Positions 1 to 64,000 of a stretch of DNA of 64,000 nucleotides are shown here, piece after piece; the first letter of the stretch is position 1, and the number at the start of each line of letters is the position of its first letter. The notes beneath the pieces are model-generated. The model made no database searches and was not told where the DNA came from. It saw only the letters and a list, made by a program, of their open reading frames with translations. A program made the translations under genes and the position numbers. This stretch comes from Octopus vulgaris (Eukaryota): positions 7,378,001 to 7,442,000 of the forward strand of contig OX597818.1 in the NCBI GenBank assembly GCA_951406725.2, written 5' to 3'.

Positions 1-699
1 GGCTATGACTTTGTCAAATATGTATTTAAAGTACTTTGTCATTCATTAATGTGTGCAATAGATAATTTATGATCAATTGGCTGGAAGGTGACTTACAATG
101 TATTCAGAAAAAGAAGCACAAAATTAATGTGCAATTTACTCCCTCTAGTTGTTGGAATGTTTTTCTCCCTATATGTTGGAATGTTTTTCTTTGAAAGCAT
201 AGACAAAATATACATAATTATTTTAACATAAATTGGCGATCTTAAATTTAGATCAAAATGTTCCTCATAGTATTTGTCTAGTACTTACTTGATCCAGCAA
301 GGGCGAATGAAATACAAAGTGAACGCTGGTTTGATTTGAAGTTAGTATGTAATGTAATATAAATAAATTCAGTAAGATGTTAAACCTGAGATTTTAACCT
401 ACGGCGTTTAAGATAACTATATTTGTGTGAAACAATGATTTATTTTATGGCATGTATAGGTACTAAAACTATTTAAATTCCTAACGTGATGTATGATGTA
501 GATATGATATTATTCTTGTATATTATTTCGGTAAACTCATAAAAATGTTAGTGCCGGTACGATTTGTGAGATATTAATTTTTTTAATAAACTATGAACTT
601 AGCTTGACAACCAGTTAGCTAATCAACAGTAGTTATAAACAAGGTGCGGAGAGTGGACAGCACTATAATGATATAAAATAAAGGTGAAGCCGAAAAAAA

Positions 700-1760
700 T
701 CCATAGTGGATCCTCCCATCTGCCTTTCACTCCATCCCGATATCTAAGCTTCGGCAGGTTGAAACATTAACAAGCAGACTGAACGTGATCGGCGCCCAAC
801 CCAGTAATGTTCCTATTAAGGAACTGCTTCACCATTCTGAAGCTAATGTATTCCTTTCGCAGCGATCCTTGCTACAACGACATATCTCTCCTCACAGATC
901 CCGACGCCTGTATCTGACTGGCTGCTAAAGAAATATGCAACGTTCAGTTTGACGACACTGGATGGCTACACACCACCTAGCCCGTCAAATATGGCGGTTT
1001 CGGCCTTAGTCTTAGGTCTTACTGGCTCTGCCACTTTTCTCTCGTCGGCACCACATGCCATGTCTTCATCAACAAGGTTCTTCACAACACATATAAACTT
1101 ACTGTAATGAAGGAGCGTGAGATAGCCTGTGTGTCATGGAGCCAACTCGGCCTGCACCCTGAAGACGTCTGTTCTCTCTCCCCTCTGTGTACGTCTCAAA
1201 AGAAATGGGACGCCATCCAGTCTAGCTTGATCTCGGACGAGTTAGTGCACTAATTTAACCAGTACCGTCTGGTATATTTCCTCTCAGTCTTCGAGCTCTA
1301 CAGCAGTTCCTGGCCCAATGCAGTGCCATCATTCTCGATTGGCACTCAGTTTGATAGCAACTGTCTGCACAACGGTCTCCACCTATTGACATGCCATTGT
1401 AGTGCTGTCGAGTTCCACACCATGCTACTCTTAACTAAATCAGAAAGCATGTTCTACACGCCGCAAGCTTCTCTTCCCAGCTCGGGCCAATGGGGCTAAA
1501 GCGAAGGGACGGTAAAAGGCCTGATAATATGACAATTTTCCCGTTCCATGATAACAGGACCCTCATCTGAGATGCCACATGCTGTGACAACGTATCTAGC
1601 GGCAAATTAGTGTGCCCGCTCCACTGCTCATCAGGCTGAGAAAAGTCACTCTCTGACAGGTTTATGGTCGAACACGTGACTATGGACCGCATCACTGCTT
1701 ACCACTATTAAAGTGGGGATGTGTATCCGCAATTGCGAATCCAGTAAGTGAGAGTGGATT
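700..1760 (+). mobile_element. Degenerate CRE/Zenon-like non-LTR retrotransposon fragment (RT C-terminus, CCHC knuckle, restriction-like endonuclease)
   Basis: Manual translation gives PVKYGGFGL (~981), a GLHLLTCHCS..HHATLN knuckle region, and MGLKRRDGKRPDNMTIFPFHDNRTLI*DATCCD (~1490-1590), the RPD...WD.T pattern of CRE-type RLE domains. Stops and frameshifts present; boundaries approximate. Confidence 0.7.
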
Positions 1761-2714
1761 GCTAGCTCATATCCTTCGCTATCCTCCGGGGCAAAACCTT
1801 TTCCATTTCGTCTGCTGGGACCACGGTCTGAGAAGCCATATTTTTGTGGATATTCCCCAGATACCAAATATTGTATATATTAAAATAAAATGAGGACAGA
1901 AAGTATATATGAAAATTATGTTATAAACAAGGTTTCTTTAAACTAAGTCCTGAATTCGGTTGTAATTCTCTTCTCATTTTGTGTTGGTCTTCGTGTTACC
2001 GACCAATTGTTCTAATTTCTTTTATAAGAGATAATTCCTGTAAATCAAGAATTTACCCGGCATGGTATTTGATCTTACCTTATCCTTCATCTTCATAGAT
2101 ATTAGCTATTCTGAGATCCTTAACAAATTGCTGCGAAATGCGCGCGCGCAGACACACACATTTATATACATGTGTACATGATATCGGTAGCTAAATTTCG
2201 AGGAGCAACATTAATTAATTGTTTTATTAAACATGAACGATACGTAGGCGTCTTTTCAATTCCACTGAGAACCTACGTTCTTTTGGACAGTATGTAAGTA
2301 TATGCTACAGGATTTACGTCAAAAATTCCTTTGTATCCGTTGAATTGATATAAAAATTATAAGATTATAGAAAAGAAAATTTATGAGACTATTTATTCAT
2401 AACCTCTACGATCGTTTCGACTCATCGAGCACATGTAAACTACAGGTGAGGTGGTGTACAACCAATTGTCACACATTATAGGTGCAGATGCGTCTCTTCT
2501 TGTCTGGTGACTCAGTTTTTCTTAGCAATAATTTTATATTTAACGTCAAAATATGGTGTTAGCAGATTAAGTATGTGATAGGGTGATAAAGTACTGTCTG
2601 GTTGCGCTAATGCATACACAAACATTTATATGTGCGACTACACCCTCACATGCACACACTTGGACAATAGAGATTTAAAAATGAAAAGACTTATATATAT
2701 ATATATTCTTATAT

Positions 2715-2885
2715 ATATATATATTCTTTCTCCTTCCATTTTTTCTTTTCCTCCTTTCTGTTGAAGGGCATAAACTCGAAACGTAAAATACATTTTCATT
2801 CTTCCTCTGCGTTAAACTGATACAGCTACTTTTTTTTCCTACACCTTTTTCGTCTTTTGTTTTCTGTAAATTTGAACTATGTGTG
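2715..2885 (+). repeat. Dispersed short repeat family with hammerhead-like motif (copy 1; others ~7860-8000, 30421-30500 on -, 37605-37760)
   Basis: Shared sequence ...ctcgaaacgtaaaa...aaactaatac...acacctgtcttcgtcttttg across the copies, each next to a TA/CA microsatellite. Confidence 0.55.
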
Positions 2886-3436
2886 TGTGTAAATTTGTGT
2901 CTGTCTGTGTTTATCCCCATACCATCGTTTGACAACCGATCTTCGTGAGTTTATATATATATATATATATAATTTAAGTAAAATTAAACTTCGAAGTAAA
3001 TATAATTTATAAGTGCAATATGAGAAATTAATAAATAGAAGCCTAAAGACAATCTAAGTTTATTAAACATAAAATCAACGTATTAGGTATTATTGGTGAT
3101 AAATGCAAGTATTAGCAAGTATTAATTAGTAAGATTAAGATACTATGACAACAATATCAATTTTTAAAGGATGATTACATTACGGTTCAGTATAAACAAG
3201 CGAAAGAATTGCTATTAGAAGCATAGTGGGCAAGTGTAGAACGGAACGGAACTATTTACTCGAGTCAGAAATAATCAGGCTGCTTTATTTTGTCTATTCA
3301 TTTCAATCATTTTAATCAATTTACTTGGTTTACATTACTCGGTCTTAGTTTATAGAATTAAATATAAGGCCATATATTGCAGCCTATTTTGATATAGATA
3401 CATACTACACATTCTGTACAAACTGTACACACATAA

Positions 3437-3437
<1 letters not shown>

Positions 3438-3467
<30 letters not shown>

Positions 3468-3500
3468 CATACATACATACATACATACATACACATATAC
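3438..3500. repeat. (TACA)n microsatellite
   Basis: Direct reading. Confidence 0.95.
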
Positions 3501-3659
3501 ATGAATATTTGAAGAGACAAGTCGCGTATTTGGCGTGAGAGACTATTTATTGATAATACGATGAATACTGTCTCCAACTTAGGAACCACAACTCTCAGCC
3601 TTGTTAAATAACTGGTTAATCTTCAGATGAATTAACTGAGGGAGTCTTTTATTCAAGAT

Positions 3660-4227
3660 CGTTGTGATTTTCTACCCAAACTTGAATTTACCATACAGAG
3701 TGTTACTACAAACAACATGGCTACACACAACATCAACAACACAATTGAGGTCTAGAACGAAAACAACAGCTCAACATGTACGAATTCTTTGTAGCTGTAG
3801 TTATAGAAGACACCGTAACTACAAAACTCATTTCTCCTGGAGTTATGAACTGAATAATGATCTGTTTAACTGCTACGAAAATGCAAAAACAAAACCCCAC
3901 TGTTGACTATATGAATCAATTGAAATCATTTTGGGATGATCTATATCCAGAATTAAATCATTTTACTGCGAAGCAACTACGCCAACAAGCAACATTTGTA
4001 CAATATAGAAAGAAGGTTAGTAACTGTAACTTTATTAAAAAATCGAAAATTAACCTTCTTCGCAGCTCTATAAACAAAAAGGAAAACGTGAAAGATATAA
4101 GACCACCACGTGGTTTCAAAGATAGCGATTCCAACAGAAACTACATTGCTGGCTCAAGTAACTGACGACTGTCCCCCTACTACGACTATGGTACATTGCA
4201 GGCACTACCGCAACGATTATTATTGTT

Positions 4228-4263
<36 letters not shown>

Positions 4264-5530
4264 AGGATTATAAACCGGTAAAATGTGCCCTTACTGAAAT
4301 GTTCCAAGAAAAAATAACTTTGGCTTTGAATGACTCTCTTGAGGAAAGAGAAATCTCTACCAAAGTAAGTAGAAAAACCCATTAGGTACAGTATTAAAAG
4401 CTGTTAACGAAATTGGTGATGAGTATTTACAAAAGTGGGACGAACCCACAAACTGGCAGATTGACACCTGTCTATATATGCTGGCAACTACTGTCAAACA
4501 GTATATGAATGATATTCAAAAAGTAAACTAAGCCGAATTAACAAAGTACTATCATGAGTTTTTGAAAACAGAAAAGAAGAACCGCCCAGTCATGTAATGA
4601 CGCTTATTGCATGCAAAGAAGCAAATCGCTATACGTCCCACCAACAGAAAGTAAAGGAGATAGAAATGATGTTTGGAGACAGAAAGAAGAGGACACTCAC
4701 TTGCAAACTAAAAACCTCCGACGCCAAAAGAGAATAACCGAGAGAAGAACAATAAGCACAAAAATTAACCGCAACCAGGCAGCAGTATGCAGAGACATGA
4801 GAGCAACACTCTTTGTCTGATAACCTAGAATACATGCCCAAAAAGTCGCACGACTCTACCGCAACGTATCAGATGAAAGGATGAGCCTATATAAGCAGAA
4901 GACTATGCATGTATATGTTAGTAGAAAGCACGTAATGATAGTAACATTGATCATCAAAGCAGTTTATCATGGACCAATAACCGGCTTACTACCTCCCACA
5001 TAATAAGCAGTTGTCTGAAGATCTAATCAAAGTATTATCTACCGATGAAACACGATGTTGTAGCTAGGACTATCGGAAGGATAATCCTGAGGACAAAGAA
5101 ATAATACCCACAATATGGTAGAAGCCAGAGCCACTCATAATGAAAAGAGATACTGGTGGAATGTAACAGTGAAGACCTCAATAAAATGTAAGAACAACAG
5201 ACCTGATATAATGATTTGCGATTCAGAAGAGAAACTGTGCACAGTTGTGGAAATTAGCTCTCCAGCGCATGTTAACATAAAGCTGAAGATCATTGAAAAA
5301 AGAGAACACCCATGTTGAACTACCATTGAGAAATCTACAGTTAATCTATGCACATTACAAGTTCAGGTTTATACCTGTAATTATTGGGGCCAAGGGATAT
5401 GTAACACACTGCCTAAATACCAATCTTGAGGAATTAATCTTTTCAAAACCGGAAAGGAGAAAGCTAATTCGAAGGCTAATCCATCATAGGAGCTGCAAAA
5501 ATCTGTAAAATTTTCCAGAAGTTTATTATT
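3660..5530 (+). mobile_element. Degenerate, internally deleted R4/Dong-like RLE non-LTR retrotransposon
   Basis: YYLPMKHDVVARTI (~5033-5075, RHD motif), then WWNVTVKTSIKCKNNRPDIMICDSEEKLCTVVEISSPAHVN and YKFRFIPVIIGAKG (PD-(D/E)xK endonuclease). N-terminal fragment WDDLYPELNHFTAKQLRQQA at ~3930. Confidence 0.7.
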
Positions 5531-5754
5531 TAAATATATATGCGCATGTCTAAATATGTAACTCTATGCATGAGAATGCATACATAAAAGATACAAATCT
5601 GCACACATACATACATACATACATACAAACAAGCAAACAACAAACAAAAATACCCTGTTGTTAATGCTGAAATTCCAATGATGATCACTTGGATCTAGTT
5701 TAGAAACTGATTCTTTCTCTATTGGCAAGAAATATGGAAATAAACTGAATAATG

Positions 5755-5900
5755 ACATACATACACACGTACATACATACATGCATACATACATACATAC
5801 ATACATACATACATACATACATACATACATACATACATACATACATACATACATACATACATACATACATGCATACATACATACATGCATACACACATAC
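5755..5900. repeat. (TACA)n microsatellite
   Basis: Direct reading. Confidence 0.95.
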
Positions 5901-5919
5901 GTACATTGTAAACACATTT

Positions 5920-6275
5920 GACTTGATATTATGATCTGGGATAGAGAAGAGAAACTGTGTAGAGTTGTGAAAATCAGGGTTTTAGCGGATGTGAATATAA
6001 AGCTGAAGAAGAGTGAAAAAGAGAATGCCTACGCTGAACTATTAAGAAATCTGCAGCTACACTATACAGATAACTAGTTCAGGTTTATACTCGTAATTGA
6101 TGGGGTACTGGTATATATAACTCACTACCTGAATAGCAATCATGACGAATTAAGCTTCTGAAAACCAGCAAAGTAAAAGCTGATTCGAAGACTACATATG
6201 CAAAGCATTATTGGAACTGTAAAAATCTGTAAAACTCTCCTGAAGTTTAAGAACATAAGAACATGTCTGGATATG
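5920..6275 (+). mobile_element. Second, 5'-truncated copy of the R4/Dong-like endonuclease and 3' end
   Basis: Collinear with 5200-5560 (gatattatgatctgggatagagaagagaaactgtg...gttcaggtttatac...aaaaatctgtaaaa). Confidence 0.75.
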
Positions 6276-6335
6276 AAAGTATACATACATGCAAACACAC
6301 ATACACACTTGCTCACACCTATATATATATATAAC

Positions 6336-6504
6336 AAGTAGAAACATGTTTTTCAACATGTAAATACCAAACAGTATATATATGGGACAAAATCCTTTTA
6401 AGATCAGAAAAATTTGCCGGAAAATTTTTCTGCTCTTAATAGGAATTTATCCAATATATATACTGTTCAGTATTTACGTGTTGAAAAAATTTATCTTTCT
6501 ACTT
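6336..6504. repeat. Imperfect ~170 bp foldback palindrome
   Basis: Left arm aagtagaaa..tttttcaacatgtaaatac..aacagtatatatat..cagaaaaattt; right arm aaatttttctg..atatatatactgtt..gtatttacgtgttgaaaaa..tttctactt; centre ~6418. Confidence 0.85.
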
Positions 6505-6584
6505 GTTCTACAATACATTTCAACGTTTTAAACAAACTTATGTTTGTTTACTTATGACGTATTATATATATATGTACGTATGTA

Positions 6585-6727
<143 letters not shown>

Positions 6728-6999
6728 ATGCATATTAGAAGTTATACCTATAAGACTAAAAGGAAGCAGATCAATAAAATAACCCAAACATATCCGAAAA
6801 ATCCTACACATGTTTCAATTCGACAGTATGTTTGAATCAACAACAATCGAACGATTATAGATGTAATAAACCATATATTGCCGGGTATCTTCAGGGGAAA
6901 GTTAGTATATTTTCCGGTCTTGAATTACGAAATAAATAATTTAAGGACTGTTTGTGTGTTTTTGTGATTGCGTGTGCGTGTGTGTAAATATTTGTCTAT

Positions 7000-7117
7000 G
7001 TTTTTTCTCCCGCCATCTCATGACAATCAATGCTGGTGTGTTTACGTTCCCCTATCTAAAAAGGCGGTGCTGCAGCATGGCCGCAGTCAAATGACTGAAA
7101 CAACCAAAAGGATAAAA

Positions 7118-7120
<3 letters not shown>
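7000..7120 (+). mobile_element. SINE family A 3' fragment
   Basis: ggcggtgctgcagcatggccgcagtcaaatgactgaaac tail shared with 14223-14613, 31312-31714 and 37166-37537. Confidence 0.75.
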
Positions 7121-7175
<55 letters not shown>

Positions 7176-8020
7176 TCAGATATGCTGATACAAACAGCAA
7201 AGTATAAAGATACTTTCAAAAATAATTATCAGAAGCATACAAAACCAAATAATTTGATTCTTTGTCTTACGAATTTCCAGTAGGAGATATCTTATATGTG
7301 TTTCTCCTCCATGCACAGCTTTGCAACTCTTGTGAACAAATGGAACACGTGTAAAAGTGAATTTTGAAAATAATTTGACATGTAACTAACACTTCAAAAA
7401 ATATTTTCCAGAATTTTAACCTCTAATGCATACCTCACACAAATATAACATCTACATATTCATCTTAAGTAAAGGAATAAGCAGATGTGCTTCAAGACGA
7501 CACCGCTTTGGATTTTAATCATATCTGCACAATATGCATATGCTACAAGAATAAGATCTGGCTAAAACGAGGTCATTGCTCATTAAGGTATCCAAAATAT
7601 GAGGATCTACTTAGACACACACTTGTTTGAGATTATCATTTCTTTGCACCCGAAACATAAAGATTTTAAAAGCTTTAAGCATTCTTAGAAGCTACCTTCA
7701 CTTTATCATGTCACTTTTTATTCTACTCCTGCATTACACTGCCTGAAGAGAACTGGAACCCTCTTCCTTTATGTATATATAGGTTCATTTCATCGTGTTG
7801 AACCGTTAATCCTTATATATTTTCTTGCCTCTCCGTTTCTTTTTCATTCGTTCTCTCTCCATTTGTTTTCATCTCAAACCTTTCTATCCAAAAGCGTGAA
7901 CTCGAAACATCAATCACTTTTTCATTCTTCCCGAGCGTCAGAGTAATACATGTGCTTGTTGTTCACTCCCCTTATCTTCGTTACTGCAAAGTTGAACTGT
8001 ACACACACACACACACATAC

Positions 8021-8083
<63 letters not shown>

Positions 8084-8441
8084 CACATATATATATACAT
8101 GCACATACGCACATATGCCTATATTATATATTCCACTATAGGATGGGACAAGTTTCTTTCTTCAGGGAAGAAGTCTTACACTTGATATGTTATAGGAAAA
8201 TATGTTCAAAGATGGAACTCTTTCCTTTAGCATCTCAAAAATAAGATCTTCCTCCCTGAAGACGGAGTCTCGTCTCGTCCTTTCACAGAATTAAGTGCTT
8301 TGTAAATGGAATATATCTGGATGTCATGTATGGAATATATTTGTATTTATATGTACATGTACACATACATTCACACATATATGTATATATTCATGCATTG
8401 CATACACACACATACAGAAAGATGCATATAAGTATAAGTAT

Positions 8442-8478
<37 letters not shown>

Positions 8479-8541
8479 TGTATGTATGTATGTATGTATG
8501 TATGTATGTATGTATGTATGTATGTATGTATGTATGTATGT

Positions 8542-8578
<37 letters not shown>

Positions 8579-8579
8579 C

Positions 8580-8625
<46 letters not shown>

Positions 8626-11600
8626 ATAAGGTCAGGAACGAAATCCTTTAAAGGGATGGCAAACATCCAAGTCCTCCAGTACAGTCCAAGTAAAGAATAT
8701 ATATAAAAATATACATATTCAGTATTTGCAAAAACAATAAATGAAGTATAGGGAAAGGAAACAATTGTAGGTATAGACAATCTTTAATTCATAATCCAGG
8801 TTGGTACAGATCCAATATATATTCTACAAATTGTCTCGGAGTCTAATTAATTCCAAAGACAAAAACGAAAAACTCTTCTTGAAATAAAAATTAGATTCTT
8901 TGTCAGGAAATACATATTGGTATGAATAATTACGATCAACAAAAATATACAAAGACCTTTCATAGCTCAGACGGGAACGAACAAATAATAATAGAATGAA
9001 AGATAATTAGAAAGCCTGACAATTGAAGACCAGAAATATATATATATATAAACCACTCCAGCATCTTATTAACATTGCAATTCTCGATATGTAAATATCT
9101 AGTAAAGACAGATACATTTAATGAAACAAAAACTAACTACAAAAATAATAGGGTTGTCTAATTAAAAATTAAGAAATTAAAGATTAATAACTACAAACCG
9201 ATATATTATCCACAAAAAGGCAATAAATATCCGAATTCAATGTTAATATTATTGACTTTGAATTATTAAAATAATTCATTTTCTACCTTTCCTACTTTCC
9301 TTATACATATCAACTCGTGTTTTACTTTTAAACTTTCTACAAAAACACACACATACACACACACACGCGTGTACACACACACATACACACACATACATAC
9401 AGATAGATATATATACATTTATAAATATATATACACATATATATATATTATATATATATACATATGTATATATATATATATATGTGTGAGCGTGCGCGTG
9501 TGTTATAGGCAATATATCTATGATAAGGTTGGCATCTGTAGAACAAGTCTATTTTAATAATTAAAAATCAGCTAACAACAAACTTTGTCTCAAATAATAT
9601 TTAGTGTGAAATAAAAATATGCTGTTTATATACATGGAGCGAATGTTGATGACTAAATATCAGAACACTACTACATTTGTACTAATATCAGTTCGCTATT
9701 GATTAATAAATCACAAGAATGAGATAATTTTGTTTAATAAACAATGTTGTCGATTGTACAATGAAATTTTAAGAATGTCGATTGAGAGTGCATGATTTTT
9801 ATCCTAACTGAATCGATTGTGTTATTTTTTTAAATGAGGTGCGCTAAATTAAATTCAATTTCTGTACTGAATCGATTCTTTAAAATGATAAAAATATAAA
9901 ATATTGATGGCTGTCTAAAGTTCAGGTAGGAGATATATTGGTTTTTCACTGAACACAAGTTAAAATATTTAATTGTCTCTCTCTCTAAAATAAAAGCGAA
10001 AATAAAACTATACAATCATTGGTGATGCAAAACATCTGTTTCCTTTAGTGTAGCATTCCTTAGAGCAACAGATGTGGTTCTTTGAAAATGACATCAAAAA
10101 ATTAAAGAGTAATGGAGAAAAGAAAAAAAGACCAAAATAAATTACAGATTTAGACAGGCATGTAATTTTCTGTGAACCACAAGTTGCTTGTGACTATTCA
10201 TTATATTCTTGTCCAGAAATGTTCATCACCTGCAAATAGAAGGGGCTGCGTTAAGGCGTTTCAAGTACAAATGGGGAGCCTCTGAAAGGAAAATGAACCT
10301 GACATAATGGTTTTTGAGTGATACTGTAAAAATGAAAGGAAAATTTTCCAGCAGGAATTGTTGCGTGGAAAGAATGACATAGCAGCACAAGGTGTTTGGC
10401 ACATTGGTTAAACAGCGTACCGCATGTCGAAATTGGATTTGGAAAAAGCCAATTAACTACACAAGAATAATAAATGTAGAAAACATGTGTGTCAAGAATT
10501 CAAAACAGGCTGGATTACTAGCTGTCTTCTTCCTAATAAATGCTTAGTGACAGATTTAATACATTCGATATGTTTCAGCTTCGCTAATTTCTACGTCTAA
10601 ACACATGCAAATGTTCGGTTTCGACTCAATTCATCGGTCTGGAAAATTAACAAAATGGTTTTCGGATATACTTCTGGTATTGTATATAAAGTATTTTCTT
10701 CGCTTACAGGTAACCAGAATTGTTACGTTCACCGCATAAAAACGAACAGTTAAACATACGTTATCGTGTACATAAAGGAGTTGAACTTTGCGTACTAATA
10801 TTTTGGCTGAACTTAAATATTTGTTTCTCACATTGCACATCAAATGTCGCTGCTAACAATTTAAGCGATATTCTCCACCACTAATAGGTTTTCCTGTAAG
10901 AATGAGATTGATATGGAATACCTTAGGAATATAGTGTTCACTGTATCTATAAGTACCACATATATGTTAATTACTTTAAAATAGATCATGTTCTATACAC
11001 ATAACGTTTCGCATATATACTGAAATGCGATAAGATATTCTGGCTTTATATTTACTAACATTTTTGTGTTTTATTTTTCGAATATGAATCGTTTGGTTTC
11101 ATTTTTCTTGGAGAAGGGCATATTATTGTATTACGTACATATATTGTTTACGGGATTTTGCAAGAGACTGGACATCACATACATTTCAAATAATATATCC
11201 AAATTTTGTCTTTCTAGAGAAGTATCGTTTATTTCAAACGTCTGATTACTAAACAAGATATTTCACTCTATTCTTTATATTTTATTCCAAATATGCAATA
11301 TTCATAATATGCAATAACATATCCTCTGATATCTTTATTATAAGGAAAAAGCTGCTTATTAATTAGGTATAAAGCAGTTACTAAAAGAATGCAATTATTA
11401 AAGGCCTGAAAATGTTTAAAATAAATTCATGTTCCAAGATATTTCCTGTAATTTCGATTTCTGAAGGTTATTGAATATTTGAGCAACAAGTTTTTCACAA
11501 ATATAAATATTCGTTGCATTAACTGCGGAGTAGATTCAATAAACAATATTAATTCATTGCAGGCGAAATTTTCCGCTTTCATTTACATCAGTTCCTCACT

Positions 11601-13485
11601 CTCTGTCGCCTCTATTTTTATTAAATGATGATTTAACATATATTTATATCAATGTTTTCATTTCAAGTTTTAATTCGCTGTTTGAAAACCCCACAATTTA
11701 TTCAATATACGTAATGTAAAAAAAATATTTATTGAATGAATGAATGCTATTAGACAAAATAGCTGTATAACTTTGACGCTTAATTTTTGCTAAATGAAAA
11801 TTTTTAATATACTGGTATATAAGCCTTAGAATAATAATTGTGTGCTGGCAACTATTTCAAGCACGCTAAACTTTGCTTGAATTACATTTGCGATAGATTA
11901 CCGAAAGAAATATTTACAAAGCAAGTGAGATTTTTTATAAATTGAAGTTTTCATGAAAATTTACTTTCTGAATTTTCTTTTATTATTGAATATTTCAAGT
12001 TCACAAATTTAAATATTCGGTACAAGATAGTTTTTAGCGAGCTTTTATTTATGTGATTTTTTTCATTTCATATTTATTTCATTTATTTTTTACAATATTC
12101 TCTTTCCCTCTTCTCTCACTCTGTCTCACACACACCCACTCTTTCTCTAATATAAACACACACACTGTCTCTGTAATATAAACACACCCCCACACACCAG
12201 TTTGATTTCGTTATTACACAAATATCATGTTAGAATTTTGAAATCCAACATGGGGCGTCAAAAAGAATACGCGACTGAAAATATCAATGAGAAAATATTA
12301 TCAAGTGGCCAGCAAAAAACTGCCCGGAGGGCGATCATTCTGCTAGTTCCATTTAATGCACGTTACTTGCCAGAAATAGATCAAATAGTAATTCAAAATC
12401 TCCATCATCTATAATATTTGTACATAATTTTTATGCATTGTCACAAACCGCACAGGTTTAGATGCGAGTGTCATCTAATATAGATTGAATGAAATATAAT
12501 TTTACAGTGTCGTAGTTGGGTGAAGTTCTATCAATCTCAGTACTGATTGTATGGACATTGAAGCATGAAGCTGTAATGTGGGATTTCGAAACGTAAATTT
12601 TCCTCATTAAATACAAAGTATTACTATTAACATACGCTGACATTGAAGTATTGGTATTTCAACAAAATGAATATATAGAAGTAAATGAAACGCTGACTCT
12701 GGACTAGATGTCTGAATTTTTACGTGGGACCAGAAACAGAAACTCAAACTTTTTCTAAACCGTAAAAGGTCATCATCTTTGACGGAAGGACAGAAATATC
12801 TATGAACATTTTGGATTCTGACTAGTTATATTTCTTCCTATAGATATCACATACAGTCTCTATAGTATATATTGTGAAGCAATACACCACCTAAAAATAG
12901 CTCCAAACAGAATATATGTCAATGTTGCTAGTCTGCGTCTGCCCATCAAGTTTCAACTACTTAAACGAAATTTCATTTGTACTTGTACAAACATCCATCT
13001 ACTTCACAAAATGTCAGTGGGCAAACCTAATATAAGTTTAGTATTTCATACTACATGATTGCAGTAAAAGAAATAATGTTCAATGAAACCATCAATTGAC
13101 ACAATATTATATAGTAATGCCGAACGATAGCTATTTTGAGACAGCCACTGACAAAATTATACTGATTTAGCGTTATGATTATTAGATTAACTGGATTTAA
13201 TGTGCTTATTCAACCGCTAATAACGTAGATTCCTTCTATAAAGGTATAGACTGGTTATGCATACGGATAAACATATTTGCATCACTGAAAATATTTATAA
13301 TTTTTGTAGAATTTCTGAAATATAAGCATTCACATTTCCATCATATATTCCTTTACATTTGTTATTAAAAAAGAAAATTCAAAACACGCCACCGAATTAA
13401 AGTTAAATCTAAAAATGTGAAATGAAAAAGAGTAAAATAAGATTGCAACTTCGTGAAATCATTTACAGCAAAATGTATATATCTA

Positions 13486-13865
13486 CACTACCGTCAGAAA
13501 TTAATTAGCACCCTTGATTTGCTCTTCACTCAAGGTATGTGCTGTCACCTAGTGGCCATATCTCGAACTATTGCTTTGTTGCGAGTTCACTGTTGCGCAG
13601 AACGATGACGTAACTTTGTTTGCAGAGCAGTTTGAGAGTCTACAGCCTTATGATGTTGACATAGCAGTGCAACAACAACTTGGAGTGCGGATGCAGACAA
13701 ATCTTCCTTTGTTTAATAGATATAGGTAGCGCCTCGCAAGGACCGAAATCACACCATACTAAGTTTTCTCATCGCGTAAGACGTTTTGAACAGCTCATAG
13801 GTTAATTGATTTAACCTATTTAATGTAGAAAGTTGAGAAGTGCTAATTAATTTCTGACGCAAGTG
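13486..13865. mobile_element. Tc1/mariner-type MITE (~380 bp)
   Basis: 26 bp TIRs cactaccgtcagaaattaattagcac / gtgctaattaatttctgacgcaagtg (2 mismatches), flanked by TA on both sides. Confidence 0.85.
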
Positions 13866-14222
13866 TATATATATTTTCTCAGTTTAACTCCTTTATATCG
13901 AGGGGATTGAATTGTCGTAGGAGAACACTTCAGTGTATTGCAGAATATGTGATACGCAGTATGAATGTGTTGACTTTTGAAAGGCATGCATCACGTAAGA
14001 AAAATAATAATAATTTAGAATGAAAGTACAGATTCAACAAATCTTTAAAGTATACCCATAATAGACATAACTGTCATTCCCGAAGAACAATGCACATATG
14101 TAAGGTTTAGGCTGTTTCGATAGTATGTAATCGGAAGGTAGACAATAACAGCGTATAAACTTATCGCAACTATTCAATATCGGAAGATCTAAGGAAATAC
14201 AACAGTGACATATATAATATAT

Positions 14223-14612
14223 AGGTGTAGCTGTGTAGTAAGAAGTTGCTTCTTAACTCTATGGTTCCATGTTCAATCCTACTGCGTGGCATGCGTGGCA
14301 TCTTGGGCAAGTGTCTTCTACTATTGCCACGGGCTGAACAAAGCCTTGTAAGTGGATTTGGTAGACGTAGACGGACACTGAAAGAAAGCCCTTCGTATAT
14401 ATTCATGTGTGTCTGTCTCTGTCTCCCACTACTGCTTGATAACCTGTGTTGTTGTGTTTATGTTCTCATAACTTAGCGTTTCAGTATAAGATATCGATAG
14501 AATAAGTACCAGTCTTAAGGAAATAGTTCTGGATCGATTCATTTAACTTAAAAAAAAAATTATAGTGGTGTCCTAGCATGACCGCATTCAAAAGACTGAA
14601 ACACGATAAAAG

Positions 14613-14613
<1 letters not shown>
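14223..14613 (+). mobile_element. tRNA-derived SINE family A, diverged full-length copy
   Basis: tRNA-like head (tagctgtgtagtaag...gttcaatcc), body gcatcttgggcaagtgtcttctactat, tail before (TA)n; homologous to 37166-37537. Confidence 0.8.
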
Positions 14614-14681
<68 letters not shown>

Positions 14682-16044
14682 TGTGTGTGTGTGTGTATGT
14701 ATATGCGAAGTACGTAGATAATACCAAGAAGGGTAGCAATATATCTCGTGTACTAATTATAAAGGCAAAGGGAAAAAAATAACCGCATCGAATCAGTGTC
14801 TCTGCTGAGCATTAGTCTATAATTAGTTTAATAATCTTGCAACATCTCGAAATTGTTTCCATTATAATTTCATTTTCTCAATGAACGAGGTTCACTCTCA
14901 CAATAACTTTCCAAGTTGCATCGTAATCTAATAACCGTGTTTGCTAGAAGGAATTTCCGATGTCGTTAAATATCACGTGATATTATGTCAGTCATGTGTC
15001 CTTCCGTTAATTAACACAACTTTAATATCTTAGATTCAATGTCACTGCTCTTTAAAGAAATATCATTACATTTTGCTCAGTTAGTTACACTATTTGAAAT
15101 CATATATAATATATTTTCGCGCAGCAACTTCCTGCATCATTATATGAAACGGTTTTGATTCATTCCTTAATCTTGCAACTAAACTATTCCATACAACTTT
15201 CTCCTTACACACAATACATATAGCATATCCTTGATGCTCACGTAGCCATTATGTTTTTGATAAAGATACAGAATAAAGAAGACAATAAAAATGAGTCGTG
15301 AAACAGAAATAAAACCGAGCTAACTTGATTGTGTCGAAGACATCAAAGCGCCCTGAAATTATTCTATAGAATCTGATCACAGTGAGTGGGCATTAACGTA
15401 TATAACCCTACTGACATCACGTTTTCTCTGATGTCAAGGAAGCACATCGTGTTCACGCACTTGTTTCAAACCACGGCAGTCCTTAAACAATGTACTTTAA
15501 CAAACAATGAAAAATTAGAATCCACATCTTTACACATCGTGTGGTCCCAAACCTAGAGTAGTTTCTTTTTGATTTTTTTGCAGAAAATTTTTTTGGTTCA
15601 TGTTTTCTGGATATTAAGTGAGATTTTTTTCCCAATAATTTGATGTACGTTTTAAAATTTTTAAAAATTGATTTCGTGATATTGTTCTACAATTTCTTTT
15701 AGTGCATTGTTATGTCTTCCTTTTAACTCAAAGGTTCGGTTTGCAGGTTGAAAATCTGAAGTGAAGGAGAAATGAAACAATATAGAAATGATTCATGCAT
15801 AACATAAAGTGTTCATAACTTATAAAGTAACAAAGGAAAGAAGTGAAATATACGACTTGTCAAATAATTTGCTACCGATTTGATTTGAAAACCCAGTATT
15901 CAATATAATGTTCGGAAAGTAGAAACCAGCATGCCAGGGTGTTCTGTATTTTAAATATCTGGTTTAGGAAATTACACCAGAGTCCATTGTTGGTAAAAAT
16001 TTAGGTGAACGGTATTATTTTACCCAACGGTATTATTTTACACA

Positions 16045-16278
16045 AAGGCGGCGAGCTGGCAGAAACGTTTGCACTCCGGGCGAAATGCGTAGCCGTATTT
16101 CCTCTGCCGTTACGTTCTGAGTTCAAATTCCACCGAGGTCGACTTTGCCTTTCATCCTTTTGGAGTCGATAAATTAAGTACCAGTTACGCACTGGGCTCG
16201 ATGTAATCGACTTAATCCGTTTGTCTGTCCTTGTTTGTCCCTTCTGTGTTTAGCCCCTTGTGGGTAGTAAAAGAAATA
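16045..16278 (+). mobile_element. SINE family B with 15 bp target-site duplication
   Basis: aggcggcgagctggcagaaacg...gagttcaaattcc (B-box)...agccccttgtgggtagtaaaagaaata. The 15-mer ggtattattttacac flanks both sides (16029-16043, 16279-16293). Confidence 0.85.
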
Positions 16279-18530
16279 GGTATTATTTTACACTGCTAAC
16301 TCTGAAGTTAATTAACATTAGAGATCATCTTCTTAGGGTAGTTGCGCTTCCTTTTTTGTACATTCAAAGTCCTAATTAATTTAAACTGAACATAATATAA
16401 CAGCATTATGGCAAATGTGTCATGTTTAGAAGTAGGCCATGTAAGAAGGGATTCTCTTCCCATCATATATTTTAACAGCTATTCAGAATACCCAGTTTTA
16501 TAATAGAAGAATCAATATATTATAAATCTGATTATCAATACTAAACTGAACTCGAGGGAAGCGTGTAATACTTAATTTCCAGGTCCAATTATGTATGAAT
16601 TAGTATTGTGAGAAGCACAATTTAACGTTTTCAGTAGTGAAGATGGTGCATAAGTGCTCTAGGCAATGGGGAAGATTGTCTTCTGCATATTCTTATTAAG
16701 AGATTAATACAAATGTAATACCAATTCCATACATATAACTGCAGAATCGATGATTGTGTCGATTTCATTACAGGGTGGAGTATTTCTTATAGATAAATCG
16801 CAGAAATGTAATTTGAGCACATCAAAATGCAAATTAACGAATGAGGCCTTTATTCCTCCATTTTATAGTTTCTGCTATTACTTAGTCCAGATGAGAAGGT
16901 ATTATTCCATTATAGTATTGATGCGTTAAGTGAAAAACAGAGACGACTTTGTGAAAATTGAATAAAAACTTATAACATCGACTGTAAATAAGGGAAATCG
17001 GGATCTACCATTTCTGCCAATATACCGATAAAAGATAATTATACCATGCATTAAAACTTTGGACGGCAGAATCCATTGAACTCGAGATAGAATACCTTTC
17101 GATAGGATTTCACGTCGCTTTAGCGTGTTAGATTGAATTGAAATAGGACTGATTTGGTTTTCTTAATTTCAATGGTCTTTAAATTAGTAACTATGGATTG
17201 ATATATGTCCATCAACTCTACAGTTGGACATACCAAAGTTTCTAGAATTAGTGAAACAACTGATCGATTTCATTCCTTACGTTAGAGAAGCTAGTAAATT
17301 GCTAATTTTTAAAATAAATTACAATGAACGGGCAATAAGAAATGTGAAGATGATGTATAATATATTGTCATAAAATCAGAGTTCTCTAACCAATATTGAT
17401 TGCATTGGAGAACGAGGAATCTTTTCTGACATTAGATACATTATATCAGTTAGGTAGACGAATCCATGTGATAGCGATATGTCTTGGACAAAGACAAGTC
17501 TTCAGGTGTATTTGAAGAATAAACATCTCACAGTCCAGAATTCCATACTTATAAATACACACTGAGATTGAATACAAGGGGGCGGTAATAGAACAATTCT
17601 GCTCACTGTGATACAGCTCAAAAATTCAGATTTAGTTTAGTATATGGTGCACGCAATTAACGAGCACTAATTATCGCATGAGTGTGTTGAGCAGTAAGGA
17701 GAAAAAGGATAGGATCTTTTCTCTTCTGACTTAGCAGTTTAACGGAGTTTGCTTTGCATTTCAGCCATATTTTATATATATAAGTTCTGGAAGTGATGAT
17801 TGGCTAACTTCCACGTTAGTGCTTGTGCAAATTAGAAGCGGTTAGTTGTTTCTCAATAGAGGCAAATGCTGGAGATCATGATTTTACTGTTATTCAGAAG
17901 GAGCGATTTTCCTTTGCTTCTAATTGGAAAGGTGTATGGAAAAGCCCCAATACTTTCATAATATACAAACAAAAATATCATCACAGTCAATTCACGTGCA
18001 TGAAAATATAGTAAAGTTTCTTCAAAGCTCGGCATTGGAACTTAGAAACGAAACGTGTATGAACTAATATGTTGCTGTTTTAAGCGCGCTACATAAGGCA
18101 AAAACTGCATAACCACGACTGAAATATTGTATCCATAAATATGCAAATTTACGGTAGCACATATGAATAGATTTACGCAATAACCAAGCTAGGTATCCTA
18201 TCAGGGGTTTGTAGAATACTCGATGTGTGTCTGTGTGTCTGTGTATCTGGGTGTGCGCGTGCGTATCCTTCCGTGTGCATATATAGATACATGTGCACAC
18301 ACAGAGGCGCACACAAACACACGCACACAAAACACACACACACACACACACAAACATATATATATATATAGAGTATAAAACGGATAGGTTATATATATAT
18401 ATATATATATGTATATTTATATATATAGGGGGAGAAAGAGAGAGAGAATGTATAAAAGGGATAAGTTATATATATATGATATATATAATAGATATAATAT
18501 ATAGATATAATATATGATATATATATATAG

Positions 18531-18572
<42 letters not shown>

Positions 18573-19537
18573 AAGGATGACCTGTATGTGGGCCAGCATA
18601 CAGAATAAAAGGATACCGTATTTTCTCACAAATTCGTATAGATGCCGGTTATCCACAACGGTCCAACTATACAGAACTCAAGCTTAAAAGATATGCTGGT
18701 ATTAGTCGGCTTCTATTACGTAGTTCTGTCTTCCTATTCAGAGCTGAAAATACTCTTTATAGTATAACTGAGCTACGGGGACGTAAGCAAATCAATATTG
18801 GTTTGTTTCGGAAGCGAATTATATACCAGTTGATATTGCTACAGGTATCTATGTTATTGAGGTATGTATTTCTATTTCTACCTAAGTTTTTTGTAAAAGT
18901 GTGTAACCTATTTACCTGTTTTTTATTTACATGTACTGGGTGTACCAGCAAAATTGTCACACTCACAAATTTTTAAAACTTCTTAAAGCTAATAAAGTAA
19001 TCTATTTGCAATTTTCCACAGTTTTCCAACTATCTGGTCATACTGACACAAATGCTTGTAAGAACCAGTGAAATAGCTATTGAAGTATTTAGTGTTAAAG
19101 AAAAGAGACTGAAATCGTTTTGAAAATTCGATCTGTAGGACGTGGGAAGAGAACACTGATTAGGCATTAGTGGTAGAGCCATGAAAATGGTTGATGATTT
19201 CACTGCGAAAAGAGAAGAAACTATTGATGCCTAACAAGTAGAATTTCGACCAGAATTGTCTCTGGCATTTCAAAAAAAAAAAAAAAAAAAGAAAGAAAAT
19301 TAAAGGTTCCGTTCAAACTTTATTCCAATCCTTTCTGAGCTCCCAATCCCGAGCTAGCGTTAATTATTTACTAAAATATCATTTTCGTCCATTAACTTCA
19401 TCACGACTCTTCGGATGAGTTTGGAGAGTAATCAATACATACATATACATACATACTATATATATATGTATGTATGAATTTATGTATGTGTGTATGTATG
19501 TATATTATATATGTACACACACACATATATAGACACT

Positions 19538-20408
19538 CAAGGTCTACTCAATAGTAACGAAGCTAAAACACGCAGAGTGAAGCTACTTGGAACAGATTGA
19601 TCTTGAACTTTGTAGTGCACGTGCACTGAGTTTTAACGTTCTAGATCACTTCCGCTGTTAACAACACTGCTTAGAATGAAGGTGGGTAAGGTGTGATCGT
19701 CGCATTGACCATATCAGAGAAAGTTGTCATGGTGACATGTGCTCAGAGGCCTACACAATGTTGCAGAAAGGGTATGAAGAGTATTGTATGAGCCGCACAC
19801 AAGTGTACGAGTGGTTCAGACGTTCCCATGATAGCTGAAAAATCTTGATATTGACAAACGTTTTGAGAGACCCCCAACCAGCAGAACTAAGAAAAGCATC
19901 GCAGATGTGCTTGCGGCTGTGAGGAAAAAACTGTCGAATCACCGTCCGTGAGTCATCAAAGGATGTGCAGATTAGTTACGGTTCAGTTCAGTCCATTATC
20001 ACTGAAAATTTAGGTCTGAGACACGTGTGTGCCATGTTTGTCCCAAAACTACTTTCAGCTGACCAAAAAAAACACTCGAGTTCCAGTTGCACAAGATCTC
20101 CTTGATTGTGTCAAGAATGATGACAACTTTTTGAAAACCTTGCGTAGGCTTCTGAGTAGGTATTGCCAAACTTTTGTTAAATCTGATGCAGATTCTCTGC
20201 TCAACTTTGTCATGTTCAGTGCAACGATCACACGCTACACACCTTCTTTCCAAGCACTGCTACAAACAGCGGAAGTGAGCAAGCTTGTTACAACTTAGTG
20301 CGTATACACAGCAACGTACAAGGTCAATACGTGCATAACAGCTATAATATTCGTGCTTTAGCTTCGTTACTATAGCAACAGCCCAGATACTTATGGATCA
20401 GACCACGT
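19538..20408. mobile_element. Rearranged mariner relic made of two inward-facing 5' ends
   Basis: Inverted atagtaacgaagctaaa.cacg at both ends. + strand encodes EAYTMLQKGY..SRTQVYEWFRR..RITVRE..ISYGSVQSIITENLGLRHVCAMFVPKLL; - strand encodes VEQRICIRF (mariner N-terminus). Confidence 0.75.
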
Positions 20409-20412
20409 ATGT

Positions 20413-21116
20413 ATGTATATTATCTGCACTTATGTCGAACGCCTACTGTCACGTGTGGGACGAGTCGTTTTATCAGCCGAGTCTTTCGTCAATATTGTCA
20501 CGCCCCCTTCCTTCAAACGGGAAGGAAGTGCTATTTTCATCATTCTTGTGGCTATGGCGACAGAATGTATCTGGTGGACGCGTCTGAAAGTATTGGAGAC
20601 AAACACTTTCCTCTCTGGTCAGTCTCTCATCAACTTCTTCAAGTATCACTTGAAAAGAAAAGTGAGAGTAGAGAGGCAAGTTTTGGCTAGCGAATGTTTT
20701 AAAAAAAGATGGGTGAATGTAGCAAGGATGGCACGTATAAATGACGAAGCCACCTTGAGCATAATCCTATGAATCCGGAAAAATTTAAAACAGAGGGTTA
20801 CCTACTTGCAAACAAATGTGGTAACATGTAACATTATTGACCGAGGTTACTGTTGTCTTTTCCGTCGGCTTTTCTTTCCACGGATAAACCTTATCTCCTT
20901 CCCCCTTTACACTTTACATCATGACATTTCTGTGATACACGATCCCTATTGATCGGTCTTTTCCCTTCCTTTTTTTCTTTCCTTTTTTTTCCTTCTCTTT
21001 TACGATCCCTTTTGATCAAAAACCTACCCCACTTCTTTTTTCTCTCCCCAAAAAGAATAGCTCTGCTTTGTAATCTGTTCCGACTGTGTGCAGCCCTGTG
21101 TGGCTAATCAAGAAAC

Positions 21117-21118
<2 letters not shown>
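20413..21118 (+). mobile_element. L1/Tx1-like LINE 3' fragment (ORF2 C-terminus plus 3' UTR)
   Basis: YVERLLSR...IWWTRLK...KRKVRVERQVLASECFKKRWVNVARM is homologous to 54110-54230 (WSYVEQVLS..KRELRVLREVLSWSEFIERWAKIANM). Ends at a (TATC)n tract. Confidence 0.65.
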
Positions 21119-21119
<1 letters not shown>

Positions 21120-21205
<86 letters not shown>

Positions 21206-21206
21206 G

Positions 21207-21263
<57 letters not shown>

Positions 21264-21345
21264 TTTTCTATCTATATATCTATCTGTCTGTCTGTTTGCC
21301 TGTCTGTCTGTCTCTGCCTGTCTGTCTGCCTGTCTGCCTGTCTGT
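21120..21345. repeat. (TATC)n/(TGTC)n microsatellite
   Basis: Direct reading. Confidence 0.95.
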
Positions 21346-22085
21346 GTGGTTAAAAAGAAAATGACTATACACATACATATATACATACACCCCCACATGC
21401 GCACACGCACGCACACAGACACGCACACACATACAAACACACACACACATATATATACATACACACACAAATGACACACAATAACACACGTGTAATGCGG
21501 AGTCATTTACACGGTACATTAGCATCAGCTATACGGATGAACAATACATACATTATGAGGCATATTTTATGTTACAATGCAATAAGTCTCATGGTAATGT
21601 GAATGTTCTGCATTCGCCATATATTTCGAGAGCAGCGTATATTATTTTATAAACAATTTTGATATACCTTACAACATCCACATGCCCGCACAGACAGACA
21701 TTCAGACACATATACGTACAGAAATATGCCTTGTTGCTCCACTACATCTCAAACAGCATAAGCAACATAGGCCTATTATTTATTAATCCTTTTCGTCTAA
21801 AACCCCTTATTTACAGTTGGACTTAACCTACATATAATTAAAATATAGTTATTATTAATGAAATAATATTAATAATTGCGGGCGTTGCTGTTTGGTAAGA
21901 AGTTTTGCTTCTCAATGACATAGGCATGGGCTCAGTACCATTGCATGACACCGCAGACAATTATTTTCTACTATATATTTATATATATATATATAAATGA
22001 AAGAATGGAGTCGAACGAAGATTTTAACAAAATTCCTTTACTCTCGACACATGTTTTCCATGCTAGGATAATTCATTCACATACT

Positions 22086-22190
<105 letters not shown>

Positions 22191-22195
22191 GTATG

Positions 22196-22238
<43 letters not shown>

Positions 22239-22254
22239 GCACGTATATGTGTGT

Positions 22255-22470
22255 GTCTTTGTATATGTGTTTTTACCACACTTTGACAACCGGTGTTGGT
22301 TTATTTACTTCCCCTTTGTTTAGCGTTTCGGAAAGAGACCGATAGAATAGGTACAAAGGCAAAAAAGCTATGTAAATGTACTGGGGTCGATTGCTTAGTT
22401 TAAAAGTTGTTCGTTATGGCGGTTCTCCAACAAGGCCGCAGGTTAGTGACTGATACAAATAAAAGATAAA
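22255..22470 (+). mobile_element. SINE family A 3' part (degenerate head at ~21880-21970)
   Basis: ttgacaaccggtgttggtt...gagaccgatagaatag...ctggggtcgatt...caaggccgcag..gtgactgatacaa. Confidence 0.65.
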
Positions 22471-23487
22471 AGATAAGGACAAACATTTTATATCTTTGAT
22501 CTATGCCACATTTGCAAAAGAATTTGTATTTATTTTTGCTGCCATACCCCAAATTTAGCGCCAGAACATCAATGAACTCTCTCCCAAAGAGGAATGAAAG
22601 CACGGCATAGACTCAAGTTATGATGGGCTATCCAACTATAAAAGCAATGACCCCATATAGATAGCATAGTAATGTACATAAATGACTGAAATCACTACTA
22701 TTGCTATATTCTACCAAAATTTTGTTTTATATTCAAATTCATTATCAAATAGGTTGAATAATTTAAAACTGCTGTTAGAAAAAGCTTTAATATTTCATAA
22801 AGTGTTGTGTTCCTGAAGAACAAAGAAAGAAAGGAAAAAAAACATTCGGAACATGGGAGATATAAAATTCTGCATACTTTAAGACCTATGAATATTCTTA
22901 TTTTTCATTTATCTTTTCAATTAAGTTAATTGATCAAAAGGAAACGAAGATATTCTTTATCAAAGTACAATATATTTGCAATTCCAGAAGCACCCAACCG
23001 TATCGAATATTGTTAGGACATATAATGGTGTATTCTGATAAAAGATGAGAATGCTTTCCTTTTTTAATCTTAAGTTTTATAAACAATGCATCCTGCTGAA
23101 TTGAAAAGATATGAACGAAACTATGGAAATGTATGTACGCACACACACACACACACTCACACACATACATAGATATTTGTATTATATTTATGGATAAATA
23201 CATCCAAATATGCATGTGCATAAATAAATGCTGCTGTTACTCTCTTTCTCCCCCCCCTCATTCTGCTCTCTGTTTATGCGCGGAGGGATATATATGTGTA
23301 CTTATGTGTAACGAACTCTATTGCTATTTGCGCATATGCAAATTACGTTTCAAAAGTTACATATCCGTATTCATGTATGCATATATTGTATGAGAAATCA
23401 GTTTATGTAGGACTATACGCATGTAATCACGTAACAATGTTACTATGACGGTGTTTATAAGCATATGCATCAATATATCAATCTATG

Positions 23488-23551
<64 letters not shown>

Positions 23552-24122
23552 TGCGAAAACAAAGATAGAGAGATTAATAGAGAAGGAGAGAGAGAGGCAG
23601 ACAGGCAAGGATAAAAGTAATACATATACACACACTATGTATATGCATGTGGGAGTAATGATCATTATGTATTCCAATATATTTCAACAAGATAACGACT
23701 GAGCATTAAGTAAGTGACAAGACTTCTTTTGTTCAAATACACACACGAATGGACAGCATCAATCAGTTGTTGCAGTTCTGACAATTATTAAAGGTTTTCA
23801 TCCTTTTACAATTGGAATAAAATTTACAGAATGCGCGTTTCCTAGTTTTGTAGATTGCATATGGATAGAAGACTGCTATAGACATGTACAGATGCATTGC
23901 ATTGTAATTCGTAGAATGTGGCCTATTGTGGAGTGAAATGCAGCCCAACGTTTAAATAAGGTGCATGTGAACAATATTTTTATGGGAAAAGGAATACGTA
24001 TGTGTGCATAAATGAAGCATGCACGAAAATACGTATGCTAGCATATATACTTGCATTTAAATGCACATAAATAAATATAGTTGTGCGTACTCACGTGTAT
24101 ATGCATATATATGCATATATAT

Positions 24123-24187
<65 letters not shown>

Positions 24188-24219
24188 TGTATATATACAT
24201 ACATACATATATATATAAT

Positions 24220-25060
24220 GAAGACAATGTTCTTTATGTTGCCTGTCTCGCTTCTCTGTTTATTTCTTTCGAAGAAAGTTCATTTTTTATGCTTTTGTTG
24301 TTTTGTGTTCTCGTTTCTCATTTTGCCTACGCTTTTTTTATGCCCTGTACCCATATATGCATGTATACATGCATATATGTATGTATATATGCATATATTC
24401 ATATTATTATATGATCGAACGGCACATATCCATTTCCATGGAAGTTTTATCTTAATAATTACGATGCGCACTCTTATTCTATCTATTCTTTTTATCTGTC
24501 TCCCGTTCTTGTTCTTCTTCCAGTGGGTTTTTCTCCCCCCCCCCTTCTTTCCCTATTCTTCTCCTCTCTCATTCACTTTTCCCTGTTTCTCTCTCACACT
24601 TCCTCCTTAACTCTTTTGTTGCTCACACGTGACCCACGGCCATCCATCTTTCTTCCACGTCCTATCTAAAGACAAAACGTGCTTTTACCTGTCTTCTCAA
24701 ATCTCGTTTTCCCAGCGTTTACCACTTCACATTGTCTTGGCTTAACAGCCCTCACCATTTGCTTTTACTGTTTTGTTCTCACTGTCCTGTTTTTGTTACC
24801 ACTTTCATCCTCCGCAAAAAATCCCAAATTTTATTCAATAAAATTTGCGGGAAGGACTGTTTTAACGAAGTCGCGACTTGTCCCCACCATCGGAACGCGG
24901 AGAAGATAAAACAGGATACAACTGTGTATGGAATGTTCTTTATATTGCCTGTCTCGTTTCTCTGTTTCTTTCGTTGTTTGAAAAAAGTTCCTTTACTGTT
25001 TTTTTCTATGTTCACGTTTCTAATTTTGTCTAGGTTTTTTTTATGTCCTGCACCATAGAG
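24220..25060. repeat. Imperfect ~130 bp direct repeats (24224-24355 and 24930-25060) flanking a pyrimidine-rich spacer
   Basis: aatgttctttat.ttgcctgtctcg.ttctctgttt...ttttttatg.cctg.acc occurs twice. Confidence 0.7.
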
Positions 25061-25150
25061 GCATGTATATACACATATATATGTCGGTATGTAGATATAT
25101 GTATGTATATATGACTATATTTATATATTATATATATGTATATATGTATA

Positions 25151-25218
<68 letters not shown>

Positions 25219-25240
25219 CATTTTCTACCTTGACTTTTCC

Positions 25241-25308
<68 letters not shown>

Positions 25309-25579
25309 AAAAGTCAAGGTAGAAAATGCTAAAATGATTTTATAAAAAAACATTTCAGACCGGTTTCAGTCATTGAGACTTTTTCAACTGTATGTGTGGA
25401 AAACAGTTAAATTTGGGAAAAATTAAAAGAAAAGTTTTTTAAAAGAATATTTGCATAGTGTTCAAATACAAGTGCCATTTTCCTTGTTTCTGCCTTTCTC
25501 TGTCTCTCTTGTTTACTCTGGTGGGTTCGAGGTCGGTTTGAATTCTTGGTAGGGAAGAATAATAATATATATATATATG

Positions 25580-25790
25580 AGTGTCAGTGTGTTTGTCGCC
25601 CATCATCGCTTGATATTTGATATGGGTGTTTTACGTCCTCGTAAATAAACGGTTCGGCAAAAGAGAAGGATAATAAAATAAGTACCTAAGTACTAGGCTT
25701 GCAAAGAATAAATTCTGGGTTCGATTTGTTCGAGTAAAGGTGGTGCTCCAGCATGGCCGCAGTCAAATGAGTCAAACTATAGAATAAATG
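25580..25790 (+). mobile_element. SINE family A 3' part
   Basis: cggttcggcaaaagaga...aaggtggtgctccagcatggccgcagtcaaatga. Confidence 0.75.
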
Positions 25791-25800
25791 AGTATAAGTG

Positions 25801-25846
<46 letters not shown>

Positions 25847-26766
25847 GTGCATGTCCGTCTCTATGTATGCATGTATGTGTGTATATAGAGTACAGTTGAT
25901 ACTTCGTAGCTTGAAAGCATATGCATTTGAGAAAGGAATTTATCTGTTGCTCAGAAATAAGAACATCTGTGCTGTCTGTTGCAAAGCTTGTTAAAAATTA
26001 ACGTGAAACCAACTTTGCTTATTTAGATAAGTATGTGTGTATGTGCTGATGTGTATTCACAGATATACAAACTAAAAGCAAATATGAACACACACGGTGT
26101 TTTATCTGCGCCTCAATCCTTAGAGCCGGAAGTAACATGAGAATAATGTTAGACAGACAGACTGATAATCAACCAGGCAAAGAGGTCGATAAAGTGGTAG
26201 ATAATGGTAAAAATTACAAACGATATAAATTACGATACAAACGACTGTCTCGGAAATATGACCGATAAACAATTTTAAGAAATGCAGACTGAAATTTCAA
26301 ATAGATGAACTTCACAGAAATAATCTTCTTGAATCCTGGCTACAGAATACGATGCAAGTAAATCAAACGTTGCTAATGTTAACCTAGTCTGAATTTATTT
26401 TGTTTTTGAGAAGGCACTTTCTCAGAAAGCACTTTTGAGTCAGTTTAATTGACTATAATTAGAGGGTAGATATTGCAATACAGACATCTTTTTAGTGCAA
26501 ACATATTCAAATGGCATGATATTCATCCACTGACTGAGACGAATTGATGCTTCACTCTTTCTTCATATGTAAATAAGAATGTTCGCGTGAAGGGGTGTAT
26601 TTGTATGAATGCGTATTTATTCGCGCGCGTGCGTGTGTATGCGTAAGTGAATAAATTAGTTTAAGGTGTAACGTTTTATGTGATATGCAATAAAGGTTTT
26701 CGAGTATCATATATATCAACATTTCAAAACTTCAATGCGGTATACTTATGGTATATATTGTATACA

Positions 26767-27950
26767 CACTGAACCGCAAAAGAAACGCGAGATACACGTG
26801 ACTGTGAAATATGTTCTAATTTCATTATGCTAGAAATAAATTTTGATAAATCTGATAAAGTCAGTTTCTTGGATGCACTTTGACCACAGTCTATGGGTCG
26901 TGGTCATGTGTTTTGGTAGTGGGCGGATCCAGTACATCGAAATTGTAGGACGTGACAAGTTCACCTCCATGTATTCCCTGGTTGTTCAACACATCGGTAC
27001 ATGGAGTGCATAAAGCGGTTCATAAAACCATTAGCACCCTGAAGAAAGCGCCCTCGAGTTCCACACGAGTTGTCGGCCTTGGGAGCACCTGGCTCAGACG
27101 TCTCTGGATTTCATCCAACAAGTGTTCAATTGGGTTCAAATCCAGGCTGAGAGTCGGCCACGGTATGGTTCTAATGTTGTGCTGTTGTAGGAAATCCATG
27201 ATGGCACTGATCGTGTTGGAGGGAATATTGCCCTGTTGGAACATGTGGCTATGGTGACGCGCGTAGAAGGGCACGGTGTGAGGCCTTAGGATCTGTTCAA
27301 CATAGCACCGTGCTGTGATGCCATTCCGTCTGCCTGCACCAACATTTTGGAACACATGGGGCCCAATTCTCTGCTTCAGGCCTATAGCATCCCAAACCGT
27401 AAAGCTTTGTCTAGCCCATGCTTCTCTCTCCATGACACATGCATCTCTGTAGAGTTCACTCCCCCTCCTACGCCAACCCCCCACTCTGCCATCCGAGGTG
27501 AAAAGGCAGTACCAGCTCTCGTCAGAGAGAACTATCGACCTCCATACTTGATGCCACAAAAGTCGGTGCTGTGTAGCCCACTGTTGTCGTGCCTGATGGT
27601 GGCGGGCGGTGAGGATAGGCCCTCGAGCAGGACGACGGCAACAGAGATTGGTGTCGTTGCTGATGAGTCGCTGTCTAGCGCTAATGATCTCTTGAGCAGT
27701 CACACTGATCGGTCTGAGGCGATCACAGAGGTGTTGCAAGTGGATGAAGCGGTTCTGCCTGGGCGTGGTCACCGGGTAGTGCCTTCTGCGGGCACGGTCT
27801 GCAGTACTGTTGTTGTCGTATCGTTGTTGCAGGCGATAGATGATGCTACCATGAACATTGTAAGCTTTCGCAACAACCAGGGCTCGGTGCCCTGCTTGCA
27901 ATCAGCCGATAGCTTGTTCTCTCTGATCTGCTGACAATCGGGTGATACCT
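26767..27950 (-). mobile_element. Tc1-like DNA transposon with a nearly intact but probably inactive transposase (ORF 27020-27901)
   Basis: 293 aa ORF with HTH region, IVLSDESW, FQQGNIP (second catalytic D replaced by G) and WPTLSLDLNPIEHL. TIR-like cactgaaccgcaaaagaaacgc at 26767; the other end is cut by a LINE insertion. Confidence 0.85.
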
Positions 27951-27961
27951 GATGCGCCCAA

Positions 27962-29600
27962 ACTACGAATTAATTTTATCCTGGCCATAAAGTCCTTACA
28001 TAGAGGGGACAGCCCAAAGACAGACAAACATAAAAGTGGGGGGAAATATAAAGATCGAATATATTGGATAAAAAGTAATAAAATGACAGGATGAAATGAC
28101 TGTCGTTCGAACCCCACACTCTGAGCGACTACATTGAACCTTATTACAAATAATTACATTCATTAAAGTTATCTTTCCTTTCTTCTAAATTGTAATCGTG
28201 TAAACTTACAGTTTTTAGATCGACTGCTCAGTCGATTTCTGTCGACCGCTCATCAATGATCGGCCCATACTTCGTTTTTAGTTCTTTATGATGTTCTTTA
28301 CTAATAACTTCGCCACTTGTGTTATCAAAGTAGTGATCAACATCGTACACTTTCACGTCCTTGTCCATTCTGTTCATCTCCCCCGCTAACGTTTTAGTCG
28401 ACCTACAGAATATTACAATATAATACTTTTCATGTGGTGGGGGCTAGGGGGTTTCCGTTTAAGTCTGCTTGTTCATTTTTTTGTAGGGGTAAGGTAAGGG
28501 TCAGCATTTGGCGCGGTGCAGGGTGGGGGCTGGTGCATGCAAGGGCAGGCTGGGAAGGAGGAGGAGCAGAGTATGGATAGGGTGGAATTGGGTTGGAGAT
28601 CTTCGTCACTGGTATGTTGTCTCTTCCTTCGTTTCTTTCTTTTTTTTGTGCCAGCTGTTCATTCTTTCTCTGCTTCGTCTTGTTCACATGTATCCTCAAT
28701 TTTATTTCCATTGCCTTTGGTGGCATATTGAGTGGAAGTACGTTTTCCAATTTTTGAGCCACTCATCTGCACCACACTTAAATCACGGGGGCTTTCTGGC
28801 TTCCAAAATAACATTCAACAATTTTCATCCACCACAATAGTGTCCACTATCGTGTCCAAGACTGTTGGAGCAGCCTGGATGGCTATTTCCAGGCCTTGTT
28901 TCATCCAGTTCCATACAGGTACTCTCACGGCCTGGAGGATTGTTATTTTTTCCTCCGAACCAAATACTATGGTCGCAATCAGCCATGTAACATCCTCCTC
29001 CGGTTGTATCTCCTCCATACTCAATCTGGAAAACCGTATCACATGATAAGAAGACAGAATTATTATATTCTCTGTTTCTAACGAGGCTACGGAGTGTTGC
29101 CTTGCCTTCTCTTCGGTGGGGAACCTCACTTCCACTTTCAGCTACATTGATGGCTTTTACCTTTCCGTTAAAACTTTTGAATGTTACCGTTTTCTTGATT
29201 AAACTCTGAGCCACTTCACCGGGAGGGGACAATCTTACTTCCTGCCCCTCCCTATACTTTCGTATTTATTTAATTAGTTCGTTACCACTTCCAAATTTTG
29301 ATTTCCCAGCCGGCCGCATCTGCAAAACTCTTCTCTTCACATGCCGCCTTTCTCTTCTTCAGTTCCTTCACACATCTTAGGAGCTTGTTCATCGACCAAT
29401 CCATGTCAGAAGAGTCATTCTCCTCGAAGATGGTCTTCATGATAAATACCAAACGTTTCTCTCTCCCAAGCAAGGAGCGGGGAGTGCAGCGATTACAAAT
29501 CTGCTCGCGCAGGAGAAAGAAGATGCTTTGAGACACAACAACAAATTTAACAAGCACAGCAACGTGAGGCAACAAGCAATTAAGTTTACCAACCTCTCAA
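27962..29600 (-). mobile_element. L1/Tx1-like element remnant with ORF1 and 3' UTR only
   Basis: Frameshifted ORF1: KKTVTFKSFNG..VEVRFPTEEKARQHS..IQPEEDVTWLIATIV..KPR.FKCG, homologous to 41382-41675 and 52780-53045. The tail tttgtctgtctttgggctgtcccctctatgt matches the SINE B tail. Confidence 0.6.
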
Positions 29601-29924
29601 CCTTGAAACACCACGTCCGAATTTAAAAAAGGACAAATTCCGAACACCAGGAACGCGATTCAAGTTGATTTTTATACCCATAATTTCCATGAGATGCACG
29701 TGCAATAAGGTTTTCATGACAATTGCTTGCGATTGCCATCCACGGCATTCAACGCAGTTGCGTTTTGGCGTTTCCTTCCAGGGACTCTTGAAAGGTTACG
29801 TGCAATTTCAGTCTCAGCCCCAAACTAGCGTGTCTTGGAATATTTACACATACATCACCGAAATAAATTTTCAAAATTTACCATATAGAAATGACATTTG
29901 AAAGCATCACGTTCCTGGTGCGGT

Positions 29925-29961
<37 letters not shown>

Positions 29962-29963
<2 letters not shown>

Positions 29964-30058
29964 CTCTCTCTTTTCTCTCTTTTACTTGTTTCAGTCATTT
30001 GACTGCGGCCATGCTGGAGCACCGCTTTTAGCCGAGCAACTCGACCCCGGGACTTATT
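29962..30058 (-). mobile_element. SINE family A 3' fragment
   Basis: Nearly identical to 31312-31408. Confidence 0.8.
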
Positions 30059-30073
30059 CGAACTTCATTTTTT

Positions 30074-30132
<59 letters not shown>

Positions 30133-30155
30133 AGACAGTTTTTGCTAGAATCTAG

Positions 30156-30205
30156 CAAAAACTGTCTGATGAACGGAAACGAGAAACTCAGAGTAACAGA
30201 TTTTG
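30156..30205 (+). ncRNA. Minimal type I hammerhead ribozyme candidate
   Basis: caaaaactgt CTGATGA a-cg-gaaa-cg-a GAAA ctcagag TA acagattttg. Stem I ctgt/acag plus caaaa/ttttg; stem II CG-GAAA-CG closed by an A.A mismatch; stem III ACUCAGAGU; GUA cleavage after 30195. Confidence 0.7.
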
Positions 30206-30310
30206 TTGAATTTTCTGGTGCTTTAAATAAAGCATATTACTCTACCACTGGTATTTGAGTACTCTTTTTTTTCCACCTTGTTTCACATTTATGTTTACTC
30301 CGGTATACAT

Positions 30311-30422
<112 letters not shown>

Positions 30423-30515
30423 CGGGAAGCTTTATGAAAATAGACAAAAGACGAAGGCAGGTGGAAAACAAACAAACAATTGTATTAGTATGGCGCTCAA
30501 ATATATATACATATG

Positions 30516-31221
30516 TATATGTGTATATTGGCAGGGCTGGCCTGCTAGGTAGCCGGCCAGAATGCTAGAAATAGATCATCAACGATCAAACTACAAGGGA
30601 AATTCTCTAGAGGAAGACTACTGGTTTTAAATTGATATTAACATTAATATTAATTTATCTCCCTCAATTTTTAAATATTTAAATAAATACGTTCCCTAGT
30701 AGTAAGCTTTACCCGCAGTGAATTATTCACTGCAGCCCTTCGCTTCAGGAGTCTCTTAGCGCGCCGGAACCAAGACATTTGAAATTTTATCCCCGATGTA
30801 ATCAGTAAGACTAAGCACGTGTCTGTCTTGACACAGAGAGCTGGGGTCAGTCTTGCGGTTTGCATCTCGAGGACCGAATGTACTGAAGAAGTCACGGACA
30901 CTTGAATTATGCAAGTAATTCTTTTGTTAAGACCGAAACCGAGGTATGCATTTAAGTCTGTTTTTTATTTAATTTTTCATATGTCCTGCCCGCCAAATTT
31001 GGTTCTGGTGTTCGCTGAATTCTTCCTCTAGAGAATTTCCCTTGTAGTTTGATCGTTGATGATCTATTTCTAGCATTCTGGCCGGCTACCTAGCAGGCCA
31101 GCCCTGCCAATATACACATATATTTGAATTTTCTCTGACTCCTCAGATTTTTTGAATGCTGGACTACTGGTTTTAAATTGATATTAAAATTAATATTAAT
31201 TTATCTCCCTCAATTTTTAAA
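30516..31221 (+). mobile_element. Retrozyme-like / Penelope pLTR-like element: inverted 5' arm plus ~1.1 units of a 546 bp monomer
   Basis: 30516-30617 is the reverse complement of 31021-31122. gactactggttttaaattgatattaa...ctccctcaatttttaa repeats at 30616 and 31162. Contains a hammerhead; bounded by TA-rich microsatellite. Confidence 0.8.
30871..30959 (+). ncRNA. Type I hammerhead ribozyme with extended stem II
   Basis: aatgta CTGAAGA a-gtc...gac-c GAAA ccgagg TA tgcatt. Stem I AAUGUA/UGCAUU; stem II GUC/GAC with inner acttg/caagt; stem III ACCGAGGU; GUA cleavage after 30946. Confidence 0.75.
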
Positions 31222-31252
31222 TTTTATATACATATGTATATATATATATATT

Positions 31253-31311
<59 letters not shown>

Positions 31312-31313
<2 letters not shown>

Positions 31314-31714
31314 TCTCTCTTTTCTCTCTTTTACTTGTTTCAGTCATTTGACTGCGGCCATGCTGGAGCACCGCCTTTAGCCGAGCAACTCGACCCCGGG
31401 ACTTATTCTTTTGTAAGCCCAGTACTTATTCTATCGGTCTCTTTTACTGAACCGCTAAGTGACGGGGACATAAACACACCAGCATTAGTTGTCAAGCAAT
31501 GCTAGGGGGACAAACGCAGACACACAAACATATCCACACATATATATATATATATACGACAGGCTTCTTTCTGTTTCCGTCTACCAAATCCACTCACAAG
31601 GCATTGGCCGGCCTGGGGATATAGCAGAAGACACTTGCCCAAGATGCCACGCAGTGGGATTGAACCCAGAACCATGTGGTTGGTAAACAAGCTTCTTACC
31701 ACACAGCCACTCCT
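31312..31714 (-). mobile_element. tRNA-derived SINE family A, full length
   Basis: Reverse complement starts aggagtggctgtgtggtaagaagcttg...gggttcaatccc (A and B boxes); highly similar to 37166-37537. Confidence 0.9.
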
Positions 31715-31731
31715 ATATATATATATAGCCA

Positions 31732-31773
<42 letters not shown>

Positions 31774-31776
<3 letters not shown>

Positions 31777-32039
31777 AATATAAGAGAGTGGTCACTATAT
31801 TGCTCACTCTAGCACCAGTTAATCCAAAAGGTTTCAACCACGAAAATACATGCTTACCATGAAAGTCAGTACGATTGTTAGCTCACAGGACAGGGCAAAT
31901 AAAAAATAACAAAAATACAGATTATTTTGGGACAATTGTTTCGCTATTAATGAATTAAATGTAATTTTACTTACAAAAAAAATCCATTTGTAGCTCGTCA
32001 GCCAAGACTATCTGGATGAAATCCACTCAATCACACGCC
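31774..32039 (-). repeat. Inverted partial copy (266 bp) of the 536 bp monomer
   Basis: Near-exact reverse complement of 32193-32458 (one base deleted near 31888; the poly-T run is one base longer than in unit 1). Joins the forward array through a cc microhomology. Confidence 0.95.
31918..32014 (-). ncRNA. Type I hammerhead ribozyme (inverted copy)
   Basis: Reverse complement of the array hammerhead with all core nucleotides intact. Confidence 0.85.
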
Positions 32040-32217
32040 CTTATTAATTAATTATAATTATGCTGCATTTATTTCTAAATGCTGTATTTGTTTTCCGTGA
32101 AAGTTTGGCGCGCTGTTGGTTGGGGCATTTGAATTATAACGTCGGATGTAATCAATTGAACCACACGCGTATTTATCGTTATGGTAAAATCTGGCGTGTG
32201 ATTGAGTGGATTTCATC

Positions 32218-32313
32218 CAGATAGTCTTGGCTGACGAGCTACAAATGGATTTTTTTGTAAGTAAAATTACATTTAATTCATTAATAGCGAAACAATTGTC
32301 CCAAAATAATCTG
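32218..32313 (+). ncRNA. Type I hammerhead ribozyme, unit 1
   Basis: cagatagtcttgg CTGACGA gcta...tagc GAAA caattg TC ccaaaataatctg. Stem I UUGG/CCAA, internal loop, then CAGAU/AUCUG; stem II GCUA/UAGC extended; stem III palindrome ACAAUUGU; GUC cleavage after 32300. Confidence 0.9.
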
Positions 32314-32752
32314 TATTTTTGTTATTTTTTATTTGCCCTGTCCGTGTGAGCTAACAATCGTACTGACTTTCATGGTAAGCATGTATTTTCGTGGTTGAAA
32401 CCTTTTGGATTAACTGGTGCTAGAGTGAGCAATATAGTGACCACTCTCTTATATTTATTTTGTAAAAATATTATAATATGTTATAAAATATTATAATAAT
32501 CCAGGTTTCTCGAAGCACTAGGCCACTTGGTGTTGAATAAATATACTATTAAATTAGTATCTAATTCTCTCACCCTTATTAATTAATTATAATTATGCTG
32601 CATTTATTTCTAAATGCTGTATTTGTTTTCCGTGAAAGTTTGGCGCGCTGTTGGTTGGGGCATTTGAATTATAACGTCGGATGTAATCAATTGAACCACA
32701 CGCGTATTTATCGTTATGGTAAAATCTGGCGTGTGATTGAGTGGATTTCATC

Positions 32753-32848
32753 CAGATAGTCTTGGCTGACGAGCTACAAATGGATTTTTTTGTAAGTAAA
32801 ATTACATTTAATTCATTAATAGCGAAACAATTGTCCCAAAATAATCTG
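32753..32848 (+). ncRNA. Type I hammerhead ribozyme, unit 2
   Basis: Same motif; CTGACGA at 32766, cleavage after 32835. Confidence 0.9.
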
Positions 32849-33287
32849 TATTTTTGTTATTTTTTATTTGCCCTGTCCGTGTGAGCTAACAATCGTACTG
32901 ACTTTCATGGTAAGCATGTATTTTCGTGGTTGAAACCTTTTGGATTAACTGGCGCTAGAGTGAGCAATATAGTGACCACTCTCTTATATTTATTTTGTAA
33001 AAATATAATAATATGTTATAAAATATTATAATAATCCAGGTTTCTCGAAGCACTAGGCCACTTGGTGTTGAATAAATATACTATTAAATTAGTATCTAAT
33101 TCTCTCACCCTTATTAATTAATTATAATTATGCTGCATTTATTTCTAAATGCTGTATTTGTTTTCCGTGAAAGTTTGGCGCGCTGTTGGTTGGGGCATTT
33201 GAATTATAACGTCGGATGTAATCAATTGAACCACACGCGTATTTATCGTTATGGTAAAATCTGGCGTGTGATTGAGTGGATTTCATC

Positions 33288-33384
33288 CAGATAGTCTTGG
33301 CTGACGAGCTACAAATGGATTTTTTTTGTAAGTAAAATTACATTTAATTCATTAATAGCGAAACAATTGTCCCAAAATAATCTG
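33288..33384 (+). ncRNA. Type I hammerhead ribozyme, unit 3
   Basis: CTGACGA at 33301, cleavage after 33371. Confidence 0.9.
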
Positions 33385-33823
33385 TATTTTTGTTATTTTT
33401 TATTTGCCCTGTCCGTGTGAGCTAACAATCGTACTGACTTTCATGGTAAGCATGTATTTTCGTGGTTGAAACCTTTTGGATTAACTGGTGCTAGAGTGAG
33501 CAATATAGTGACCACTCTCTTATATTTATTTTGTAAAAATATTATAATATGTTATAAAATATTATAATAATCCAGGTTTCTCGAAGCACTAGGCCACTTG
33601 GTGTTGAATAAATATACTATTAAATTAGTATCTAATTCTCTCACCCTTATTAATTAATTATAATTATGCTGCATTTATTTCTAAATGCTGTATTTGTTTT
33701 CCGTGAAAGTTTGGCGCGCTGTTGGTTGGGGCATTTGAATTATAACGTCGGATGTAATCAATTGAACCACACGCGTATTTATCGTTATGGTAAAATCTGG
33801 CGTGTGATTGAGTGGATTTCATC

Positions 33824-33920
33824 CAGATAGTCTTGGCTGACGAGCTACAAATGGATTTTTTTTGTAAGTAAAATTACATTTAATTCATTAATAGCGAAAC
33901 AATTGTCCCAAAATAATCTG
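33824..33920 (+). ncRNA. Type I hammerhead ribozyme, unit 4
   Basis: CTGACGA at 33837, cleavage after 33907. Confidence 0.9.
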
Positions 33921-34359
33921 TATTTTTGTTATTTTTTATTTGCCCTGTCCGTGTGAGCTAACAATCGTACTGACTTTCATGGTAAGCATGTATTTTCGTG
34001 GTTGAAACCTTTTGGATTAACTGGTGCTAGAGTGAGCAATATAGTGACCACTCTCTTATATTTATTTTGTAAAAATATTATAATATGTTATAAAATATTA
34101 TAATAATCCAGGTTTCTCGAAGCACTAGGCCACTTGGTGTTGAATAAATATACTATTAAATTAGTATCTAATTCTCTCACCCTTATTAATTAATTATAAT
34201 TATGCTGCATTTATTTCTAAATGCTGTATTTGTTTTCCGTGAAAGTTTGGCGCGCTGTTGGTTGGGGCATTTGAATTATAACGTCGGATGTAATCAATTG
34301 AACCACACGCGTATTTATCGTTATGGTAAAATCTGGCGTGTGATTGAGTGGATTTCATC

Positions 34360-34456
34360 CAGATAGTCTTGGCTGACGAGCTACAAATGGATTTTTTTTG
34401 TAAGTAAAATTACATTTAATTCATTAATAGCGAAACAATTGTCCCAAAATAATCTG
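34360..34456 (+). ncRNA. Type I hammerhead ribozyme, unit 5
   Basis: CTGACGA at 34373, cleavage after 34443. Confidence 0.9.
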
Positions 34457-34894
34457 TATTTTTGTTATTTTTTATTTGCCCTGTCCGTGTGAGCTAACAA
34501 TCGTACTGACTTTCATGGTAAGCATGTATTTTCGTGGTTGAAACCTTTTGGATTAACTGGTGCTAGAGTGAGCAATATAGTGACCACTCTCTTATATTTA
34601 TTTTGTAAAAATATAATAATATGTTATAAAATATTATAATAATCCAGGTTTCTCGAAGCACTAGGCCACTTGGTGTTGAATAAATATACTATTAAATTAG
34701 TATCTAATTCTCTCACCTTATTAATTAATTATAATTATGCTGCATTTATTTCTAAATGCTGTATTTGTTTTCCGTGAAAGTTTGGCGCGCTGTTGGTTGG
34801 GGCATTTGAATTATAACGTCGGATGTAATCAATTGAACCACACGCGTATTTATCGTTATGGTAAAATCTGGCGTGTGATTGAGTGGATTTCATC

Positions 34895-34991
34895 CAGATA
34901 GTCTTGGCTGACGAGCTACAAATGGATTTTTTTTGTAAGTAAAATTACATTTAATTCATTAATAGCGAAACAATTGTCCCAAAATAATCTG
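34895..34991 (+). ncRNA. Type I hammerhead ribozyme, unit 6
   Basis: CTGACGA at 34908, cleavage after 34978. Confidence 0.9.
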
Positions 34992-35430
34992 TATTTTTGT
35001 TATTTTTTATTTGCCCTGTCCGTGTGAGCTAACAATCGTACTGACTTTCATGGTAAGCATGTATTTTCGTGGTTGAAACCTTTTGGATTAACTGGTGCTA
35101 GAGTGAGCAATATAGTGACCACTCTCTTATATTTATTTTGTAAAAATATTATAATATGTTATAAAATATTATAATAATCCAGGTTTCTCGAAGCACTAGG
35201 CCACTTGGTGTTGAATAAATATACTATTAAATTAGTATCTAATTCTCTCACCCTTATTAATTAATTATAATTATGCTGCATTTATTTCTAAATGCTGTAT
35301 TTGTTTTCCGTGAAAGTTTGGCGCGCTGTTGGTTGGGGCATTTGAATTATAACGTCGGATGTAATCAATTGAACCACACGCGTATTTATCGTTATGGTAA
35401 AATCTGGCGTGTGATTGAGTGGATTTCATC

Positions 35431-35527
35431 CAGATAGTCTTGGCTGACGAGCTACAAATGGATTTTTTTTGTAAGTAAAATTACATTTAATTCATTAATA
35501 GCGAAACAATTGTCCCAAAATAATCTG
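35431..35527 (+). ncRNA. Type I hammerhead ribozyme, unit 7
   Basis: CTGACGA at 35444, cleavage after 35514. Confidence 0.9.
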
Positions 35528-35966
35528 TATTTTTGTTATTTTTTATTTGCCCTGTCCGTGTGAGCTAACAATCGTACTGACTTTCATGGTAAGCATGTAT
35601 TTTCGTGGTTGAAACCTTTTGGATTAACTGGTGCTAGAGTGAGCAATATAGTGACCACTCTCTTATATTTATTTTGTAAAAATATTATAATATGTTATAA
35701 AATATTATAATAATCCAGGTTTCTCGAAGCACTAGGCCACTTGGTGTTGAATAAATATACTATTAAATTAGTATCTAATTCTCTCACCCTTATTAATTAA
35801 TTATAATTATGCTGCATTTATTTCTAAATGCTGTATTTGTTTTCCGTGAAAGTTTGGCGCGCTGTTGGTTGGGGCATTTGAATTATAACGTCGGATGTAA
35901 TCAATTGAACCACACGCGTATTTATCGTTATGGTAAAATCTGGCGTGTGATTGAGTGGATTTCATC

Positions 35967-36063
35967 CAGATAGTCTTGGCTGACGAGCTACAAATGGATT
36001 TTTTTTGTAAGTAAAATTACATTTAATTCATTAATAGCGAAACAATTGTCCCAAAATAATCTG
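35967..36063 (+). ncRNA. Type I hammerhead ribozyme, unit 8
   Basis: CTGACGA at 35980, cleavage after 36050. Confidence 0.9.
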
Positions 36064-36502
36064 TATTTTTGTTATTTTTTATTTGCCCTGTCCGTGTGAG
36101 CTAACAATCGTACTGACTTTCATGGTAAGCATGTATTTTCGTGGTTGAAACCTTTTGGATTAACTGGTGCTAGAGTGAGCAATATAGTGACCACTCTCTT
36201 ATATTTATTTTGTAAAAATATTATAATATGTTATAAAATATTATAATAATCCAGGTTTCTCGAAGCACTAGGCCACTTGGTGTTGAATAAATATACTATT
36301 AAATTAGTATCTAATTCTCTCACCCTTATTAATTAATTATAATTATGCTGCATTTATTTCTAAATGCTGTATTTGTTTTCCGTGAAAGTTTGGCGCGCTG
36401 TTGGTTGGGGCATTTGAATTATAACGTCGGATGTAATCAATTGAACCACACGCGTATTTATCGTTATGGTAAAATCTGGCGTGTGATTGAGTGGATTTCA
36501 TC

Positions 36503-36599
36503 CAGATAGTCTTGGCTGACGAGCTACAAATGGATTTTTTTTGTAAGTAAAATTACATTTAATTCATTAATAGCGAAACAATTGTCCCAAAATAATCTG
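36503..36599 (+). ncRNA. Type I hammerhead ribozyme, unit 9
   Basis: CTGACGA at 36516, cleavage after 36586. Confidence 0.9.
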
Positions 36600-36868
36600 T
36601 ATTTTTGTTATTTTTTATTTGCCCTGTCCGTGTGAGCTAACAATCGTACTGATTTTCATGGTAAGCATGTATTTTCGTGGTTGAAACCTTTTGGATTAAC
36701 TGGTGCTAGAGTGAGCAATATAGTGACCACTCTCTTATATTTATTTTGTAAAAATATTATAATATGTTATAAAATATTATAATAATCCAGGTTTCTCGAA
36801 GCACTAGGCCACTTGGTGTTGAATAAATATACTATTAAATTAGTATCTAATTCTCTCACCCTTATTAA

Positions 36869-36919
<51 letters not shown>

Positions 36920-37151
36920 GCGGCAAGCTGGCAGACACGTCGTTAGCGCGCCGGGCGAAATGCTTAGCGGTATTTCGTCTGTCGTTACGTTCTGAGTTCA
37001 AATTCCACCGAGGTCAACTTTGCCTTTCATCCTTTTGGGGTCGATAAATAAAGTACCAGCTTCGCACAGGGGGTGATATAATAGACTCAATCCCTTCGTC
37101 TGTCCTTGTTTGTCCCCTCTATGTTTAGCCCCTTGTGGGCAGTAAAGAAAT
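36920..37151 (+). mobile_element. SINE family B
   Basis: Homologous to 16045-16278 along its length. Confidence 0.85.
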
Positions 37152-37165
37152 ATATATATATTATA

Positions 37166-37535
37166 GGCGCAGGAGTGGCTGTGTGGTAAGTAGCTTGCTA
37201 ACCAACCACACGGTTGCGGGTTCAGTCCCACTGCGTGGCATCTTGGGCAAGTGTCTTCTGCTATAGCTCCGGGCCGACCAATGCCTTGTGAGTGGATTTG
37301 GTAGACGGAAACTGAAAGAAGCCTGTCGTATATATGTATATATATATATGTATGCGTGTGTTTGTGTGTCTGTGTTTGTCCCCCTAGCATTGCTTGACAA
37401 CCGATGCTGGTGTATTTAGGTCCCCGTCACATAGCGGTTCGGCAAAAAGAGACCGATAGAATAAGTACTAAAAGGTGGTGCTCCAGCATGGCCGCAGTCG
37501 GGTGACTGAAACAAGTGAAAGAGAGAGAGTAAAGA

Positions 37536-37537
<2 letters not shown>
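37166..37537 (+). mobile_element. tRNA-derived SINE family A, full length
   Basis: ggcgcaggagtggctgtgtggtaag (A box)...gggttcagtccc (B box)...ccagcatggccgcagtc tail before (TA)n. Confidence 0.9.
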
Positions 37538-37579
<42 letters not shown>

Positions 37580-38552
37580 ATGTATATATATGTATCAGGG
37601 TGAGTTTTTTTATTCTCTCTCTGTTTATTTTCTCCGGTTCCTTTCTTTTGAAGAGCGTAGGCTCGAAACGTAAAAGACTTTCTCATATTCCTGAGCATCA
37701 AACTAATACACCTGCTTGTTGTTCATACACCTGTCTTAGTCTTTTGCTTTTTCCGTAAACATCTGTGTCTATGTGTTTGTGGGTGTATATGTTTCTATTG
37801 CATAAAATATTTTTCTTATTTATTAGCAAAAGACCATTCACTGGTTCAGTGTGTGTACATTGGTGAGAGCGATACAGCAGCGTCTATGCAACATAGATTG
37901 CACAAGATACAGTGCTAATGGAAGCACCAATAGTGTACAACGAATCAACAGGTAGTCATTTCTATGATTTTGTCTAGGTGACTGAATGCAATGACTGACA
38001 TAAAATACACTACAAAAATATACCATGGAATATTTACTCTAATATGCTTGATATGACATAGAAATGTTTTGGCTATTACTCATCTCGTATGCCGTGGCTG
38101 AACTAATGTGATTTGTCAGACGCACACTTCTATTAATTTTGGACAAAACGAATAGTTCGTATATAAATGAACAACGAATGGACAAACGAACGGGAAGTTT
38201 ATATATGTAGATATGCAATTTGGTTCACGCATAGCTTTTGTTTATCAAATTCTATTTGCACAGTATTAGTTACTACAAGGTGTGGTAAAATCTACTGGTC
38301 CAAGATAGCGCGTAATGCAAACAGGCAGTGTACCGTGTGCTTGCTTTAAAGTCAAAATGTCGTGATGAGTACGATTAGAATGCTTTTAATAATGTTTCTC
38401 CTTTAAATTTCCACCAACTACTAAAATATATTCAGTGTGCCGTTTGTAGAAGAACAGTCGGATTTAAGACAAATGATTAAGTTTCTTTCTTAGTATTTCC
38501 TACACATCTTTGCTTCATTGATCATTCTAATATCTTGTTTCAGTGGATGAGA

Positions 38553-38845
38553 GGGCACGTGGTTTAGTGGCTAGAATATTCGGTTCACGATCGTAAGGTT
38601 CTGATTTTTCGATTCATGGCGGCGCGTTGTGGCCTTGAGCAAGAAACTTTATTTCACGTTGCTCTAATCCAGTCAGTTGAAAAAGATGAGTTGTACATAT
38701 AATTCAAATGGCCAGCCTTGTCACACTCTGTGTCACGTTGTATCTCTATGAGAACTACGTTAACGGTATGCGCACCTGTGAAGTTCTCAGCCACTTGCAT
38801 GTTAATTTCAGAAGCATGCTATTCGGTTGATCGTCTCATTTGGAA
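38553..38845 (+). mobile_element. tRNA-derived SINE family C (older)
   Basis: cgtggtttagtggctaga head, ccttgagcaagaaactttatttcacgtt core; second copy at 62317-62620. Confidence 0.75.
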
Positions 38846-39871
38846 TAGACGGAGAGGCCGGCTATTTTGTAGAGGTGGGTGGAATTATGAAAGTGTAAAT
38901 TTTACATATATGTACTTACTTGCTGGATAGGGAGAAACATTTGCATTTCTTCTGGGTCAAATAATATCGTTATTGATAATAATGTTCCCTTAAATGTGTT
39001 ATAATCAGCAACTGGGAAGAAAATATGACCAGGAAAAAGATTCAAAGGACACGATGTTCTGGAGAGGAATAAGTAGGAGGGCGAGAGTACAGAATCAAGA
39101 GAGATAGAGATGAGATAAATATGAGTCGGGACTACTGAGCGGAGGATCTTAAAACAGGAAGCTCCGAGGAAATGAGGGGCGATTAGTAGCAAAAGAAAAT
39201 TCAGAGATAGAGATGACAGCACGACTGTGAGATTGAATGTAGAGCACGTCTGAGAGGGATTTACTGCTAATCAATCGAGTAACTGATCTCTGTATACAAT
39301 CCAGGATGCCTGCTTGACTTCTAGATGCAATCGTAGTTTGGTGATATGTCTTAGCCAGGAAAGTTTCTGAGTAAAAGTGAAACTCAGTATTTGGAGTGAT
39401 ATTGAAGGTTCCAGCTGAGTGGTTGCTTAAGAGAAATCAAGATTGATATGGCCCACAAAGGATGATCTCAAGGTCCCCTCTCATAAAATCAAAGCAGTTT
39501 TAGCGTATGGTGTTTTGGTCGGAGAAGGTTACCTAGGAACGAAGGGTTTTGTGTGCATAAATATGATCGTCTTTCACCTGACGGCAATTAGATCATTGAT
39601 ATTAACTATCATGATCATGATCCTCATCATCATCAACAACCACAGCAGCAGCAGCAGCAACAGCAACAACAGCAACAACAGCCAATAGACGTTACCGTTA
39701 CTCATAGGGCAAGTTACTCGGTTTTCATGGCGTTCAACAGCTTGAGATACAAAAAATTGCCCTGAACGGGATGCCATGCATACGATAATGTTTTGTAGAA
39801 AACACGAGTGTTCTCTTCAAAATTCCTTTTCTTCTCCCCAATAACACTCTCCATCCTTTCTTTTATTACAC

Positions 39872-40563
39872 ACTAGCAGTAATACCCGTCGATCATCGGG
39901 TAATTACTTTTACTCTTTCTCAGGAGTTACATTCAAAGTATTATTATATATGTAATAGATTTCTCAACGGGGATTTCAGGGGAGAGTTTCAGGGAGTCGC
40001 TGGCGATGTACCGTGATGATCAAAAATCTGGCCTGCTAAAATTTGGTTAAAGTGATTCAAACTGCAGACTCAACGCAAAATGGTCACATTTAATTCAAAG
40101 CGTTAAAAATGTTATGAAAACAATTGGTATGTGTTCACGAAGTCCAAACGATTAATACGAAAAAAACCCCAGGCTACATCCCGAAAATTCATTTCTTTGC
40201 CGAATTTCTACAATGTTTACGGCGATTCGTTTTTATATCTTGATTTTTTTATTTTTCATGCAATTTACGCATGCTTGCACGCGTGGTGAACACAGTTCAC
40301 GTCAAACTGCTGACTGAGTAAAGTCCACTATTCAATGCATGAGATAAGGCCTAAACAAACACATTATCGATTTTTGCACTTGCGAGATGAATTTCGGAAC
40401 AGAAATAGCGCACTTCAATTTTCATTCGCCTAAACTTTAAGTGACCCATTTTTGGTGGTTCTACGATTTGTTGGATAGGAGGAGATGTGCCGAGAAGTTA
40501 AACACACACACACACACACAGATACACACACAGACACACAAGTTGAGTTTTATATATATAGAT
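39872..40563 (+). mobile_element. Non-autonomous Helentron/HINE (DINE-1/Lep1-like) element
   Basis: Starts actagc..acccg..cgggt (short hairpin) and ends (CA/CAGA)n..ttttatatatatagat, the terminal pattern of this class. Same pattern at 41237-42401. Confidence 0.55.
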
Positions 40564-41236
40564 TTACACACATATGGGTTACGCACAAATTAAATTAACG
40601 TTTTGTCACCTTATTTTTCTTAAATAAAACCTTTCCTAGATGAAAACTCCAATCTATTCTAGCTAGTTACGCTGGCCTTTTCTTAACACCTGGTGTCCTC
40701 TGTAGACGAGAATCGTGATGGAACATTAACATTTAGTATTCGTTCTCTTTTCTTTTTTCTTTCGTTCTTGTCACTTTTTCGCGAAGGACCACAGTCCAAA
40801 ACGAAGCATAACATGCAGAGATAAGCTCGTCTTTGTTTCTTCTATCTACCGTTGTTTTTGATGATTTATTTGTTTTGAAAATGGTTCGAATATCATTAAC
40901 ATGCGATTGCGATCATATATCATGATTACATTGTTGTGCCACCAAAGAATCGAATATTCGAGCGAATAGGACCAATTTTCAGAAGAACAAAATAAGGAAT
41001 CAACAAAATTAGTAGATGTAACTGAATTTATATATCAGCATACTCAGTTTATATAAGTATACTTAGTTCATTACACATTATTTAATTACAAATAATCTCC
41101 ATCACTACTACCTCGCAAACAATAATAATTGTAACATTTTAAAAACAATTATGCTTTATATTTAACAGAGAGTATGTGAAGTAAGAGGTTGTCTTAAAAA
41201 GTTCCCGAACAATGTATGTTTAATAAAATATAACTT

Positions 41237-42401
41237 ACTAGCATTATGACCCGGCGTTGCCGCGTCATAGTGCTAGTGCATGTATATATGTGTGTATATG
41301 TGTGTACATCTATAGATATACATCTACACATAAAATACAAAATACAAAGTTATATCTTGATATCGCTAGTGATAACAATACTCAAAATATATAACAAACT
41401 GGAATTGTAGGCCCGTCTCTTGCAATTTCGATCAATTGTATCTTGTCCTCCCTCTTGTATAGAAGTGTGGCCACAATCCAGCCTACCTCTACTTCTGGGG
41501 GGACATTTCTAATTTTTATCCGGGACGTCCTACGTCCCAGATATAAAGGTAAAAATAAAATATTTCCACTTTGCAAGGTTCGAGTCGAGTACTCCCTTGC
41601 ACGCTCCGTTGACTCGAACCTTGCTTTTATTGTGGCAAATTTACCGCCTCTGGTTAGATACTTGATATCTTTCATAGTCGCACCAAGACACTTTTCGATG
41701 GTGCTTTCCTTCAGGTGTTCAAATCTTTTTTTTTTCTTTTTATATTGTATACTTTATAGACAATAGTCTTTTCTTTAATTTAATGGACTATTCCTTTTCT
41801 GCGCATTAATTTGATTTTTAATTTATTCCCATTCATGTGAAACCACTTATTCAAGTTCAAGTCATTGATGCAATTTTATACCAATTGCTATTTTTACTTT
41901 TGTTATGTTACGATTACATTATACTTTAGTTTGATTTTAATTATTATTTACTACATATAATTCAATTGTTATTATTATCTCTAATTTTCATTGTTAAAGT
42001 GAAAGTATCTGACATAAAATAGAGAAATGTTTTTGTTTCACTTTTAACACGTAATACTGAAATAGTGGATTAGATATGATATTGCTATGGGCTCGCGCTA
42101 GGCAAGAAGCTTTTTTGCCCATGAAACTACATGGACCCTACGTAAGGCATGTGTTAAGTTTGAATGAAATTGGTTGTGTAGTTCTCAAGTTTTAGGGAAT
42201 CATAGTGGAGAAGATATGATATTGCTGTGGGCTCACCCTAGGCAAAAAGTTAAAAAGCTTTTGCCGATGACACTCCCCGGACCCTAAGGAAGGCATGTGT
42301 AAAATTTGAATGAATTTGGTTGTGTAGTTCTCAAGTTTTAGGGAAACACACAGACAGACAGACAGGCAGACACACATTCTCAGTTTTAAATATATAGAGA
42401 T
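41237..42401 (+). mobile_element. Helentron/HINE-like element inserted at T|T, with an internal tandem duplication (~42070-42345)
   Basis: actagcattatgacccggcgttgccgcgtcatagtgctagt hairpin start; (CAGA)n..ttttaaatatatagagat end. Flanks read aactt|ttatcc. Confidence 0.65.
41382..41790 (-). pseudogene. L1/Tx1-like ORF1 fragment
   Basis: KYLTRGGKFATIKARFESTERAREYS..LFLPLYLGRRTSRIKIRNVPPEVEVGWIVATLL, homologous to the ORF1 pieces at 28815-29232 and 52780-53045. Confidence 0.6.
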
Positions 42402-44045
42402 TTATCCAAGTTTTAACATCATTACCTTCGATATAGTCACCTTGCGCAGCAATACACTTGTCCCAGTGTCCCTGTCACATTTTGAAACCGGCTAGGACGT
42501 TGTTTTCTGTAAACAAGTAGAAGACCTTCATCAATTTGCTCTGGATCTCGACAACGGTGTTAAAACAGTGACCTTTGAGTTGTACTTTCATTGTGGTGAG
42601 GAGATTTAAGTCCTCAGGTGATGAATTTGTCGAATAGGGCGAGTGCAGAAGCGATACCGTGCTGTTTTTGGCGAGAAACACCCAAGTGAGCTCGGGACGC
42701 ATTGTCATCGTGAAGTATAAAATGTTTCGCCCTCCATAGATGCGGTTCCTGAATATCCTTCCTCCAACGCTTAAAAACGCTGCAGTAGAATTCTCGATTG
42801 ACTTTCTGACACTGGGGGAAGAATTATCTATGCACAATACCTCATTTCCGCTGGTGACGCTCGTAGCAGATCTTCCATATAGTTCATGGCATTCTAAAGC
42901 TCCTGTGTCACTCGAAACATAGCATACGATCTATTGCCTCGGCACCTTAAGGTTGCCGTAATAGGCTCAATGTCTCTGAAGCCGACTTCGTAATTCTATT
43001 GCAAAATTTCACGCTGATTCATGAAGGCCACTGCTACCTTTCACTTCTGAAACAACCGTCTGCAGCTTTCTGCCGGCGCTGCAGAATTAGTGCTTGAACT
43101 TTCTGATTGTACCTCTTATTATGGTATTGTAACTTATGGACATGCATAACATATTCTGACATAAATCAGCTTTAAACTCAAACCGTTCTTTCTTGCTGGC
43201 GATGGTAACTCTTCGGGAATCATCGTGAACTACGATACCGCTAATTCGTTTAGGGTAATCATTTCTTCTCAGTGTTTTGTTGAAATATTGAATTTCAATT
43301 TAAATTGAAGTTGTAGTAAATAAACTAGAGATGAAGAAGTCCAATTATAAACATTGTTTCTTTCGCACTAAAGTAAATAGATAATTTTTACCTCGAGCAT
43401 AATATCCTTGTAATAAATTAAAATGTTTCTGAGGAATTATATCTAATTATGTAACAAGCAAATCAAAAAGAAGTATTAGCGTTCAAAATATTCAGAGATT
43501 ATTCCATGCAATAAAATAATATTCAGGTTGCAAAATATTCACGATGACCCCAATTATCTAATATTTCGGTTGAGTAAATTCATCACATAATTACCATAAT
43601 AAAATTAAGAATTTACATTCTTATAATAGAGTAGTATCTCTTTTGATTTTAGCAATTAGAGCTGTTTCGCAATGATTTTGGTGAAACGGTTTTCATTGTA
43701 GAAGGAAAACTGCTAAGGTAATACCGTGCATCGAACACTTTGTTAAAGCCATTTTATTTTAATTGCTTCGACAATGAGTATAATAACTTCAACTCATATT
43801 TCTTATTAGTGAGAATCTAAAATAGCAAATAAAAGAAGTTTTGTCAATAGCGAATACAGATACAGAATGGATGGCGAATGGAGCATATAGTGAATTCGTG
43901 GCTGATGATTCCATAACATGATGTTGAAGCACATATGGAAAAGAATTCACTATATGTATGTGTAAGGAATGACGATGTGAAGGAGATGGAGATATAGTGA
44001 AAATGGCATGTCAATGTCATTGTTGCATTATTAATAATGTCTCCA

Positions 44046-44440
44046 GGCGGCGAGCTGGGAGAACCGTTAGCACGCCGGGCGAAATTCTTAGCAGTATTTC
44101 GTCTGCCGCTACGTTCTGAGTTCAAATTCCGCCGAGGTCGACCTTGTCTTTCATTCTTTCGGGGTCGATATCTTAAGTACCAGTTACGCACTGGGGTCGA
44201 TGTAATCGACTTAAACCCTTTGTTTGTCCACTCTATATTTAGCCCCTTCTGGGTAGTAAAGAAATAGGTATTTCGCCCGTCGCTACGTTCTGAGTTCAAA
44301 TTCCGCTGAGGTCGACTTTACCTTTCATCCTTTGGGGGAGGGAATGTCAATAAATTAAGTACCAGTTGAGTACTAGGAGTGGATATAATCGACTTAACCC
44401 CCACCCCTAAATTTCACGCCTTGTGCCTACAATAGAAGGG
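44046..44440 (+). mobile_element. SINE family B plus tandem partial copy
   Basis: aggcggcgagctggga...aaagaaata, followed by a second cgctacgttctgagttcaaattccg...agtaccagtt block. Confidence 0.85.
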
Positions 44441-47107
44441 GTTGTTAATGTATCATTAAGAATTACACGTTAAAGATATTAAGGGTGGTATATCAAATAA
44501 AATATGAAAAAAATTATATAGCAAGGTTGCTTGGTTCAAACCGGGATCTAGGTGAGTGTTTGTTTGATACAGGCTACATACTGAATAAATTTAAAAGCGA
44601 TGCATTGTGCAAGATCACGATAATAGCACAGTAGGTGAACGCATAATTAGTTAGCGGGAACGCTAGGACACTGTTTCTTCGTAAAACTTATTATTTCGAA
44701 TTTTGAAGAACGTGTTACCCCCTCCCACATACACACACACACACACACACTCACACACACATGCACACGTACAGACACGCATAATCGCACATACATACAC
44801 ACACGTACACAGACAGACATTCATACATTTATGTGCATGTATGTGTGTGTATATTAATTAACCTTATGTAATCGACTAACACATCACGGCGTCTTTAATC
44901 AATTTAGCAATTTGATTCTAATTTCAGTGTTAACTGTGTCTTGGATGAGGGAATTTGATATGTTTCTCAAGCAAAAGCGAAATTTATGACAACCTAATAC
45001 GTGAAATTTCACCAGAAAAAATGGCGGCGTTTGAAATTAGTTAGAATCTGTTAGATTATTTTGACATAGTCTTTCAGTTGCGTATTTACGGTGGTAACTT
45101 CTAAACTTCTACACATTCTACTCATTCCATTGATTCTATATTTCTAAATGTGTATCAAGTTAACTGTATCAAGTTAATGTTATCAAGTTAACTGATTAAT
45201 CAAGTTGCATAAAAAGCCAGAACTTAATTACACAAGCATAAACATACGCACACAAAACATACACACACATGTATACATATATGTGTGTGTGTATACACAC
45301 GCATACACATTCATGTACATGTAAAAACAGACACAGACACATACATACACATCAAGAAGACACCAATGTTAAAAATGCAGTTTAGAATATTTACTTATGT
45401 AAATTTATATCAAATACGGGTCTCATAAAGAATAGGTTTCATAAATACCAATTTCATAGTTTATTTACGCTTTCAGAAGCAATAGAGTTTGTGGTGTTTT
45501 ATCCCATACGTTTTTTGTTGCAGTTTTTCTCTTAAAGAGTTCTAAACAACGCATTGTTTCAAATATTAAGCATTAAGTAGAGGTCAGATGGTCTGTTAGT
45601 TGTTTTGTCCTCTATTTATCTATCTGCCTGTCTGACTACGTCTGTCTGAATTCCTGTTTGCCTCTCTGTCTGTCTTTCTGTCTATCTATCTGTCTGTCTG
45701 TCTTTCTCTCTCTCTCTATCGATCTATCTGCCTGACTGTTTGTCTGCCTGACTGTATGTCTGTCTGTATGTCTGTCTATGTAGCTATCTGTCCGTGTATT
45801 TATCTGTACTTGTCTGTGTATATCAGCGCGCGCGTGTGTATATATATATATTCGTAGGTCCTTCTTCATTCTTAGAACTTGAAGTGCACATCTTTCGCTT
45901 TAAAGCACGCGTTTTCCCCATGTTCTGCTACCCCTACTTGAACGACTTATCACTATTCAACAAGTGTGGGTTTTAACTAAATTGTCTAGGCGTGTCATGT
46001 TACTAACATGGAAGTTAATTTTTCAAGCTTTTAAATGTATTAAATAAACTAAAATAATTCTTTTCTTCCTGACCAGAATTGTGGTCGTGGATATTTTTCG
46101 ATGTTGAATGATAAGATATTTTCACATAAGCATTTCTTTTATGCAAGAATCCCAATTTTGTCAGAATATCTACTACAAACGAGTGCAGATAATCAACCAC
46201 TTCTTCTTAGAATCTATGCAGCTAATCAGTGATTTACAAATCTGTCATCAGAAATAATAAATTCAGATGATTGCAGATTTCACCTCATCAACTCGCGCAG
46301 TTATACTCTACGTCAAACAAAACATCATATATATCTCACGAATTATCACGAAATGCTTGAAAGTAAAAGAGAGTAGATATTTCCTGTTCGTGAATTAAAT
46401 ATTTTACAAACGATACTTCCAAAGACACTTCTCATTCTTTTCCAAATGTCTGTTTTAAAACTGCTTTATTTGGATTTGTGTAATTAAAATTTCTATTGTT
46501 CAGCCGTTCACATTATGTATATTTATCACACCATATTCAGCGTCTGCTAGTGTATCCTCTACTTTTTAAAAATGGTAGAGTTTTTTGTCCTTGCAGAGTA
46601 ACGAGAGCCATCTGGCTTGCGACATTACATTATATTATTATCACTTCAATATATGTATAAAGTTCATTACACAGCAAACATTTAGTTTTATTATTCGCTT
46701 GTGTTACACTCTTTTCTGTGTAGCAATGTAGAGCAATATTTGTAATTCTGCTATGAAACACACAATGACAGTTTATATTACTCATAGTTACAACAATACC
46801 AGAGGTTTATACCCGCTAACAATTATGCTGTATAACATAGCATAAAATGGATTGTTTGGGTGGGCTGTTAGACAATTCAATTGCTTTAGTTCATAATTTC
46901 TTCAAAAATTCACCCGTTCCATTCACCCGGTGTGATTCTATTGTTGAATGAAATCGCAGCATGGTGCATACAGCTTATATGTTTTGCTTATAGACCTACA
47001 TGCAAGAGGAACCAATTTCAGTTTAGACGTATTCTAGTTAGCGGGAACGCTAGGACACTGTTTCTTCGTAAAACTTATTATTTCGAATTTTGAAGAACCT
47101 GTTACCG

Positions 47108-47172
<65 letters not shown>

Positions 47173-48552
47173 CACACGTACAGACACGCATAATCGTGTA
47201 TCAAGTTATATATAACTGAATTATTAACCCTGCTCTTCGAATTCAGTTTGCATTGAATATCAGAATGCAAAAGCCTGGAAAATATGACATTTTAAGACTT
47301 CTACTAACATAGATCTGTGGATTTGCATTTTAGTTATCAATTCAGAAAAAATGAAACGCAATGTTGTTATATGATCCCTTTGTCCAAATATTGGAGTCTA
47401 CACTTCATTGCGGTTGAAATTAAAAATTTTTGATATTGGGATGTATGGAGTTTCAAAATTGTAACTTGATATGTCAAGTAACAAAGAATGTTGTGAAACT
47501 TCATCAGAGGTAAAGTATATGTAGTTTATGACCCAAAACATTATTTACTGAAAAATACAACAACCCAGTTATCATAAGTTGAGGAATCATTCAATATATC
47601 GAGCAATAAATATAATATTCTGTAAACAGAAAAACCTTTGAAGAATTTTTATTTGTTTTAACTGACACAAATACATAAACAATATTTCATCAATTCAAAT
47701 ATATCTATATGATAGCAGATATTAAAACTTAAATTTTGTAGGAGCGTTTTTCAAAACTTAGTGCTGCAAAGTATTTGATTGGCTTTCAAACTATAGCTAT
47801 ACATCTCACTACTTCTAAATTGTTATTCATATTTATTTAATTATTTGCTTGCTTTTGCTTTCTAAATATGAAAACTTTTTTGCTGATTCATTTCCAAATT
47901 GTCAACATAAATATTTTTTCAAGCATATTCTAGTTATTGTTCGCCATGTTATCTTTTGGATTTCATTATCTATAAAACTAGACAACATACATCACTAGAG
48001 GTAAACTTTCCAATAATATATTAAGAAGATATAGATTATTATGAAGAGTTATAGCAATGTTGTTATTACTTAACCACGTGCCAGTCATGACTTAACAGAA
48101 GTATTGTGAAAGGCGGTTCAGTCAAAGAGAATTGTAACAAATTGCACATGAGATAAAAGAACCTTTTTAAATGTGCATGAAAGATTTGGCTCTTACCTCT
48201 CGCTAATCAACGGACTATGTACTCTCTAAAGTGGAATGACATTACTTTGGCTTTCATCGAAATGAATCTTATCCTCGAGTTTTATCTTTGCTTATCGTAA
48301 ATAATTCGCAGACTTCACATTCTACGTACATATTCTACAAAGTCTCAAGTTCCTCAAGTATGTGACACTAAAGAAAATAGATTTTAATCATCAAGTTCAT
48401 GACAGTGCAAACAATAATGATGAGCAGAAAATATATTAAAAGGTCAAACCCAGAAATTGTTTTCCTAAACAATATTTAAGAAAAAAATTGCTATTGCTAT
48501 ATGTGAAGTTACTTTCTACTTCCCGAGTACATTTAATATTTACTTACGTAGG

Positions 48553-48765
48553 GAGGCGACCTGGCAGAAACGTTAGCACGCCGGGCGAAATACCTAGTGG
48601 TATTTCGTCTGTCCTTATGTTCTAAGTTCAAATTCCGCCGACGTCGACTTTGCCTTTCATCATTTCGGGGTCTATAAATTAAGTACCAGTTACATAGTGG
48701 GTTCTATCTACTCGACTGGCCTCTTTCCCAAAAATTTCGGGCCTTTTGCCTATAATAGAAAATAA
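48553..48765 (+). mobile_element. SINE family B (variant tail)
   Basis: gaggcgacctggcagaaacgttagcacgccgggcgaaa...gttcaaattccgccga. Confidence 0.8.
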
Positions 48766-49115
48766 TATTTACTTAAGTTGTGGCATTATAAGCATCTTAG
48801 TATCATACAATGAGCAGTTAATAAGATATTAAAATACTTCTCGTTAAATTTGTTCTTAATTTTAATGTTCGAATATATTAATAGCATTTAATAGTAAGTT
48901 ATAAAATATTTCCTTCGAAATAATAGGATACAATTTTAAAGTTTATAGCAAATTACACGGAAACATATACTCACATGCACACATGTGTCCTAATTTGTTG
49001 GACCTTGGGAGGGTCTTGCTACTAATAAATAGAAAGAAAGCAATATATGCATGAAGATATGCCTGAAAATACATTCACAAACATATATACATATATATGT
49101 ATATTTAATATTATA

Positions 49116-49212
<97 letters not shown>

Positions 49213-49257
49213 TTATAAATATATATATGTGTGTGTGTATATATATATATTTGTCTG

Positions 49258-49302
<45 letters not shown>

Positions 49303-49876
49303 GTTTATACGCATACATACGAACATACACGCACACACACTCACACATACGACATACACATACATACGCTCGCATATCAGTTTGAAAAGAAGTAATAGAG
49401 TAATCGGTTCTGTATTTATTTACAGATATAAACAGTCTTCGAATTTTCCTAAGGAAATAAGATGAAATATTGTTAAAATACTTTTACTGCTTTTCTTTCT
49501 CCCTCTCTCTTTTTCGCTTTAGTGTCAACAAACATATAGAGTATGAAGATGAAAGGGTTTCACTAGTATTTCATCTCATTTCCTTAGGAAATTTTGAAGA
49601 CTTTTACGTAAATAAATAAATAACGAAGCCATAAATCTGTTACTTATGACTAATTTTTCTTTTTACCATGATCAACATACTATGCTGTACACTGAATAAG
49701 AACTTTAATTCTTATATAGTGTGCGAGAGTTATTTGAGGACATAGTCGGTAATTCAATAAAACAAATCGAACCTAGCAAAAAACAAATATATTTCAGGAT
49801 AATGCGCCGGTGTATCTCAGGGAACATGGTTGGGGTTTAGTAAGATAACAGAGTAACGCCGTTAGTAGGATAATTA

Positions 49877-50895
49877 GAGAGGAAGATGAGAAGAAATAGA
49901 ATAAAATAGAAAAAAGCAAAAGAAAAAAAAAACAGGATAAGAATAAAAGAAAATGAAACAAAGTGAAACAATATTGAATACAATAGAAGTAATTTTCTGT
50001 AATAAGCTGATTGATATAAAATTAAAACAAAACATTATAAGAATTACAAATTTAAAAGCTTTGTAGGTTTGTGGATATGACTGCTTTAAAATAAAAAAAA
50101 AGTATGAGGAAGGATGTATAAAAGCGGGTATTAAAATATATAGGCCGGTAGATAGATAGCGCTCTACTAAGTTTTTAAGTATCTGATGACTTGCCCCTGC
50201 GGGCAGATCGACAAAGAGACTCCTTCACATTAGGGTGAAGGGACATTTAAGTAAGGCCGCACCACCCAGTGCTGTGTTTCAACACCACGCACACCGTGAC
50301 GGGGATTTCTTCACCCGCATACTAGCAAGGGGGAGGTATGCAGTTAACATCAGAATAACAGAGGCACACTTCATTAGAAATCAAGCACCTGTCCTGAACC
50401 GCTGTAATGAACTGGATGCACGTCTACTGCTTTCAAGATCTTTAATCGGGAAAGAGCGGAAAGCTACCTTCAACAAAGAATGGAGAGTATAAATTAAAAT
50501 GTCCCATGAAAAACCTTCCACACGGAAGTGCTCACTAAATAATCCACAACAGCTAGAAACAAAACTCACTCCGAATTTAACCCCACTTGTAATTTAGGTA
50601 AACTCTCTATCTAGCTATGCATTAGCCTACCTATTTACTTTTGAACCTAGCTTGTGTATCTTTTAAAACTAAAAAAATAAAACTTTTAAATCTTTTGAAA
50701 AATTTATATCCACGAATCTTAAATTCTGTATCCGTGATCTTTTATTAATTAAAAAAAATTATATCCATCAACCTTTAACAGAAAATTAAATTACCTCTGG
50801 TTTTTGTACAGTGCTTCACCATTTACTTTTTATTTCGCATTATCCTGTTGTATTTTATTTTCTTCTATTTTGTTCTGTTTCTTCTCATCTTCGCA
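49877..50895 (+). mobile_element. Penelope-like element remnant: GIY-YIG endonuclease fragment between imperfect inverted repeats
   Basis: YLMTCPCG (50180), then TKRLLHIRVKGHL..SAVFQHH..FFTRILARG..IRITEAHFIRNQAPVLNR. 49877-49958 is imperfectly inverted relative to 50816-50895. Confidence 0.7.
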
Positions 50896-52015
50896 TTCAG
50901 CAGAATCCATTCTATGTCACTGTGGAAAGATATGAGTTAGCATGACATGATCATCGTTACTCACTACTTCTAAAACATTCATAATTGACGAGAAATTAAT
51001 GCGCAAAACCCCGACGACATCAGAATCGTCCACGCATAATCATTTGTAAGTTAACTTTTTTCACTTTTCGTCTTGGTTGAAGTACCTGCTTGGCACACAT
51101 CGAACGGTTTTCCTGTCTTATCAGATAAGAATTGTTCTTTCTTCATTGATTCAGTCGTGTACAGAATGTCCTGCACTATAGCATTGACAGTCCACTCCAA
51201 AACTCAAAGATTTTTAGTGAGAGCACTCGTTAATTTTCGGTGATCATCATCGAGAGTGTTTGAATTTCGGTGTCTCTATCGTTTCTCAAAATTTACAATG
51301 TATTTTTATTGTTCTTTAGCTTTTTCTCTTTGATGCGGTTGAATCATTCCCACCTGAGGATTCATATTCCATACGACCTTGATGTACAAAGTCTATTGCA
51401 ACATTTAGAAAGTTAGAAATTACTAAATCGCTGGGTTTAGTAAATATGGGAACAGTGACTGCATGTATTTTCATTTCCTGTTACCTACCATGAGGATCTG
51501 AAAGAAATAAAATATTTCTAATTGTTTTGCAGAGTAGACTATTAAGTGTCCTCAAATACTCTTCATATTCCGTAAATGTATGTGAAAAAATAACTTAAGG
51601 GGAATAATTCCGAGTACAAGTGGCATGTATATATAAAACCTAGTATATCAAATACTGTACAACATGTATTCTTGATGTATCAACAGCAGCAGTAGCAGCA
51701 GCAACAACAGCAGCAGAAGCAGCAACAACAGCAGGAGAAATAGCAGCAGCTACAGTAGCAGCAGCAACATCAGCCATCCAAGAATTAGGACCTGGAGATC
51801 TCCATTTCCAGCGACTTCGAGGGCCATCTCCCAGCGGTGTCGGGCGTCAACGAAGAGCCCTCGACGACAAGAAGACGACCAAAGTTTTTTTTCCAAGGTC
51901 TGGGGTCTCCCGCTCCTAAGCCCTAGACCATCATCTAATCACCCTTACCCGTCTTGTTGCTTAACAACAACAACAACAACAATCAGCAGCCACAACGTCA
52001 GCAGCAGCAACAACA

Positions 52016-52416
52016 GTGGAGGCGCAATGGCCCAGTGGTTAGGGCAGCGGACTCGCGGTCGGAGGATCGCGGTTTCGATTCCCAGACCGGGCGTTGTGTG
52101 TTTATTGAGTGAAAACACCTAAAATCCACGAGGCTCCGACAGGGAGTGGTGGCGACCCCCTGTTGTACTCTTTCGCTCCAACTTTCTCTCACTCTTTCTT
52201 CCTGTTTCTTGTCCCCGATTTCCTACGCAACCGTTGAGCCTGGATGCGCATTCATCCACCGTGGATGCTCTCGGTATTGGGGGTTGACCTGCTTTCTCTT
52301 CTGCGGATCTTACGAATAGCAAAGGACTAGGTTTCGGACTTCTCCCACCACAGAGGCGCGATCTTGGGAGCTCTGGAACGAAGACCGCCTCGCTCAACAA
52401 ACAAACAAACAAACAA
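52016..52416 (+). mobile_element. tRNA-headed SINE family D with (CAAA)n tail
   Basis: tggcccagtggttagg (A box), ggtttcgattcc (B box), (CAAA)n tail; possible TSD agcagcaacaaca in low-complexity flanks. Confidence 0.75.
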
Positions 52417-52699
52417 AGCAGCAACAACAACTGTAAAACTTTGACGAGAGAGAAAAATAAGCAGTACAGCTACAATATAAATGAGATCCCGCGTCTGCAG
52501 GTAGCTTGGCTACTTCGGTAAACGATTTGAACATCATCACAAACAACAGCGTCGCTTTGGATCCAAAGACGGAAACAATATCAGCAGCAAAAATGATATA
52601 AACAACACCAACAGTAACAGCAACGATAAAAACAATTGCTTTGTAACTAAATTGCAGGAGCAAATCTCTCTGGAAGGAAACATACGTACCTGAGTGAAG

Positions 52700-54560
52700 C
52701 AGAAAAACAACCCAATATAGGGGATAGGAAAACCAAGATTGCTATCCTTTCAGATTTGATGGAGAAGACGGCAAGAAGGACTATCGTATACAGATATGTG
52801 TCGCTAAAGACAAGGAAAAATTTCAATGCACCACACAAGTAAGCAGAAAAATGTCTGAGGTGTATTTGGGCTGATATTGATTTTCTCACACGAGAAAGAA
52901 AATATGGTTGTGTGGAAGTGAGGTTCCGTACAAAGACATTGGCCCTAAAACTCTCAATAGCACAATAAAAACACGATAATTTTTTCTTCCCACATACCTT
53001 GGACGGCAGATGATAAAAGTTAAAATATCATATGTGCCACCAGGCTGCCCGCTGTCGCCTCTTCTGTGAGTATTAGCACCTGAGACACTGCTGCAGAAGT
53101 TGGAACAGCTAACGGGCATCCCTTTGTAACCGGGATAAGGAAGAGCACTTCACCGCCATGGAGTCGGACGCCTCCGATGTGGAACCTGCCAGCGCCATCC
53201 TACATGAATATGAGTCAGGGGCTAAAGTCAACGCCAACAAATCGGTGGGTTTGCGGTTGGTCTCCTGGAGAGATAGAATGATGCCATCGACCGGCGATGT
53301 CAAACGTTGGATCGGTCGACCAGTTAAACTGCTAGGGTCTGGTTTGGTACTGATCTCCAGCTTGATAAGAACTGGTACGAGGTGTTGAAGAGGGTTGCCA
53401 GTCTTACCCAGAAATGTATGAGAGGAAACTATTCCTGAAAGGTCGGCCAGAGGTGGTGAATACTTACATCGTCTCCGATATCATACATCACCTGACATCC
53501 GTGCCTTGTCCCAATTACTGCTTGACCGGGCTGGAGCGTCTCTTATTTAATTCCAATAGTCACGCGGTCAGTCTGTTGCTAACATCCTCTCAGTGGCGTA
53601 TTAGGAATGATGTGGCTCCTAATAGGCAGACAGACACTTAGGTTACGCCACCTGCAACGATTTCTGAACGGTGAGTGTGTATGGTTCGTCTTTCCACAGC
53701 TCGGTTCCTTGACGGAACTGCAGTACTTGGTGAAGAAAAGAACGATTCTGCTTGCCTGACACCTAGAATGACGTCAGGCCCTCTGCCAGTCGGGCAATGG
53801 GATTGGTGGATGTTCCGCTTTAGAAATATTTAGAGGATTAGTAGCGAGGAAGTGCGATGACGTTCATGCAGAGATATAGGGCATCGACAAGAACGAACTG
53901 GCTAGTCTGTTCCGGAGGACTTTCCAGTCGGGAACTATCATGGATAATTTCCAGATGTCATTGGCATGGATGTGCTACTGGGGAGCATTACCGGTTCAAG
54001 ATAAACTCTACTGGCTCAGATGTGCTGTCAGATGGGTTTGTCCGAGGTACACGCAATATGACGAAACCGTTCTGCACGCCCTCTTTCAGTGTCTGGGCAT
54101 TGCTGACTTTTGGAGTTATGTCGAACAGGTGCTGTCACTTGAAAAGGGAATTGAGAGTGTTGAGGGAAGTGCTGTCCTGGAGTGAGTTTATTGAAAGGTG
54201 GGCGAAAATTGCGAATATGACAAGAGTGGATGGTATCTCTAAGTGCAGACCTCTCAGTCGGTGGTAAGGAATTGGGGACGGCACTTTAACCTGGGGTTTC
54301 TGAGAAATCTTGGACAGTGAGGTTCCTCAATTATCCTTAGAGGCATTCTTGTATCAAGAGGGCCACATCTCTATCATCCTTCCCGCCACATTTTAAAAAA
54401 ATTGTATGTTATGCATATGACCATTCATTTTCAGTGTATACTTACTTTCTTTGTTTCATTTTTTATCGTTAAATTGTATGTAAACCCTACACTTTATCTC
54501 TGTCATTGTATAGTTCCCTTCATCCCTCGCCTTTCTTGTGGTAAATAAAAATTAAATCAT
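52700..54560 (+). mobile_element. Degenerate L1/Tx1-like LINE (ORF1 piece, ORF2 RT C-terminus, zinc-binding domain, 3' UTR)
   Basis: YGCVEVRF..FLPTYLGRQMIKVKISYVPP; YESGAKVNANKSVGL; RKLFLKGRPEVVN; SLAWMCYWGALPVQDKL..CPR..ETVLHALFQC. Ends at (TTC)n. Confidence 0.75.
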
Positions 54561-54693
54561 TCTTCTTCTTCTTCTTCTTCTTCTTCTTCTTCTTCTTCTT
54601 CTTCTTCTTCTTCTTCTTCTTCTTCTTCTTCTTCTTCTTCTTCTTCTTCTTCTTCTTCTTCTTCTTCTCCATCTTATTGTTATTGTTTTGTTG

Positions 54694-54766
<73 letters not shown>

Positions 54767-54785
54767 CATCATTATTATTATCATC
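54560..54785. repeat. (TTC)n and (TTA)n microsatellites
   Basis: Direct reading. Confidence 0.95.
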
Positions 54786-55514
54786 CTCCCCATCCTCCTC
54801 CTCATCATCATGGTTTCTACAAATAACTTTAGAGGCACACTTATGCCACCATGGAAAATATTAGGAAATATGTCTTGAACGCAATTAAAATTTATCTTTA
54901 ATCGACTTTGCCGTTCTTTTCGACTGTGTTTTAATTCCATTTCTAAACACATTTATTTATAAAGTTTTCGTCTATTTTCTAGTTTCGTGATACCATTAAA
55001 ATAACAGGATACAAACACTTTTCACACATGTTTTTGTGACGCTCGTATCGCCACATAATAAATAGGCTTCTATCACTGTAAATATGATGCACTTGTTTAG
55101 AGATTGAACATAAACTAATTTTAATTGAAAATAAAACGTTAATTACGTTTAAATAGGCAACAAAGCAAAATATAAACAAAAAAACCGGTTAAGATACTGT
55201 TTTCTATTTCTGTTGTTACGCATTCAAGAATGAAAATATTCGACAAACACTAACAATACACCTGTTGCTGCTAAAATAACGTGATACTACTCTCCAATCC
55301 ACTCCTACGCTTCATGTCAACGTCTTTCTACTGTTAAACAGGGACCAAATACAAACGATATTCTGGAATCACAGTATGCACAATATACAATAAATGGTAA
55401 TTAAGTCAGTTTAATTAATTTTACTAATCACAAACGTTATTTACACTACTTGCGTTGAATCCCGAAATATGTACAAATACCCATATATATTTTTATGCAT
55501 TATGTATGTATGTA

Positions 55515-55545
55515 CAGGGCTTGGACAAAATAATGGAAACACCTT
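55515..55545. mobile_element. Solo Tc1-like TIR end
   Basis: ta|cagggcttggacaaaataatggaaacacct resembles Tc1-family termini; no partner end seen. Confidence 0.4.
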
Positions 55546-56466
55546 TAGATTTAAAAAATTTTTCCAACAATTTAATTTCTTTGGAAGTCCGATAGATCTG
55601 TCATTTTAATGAAATTTAATTGCCTATTTCTGATGATATCTGAAAAGAGCAATTTCGGCTACCGCTCTTGCTGTTATACATCATCAATAGATGAGATCCG
55701 GATATTAAAGATATTAAAGTATAGAAAGCACTCCTTAGCGCTCAAATAATTCGAACTTAAACAATGTCTTATGAGGGACCAATTTCACATACTTTATATT
55801 ATATTCCCTACGAGCGTTTCGCCTTGTGGTTGGTTGGAATCAATAGGTTTTCCAAGTATCACTTCATTGCCTTAAGTTACCGATAACACAATAACTTTGG
55901 GCATAGTAATCTGTACATTAATGCAATCAATTTTCCACTCATGATCTTTTGTTTCAGCAGCAAAATTCACTTTGCCTTCAAACAACTATAATGGTGAAAC
56001 TTACAGAAACTATGATATAAATTCGTGTTTATTTTTATTTCTCTTTTATATGTCCTTATTTCTCCATACGTACATATATGCTATCACACTTCATATCCTG
56101 TCACACAGACATACACAGACACACACACACGCACCGCACACGCACACAAACGCGCACAGCACACGCACACACACACACACAAACACACTCACATATGAAG
56201 CGAGACGAGAAAGAGCTGAGTACGAGTCACTCCTTACTGAAGAGGCAAAGGAAAATTGCAGAAACTGACGTCAGTATAAAGAATTCTCGATCGGCACTTT
56301 TCGGACGTTCGATTAAGGTTCCTGTTAGTGCATATGTTTGCATTTGTTTAGCTCTTATTTCTAGCAATGTAGGTGTTTTCTGATAAATTAGTCACGTTTA
56401 GTGGCAATTATGATTTTCCTTTTTGGTGAAACATTGCAAACTGCTGTTTATATTAATTTATATGTG

Positions 56467-56528
<62 letters not shown>

Positions 56529-56551
56529 TATAATGAAAATAATAATAATAA

Positions 56552-56753
56552 TAATGGCATTTTTATATAAGCTTAAAGCTTATGGCGACCACCGTGCAAT
56601 GACTAAGAAAAATAGTCTAATAAAGGGGCATATAAGCCCTAGGAAAGCCTTCTTTATTCTGTCGAGGTCCTATATGCTCTTTTATTAAACTATTTTCCCT
56701 AGTCATTGCACGGTGATCGCCATAAGCTTGAAGCTTATATAAAAGTACCATTA
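56552..56753. mobile_element. ~200 bp foldback / MITE-like hairpin element next to (TAA)n
   Basis: ttttatataagcttaaagcttatggcgaccaccgtgcaatgacta / tagtcattgcacggtgatcgccataagcttgaagcttatataaaa, with further inner pairing. Confidence 0.8.
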
Positions 56754-57069
56754 CTATTATTTACAGGATTGTAAATTCGGCGCCGTAGAAAAAAGCCATT
56801 CGGTACGGTCTTGAATCTGCCCAGTGTTATCTCTTTGGTATTTTCAATCGAGGAGGGCAAAAGCGTCAGAAATGGTTTTCAAGTAACCCAATAGCAGGAA
56901 TTACTATATGGTATAATATAGTATTTTTACACATTTTACCAAAAGAAAGTTTCTTTTCCCTCCAAGCAGTCAATTTGCATTTAGAAGTTAAAATATGTTC
57001 CAAACATATCTTGCAAACAACTTGCACATGCAAGTGCTACCAGTCAATAACTCCGTATACTGGACGCCA

Positions 57070-58490
57070 GCAGGTGTATGGGGGCATCGGGAGAGAATGC
57101 GCGCCGTTTCGGGGCCTACTTCTCGACAGCATCAATGCGCACCGGCCCCCCTCACTGATATGAGGCTCTGCTTGCTAGATCAGCTGGTTATCAAATAAAG
57201 CTCAATATCCTTCTAGTCATCGCTCATCGTCTCTTTTTAACCAAATCCTGTGGCTAGCCTTCTCCACTGTAGACTGGATATCGGTCGTGGTGGTATTGAC
57301 TTTACGATGAGTTAGGCCTAGCGATAACAACAGTCGTCTCACACTGTGTCCAACGAACCCTCTACATCTGACTTCGATTGGAAAATGTTCCGCTTTCCAG
57401 CCAGCTTCTTCACATTCCCCGAGGAGGTTTACATAACTGTTGAATTTTCGAGCCCCAGCGGCGTCCATATTATCTTCATGAGGAACCGTTAGCTCGACTA
57501 TATTTACAACTTTTCTTTATTCACACCACATCAAAATATCTGTTTGTTTCGTAATTGGGATGGGAAAGAAAACCTGGCACCCAGGTAAATCTGCAGTTAC
57601 CTCCCAATAGCTGTTCCACTTTTTATTTCTCACAGGAATCTTCTTCATCTTCTTCTTGAAACGGATCTGCTAACCTGGTCGCACGAAGGTAACGAAATCT
57701 CTAGATGGTACTTCTAACGGTTTTTTCTCAGTGTTGTTGAGATGAATTTGGTTCTTTATATCATTGAAGATAACCTTAAGGACCAAGTTGTCTCTCTCTG
57801 TGTACCTGTTCAATGCTAATGAACAGTTGGAAAGAATATGTTTCAGTGTACCGACCCTTTCACATTTTCAGATGTCATTCTCTGTGACGTTCCATCTTAC
57901 TAGACTCGTAGGTGATTACAAAACATCATAAGATGAACGAATTCCAACTTATCTTCCTCTCAACAACATGTTCTTCCCATCTCGTCATCTGACCTTGATG
58001 AAAACATCGGATGAATGAAGCTCTCTTCTCTCTGCTTCTCTTGTTTTGACGCTATTGCTAACAACAGATCTGCGTTCACTCCGCATCATGCTTACAAACG
58101 GTCTGAACTGATCTGCGCCGAAATCAAGTCCTTTCCGATGGTTCTGTGTTGCTCCCACCATATCTCTGTGTATAAGAAGACAAGATGTCGTCAGTTTCTG
58201 CTTCTGCTTTCCACTTCCTGGCTGTTTTCACCTCTGGTGGGTTACGCCTGATTTCCATATCCTTCGGTTCTCTCAGCATCATGACCTAGCTTATATATTT
58301 CGACTATTGATGCTATTGGTAGCTGCAACGAACCTCTTTTACGATAAAGAGCTGAACTGTTCAACATACGAGGTAGGTCTAGCCACTTTCTAATGAACAC
58401 ATTACATTTTTGTTCAATGATCTTAACTCTCGTGACAATGCTACCTCGTATATTAAAAGTGGCCACGCAAGTCGCGGGTACAAGCCGAAC
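57070..58490 (-). mobile_element. Degenerate HERO/NeSL-like RLE non-LTR retrotransposon fragment
   Basis: IEQKCNVFIRKWLDLPR..SLQLPIASIVEIYK, C..GTLKHILSNCSLAL..YT.R, and VELTVPHEDNMDAA..CEEAGWKAEHFPIEVRCRGF..VEKASHRIWLKR. Confidence 0.75.
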
Positions 58491-58561
58491 TGCAAGCACG
58501 ATATTTTATAGTTACCTGGTAACTTCGAGTTATCAATCACTGCTTGGTGCAAATGCTATGT

Positions 58562-58622
<61 letters not shown>

Positions 58623-61050
58623 CCTCATAAGTTGTCTAAAGTGGATATTACTGCTATGACAGTTTACAGGGATACAACATAAAAATAATATAGATTATGG
58701 CGCGAATTTCTCCGAATTTTTAGAGGCAAATTTCTCATTCTCCCGTTCTTAATATTCCTTCCTTATGATTCTTGACAAATGCATCCTTTTATACTTTTGG
58801 GGATGTAGATTAAATAATGTTTATGTTTCAAACATGCAAATCTGAAAGAAAAGAGAAAATTCTAAAGTTACTGAAATTAGTAACAACGCAATCTAGGATG
58901 GGTTAGGGGACAGTGAAAAATTTCTTAATTTTCTCAATATAATCATAATCCTCTTCACCGAAACCTATGTCTGCCAAGTTTCAGTTAAACACTGTATTTT
59001 TCAGAAAGCTATGTGAATCAAAATAGATAATTGGACACAGATTGCATTCACGTCTCTAACTCTTCCATTCTATATCTTTCTTTCTGTATGTGTGTGTGTG
59101 CGTGTGTAAGCCAACGGGTTTTGAGATCTGATGATACGCCATAAAACTAAGCCCTTTTTGGACGAGAAAACTAAGGTAATCTCATAAACCGGCCTTATCT
59201 AACTTCAGCATAACTATATATATATATCTGTGTGTGTGTGTGTGTGTGTGCAAGTGTGTGCGCGCGCGTATAAAGTGTGAGAGTAAGTATTATGCGTGAA
59301 CTCATCTATCATAATGTAAAATGAACATGGGGAGTAATTTCCTTTTGTAGCCTTTTGCTTTTTCAATGCAATGTATTACATAAAGTAAAAATGCATTTTC
59401 CCAATAATGTGAATACCAAGTCATACAGCCAATATGCAAGCGTGTAACAGCTATTAAATTTTAAAATTGTTACTGTATTACACACAACAACTCACATAAT
59501 TCTTTTAACACGTGCACTTGTATATATATATATATCCATCAAACGATTCTTCACTATGATTTGTCTGTCTTCTGTCTCTTTGATAAGTAATTTCACTGTG
59601 TGTGTAGCTTTTACTTACCTCCCACCAAGCTCCTATTCTGCCCCTTTTACAATAACTCGGTCCCCTCTTTCTATACGCTGTAAAACAACTTGACAGAGGT
59701 AAACAATAAACCAACCAACCAACCAACCAAGGAAGGAAGGAAGCAAGCAAGCAAGCTACCAACTAACCAACCAACCAACCAACCATCCAAATAAACAACC
59801 AACGAAACAACGAAACAACCAACCAACCAATCAACCAGTCAACCAACCAACTAATGTTTATATATATCGGCAACCAATGTTTTTTTTAATAAATATCTAT
59901 CTATCTATATATATGCATGCAAATGCAGCTATAGATATAAAAAGTTCCTTTAACTCTTCAGAGAATATAATGAAACCATTTAAAGTGAGCGTTTGAAGAT
60001 ATTAGAAGCAAATGTTAACAACTATGTCGAAAGAAAACCTTCCCTTTCATTCTAAAACGATACAAAAAGCCTATTTTGTCAATTAATATTGTAATAAAAC
60101 CCACCCAACTACACATATAAAGAATTTGACACACAAGGAAGCGAAAAATATGTTGCTGTATGCATCGTATTCAGCCTTACAGTAAAACGAGCAACACATT
60201 CGGTCATTTTTGCTTTTCATTTTATCAATTTCTCAATTTTATTCTGTTTTATTTTTCATTTTTAAAGAATCAATTAATAGTTACTCTTGTCGTTCTTAAT
60301 CCAACGGATTATGCACGCAGAAGACCACTCTTTAGTTGTGAAATCCAAGCTGCGCTTCCGAGCCTCGAGACATGTTTGCAAGCTGCATGTAGGATTAACT
60401 CTGCTTCACAAGCTGAAAATCTCCGATGATGTTTAAGACGATCTGAATCAATATTATTTATCCTCAGGTCAAACTTCTATTTAGACGTCAAAATTAGGAT
60501 ATTATGTATGCAACGCGAAATAACTCGAGTTTTGGATCTATAAGAATAATTTCTGACAAAAGTACTCGCGTCATACATCAATATAAACATTCATTAAACA
60601 CCTAGTTGAGTACAGAGAAAAATTAAAATGAATACGAGGGAAAAGAGAAACGAAGACGTACAATTATTTCAGTGTTCTTCACACGTTTTCACCCAGAAAT
60701 ATATCAAAGAACCTAAAAAAGTTGTATTAATTATTTCGAGATTCTTTAAATATTCTGTAAGTGTGCAGCTGTTGTATCTATCTATTTTATTTTCTGTTTC
60801 ATTGGTTACTCTTTCGCTATATTGCAATGAAGCATACTTCATGGTAGCCTATGGTAAAGCAGTACAAGGTCTAACCAAGTCAACATATATGTGTATGCAG
60901 AAATTATTTGGCAGTTTATTGGAAGTTTTTGGGTAAGAATATTTTCCCTGCAATATTCTATATGATTGCTTAATTTTATCAGTTTCAATGGCTCCATGCT
61001 ATAAATTGAGACAACAACAAAATAGTCGCGTTTATTTACAAACATTTTAA

Positions 61051-61097
<47 letters not shown>

Positions 61098-61119
<22 letters not shown>

Positions 61120-61658
61120 CAGGCAGTGGCTCTCATGGCTTCTGATCTTAACTGATTGGAAGTGTTATCATGTACATTGTTTTGTCTTGGTATAAAAGAT
61201 GGGCTACAGCAAATATTCTGCTCAATACCACAGATTTGCTTGTCAGTTGTTTGACCTTAACCAGTTGAACATGTCCCTCAGTGGCTGACGATATGTGCAT
61301 CTCTGATCACGAGCAGAAGTAGTGGGGGAGCATCATAGCCATGTGTTGAGAGGGATTCTTTGGGGTTTGAATAGTTCACCTCTGGAAACATGGGTGGTTC
61401 TTTCAACATCATTAAACAACCCTTATTCAGGGACCGTTTGAGCGGGATGGGCTACTCAACTTGAAGAAAATTCTAACTGGGCCCCACCTGCAAGGTCATT
61501 GGCTGTTTATCTTGATATGAGATCACCATGTCGCGCACATATGGTTGTGATGTATGGGCCTGGTGTATCTTTATCAGACGGGTAGTCATGATGGGTATAT
61601 TGGGCTTCGTATATTTTACCCCAGTGTCACTTTGATGGCATGAACTGCTCTCTCACTC

Positions 61659-61660
<2 letters not shown>
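61098..61660 (+). mobile_element. ~560 bp retroposed element (LINE 3' UTR / SINE-like) inside a (TAA)n tract
   Basis: GC-richer non-coding block bounded on both sides by (TAA)n and ending ctctctcactcaataataat. Family not identified from this window alone. Confidence 0.5.
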
Positions 61661-61690
<30 letters not shown>

Positions 61691-61692
61691 TA

Positions 61693-61779
<87 letters not shown>

Positions 61780-62316
61780 GTTATTATTATTATTATTATT
61801 ATATATTTATTTATTTATTTATATATATTTTGATTACTCAGTATAGAATTTTAAAAGTTTTTTCATAGATAAATATGTATAGCGCCATTTCATTCATGAC
61901 ATAGTAAGGAATAAATGAATTAAACTAAATCAAAGATTGTACGAAGCGAAGCATTTCTGAAAGATGAGATGTGAAATCTCATCCATTTGAAGAATAATCA
62001 CAACTCTTCAAACGTGGGAACATTTTGAATAGAATTGTTAATGGTGATGCATGTTAAATTTCAAGAGGAAGAGGGGGGAATTTTACATTTGTAGATGTTC
62101 AGTTGACTGTGTTGCTACTCCGGTATTAATACTGATATCAATGAGCATAATGATCATCATCGTAATAGATGCTATTATAAGGGTATTGTAGATGATGGTA
62201 GCAACGGCGATGGTGACGGCAAGAACGACAACATCAATGATACCAATGATGGTGATGAAGACAACAACAATATGTCTGACACACAATTATTACACATACC
62301 CTTGGGATCAAGTGAA

Positions 62317-62620
62317 GGTGCGTAGCTTAGTGGCTAGAGTGTTCGACTCACGATTGTAAGGTCCTGAATTCGAATCTCGGTGGTGCTTTGTGTCCCTTGA
62401 GCAAGACACATTATTTCACGTTACTCCAGTTCACTCAGCTGGCAAAAATGGGTAGTACCTGCATTTCATAGGGTCATCTTTGTCATATATTGTGCTACGC
62501 TGAGTCATTCTAAGAATAACGTTAAGGGTATGCGCGCTGTGGTGGTGGTGTAAGGGTCTTAGCCGCTTGCATGTTAATTTCACAACCAACTAGTATCCTT
62601 GTCGTCGTAACCGACTGAGT
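62317..62620 (+). mobile_element. tRNA-derived SINE family C
   Basis: Homologous to 38553-38845 (gtagcttagtggctaga..ttcgaatc..ccttgagcaagacacattatttcacgtt..ttgcatgttaattt). Confidence 0.75.
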
Positions 62621-64000
62621 GCCAGTTACTGGGATCAAAATCAGCATCTAAATTTGAATCAATCATAAAATCTCACACGCATTTGTTTCTCTCTAAAATA
62701 TTAGATTAAAGATGCTACTTGCATTCATCAAACAAGATATTATCCCAGCAATTACCATAGTTAACATTACCGTGTCAGCAGTAAATATTAAATACTGTAG
62801 AAAACGAAATAAAAAGAAACATATAAGGTGGCTATCGAAAGCGATCTTAGGAGTACTTTAAAAAGTGGCAGGAAGCAATGTCTAACAAAGACAGATCTTT
62901 GGAGGTATTTGCTGTGTTATAGTTAGCATAAACGCACAATGTAACAAATCACAAATGCACAGATTATATTTTCGGAACATTTATACAAGGGAGTCATTAA
63001 CACAATCACAATCTACATGGAAATACAAGCTGATAAATTTACTGCTAGATCTTAATGATATCTGATTTCACATCTTTAATTACATATACAATGCAGATAG
63101 TACATCTCAAAATGAAACTTCACGAATAGTATATTTCCAAATCGTTAAGGAGGATGTCTCCAGTTGTTGAAGGAGTGACGACCTTCTAGAAATAGTACCT
63201 AAAGTGAAACTCTATAACTTCGAGAATTAATACCTAAAGTAAAACTCTATATTCGTTATTTACAAACATAGTATGAAGCTACTACGCCACCAATCATCCT
63301 TCTAGAAATAATAGACAAGTTTTTCTCCAACGTAATCCGACTGTTTTATAAAACGTATCAAAATAAACAGAGAATGGTGAATGTTAGATAATTTGAACAT
63401 TGTTTAGTGCATCACGACTGACCTGCATCTAAACAACATAAACAATATACTGTTTCATCAATTACACAATGCTACACAATAACGAAGAAATCTAAACAAT
63501 GCTCCATTGTTTGTAAAATAGCTTTCAAGAAGCAGCTTCCCGTTCACGAATCCCAGGCAATCATACACAGGCACCACATTTGAGTATGTGTAGTAACATA
63601 ATTAGATTAGTGTATTTGTATTTGTATACACATTTACTTATTAATTAAGCTGCTACAAAGTTTGTTGTTTTTAATAATATTCTTTTTACTCTTATACTTC
63701 ACTTTAAATTTTGATTGATAGTACTGGCGCGAAAATATAACAGGAACTTGGATATTTACAAATTTGGAATATGGAATTTTCGACTTTTTTTGTCGAATAT
63801 ATTTTTTAAACTGGAACATATGATACAATATATGCTATACAAATTTTCGAAGAAAATTTTCACTTGGAATATCTGAAATAATTACGACACTAGAATTTTA
63901 AAAGTTACAATTTGAAAATCCTCATTATTTCACGTCAAAACAGAAAATAAACGATTTGCAATTTAAAAATCACTGTTACCATCGATTTCAAATGCCTCGT

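Follow-up and report, generated by a model that had tools for sequence, protein, structure and literature searches.

A young family of non-coding hammerhead elements in Octopus vulgaris with the insertion signature of Penelope-like elements

The element at positions 30504-31241 of the window (the whole analysed stretch of 64,000 nucleotides) is a copy of a family with a non-coding 546-nt unit, which is an element of a known kind, a non-LTR retrozyme or a non-autonomous Penelope-like element (PLE). The ends, inverted arms and junctions of 62 insertions of this family reproduce the published signature of PLEs. It is therefore probable that a young, dispersed, non-coding retrozyme is inserted in trans by the reverse transcriptase (RT) and GIY-YIG endonuclease of a PLE.

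The anatomy described in a first-pass annotation of the window was confirmed. The proposed inverted 5' arm (30516-30617 versus 31021-31122) is 102 nt long and 100% complementary, the "ga" microhomology at its junction was reproduced by exact extension as a 2-nt overlap, and the 546-nt monomer with about 60 nt of the next unit is delimited by a direct repeat (30616-30679 / 31162-31225; 64 nt, 97% identity, spacing 546). A 17-nt target-site duplication (TSD), which the annotation did not contain, is present in identical copies at 30504-30520 and 31225-31241, so that the copy is indeed an independent insertion. The parts are as follows, with q denoting the unit position and 30616 being q1.

30504..30520, no strand: left TSD copy (17 nt), an interrupted TA tract; last 5 nt common with the arm end
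30516..30617, minus strand: inverted 5'-truncated arm, unit positions 406-507 (100% inverted repeat)
30616..30617, no strand: microhomology (2 nt) between arm and sense copy (exact extension)
30616..31161, plus strand: non-coding 546-nt unit, q1-q546 (repeat comparison; no long reading frame)
31115..31123, plus strand: site L, AU-rich fixed end, ~q500-508 (44 of 110 family 3' ends at q495-520)
31162..31224, plus strand: start of the next unit, which stops at site R, ~q56-66 (52 of 110 family 3' ends at R)
31225..31241, no strand: right TSD copy (17 nt), identical to 30504-30520

The stretch from L to R forms a tail of about 100 nt. Site L is likely an internal start of reverse transcription, and the arm is likely a cDNA primed at this site from the second target strand. 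The unit has no protein-coding capacity, the longest stop-free stretches being 41 aa in sense and 97 aa in antisense direction, and no match to a PLE protein was found in the 64-kb window. The copy had been called highly diverged, which is true in comparison with the neighbouring 536-nt family, but not within its own family, in which it differs at 3 of 546 majority positions and is 97-99% identical to many dispersed copies; it is a young copy, ordinary for its family.

The full unit was used to search the genome (2.8 Gb, 227 contigs) and yielded 1247 candidates, 40 of which were scored, with the best matches being 97-99% identical. Queries with parts of the unit yielded 1006, 692 and 621 candidates, and thus there are probably hundreds of insertions, dispersed over many contigs. 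The insertion set comprised 90 loci, which were merged to 62 regions with 110 continuous copies, after one of two duplicated insertions at C14:31.52 Mb had been dropped; because 30 of the 90 loci were picked for full-length matches, this sample is not random and its lengths are biased upward. Of the 110 copies, 96 have their 3' end at one of the two AU-rich sites, which are separated by about 100 nt (R in 52 copies, L in 44; the other 14 end elsewhere), and the ends at these sites join (TA)n, which flanks 53/62 insertions on the left and 60/62 on the right. An inverted arm is present in 44 of the 62 insertions and is combined with one R end and one L end in 34 of these 44. TSD candidates were found in 7/62 insertions, about three of them convincing, the others being hidden in pure (TA)n. 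Seven of the 44 inverted junctions are gapped and three are long fold-backs, which were left out of the microhomology count, and the remaining 34 clean junctions have overlaps of 0-8 nt; the overlap is at least 2 nt in 18 of them (16% expected by chance) and at least 3 nt in 11 (6% by chance). In one insertion (L010, C5:116.718 Mb) the junction gap of 219 nt contains the inverted left host flank.

It should be noted that inversion with microhomology is also the signature of twin priming, and it was counted in favour of mobilisation by a LINE with L1-type twin priming, or of spread at the DNA level; the twin-priming geometry fits two copies. However, a poly(A) or 3' repeat tail is absent, L or R alone can end a copy, as in the copies without an arm, most inverted arms overlap the sense copy, and the target and tail pattern match those of PLEs in the same genome, which makes a LINE-type or DNA-level origin improbable. 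The pattern across the 62 insertions is that of PLEs, for which the accessible parts of two reports (PMC8557442, PMC3846280) describe an inverted 5'-truncated copy and an optional tail of 30-40 bp as typical. A PLE protein has been shown to cut and extend both strands of AT-rich DNA and to start reverse transcription at two internal RNA sites, the spacing of which equals the genomic tail; cleavage was dispensable and the RT start had no homology to the target (PMC11167929), whereas the L and R sites of the 546-nt family resemble the TA target.

The type I hammerhead motif reported for the unit reads as had been claimed, with a GUA site and cleavage predicted after 30946; its activity is a prediction. 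Its parts, read from the sequence, are all on the plus strand:

30871..30959, plus strand: type I hammerhead motif with long stem II and near-palindromic short stem III (sequence reading, descriptor null)
30877-30882 / 30947-30952, plus strand: stem I
30883-30889, plus strand: core CUGAAGA
30890-30934, plus strand: stem II region, 45 nt
30935-30938, plus strand: GAAA
30938-30945, plus strand: stem III, ACCGAGGU

The hammerhead descriptor matched in 0 of 20000 dinucleotide shuffles of the unit, and the identical motif is present in 70 loci. A hammerhead was absent from the Rfam results at the gathering score and also at E up to 10, and the isolated motif does not fold more stably than its shuffles (z 0.69 and -0.47). 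For the predicted circular monomer, folding gave a z of -3.8, with 1 of 40 shuffles being equally good. Position 10.1-11.1 is an A.C mismatch instead of the usual G-C pair, and an older copy (L103) has A-U. By analogy with the hammerheads described in PMC4209133, the mismatch and the weak stem III would suggest low or dimer-dependent activity; the available part of a 2026 preprint (10.64898/2026.07.22.740005) describes 8 of 9 tested Xenopus retrozyme dimers as uncleaved. As the window copy has one hammerhead only, it probably arose as a product and does not itself give rise to circles, while 18/62 insertions have at least two complete hammerheads, as judged by length.

The annotation had attributed the length of slightly more than one unit to reverse transcription around a circular or tandem template. 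This argument is not supported, because the lengths of the copies form a continuum that reaches 2137 nt (median 505); a length of 1.1 units is no evidence of a circle and simply marks where the cDNA stopped. The circularly permuted multimers that it had led one to expect were found in part: multimers occur, in arrays of up to 3.9 units joined head to tail seamlessly, and the 5' starts vary, but the 3' ends are fixed and not permuted. A fixed difference between tail and body, which would have excluded a circle, was considered and rejected; the C at q27 is private to the window copy.

Within insertions, six subfamily markers agreed in 54 of 54 comparisons. In addition, 14 insertion-private variants in 10 insertions are present in every covering unit, across registers; of the other private variants with like coverage, 71 are confined to a single unit (a misaligned palindrome accounts for about 17 of these) and 2 are carried by some of the units. 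Same-direction units diverge by 0.56%, arm and body by 0.81% and insertions from one another by 1.76%, with segments below 90% identity and segment ends left out of the comparison. This uniformity fits the repeated copying of one monomer, but is no proof of a circle. A copy at C12:86.93 Mb starts at q227 and its units still share a private variant, and thus shared variants can also derive from a source array that was already uniform. The cleavage site is crossed by 86 of 110 copies, with 3 stops in 117 passes, and therefore the templates were ligated or uncut; the pile-up of 5' ends at this site is not significant (3/110, P 0.08). A second accumulation of 5' ends was found upstream:

30842..30843, plus strand: 5'-end hotspot at q227/228 (9 of 110 5' ends at q225-229)

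The nine ends compare with 1.0 expected (best-window null, P 0.0002) and are all compatible with a hard end at q227, which is located 104 nt upstream of the cleavage site. The hotspot may be a transcription start or a structural or strong RT stop, and suggests that some templates were linear. Nevertheless, 93 of 102 passes continue through q227 and 9 stop, so that this end is missing from most templates, in agreement with circles or long read-through RNA. Another apparent hotspot at q1-7 was rejected as partly an effect of selection and of BLAST boundaries; it shrank from 10 to 7 ends after correction, and in the subset not picked for full length 2/60 5' ends fall there.

The annotation also regarded the neighbouring element as a member of a sister family that was inserted by the same mechanism. 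This view stands because aligned homology is combined with the same architecture of two ends and arms: a collinear alignment anchored on the ribozyme has 62% identity over 479 columns, with 0 of 200 composition-preserving block shuffles reaching its score, and in the 536-nt family, too, copies end at two sites, and inverted arms are present in most of the 20 regions examined. BLAST detects only a 29-nt shared motif (E 0.72), which lies at nearly equal distance from the hammerhead core in both families, with its conserved part lying 48 nt upstream of the hotspot:

30776..30804, plus strand: 29-nt motif common to the 536-nt family, a candidate promoter element

An snRNA-type promoter (PSE) was considered but not supported, since ATCAGT stands at about -60 to -54 in the U2 genes, whereas in the unit it is found at -43 to -37 relative to the hotspot. 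The 536-nt family has 1498 candidates genome-wide, and its neighbouring copy (31753-36875) contains nine sense hammerheads and one in the inverted arm. This arm ends at the base equivalent to q227, and two TA-joined copies of the family start there, although each TA-joined pattern search returned two copies and was carried out without a control at other positions.

These results bear on the question whether the same PLE-type insertion used linear, uncut read-through templates only, with a nearly inactive hammerhead and with arrays that grow and are homogenised at the DNA level by unequal crossing-over and conversion. The q227 hotspot and its equivalents in the arm and the two TA-joined copies of the neighbouring family, the A.C mismatch in stem II and the non-significant stops at the cleavage site would all agree with exclusively linear templates, and unprocessed RNA was the main substrate in PMC11167929. 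However, only 9 of 102 passes stop at q227, multi-unit haplotypes are uniform in 10 separate insertions, including inverted arms of more than three units, and the hammerhead is kept between families that are 62% alike, the sole recurrent core variant falling at the variable N7 position (q272, 8 insertions). Exclusively linear templates thus appear rather unlikely, and the sequence data put the chance that a circle was a frequent template slightly above even.

The genome contains a candidate source of the enzyme in at least two young PLE families. Their intact frames of 781 and 775 aa are 47% identical to each other and contain GIY-YIG above the cut-off and RVT_1 just under it (E about 1e-6). 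Both also carry a CxxC linker, which, by the description in the accessible text of PMC8557442, would indicate the Neptune or Nematis type. Their copies terminate in (TA)n at two sites with a spacing of about 30-40 nt, and their divergence of 1.5% (8 ORFs) and 0.6% (24 EN stretches) indicates an age similar to that of the retrozyme family (1.8%). Upstream, each of the two families also contains a separate ORF of about 450-480 codons (the one that was scanned had no match in Pfam), and the 775-aa family forms tandems of 4271 bp. The pLTRs of autonomous families carry hammerhead-like motifs, read by eye, each with a palindromic stem III and an altered core (U3-A8 in the 781-aa and L046 families, A3-U8 in L051, U4C in the 775-aa family).

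One further explanation is that the unit is a solo pseudo-LTR (pLTR) of an autonomous PLE, left behind after 5' truncation. It would share its end structure and hammerhead with pLTRs, as far as these are described in the available part of PMC4209133, and PLE families were only partly sampled (150 of 6136 GIY-YIG candidates scored). In contrast to this expectation, units are joined head to tail seamlessly, and a unit contiguous with an ORF occurred in none of the 62 regions and 30 further loci; the three PLE pieces found nearby are separated by 190-560 nt from the copy, whose own start is at a TA tract. A search for an autonomous parent with DNA queries from three parts of the unit and with PLE protein queries was also unsuccessful, since it returned PLE families, but neither a unit-ORF junction nor pLTR homology. 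The unit had no homology to the pLTR regions of five families (the two young and three older ones; z -0.5 to 0.9), and in a second comparison 119 of 300 shuffles scored as well as the unit. Fixed ends next to an RT ORF had been named as the mark of a plain solo pLTR; the family departs from this form, with multimers, variable 5' starts and no RT ORF next to any of the copies. Descent as a solo pLTR is thus very improbable. As the five PLE families compared lack detectable homology to the unit, the mobiliser is inferred from architecture, target and age and not from sequence.

Insertion in trans by a PLE would proceed as follows. The endonuclease would place one nick in each strand of a (TA)n tract, at a distance of about 12-17 nt, and each free end would prime reverse transcription at L or R, two AU-rich internal RNA sites about 100 nt apart. 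Both cDNAs would extend back over a single template haplotype, end at differing points and be joined head to head through short microhomology, yielding the inverted arm. The template would probably often be a circular monomer, produced by hammerhead cleavage of loci with two ribozymes and subsequent ligation, while a minority of templates could be linear primary transcripts starting near 30842. The points against this model include the missing homology to the five PLE families, the lack of the conserved G10.1-C11.1 pair in the ribozyme, the uncleaved Xenopus dimers, the resemblance of L and R to the target, the q227 hotspot and the L/R tail of about 100 nt versus the published 30-40. The full version, in which a Neptune-type PLE enzyme repeatedly copies a non-homologous, ribozyme-made circRNA from both nicked TA strands with starts 100 nt apart, is put forward tentatively, at somewhat less than an even chance. 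If this is true, the step from circRNA to genome that has been hypothesised for animal retrozymes would gain direct evidence, and a ready pair of substrate and enzyme would be at hand for testing it.

Several other elements are located in the window and in the flanks of the insertions. The next TA tract contains, at 30130-30310, a third hammerhead element, which is small and has a short 5' arm of the fold-back type (core at 30166, minimal stem II, stem III ACUCAGAGU, GUA at 30193-30195; an 89% relative in L035). A truncated copy of a common short repeat is directly followed, at 30057-30092, by a very short 3'-terminal piece of the 781-aa PLE family, after which comes (TA)n. The minus strand at 30952-30986 is similar to sequence that flanks some U2 snRNA genes on the 3' side (80% over 35 nt, E 0.006 versus 15 loci), possibly by chance, and a weak tRNA-like Rfam match at 62316-62388 (30.7 bits) is probably a tRNA-derived short repeat. 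The flanks contain about eight more families of type I hammerheads with long stem II (L014, L017, L024, L034, L039, L066, L069, L100, L103, L119), and thus the genome is rich in such elements. In other copies of the unit, G-to-T at q240 (30855; 12 insertions) and G-to-A at q242 (30857; 15 insertions) mostly occur together, and the units of an insertion disagree at q240 in 10 of 10 testable cases, which is true of none of the subfamily markers.

Published work already covers non-LTR retrozymes with their circular RNAs, as well as the proposal that PLEs mobilise them (PMC7229834 and PMC4209133, in their accessible parts). Mobilisation via circular RNA is a hypothesis in the available discussion of PMC7229834, and the bioRxiv preprint 10.64898/2026.07.22.740005, in the portion available, supports it with co-occurrence and pLTR homology and leaves the mechanism open. 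Like the metazoan non-LTR retrozymes of these two sources, as far as their accessible text describes them, the family consists of non-coding repeats, tandem or monomeric, which carry a type I hammerhead, are poor in GC and lack LTR, PBS and PPT, and it co-occurs with PLEs; its 546 nt are within the 51-972 bp range of the preprint, and the TSD of the window copy exceeds the 4 bp used to define retrozymes. It differs from the described retrozymes by its 45-nt stem II region with basal A.C and by the absence of a homologous parent pLTR among the five PLE families compared, and it is known from genomic sequence, whereas circular RNAs of retrozymes are published. In the openly accessible main texts, no inverted arms, two fixed ends or microhomology junctions were found for retrozyme insertions, and no cephalopod retrozyme was found in the same range of texts; this absence argues weakly for novelty.

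The resemblance to EN+ PLEs of the Neptune/Nematis type (PMC11167929, PMC3846280, PMC8557442, PMC4209133, as far as available) includes the two internal starts, the optional tail, the inverted 5'-truncated copy, the AT-rich or microsatellite target, the TSD and a hammerhead with palindromic stem III. In contrast to these elements, the 546-nt family has no ORF for RT and GIY-YIG between pLTRs, a tail of about 100 instead of 30-40 nt and no similarity to the sampled autonomous families. Chlamys elements such as MRC1, in the accessible account of PMC8557442, are likewise non-autonomous PLE derivatives with multicopy head-to-tail insertions, but their 3' end is generally similar to that of the autonomous partner, and canonical hammerheads are absent from their clade. 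The present family unites the PLE integration signature on a young retrozyme with single-haplotype multimers, and since the same genome contains intact, recently active PLE ORFs, the mechanism has become directly testable.

Follow-up and report, generated by a model that had tools for sequence, protein, structure and literature searches.

The window, a stretch of 64,000 nucleotides of Octopus vulgaris DNA (contig OX597818.1), contains an array of 536-bp units arranged in two arms of opposite orientation. The direct arm on the plus strand (32038..36877) comprises 9.03 units and extends from unit position 273 to 291, the site B end. The inverted arm on the minus strand (31774..32039) is 5'-truncated and runs from unit position 428 to 158, the site A end. 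The arms overlap at their junction by a microhomology of 2 nt (32038..32039). Both outer ends of the array border on (TA)n target tracts, the left one (31714..31773) flanking the inverted arm and the right one (36878..36919) the direct arm. SINE-like repeats in the flanks are in keeping with a cephalopod host. Thus the nine head-to-tail units that the earlier note had placed from 31774 onward were confirmed for the direct arm, while the stretch up to 32039 turned out to be inverted.

Unit positions are numbered from 33372, the start of a reference unit on the plus strand (33372..33907) that reaches from cut site to cut site and corresponds to the predicted 536-nt monomer RNA. The last unit of the direct arm carries a 'tail' of about 130 nt on the plus strand (36744..36877), which is bounded by the start sites A (unit 158-161) and B (unit 285-291). 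The units are near-identical, as had been proposed; the eight complete cut-to-cut units differ at 0-3 positions, and five of them are identical. They are also non-coding, since no open reading frame exceeded 69 codons from stop to stop on either strand of the unit. The GC content is low at 32%. Tandem Repeats Finder did not detect the array because its period limit was 500.

The hammerhead ribozyme

Nine CTGACGA cores on the plus strand, from 32231 to 36516, and nine predicted C17 cut sites at 32300, 32835, 33371, 33907, 34443, 34978, 35514, 36050 and 36586 (spacing 535-536) reproduced the positions of the earlier note exactly. In the representative hammerhead (33833..33911, plus strand) stem I pairs 33833-36 with 33908-11, the core lies at 33837-43, an extended stem II with a conserved apical hairpin spans 33844-33895, and GAAA (33896-99) and stem III (33899-33906) precede C17 at 33907. 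A tenth complete type I hammerhead is located within the inverted arm (31927..32005, minus strand; core 32001, C17 31931). Folding indicated type I topology, which sets the unit apart from LTR-retrozymes with their type III hammerhead in LTRs.

The hammerhead pattern had 2,023 matches genome-wide against 0 in the reversed control, and folding of the unit gave z = -6.7 against shuffles. Thus we concluded that the hammerhead array did not arise by chance. A search with Rfam, a check that had been suggested for the array, yielded no hammerhead at the gathering score in the whole window and none at E up to 10 in one unit; probably the extended stem II defeats the model. Compared with the sister families L172 and L173, which are 61-62% identical, four of four stem I pairs were altered on both sides, in a comparison of only three sequences, all selected for a common stem III. 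Because the position-based loci were picked by the exact hammerhead pattern, the conservation of their core is in part a product of this choice.

Stem III is a short palindrome that is unpaired in the predicted monomer fold, and the active monomer fold is 5.6 kcal/mol costlier than the predicted one. Because stem III is weak and palindromic, i.e. of the dimer type, these folding models leave it uncertain whether transcripts would be cut cleanly into monomers. The main text of a 2026 preprint reports cleavage for one of nine tested retrozyme dimers (bioRxiv 10.64898/2026.07.22.740005).

A dispersed family

A genome search with the unit, likewise suggested earlier, revealed 242 matches in 40 scored candidates (of 929) on many contigs; the whole family is estimated at about 800-900 loci. 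Distances among 182 full units from 58 loci were 0.22% within the same arm, 0.25% between opposite arms and 1.84% between loci. The 38 multi-unit loci represented 25 haplotypes. Twelve private variants at 10 loci were fixed in all units, with one of these loci having full units in both arms. In the sequence of the sampled loci each insertion carries one haplotype. The array of the window belongs, as a single copy, to a family of 536-base ribozyme repeats that is young and spread over the genome.

Tandem non-coding units with a type I hammerhead and a dispersed low-GC family sustain the proposal that the array is a retrozyme, and a recent origin by reverse transcription is backed by the array ends and by the similarity of arms relative to that between loci. 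No ORF attached to the unit was found in the flank of L032 or in 30 position-sampled loci. Long frames at the position-sampled loci were simple repeats or apparent LINE pieces. More than half of the unit's words were present in 20 of 21 listed public runs (8 studies, three organism labels), whose RNA status was guessed, so that this count does not bear on expression.

Insertion ends and the two-arm rule

The 3' ends of the arms are fixed at two sites, A at unit 158-161 and B at unit 285-291, and (TA)4 or more was present within 30 nt of 109 of 113 outer ends. Two-armed copies, which form long perfect inverted repeats, occurred at 44 of 70 sampled loci. All 39 clean two-arm loci among the 70 combined one A end with one B end (20 A/B, 19 B/A); the chance of this outcome is 2^-39, about 2e-12. 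Five further two-arm loci read manually were all A+B as well. At the arm junctions (n = 39) we observed 24 overlaps of 1-6 nt, 4 blunt joints and 11 inserts. Target duplications were readable at two loci, with 16 bp at L157 and 8 bp at L144.

Arm length reached about 12.7 units. The cut site was crossed by 96 of 110 arms, and 72 of 110 crossed at least two cut sites. Both arms of an inverted pair frequently comprised several units and had a single haplotype. The number of units was fractional, the 5' truncations being near-random with the 3' ends fixed. The offsets between the 5' ends of the two arms were uniform (41 loci, KS p = 0.81). The footprint of these insertions, read from sequence, points to a Penelope-like element (PLE) that primed on both target strands and used two internal start sites. 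The mechanism proposed below rests on features that were absent from the earlier note, namely the inverted arm, the genome-wide family and the Penelope-type ends.

L1-style sequential twin priming and fold-back priming were rejected, since the 5' ends of the two arms bear no relation to one another or to sites A and B. The unit lacks an RT-EN ORF and is not an autonomous PLE. Near the cut site 5' ends were somewhat more numerous, with 9 of 110 where 4.3 were expected (p = 0.03 for a window set post hoc), but this effect was weak and not robust, with a max-window p of 0.90.

Candidate helper elements

Of 6,136 GIY-YIG candidates 150 were scored, and homology of the retrozyme to the pLTRs of PLEs was compared for three families; it was not significant. 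Among the candidates, the Hydra-clade PLE L180 has an intact 841-aa frame. By eye we identified RWK-like, DKT, CxCX5C, CxxC and CxH motifs, together with a GIY-YIG at the C terminus that lacks CCHH; Pfam gave no match for the C-terminal 471 aa. L180 has a hammerhead and (TA)n targets and follows the A+B rule, and simple two-arm insertions of Hydra-type PLEs were A+B in seven of seven cases. Several copies have frames of 822-862 aa with 86-99% identity to the query. L180 measures about 6.3 kb per unit and has an Asn-rich insert as well as a long 3' region; in this it differs from Hydra-clade PLEs as described in PMC8557442, which are generally <3 kb according to the parts of that paper covering them. 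The PLE metadata of Craig 2021 (PMC8557442) include at least four cephalopod Naiads.

The Hydra PLE end has a long tail and shares with the retrozyme a motif about 22 nt before site A, which is short and was spotted post hoc. Local alignment of this end with the retrozyme was not significant (z = 0.6 when the hammerhead was included and 2.0 for the sequence downstream). The identical stem III of the Hydra PLE was a search criterion and hence is not independent evidence. We cautiously favor an intact Hydra-clade PLE as the most likely helper.

The helper might instead be a Neptune-like PLE, either the 781-aa family (L100-L108) with its many intact copies or L109/L112, or else an unsampled family. 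We lean against this alternative but consider it a real possibility: both Neptune-like groups have (TA)n ends and hammerhead-like motifs, and the 3' end of L109 gave the best alignment to the retrozyme (z 4.5 and 2.8). Yet this match is mostly AT-rich, low-complexity sequence and was absent in the sister families L172 and L173 (z 0.7 and 0.4), while the motif before site A and the long tail speak for the Hydra end.

Proposed mechanism

Taken together, the data make it very probable that the array is a Penelope-like element that is young, non-autonomous and of the non-LTR retrozyme type. In the mechanism that we propose the hammerhead would likely cut array transcripts, probably as dimers via the palindromic stem III or with the help of protein, and the monomers may well be ligated to circles. 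An RT/GIY-YIG protein of a PLE, probably a dimer, would bind the A-B region and cut (TA)n in a staggered manner; cDNA would be primed at A by one nick and at B by the second, with a single RNA or two RNAs of one haplotype as template. We hold this step with good confidence. A Poseidon PLE studied in vitro has two internal RT start sites and extends both strands (PMC11167929). Each cDNA would then extend for a random length, at most about 12.7 units, with either a circle or a multimer as its template. With such extension over several units, arrays would be formed at insertion. The two cDNAs would be joined head-to-head by microhomology; if one were lost, the remaining single arm would join the target directly.

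In its most specific form, which we put forward tentatively, the mechanism would make each insertion the trace of a single RNA circle produced by the ribozyme. A dimeric Hydra-clade Penelope protein could have read this circle from two fixed sites 130 nt apart, each subunit serving one target strand and both going round for as many as a dozen laps. If this were true, the family would offer direct evidence from a genome that rolling-circle double priming is the general source of the tandem and inverted structure of PLEs, and the helper would recognise RNA structure, not shared sequence.

Circles would be unneeded, and the hammerhead dispensable for mobility, if PLE double priming took place on a linear transcript of several units that is uncut or partly cut. 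In vitro, a Poseidon PLE accepts RNA that has not been processed, and mutants of the hammerhead remain able to insert (PMC11167929), which agrees with a linear template, as do the weak stem III, the slightly raised number of 5' ends around the cut site and the heterogeneous arrays L053, L046 and L047. In L053 minor variants recur and in part show a period of 4, as would result from a multimeric template or from duplication at a later time, but the variants of its two arms are out of register. Furthermore, 25 haplotypes at 38 loci with variants fixed array-wide call for a monomer bottleneck and re-amplification, arms are up to 12.7 units long despite random truncation, and the hammerhead has been kept with compensatory changes across the diverged sister families. 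Thus we regard the linear template as rather unlikely, though far from negligible.

The inverted arm may alternatively stem from fold-back self-priming of the first cDNA, as in the model of Arkhipova et al. 2013 (PMC3846280); inverted PLE repeats with palindromic junctions have been described. Near-symmetric junctions were few here, 6 of 41 being within 30 nt, and this number matches chance (4.7; KS p = 0.81). Fold-back leaves the strict A+B pairing unexplained. Moreover, in the Hydra insertions L160 and L161 it is the longer arm that lacks the tail, so that neither arm can have been copied from the other. We consider fold-back improbable. About as improbable is a satellite-like origin, i.e. 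single PLE terminal repeats that were inserted and then multiplied by local unequal crossing-over, a scenario given in bioRxiv 10.64898/2026.07.22.740005. It could account for the minor variants common to several units in a few arrays (window 172, L136, L144, L053), but not readily for paired arms that are often multi-unit with a single haplotype or for fractional unit numbers with fixed 3' and random 5' ends, and no ORF-bearing parent with the unit was present among the 70 retrozyme loci and the compared PLE loci. An assembly artefact at the array locus, which the near-identical units and a copy number taken from the assembly rather than from raw long reads might suggest, can practically be dismissed, as 70 loci, whose flanks are unique, show the same architecture and the contigs of four of four public sequencing runs contain the head-to-tail joints, which exist in DNA too, and those of three of four the B-end-to-(TA)n junctions.

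Compared with known systems, the Octopus unit joins the known non-LTR retrozymes, with an unusually clear mechanistic footprint. Those of animals, as presented in the main texts of PMC7229834 and bioRxiv 10.64898/2026.07.22.740005, are likewise tandem non-coding units with a type I hammerhead, low in GC, dispersed and variable in unit number, in genomes with PLEs. The earlier note had called the monomer large for an animal retrozyme; yet 536 bp falls inside the 51-972 bp that the preprint gives for vertebrate and invertebrate consensus lengths. In the two main texts there is no description of a family from cephalopods, of inverted arms, of fixed ends at two sites or of target duplications, and our literature search agreed with the earlier note in finding no cephalopod family, although the supplements of both might list one or might list inverted copies. 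Mobilisation by a PLE RT acting on circles is proposed in both. In the preprint's main text the link to PLEs is pLTR homology, whereas here it is the insertion footprint, with no homologous pLTR among three families. Circles have been shown in coral, mussel and axolotl according to these texts, while the Octopus unit is known from DNA.

Endonuclease-bearing PLEs, in the portions of PMC3846280, PMC8557442 and PMC11167929 dealing with their insertions, resemble the retrozyme in partial tandems, an adjacent inverted 5'-truncated copy, a tail that one of the inverted arms carries, (TA)n targets, target duplications of variable length and two internal RT start sites. The retrozyme differs by having no ORF, a tail of about 130 instead of 30-40 nt and two arms that are both multi-unit. 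The one-tail rule is strict in the retrozyme (39 of 39) but optional or frequent in the PLEs described in those portions. MRC1 and other non-autonomous Chlamys elements are also non-autonomous with multicopy head-to-tail insertions; unlike the Octopus unit they are from green algae, usually 3'-similar to an autonomous family and mostly without canonical hammerheads, as far as the relevant part of PMC8557442 goes.

The sections of PMC8557442 on PLE insertions name as unresolved how PLEs build tandem and inverted insertions, and the mobility route of retrozymes is a hypothesis in the main texts of PMC7229834 and bioRxiv 10.64898/2026.07.22.740005. The present family is young and numerous, so that each insertion is still legible as a reaction product. 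It offers a strict rule of one A end, one B end and one haplotype together with exact start sites, and since its 536-nt template is defined and candidate enzymes are intact, the spread of a retrozyme becomes testable in vitro.

Finally, if the specific form of the mechanism held, hundreds of perfect inverted repeats would supply A-to-I editing in the host. There was no excess of A>G among genomic variants (10 of 97 unit-private changes). One sequencing run showed A>G/T>C changes that resemble editing, and the two-armed copies are a possible source of edited double-stranded RNA.

Structure of the array in the window

The nine hammerhead cores and nine cut sites named in the earlier note were located at exactly the coordinates it had given, 535-536 nt apart. 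Its simple head-to-tail array of nine units at 31774-36877 was kept as to the nine hammerheads and given up as to the span, which begins with an inverted copy at 31774-32039 (minus strand; unit positions 428 to 158, counted from window 33372) that holds a tenth hammerhead. The direct arm on the plus strand (32038-36877) comprises 9.03 units from unit position 273 to 291, and (TA)n adjoins the array at both outer ends. The eight complete units differ at 0-3 positions. The longest ORF in the unit has at most 69 codons, and the unit folds far more stably than shuffled sequences (z = -6.7). The array is flanked by older dispersed repeats at 31331-31715 and 36916-37520 with further copies within the window.

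Insertion footprint of the retrozyme family

A genome search with the unit yielded 242 matches within the best 40 of 929 candidate places, and the exact hammerhead pattern matched 2,023 times genome-wide versus 0 for the control. The first 100 pattern matches belonged to 30 loci across about 100 Mb, from which we extrapolate roughly 800-900 family loci in the genome. Seventy loci were analysed, 40 picked by similarity (window included) and 30 by position.

The outer ends of the insertions fell at unit position 158-161 (site A) or 285-291 (site B), with (TA)4 or more beyond 109 of 113 ends. All 39 clean two-armed loci called automatically among the 70 had one A and one B end (chance probability 2^-39), split 20 and 19 between the two orientations, and manual reading added five A+B loci (L036, L040, L061, L153, L158). 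Single-armed loci numbered 25 of the 70; the nested locus L130 was excluded. Target duplications were seen at sites not made up of TA alone, 16 bp long at L157 and 8 bp at L144. The junctions between the arms (n = 39) had overlaps of 1-6 nt in 24 cases, were blunt in 4 and carried inserts in 11. The 5' ends of 110 arms were spread near-uniformly round the unit; 96 of these arms crossed a cut site and 72 at least two. A and B arms were alike in length with maxima of 6.6 and 6.8 kb. Near the cut site, 5' ends were weakly enriched (9 vs 4.3, p = 0.03 post hoc; max-window p = 0.90). Fold-back priming is disfavoured by the uniform offsets between the 5' ends of the two arms (41 loci, p = 0.81).

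Inverted arms with a tail, i.e. the segment between A and B, on one side only are shared with PLE insertions, for which they are described in the portions of PMC3846280 and PMC8557442 used here. In the portion used of PMC11167929, a Poseidon PLE is reported to extend on both strands in vitro from two internal start sites, with the tail between them, the hammerhead being dispensable. We consider it likely that PLE-driven double priming generates the octopus insertions. Array transcripts would be cut by the hammerhead, probably as dimers, and the monomers may circularise. A PLE protein would make a staggered cut in (TA)n, cDNA synthesis would be primed at A on one strand and at B on the other, and after extension over random lengths microhomology would join the two cDNAs.

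Animal retrozymes and their proposed mobilisation by PLEs are known from the sections consulted of PMC7229834 and bioRxiv 2026.07.22.740005, and the octopus family shares the tandem hammerhead units of the non-LTR retrozymes treated there. No report of a cephalopod retrozyme was found in the literature searched, mainly the main texts of open-access papers. The family is valuable for its footprint, which is strict, can be counted, links a retrozyme with PLE enzymes and sets out an experiment.

A probable single template for each insertion

For the 182 full units compared, which came from 58 loci, units of the same arm were 0.22% apart, those of opposite arms 0.25% and those of different loci 1.84%. 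The 38 multi-unit loci comprised 25 haplotypes, and private variants were fixed across all units at 10 loci, only one of which had full units on both arms. Taken together these data favour a bottleneck of one monomer followed by re-amplification, as from a circle, without proving the circle. In two arrays the same unit position was changed recurrently (position 502 in L046, with two different letters; positions 193, 285 and 335 in L053). A multimeric template or repeated misreading of one template base could be the source. The arrays at L053, L046 and L047 are heterogeneous, that of L053 partly with a period of 4, and so leave the circle short of proof. On balance we lean slightly towards a circular template for retrozyme cDNA.

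Candidate helper elements

Intact PLEs of the genome included two Neptune-like families, their clade being called from motifs and not from a tree. One of them, an RT/GIY-YIG family (L100-L108), is abundant. Its 781-aa frame is intact, two copies have a further frame of 479 aa upstream, and by eye there is a hammerhead-like motif near the 3' end in which U3-A8 replaces C3-G8. Further hammerheads sharing the stem III of the retrozyme were sought with a pattern, which gave 1,834 matches versus 21 in the control. Many of these represent a third PLE family with an intact copy at L180 (G000:C4:127710800-127718800; about 6.3 kb per unit), whose 841-aa frame bears Hydra-clade motifs as listed by Craig et al. 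Together with its relatives L160-L165 it forms a young family with several intact copies, an Asn-rich insert in the 841-aa frame, a 3.5-kb 3' region and a tail of about 80 nt. All seven simple two-armed insertions of the Hydra type were A+B; a locus with a truncated end and two nested ones did not enter the count. In L160 and L161 the tail is absent from the longer arm, which indicates independent priming of each arm. The Hydra PLE and all three retrozyme families have a short motif in common, some 22 nt ahead of site A. Yet, the overall alignment of the Hydra PLE end with the retrozyme was not significant (z 0.6-2.0) and a Neptune-like end outscored it, on AT-rich sequence. Thus the Hydra-clade PLE is our best guess for the helper, at little better than even chances.

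At L137 a single (TA)n region contains a nested retrozyme arm and three Hydra-type ends, which suggests that the same targets are used repeatedly. A frame of 635 aa at L167:2833-4737 (-), which bears an RT and has a PLE-like C-terminus, represents a further family.

Predicted hammerhead ribozyme

An Rfam search did not detect the hammerhead of the array. It consists of a canonical core, a 4-pair stem I, a long stem II with an apical hairpin and an 8-nt palindrome as stem III. In the predicted folds of monomer and circle the core was paired with the strand of stem III. Compared with the predicted monomer fold, the active one was less stable by 5.6 kcal/mol. Co-folding predicted that two copies join via the palindrome, and stems of this kind are dimer-active with low activity according to the part of PMC4209133 used.

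Two sister retrozyme families of the same unit size, L172 (L172:500-1100, -; 62% identity; period 532) and L173 (L173:530-1020, -; 61%), keep the core, have a nearly invariant apical stem II hairpin and end in (TA)n at sites resembling B and A. In the three-sequence alignment, changes on both sides affected all 4 pairs of stem I and two pairs of stem II, and 95.8% of the cells pair versus 28-42% in slid controls. The pattern that led to these relatives fixes core and stem III, so that independent evidence comes from stems I and II only. Cleavage by the hammerhead is a prediction.

Hints of transcription and editing

Contigs assembled from four public runs were compared with the unit. In run X2, which has a different organism code and is RNA by our guess, 23 of 28 listed differences (window 33372-33907) were A>G or T>C and 2 were G>A or C>T. 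The corresponding ratios in the two large runs were 3:5 (Fisher p = 0.004 versus X2) and 3:4 (p = 0.012), and run X1 showed no such excess. Twenty of the X2 places were compared with the 182 genomic units: at 16 no unit had the changed letter, and at 4 it occurred in 1-4 units. The changes were clustered, and loose ends were heavily changed. Octopus-type animals edit their RNA heavily. Judged against the assembly rather than matched DNA, the X2 changes resemble A-to-I hyper-editing that affects double-stranded RNA in either orientation; transcripts running through an inverted insertion would leave such a pattern. They hint at transcription rather than at circles.

Elsewhere in the window, a weak tRNA match (62316-62388, plus strand; 30.7 bits) is probably a SINE head, and a 293-codon frame at 27023-27901 (-) resembles a fragment of a Tc1/mariner transposase.

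What the first reader, a model, noticed from the sequence alone, without database searches (positions are those of the whole stretch)
32218..32313. Atypical hammerhead fold: ~50 nt extended stem II with a palindromic minimal stem III
Seen: stem II is GCUA-CA-AAUGGAUU-(U)n-UGUAA-GUAAAA-UUACA-UUU-AAUUCAUU-AA-UAGC, three stacked helices instead of a short hairpin. Stem III is the self-complementary ACAAUUGU, which is poor as a hairpin but a perfect duplex between two units. Stem I has an internal loop (AGUC/AAUA). Established: weak palindromic stem III is typical of hammerheads that act as dimers. Inference: cleavage would require two neighbouring units, coupling processing to multimeric transcripts. 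The stem I tertiary contact may use an internal loop of stem II.
Basis: partly seen in the sequence, partly recalled or inferred. Interest (0 to 1): 0.7.

Follow-up and report, generated by a model that had tools for sequence, protein, structure and literature searches.

The report
Long-armed hammerhead in a tandem retrozyme
This predicted self-cutting "hammerhead" RNA motif sits in every unit of a 536-base jumping repeat in an octopus-like genome; its pairing-in-twos feature is already known, but its second arm is several times longer than usual, a form that outnumbers ordinary hammerheads about twelve to one here and that standard RNA-family scans miss.

Summary
The fold is real: an intact type I hammerhead core, a 51-nt stem II (z -4.6), and a 2-bp stem III capped by palindromic AAUU. 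It recurs in nine tandem 535-536-bp units plus an inverted partial copy, both ends in (TA)n. The family has 2,048 intact-core copies. 19 of 24 insertions are two-armed, and 13 of 15 end at two fixed sites, the Penelope-like 'tail' signature. So this is a non-LTR retrozyme.

The palindromic stem III and dimer cleavage are published, and a short-stem retrozyme in the same genome has them too. Dimer cleavage is favoured by calculation, but 'required' is overstated.

What looks new is stem II. Across five subfamilies (50-80% identical) the basal helix, a 2x2 internal loop (usually CA or CG / AA), four further base pairs and U1.7 are kept, with compensatory changes. The distal part varies (stem II 30-52 nt). 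Long-stem hammerheads outnumber short ones 8,014 to 642, and Rfam misses this one. A 5'-splice-site-like GURAGU is kept in the extension; its role is untested.

Verdict: new structural variant of a known kind.

The parts
32218..32313 (+). Type I hammerhead, unit 1 (the finding); predicted cleavage after C32300 (GUC)
32231..32237 (+). Core C3-A9 (CUGACGA); N7 varies among C/A/G in the family
32238..32288 (+). Extended stem II, 51 nt: IIa GCUA/UAGC, 2x2 loop CA (32242-43) / AA (32283-84), IIb 32244-51/32275-82, U-rich loop, IIc hairpin 32256-32271
32257..32262 (+). GUAAGU, 5'-splice-site-like hexamer in distal stem II; GURAGU in all five subfamily representatives; function untested
32289..32300 (+). 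GAAA, palindromic stem III ACAAUUGU (2 bp + AAUU) and C17
32301..32313 (+). 3' strand of stem I with unpaired U1.7 at 32307
32040..36877 (+). Long arm of the insertion: nine head-to-tail 535-536-bp units, 32% GC, differing at only 5 columns; hammerheads start at 32218, 32753, 33288, 33824, 34360, 34895, 35431, 35967, 36503
31774..32039 (-). Short inverted, 5'-truncated arm with a complete hammerhead (32014-31918), ending at fixed site A
32448..32463 (+). Fixed end site A within the unit (about unit position 420), where one arm runs into (TA)n; inferred reverse-transcription start
32567..32591 (+). Fixed end site B (unit position 17 of the next unit), about 130 nt downstream of site A; the array ends at its last copy, 36877
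31714..31773 (.). Left (TA)n target flank
36878..36919 (.). Right (TA)n target flank
32104..32133 (+). Two conserved upstream blocks (TTTgGCGcGC; CAtTTGAA), possible internal promoter elements; unassigned

Best explanation
This is a type I hammerhead motif with an intact core in each 536-base unit of a non-coding tandem repeat that is likely a non-autonomous passenger of Penelope-like elements (a non-LTR retrozyme), and it is predicted to cut multimeric transcripts into unit-length RNAs, best as a two-unit 'double hammerhead'. Shown: the core, the fold, the repeat architecture, the two fixed ends in (TA)n and the compensatory changes. Inferred steps: (1) read-through Pol II transcription gives multimers. 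(2) The spacer's own fold brings the 3' stem I strand of unit n onto the 5' strand of unit n+1, so two ACAAUUGU form an 8-bp helix III and cleavage follows GUC; a lone unit probably cleaves more slowly, which would protect the circle. (3) The long stem II is an insertion into loop 2 that leaves a 4-bp basal helix and a 2x2 internal loop ending in A, so the U1.7-loop 2 contact would survive and the distal part would point away from the core. (4) Monomers are ligated to circles. (5) A Penelope-type RT-endonuclease nicks (TA)n and primes both target strands at two internal RNA sites about 130 nt apart, rolling round the template to give divergent tandem arms.
For: Fold. Copy number: 2,048 against 0 control. 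Architecture: 19 of 24 distinct insertions two-armed; of 15 with both ends in view, 13 have one end at site A and one at site B (window right end). The same two sites recur in subfamilies 50-80% identical. This matches the PLE inverted 5'-truncated copy and 'tail' (PMC8557442) and the two internal RT starts with both strands extended (PMC11167929). Intact TA-flanked RT + C-terminal GIY-YIG elements with a 781-aa frame exist in the genome. Covariation in 17 hand-anchored representatives: pair 10.2 CG/GC 17 of 17 paired; 10.3 UA/CG 15 of 17; IIb1-4 paired in 17, 17, 16 and 16 of 17, with UA/CG and GC/AU swaps; U1.7 in 17 of 17; 3' loop A in 16 of 17. Helix I: 6 of 6 pairs with two-sided changes, 0 of 500 shuffles reach the score (20 rows). 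Loop III palindromic in 15 of 21 clusters of long-stem hammerheads, with different sequences. Circular monomer z -7.6, 65% paired, 40 shuffles. The U1.7-terminal loop 2 A Hoogsteen pair is described in PMC11875169.
Against: No cleavage, circle or expression was shown here. The shuffles ignore relatedness: there are about five subfamilies, so each compensatory change is one or two events. I anchored the stem II alignment by hand because MAFFT misregistered it. The free two-unit ensemble (-185.0) still lies 7 kcal/mol below the constrained double hammerhead (-177.9). No autonomous element sharing the unit's sequence was found. The largest other long-stem family has U at 1.6 and mostly A at 1.7. 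PMC11875169 notes that extra non-terminal loops on stem II can inhibit trans-acting hammerheads and questions whether U1.7 is essential. Eight of nine Xenopus retrozyme dimers did not cleave in vitro (10.64898/2026.07.22.740005).
Confidence: 0.75

Rival explanations
1. Obligate dimer: a single unit is essentially inactive, and only two neighbouring units can cleave.
For: Active monomer ensemble is 5.6 kcal/mol above the free ensemble, P(15.1-16.1)=0.0002; double hammerhead 8.3 kcal/mol better than two active monomers; AAUU in 17 of 17 distinct members of the window's cluster; subfamilies with 2-nt loops (UA, CG) can hardly close helix III alone.
Against: Much of the gap comes from G5-A6-C7 mispairing with GUC; natural copies with A or G at N7 have gaps of only 2.3-3.0 kcal/mol. 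Invertebrate 2-bp + tetraloop hammerheads cleave as monomers (PMC7229834; PMC7761336). A homologous subfamily has a non-palindromic 5-nt insert giving a 3-bp helix III with the same long stem II.
Confidence: 0.3
2. The extension is a selected platform that presents a U1-binding 5' splice site (GURAGU) inside the ribozyme. Either splicing removes the ribozyme's 3' half (splice-or-cleave switch), or U1 binding suppresses premature polyadenylation so that multimers are made.
For: GURAGU is the only 6-column window of stem II with at least 5 invariant columns across five subfamilies, against 74 of 273 invariant columns outside the ribozyme. It is kept in a stem-loop junction, a tetraloop and a 30-nt stem. 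Four of the five subfamilies were first seen in searches that did not ask for it. Branch-like CURAY with pyrimidines and AG lies downstream in sister subfamilies. The unit holds AATAAA at 32536. PLE repeats carry introns that overlap the hammerhead in D. virilis (PMC4209133).
Against: demanded GTRAG and filtered on it, so part of the conservation is ascertainment. In three subfamilies GUAA is simply a GNRA tetraloop. Most other long-stem clusters lack GTRAG (for example 0 of 22, 0 of 10, 0 of 8). The nearest AG is absent in L114, L101, L132 and L133. In the window's family the motif is half buried in a hairpin.
Confidence: 0.17
3. The extension is a tolerated insertion with no job, and the ribozyme is slow, protein-dependent or dispensable for transposition.
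For: Distal stem II varies in length (30-52 nt) and register, and IIb5 is paired in only 9 of 17. A short-stem 353-bp family spreads with the same two-armed TA architecture. The anole PLE hammerhead needs protein and is not needed for insertion in vitro (PMC11167929).
Against: Long stems dominate (8,014 against 642) across about 21 stem II sequence clusters; IIb1-4 stay paired with compensatory changes; core and helix I are under pairing selection.
Confidence: 0.3
4. Ordinary satellite DNA amplified by unequal crossing-over, with a chance or dead hammerhead.
For: The units are 99.6-100% identical and tandem.
Against: Dispersed on many chromosomes, variable inversion junctions, two fixed ends in (TA)n, covarying ribozyme helices.
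Confidence: 0.02

Closest known systems
Metazoan non-LTR retrozymes (Cervera and de la Pena 2020, PMC7229834; Li, Clavereau and Pollet 2026, 10.64898/2026.07.22.740005)
   Same: Non-coding, low-GC tandem unit with one canonical-type type I hammerhead per unit (6-bp helix I, 4-bp basal helix II, 2-bp helix III with palindromic tetraloop); self-paired predicted circle; co-occurs with autonomous PLEs.
   Different: Helix II is 51 nt with internal loops rather than a 4-bp hairpin; the unit is 536 bp (170-400 nt in the 2020 paper, within the 51-972 bp range of the 2026 preprint); two-armed insertions into (TA)n with two fixed ends were not described in the parts of those papers I read.
Penelope-like element repeats and their minimal hammerheads (PMC4209133; PMC8557442; PMC11167929)
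   Same: Inverted 5'-truncated arm, partial tandems, 'tail' at one end, (TA)n/AT-rich targets, palindromic helix III, dimer model.
   Different: No ORF; tail about 130 nt rather than 30-40; the hammerhead is not minimal (no extra base before 10.1, helix III present, helix II far beyond 7-8 bp).
Newt/axolotl satellite and ASBVd double hammerheads (as cited in PMC7229834, PMC3088659)
   Same: Weak helix III completed by pairing two palindromes.
   Different: Two base pairs rather than one (Amex2-like, not Amex1-like); long helix II.
353-bp short-stem retrozyme of the same genome (L236, L237, L239)
   Same: U1.7, palindromic tetraloop III (UCGA), two-armed TA-flanked tandem insertions.
   Different: Hairpin loop 2 UCAAUA on a 4-bp stem; serves as the natural 'truncated stem II' comparison.

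Membership tests
Type I hammerhead ribozyme | Core CUGANGA ... GAAA ... UH | tested here: met
   CUGACGA, GAAA, GUC; core invariant apart from N7 and H17 in 20 homologues
Type I hammerhead ribozyme | G10.1-C11.1, A15.1-U16.1 and three helices with open stem I | tested here: met
   GC 20 of 20, AU 20 of 20, helix I 89% paired with two-sided changes
Type I hammerhead ribozyme | Loop 1-loop 2 tertiary contact | tested here: inconclusive
   U1.7 17 of 17 and 3' loop A 16 of 17 kept; the contact itself cannot be observed here
Type I hammerhead ribozyme | Match to an Rfam hammerhead model | tested here: not met
   No hammerhead hit at gathering score in the window or at E up to 10 in the unit; probably due to the long stem II (inference)
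Type I hammerhead ribozyme | Site-specific self-cleavage | not testable with these tools
   Only contigs were available
Non-LTR retrozyme | Tandem non-coding units, each with a type I hammerhead, GC under 50% | tested here: met
   Nine units, 32% GC, no frame of 120 aa or more in the array
Non-LTR retrozyme | Dispersed multi-copy mobile family without LTR structure | tested here: met
   2,048 copies, many chromosomes
Non-LTR retrozyme | Highly self-paired predicted circle | tested here: met
   z -7.6, 65% paired
Non-LTR retrozyme | Accumulates as linear and circular monomer RNA | not testable with these tools
   No run on record as RNA; contigs cannot show circles
Non-autonomous Penelope-like element | Inverted 5'-truncated arm and one-ended tail from two RT starts | tested here: met
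   19 of 24 two-armed; 13 of 15 with one A end and one B end
Non-autonomous Penelope-like element | Microsatellite or AT-rich target | tested here: met
   Arm ends run into (TA)n in nearly all loci
Non-autonomous Penelope-like element | Sequence shared with the terminal repeat of an autonomous PLE | tested here: inconclusive
   No match to 30 GIY-YIG loci or 10 longer PLE loci; only 30 of 148 scored and 6,136 candidate loci were examined
PLE minimal hammerhead | Helix III absent or nearly so, short helix I, extra base before 10.1 | tested here: not met
   6-bp helix I, no extra base, 2-bp helix III (definition PMC4209133)

The most novel reading that the evidence does not exclude
Octopus retrozymes use a hammerhead class in which loop 2 has become a 2x2 internal loop that still docks on stem I, while the helix beyond it is a cargo arm. 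In this clade the arm carries a U1-binding 5' splice site, so the ribozyme is complete only in unspliced RNA: a splice-or-cleave (or U1 read-through) switch that could explain why Penelope-like elements keep their introns through retrotransposition.
Probability: 0.15. Interest if true: 0.75.

Novelty: new variant of a known kind. Interest (0 to 1): 0.42.

Why it matters
(1) If these motifs cleave, the commonest hammerhead form in this genome (8,014 long against 642 short for the same pattern) is invisible to Rfam and to size-limited descriptors. Craig et al. used a 7-17-nt spacer and noted eight 'half cores' with the second half 35-50 nt away, so 'hammerhead-less' calls may need a second look. 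(2) It would be a natural case of the loop 1-loop 2 contact made through an internal loop, a design that lets cargo be hung on stem II. (3) The two fixed, TA-primed arm ends are direct anatomical evidence that a retrozyme is mobilised by Penelope-type machinery; the papers I read argue this from co-occurrence, shared features and sequence similarity to PLE repeats. The young family, nearby short-stem family and intact 781-aa PLE make the question testable in vitro. The dimer feature itself adds nothing new.

Tried and rejected
Rfam: no hammerhead hit.

Expression: no RNA holder listed (20 of 22 rows hold the stretch, none on record as RNA, all contigs). Contigs of four runs guessed to be RNA cover all 30 bins of the unit and show only a 535-base go-back joint, which genomic tandems also give. 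The A>G excess in run X2 cannot be told from alleles. Depth is far higher on this unit than on the older L177 subfamily in run X9, but contig depth ranks nothing, so I do not use it.

Splicing: no joint from the GURAGU site in four runs on the window's unit or four on L177 (only two of these cover the site, thinly). Contigs show presence, not absence, so this is not counted. One loose end at 32258 in X2 had no match in G000.

Autonomous partner: the young 781-aa RT-GIY-YIG family has different hammerhead-like motifs and no similarity to the unit. L175/L181 holds a second PLE with the 3' half of an AAUU hammerhead about 160 nt upstream of ORF1, not homologous to the unit; the unit copy beside it is a separate insertion. 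L218 joins a sister retrozyme to PLE ORF1 only through a TA run. Two-armed elements of 2.5-3.9 kb with long-stem hammerheads (L169-L173) had no PLE frame.

Short-loop ancestor: the GGCAACGGAAAUUGCC family resembles one subfamily at the start of stem II, but no wider homology was visible; that output was partly cut.

Pol III promoter: A- and B-box look-alikes are in the wrong order and a U7-8 run lies in stem II; rejected by inspection.

Lunse et al. 2017 was not held; I saw only its title in a reference list.

Full report
Observation. Stem II (32238-32288) folds into three helices at -12.6 kcal/mol, z -4.57, with 0 of 200 shuffles as stable. In the 111-nt monomer the minimum-energy fold pairs core G5-A6-C7 with GUC instead of forming helix III: -24.6 against -17.7 for the active form, and P(A15.1-U16.1) is 0.0002. 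The octamer costs +2.4 as a hairpin and gives -6.4 as a self-duplex. Rfam reports no hammerhead, at gathering score over the window or at E up to 10 over the unit.

Context. The motif lies in nine tandem units of 535-536 bp (32040-36877, 32% GC, five variable columns) preceded by an inverted partial copy (31774-32039) with its own complete hammerhead; both ends run into (TA)n. No frame of 120 aa or more overlaps the array. The genome has 2.8 Gb in 227 contigs. A family-specific pattern finds 2,048 copies against 0 for the control.

Insertion anatomy. I examined 26 loci representing 24 distinct insertions (the best-identity hits with overlaps removed, plus family members). 19 of 24 have two divergent arms. 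Of 15 with both ends in view, 13 have one arm ending at unit position 15-17 and the other near position 420 (BLAST ends of 433-462 overshoot into the TA run); two have one such end and one odd end (397, 504). Sister subfamilies end at the homologous two sites. Penelope-like elements show an inverted 5'-truncated copy, a one-ended tail and (TA)n bias (PMC8557442, passages; preprint passages). The anole element primes at two internal RNA sites and extends both strands, the tail being the stretch between them (PMC11167929, parts 1-2 of 4). So mobilisation by Penelope-type protein is a strong inference. A young family with RT, a CX4CX2C linker and C-terminal GIY-YIG in a 781-aa frame, flanked by (TA)n, is present. 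It shares no sequence with the unit, so the partner is not identified.

Stem II across homologues. Within the family, the changes in the 100 listed of 2,048 matches are mostly one-sided wobble changes or fall in loops (by inspection). Diverged subfamilies were found by pattern and confirmed as homologues over the unit or its ribozyme-bearing part (59-75% BLAST identity; alignment; five representatives 50-80% identical). In 17 hand-anchored representatives: 10.1 GC 17 of 17; 10.2 CG or GC 17 of 17; 10.3 UA or CG 15 of 17; a 2x2 loop, C-R on the 5' side in 15 and AA on the 3' side in 15; IIb1-4 paired in 17, 17, 16 and 16 with UA/CG and GC/AU swaps (IIb3-4: 32 of 34 paired, 2 of 5,000 shuffles as high); IIb5 only 9 of 17; stem II 30-52 nt; U1.7 and G2.7 in all 17. 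Helix I is a canonical six pairs, all six with two-sided changes (20 rows, 0 of 500 shuffles). The shuffles ignore descent and only about five subfamilies are independent. The conserved unit is therefore basal helix + 2x2 loop + four pairs, not three stacked helices. The crystal-derived contact pairs U1.7 with the last A of loop 2 (PMC11875169, passages). Here an A sits in that place, and the same genome's short-stem family has loop UCAAUA with U1.7. I infer an insertion into loop 2 that keeps the contact. Against this, the 22-member GAAG cluster has U at 1.6 and A at 1.7 in 21 of 22, and U1.7 is the majority in 15 of 21 clusters.

How common. The pattern CUGANGAG-N30-60-CGAAAC-NNNN-GUC gives 8,014 matches (control 14); the same pattern with N6-24 gives 642 (control 8). 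A further pattern with other stem bases and any H gives 2,079 (control 17; overlaps in part). The 120 distinct long-stem motifs in my fetched loci, a biased sample, form 21 clusters, 15 with a Watson-Crick palindromic loop III of differing sequence.

Dimer question. In the natural two-unit stretch the double hammerhead is fully nested, the spacer folding as in the circle; constrained ensembles are -177.9 (double) against -169.6 (two active monomers), free -185.0, with cross-unit P 0.20. The circular monomer is 65% paired, z -7.6 over 40 shuffles. But natural copies with A or G at N7 have monomer gaps of 2.3-3.0 rather than 5.6 kcal/mol, and one subfamily has a non-palindromic 3-bp helix III. 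Published invertebrate monomers cleave well, and axolotl Amex2 with 2 bp + tetraloop cuts 22% as a monomer and much better as a dimer (PMC7229834, parts 2-4 of 6 and passages). Palindromic weak helix III and the dimer model are standard (PMC4209133, parts 1-2 of 4; PMC3088659, passages; PMC7761336, passages). Dimer-enhanced is likely; dimer-only is not shown.

The GURAGU lead. Distal stem II holds GUAAGU (32257-32262), GUGAGU in some copies. It is the only 6-column window of stem II with at least five invariant columns in five subfamilies and survives in different folds. The donor, branch-point and GNRA labels are recalled consensus motifs. Ascertainment, the tetraloop explanation and its absence from most other long-stem clusters keep this at about 0.15. 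The available contigs could not test it (see Tried and rejected).

Novelty. The class is known: non-LTR retrozymes as non-autonomous PLE derivatives (PMC7229834; 10.64898/2026.07.22.740005, parts 1-3 of 5). I found no description of a 50-nt multi-helix stem II in animal type I hammerheads, nor of cephalopod retrozymes, in seven library searches and the texts read. There 'long helix II' means 6-8 bp (PMC4209133; PMC13725137, passages). Craig et al. list eight Naiad 'half cores' with the second half 35-50 nt away, which may be such motifs. I did not read any supplements (hammerhead figures of PMC7229834, file S1 of PMC8557442), Lunse 2017 was not held, and most subscription papers are not searched, so a prior description is possible. 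Earlier AI notes report similar long-stem motifs; they are leads, not support.

Verdict. Real feature; a non-LTR retrozyme hammerhead; the palindrome and dimer part is known; the extended stem II with a conserved internal loop is a new variant that dominates this genome. Interest 0.42.

Noticed in passing
window 32104-32133 (each unit): Two blocks conserved across five subfamilies, TTTgGCGcGC and CAtTTGAA, resemble an E2F site and a CHR element (recalled motifs); sister subfamilies also have an initiator-like TTAGTT about 30 nt before the ribozyme. A possible cell-cycle or germline Pol II promoter, although retrozymes are said to lack promoters (PMC7761336).
   Followed up: partly
L236:1274-3076, L237, L239: A 353-bp retrozyme family with a canonical short stem II (loop UCAAUA), palindromic UCGA loop III and the same two-armed (TA)n insertions; it accounts for most of the 100 listed short-stem matches.
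   Followed up: partly
L095:244-5460 (also L091-L094, L097-L100): Young Penelope-like family with an upstream ORF and a 781-aa RT + GIY-YIG frame, TA-flanked; a hammerhead-like motif with a U3-A8 core near its 3' end and short tandem repeats with UUGAUGA cores in its 3' region.
   Followed up: partly
L175:3321-6457 and L198, L186, L199: Second PLE (54% identical to the first) with a hammerhead 3' half upstream of ORF1; decayed relatives suggest a stem II of about 85-100 nt.
   Followed up: partly
L169-L173: Two-armed elements of 2.5-3.9 kb with long-stem hammerheads about 120 bp from each end and no detected PLE frame; loop III switches between GAUC and AAUU within this family.
   Followed up: partly
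L218:1490-1540: A sister retrozyme arm is joined through a TA run to PLE ORF1 at a place where intact ORF1 has no TA run; TA repeats may be added at insertion rather than pre-existing, or this is a nested insertion.
   Followed up: no
window 27020-27901 (-): Decayed Tc1/mariner-type transposase frame (weak DDE_3 and HTH_Tnp_Tc3_2 hits below cut-off).
   Followed up: partly
window 62316-62388 (+); related stretch 38558-38816: tRNA-like head just over the Rfam cut-off (30.7 bits) inside a repeat present twice in the window, probably a tRNA-derived SINE.
   Followed up: no
window 31283-31727 (-) and 37151-37566 (+): Two 81% identical copies of a common short repeat flank the insertion in opposite orientation; further copies at 14210-14675 and 25571-25831.
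   Followed up: no
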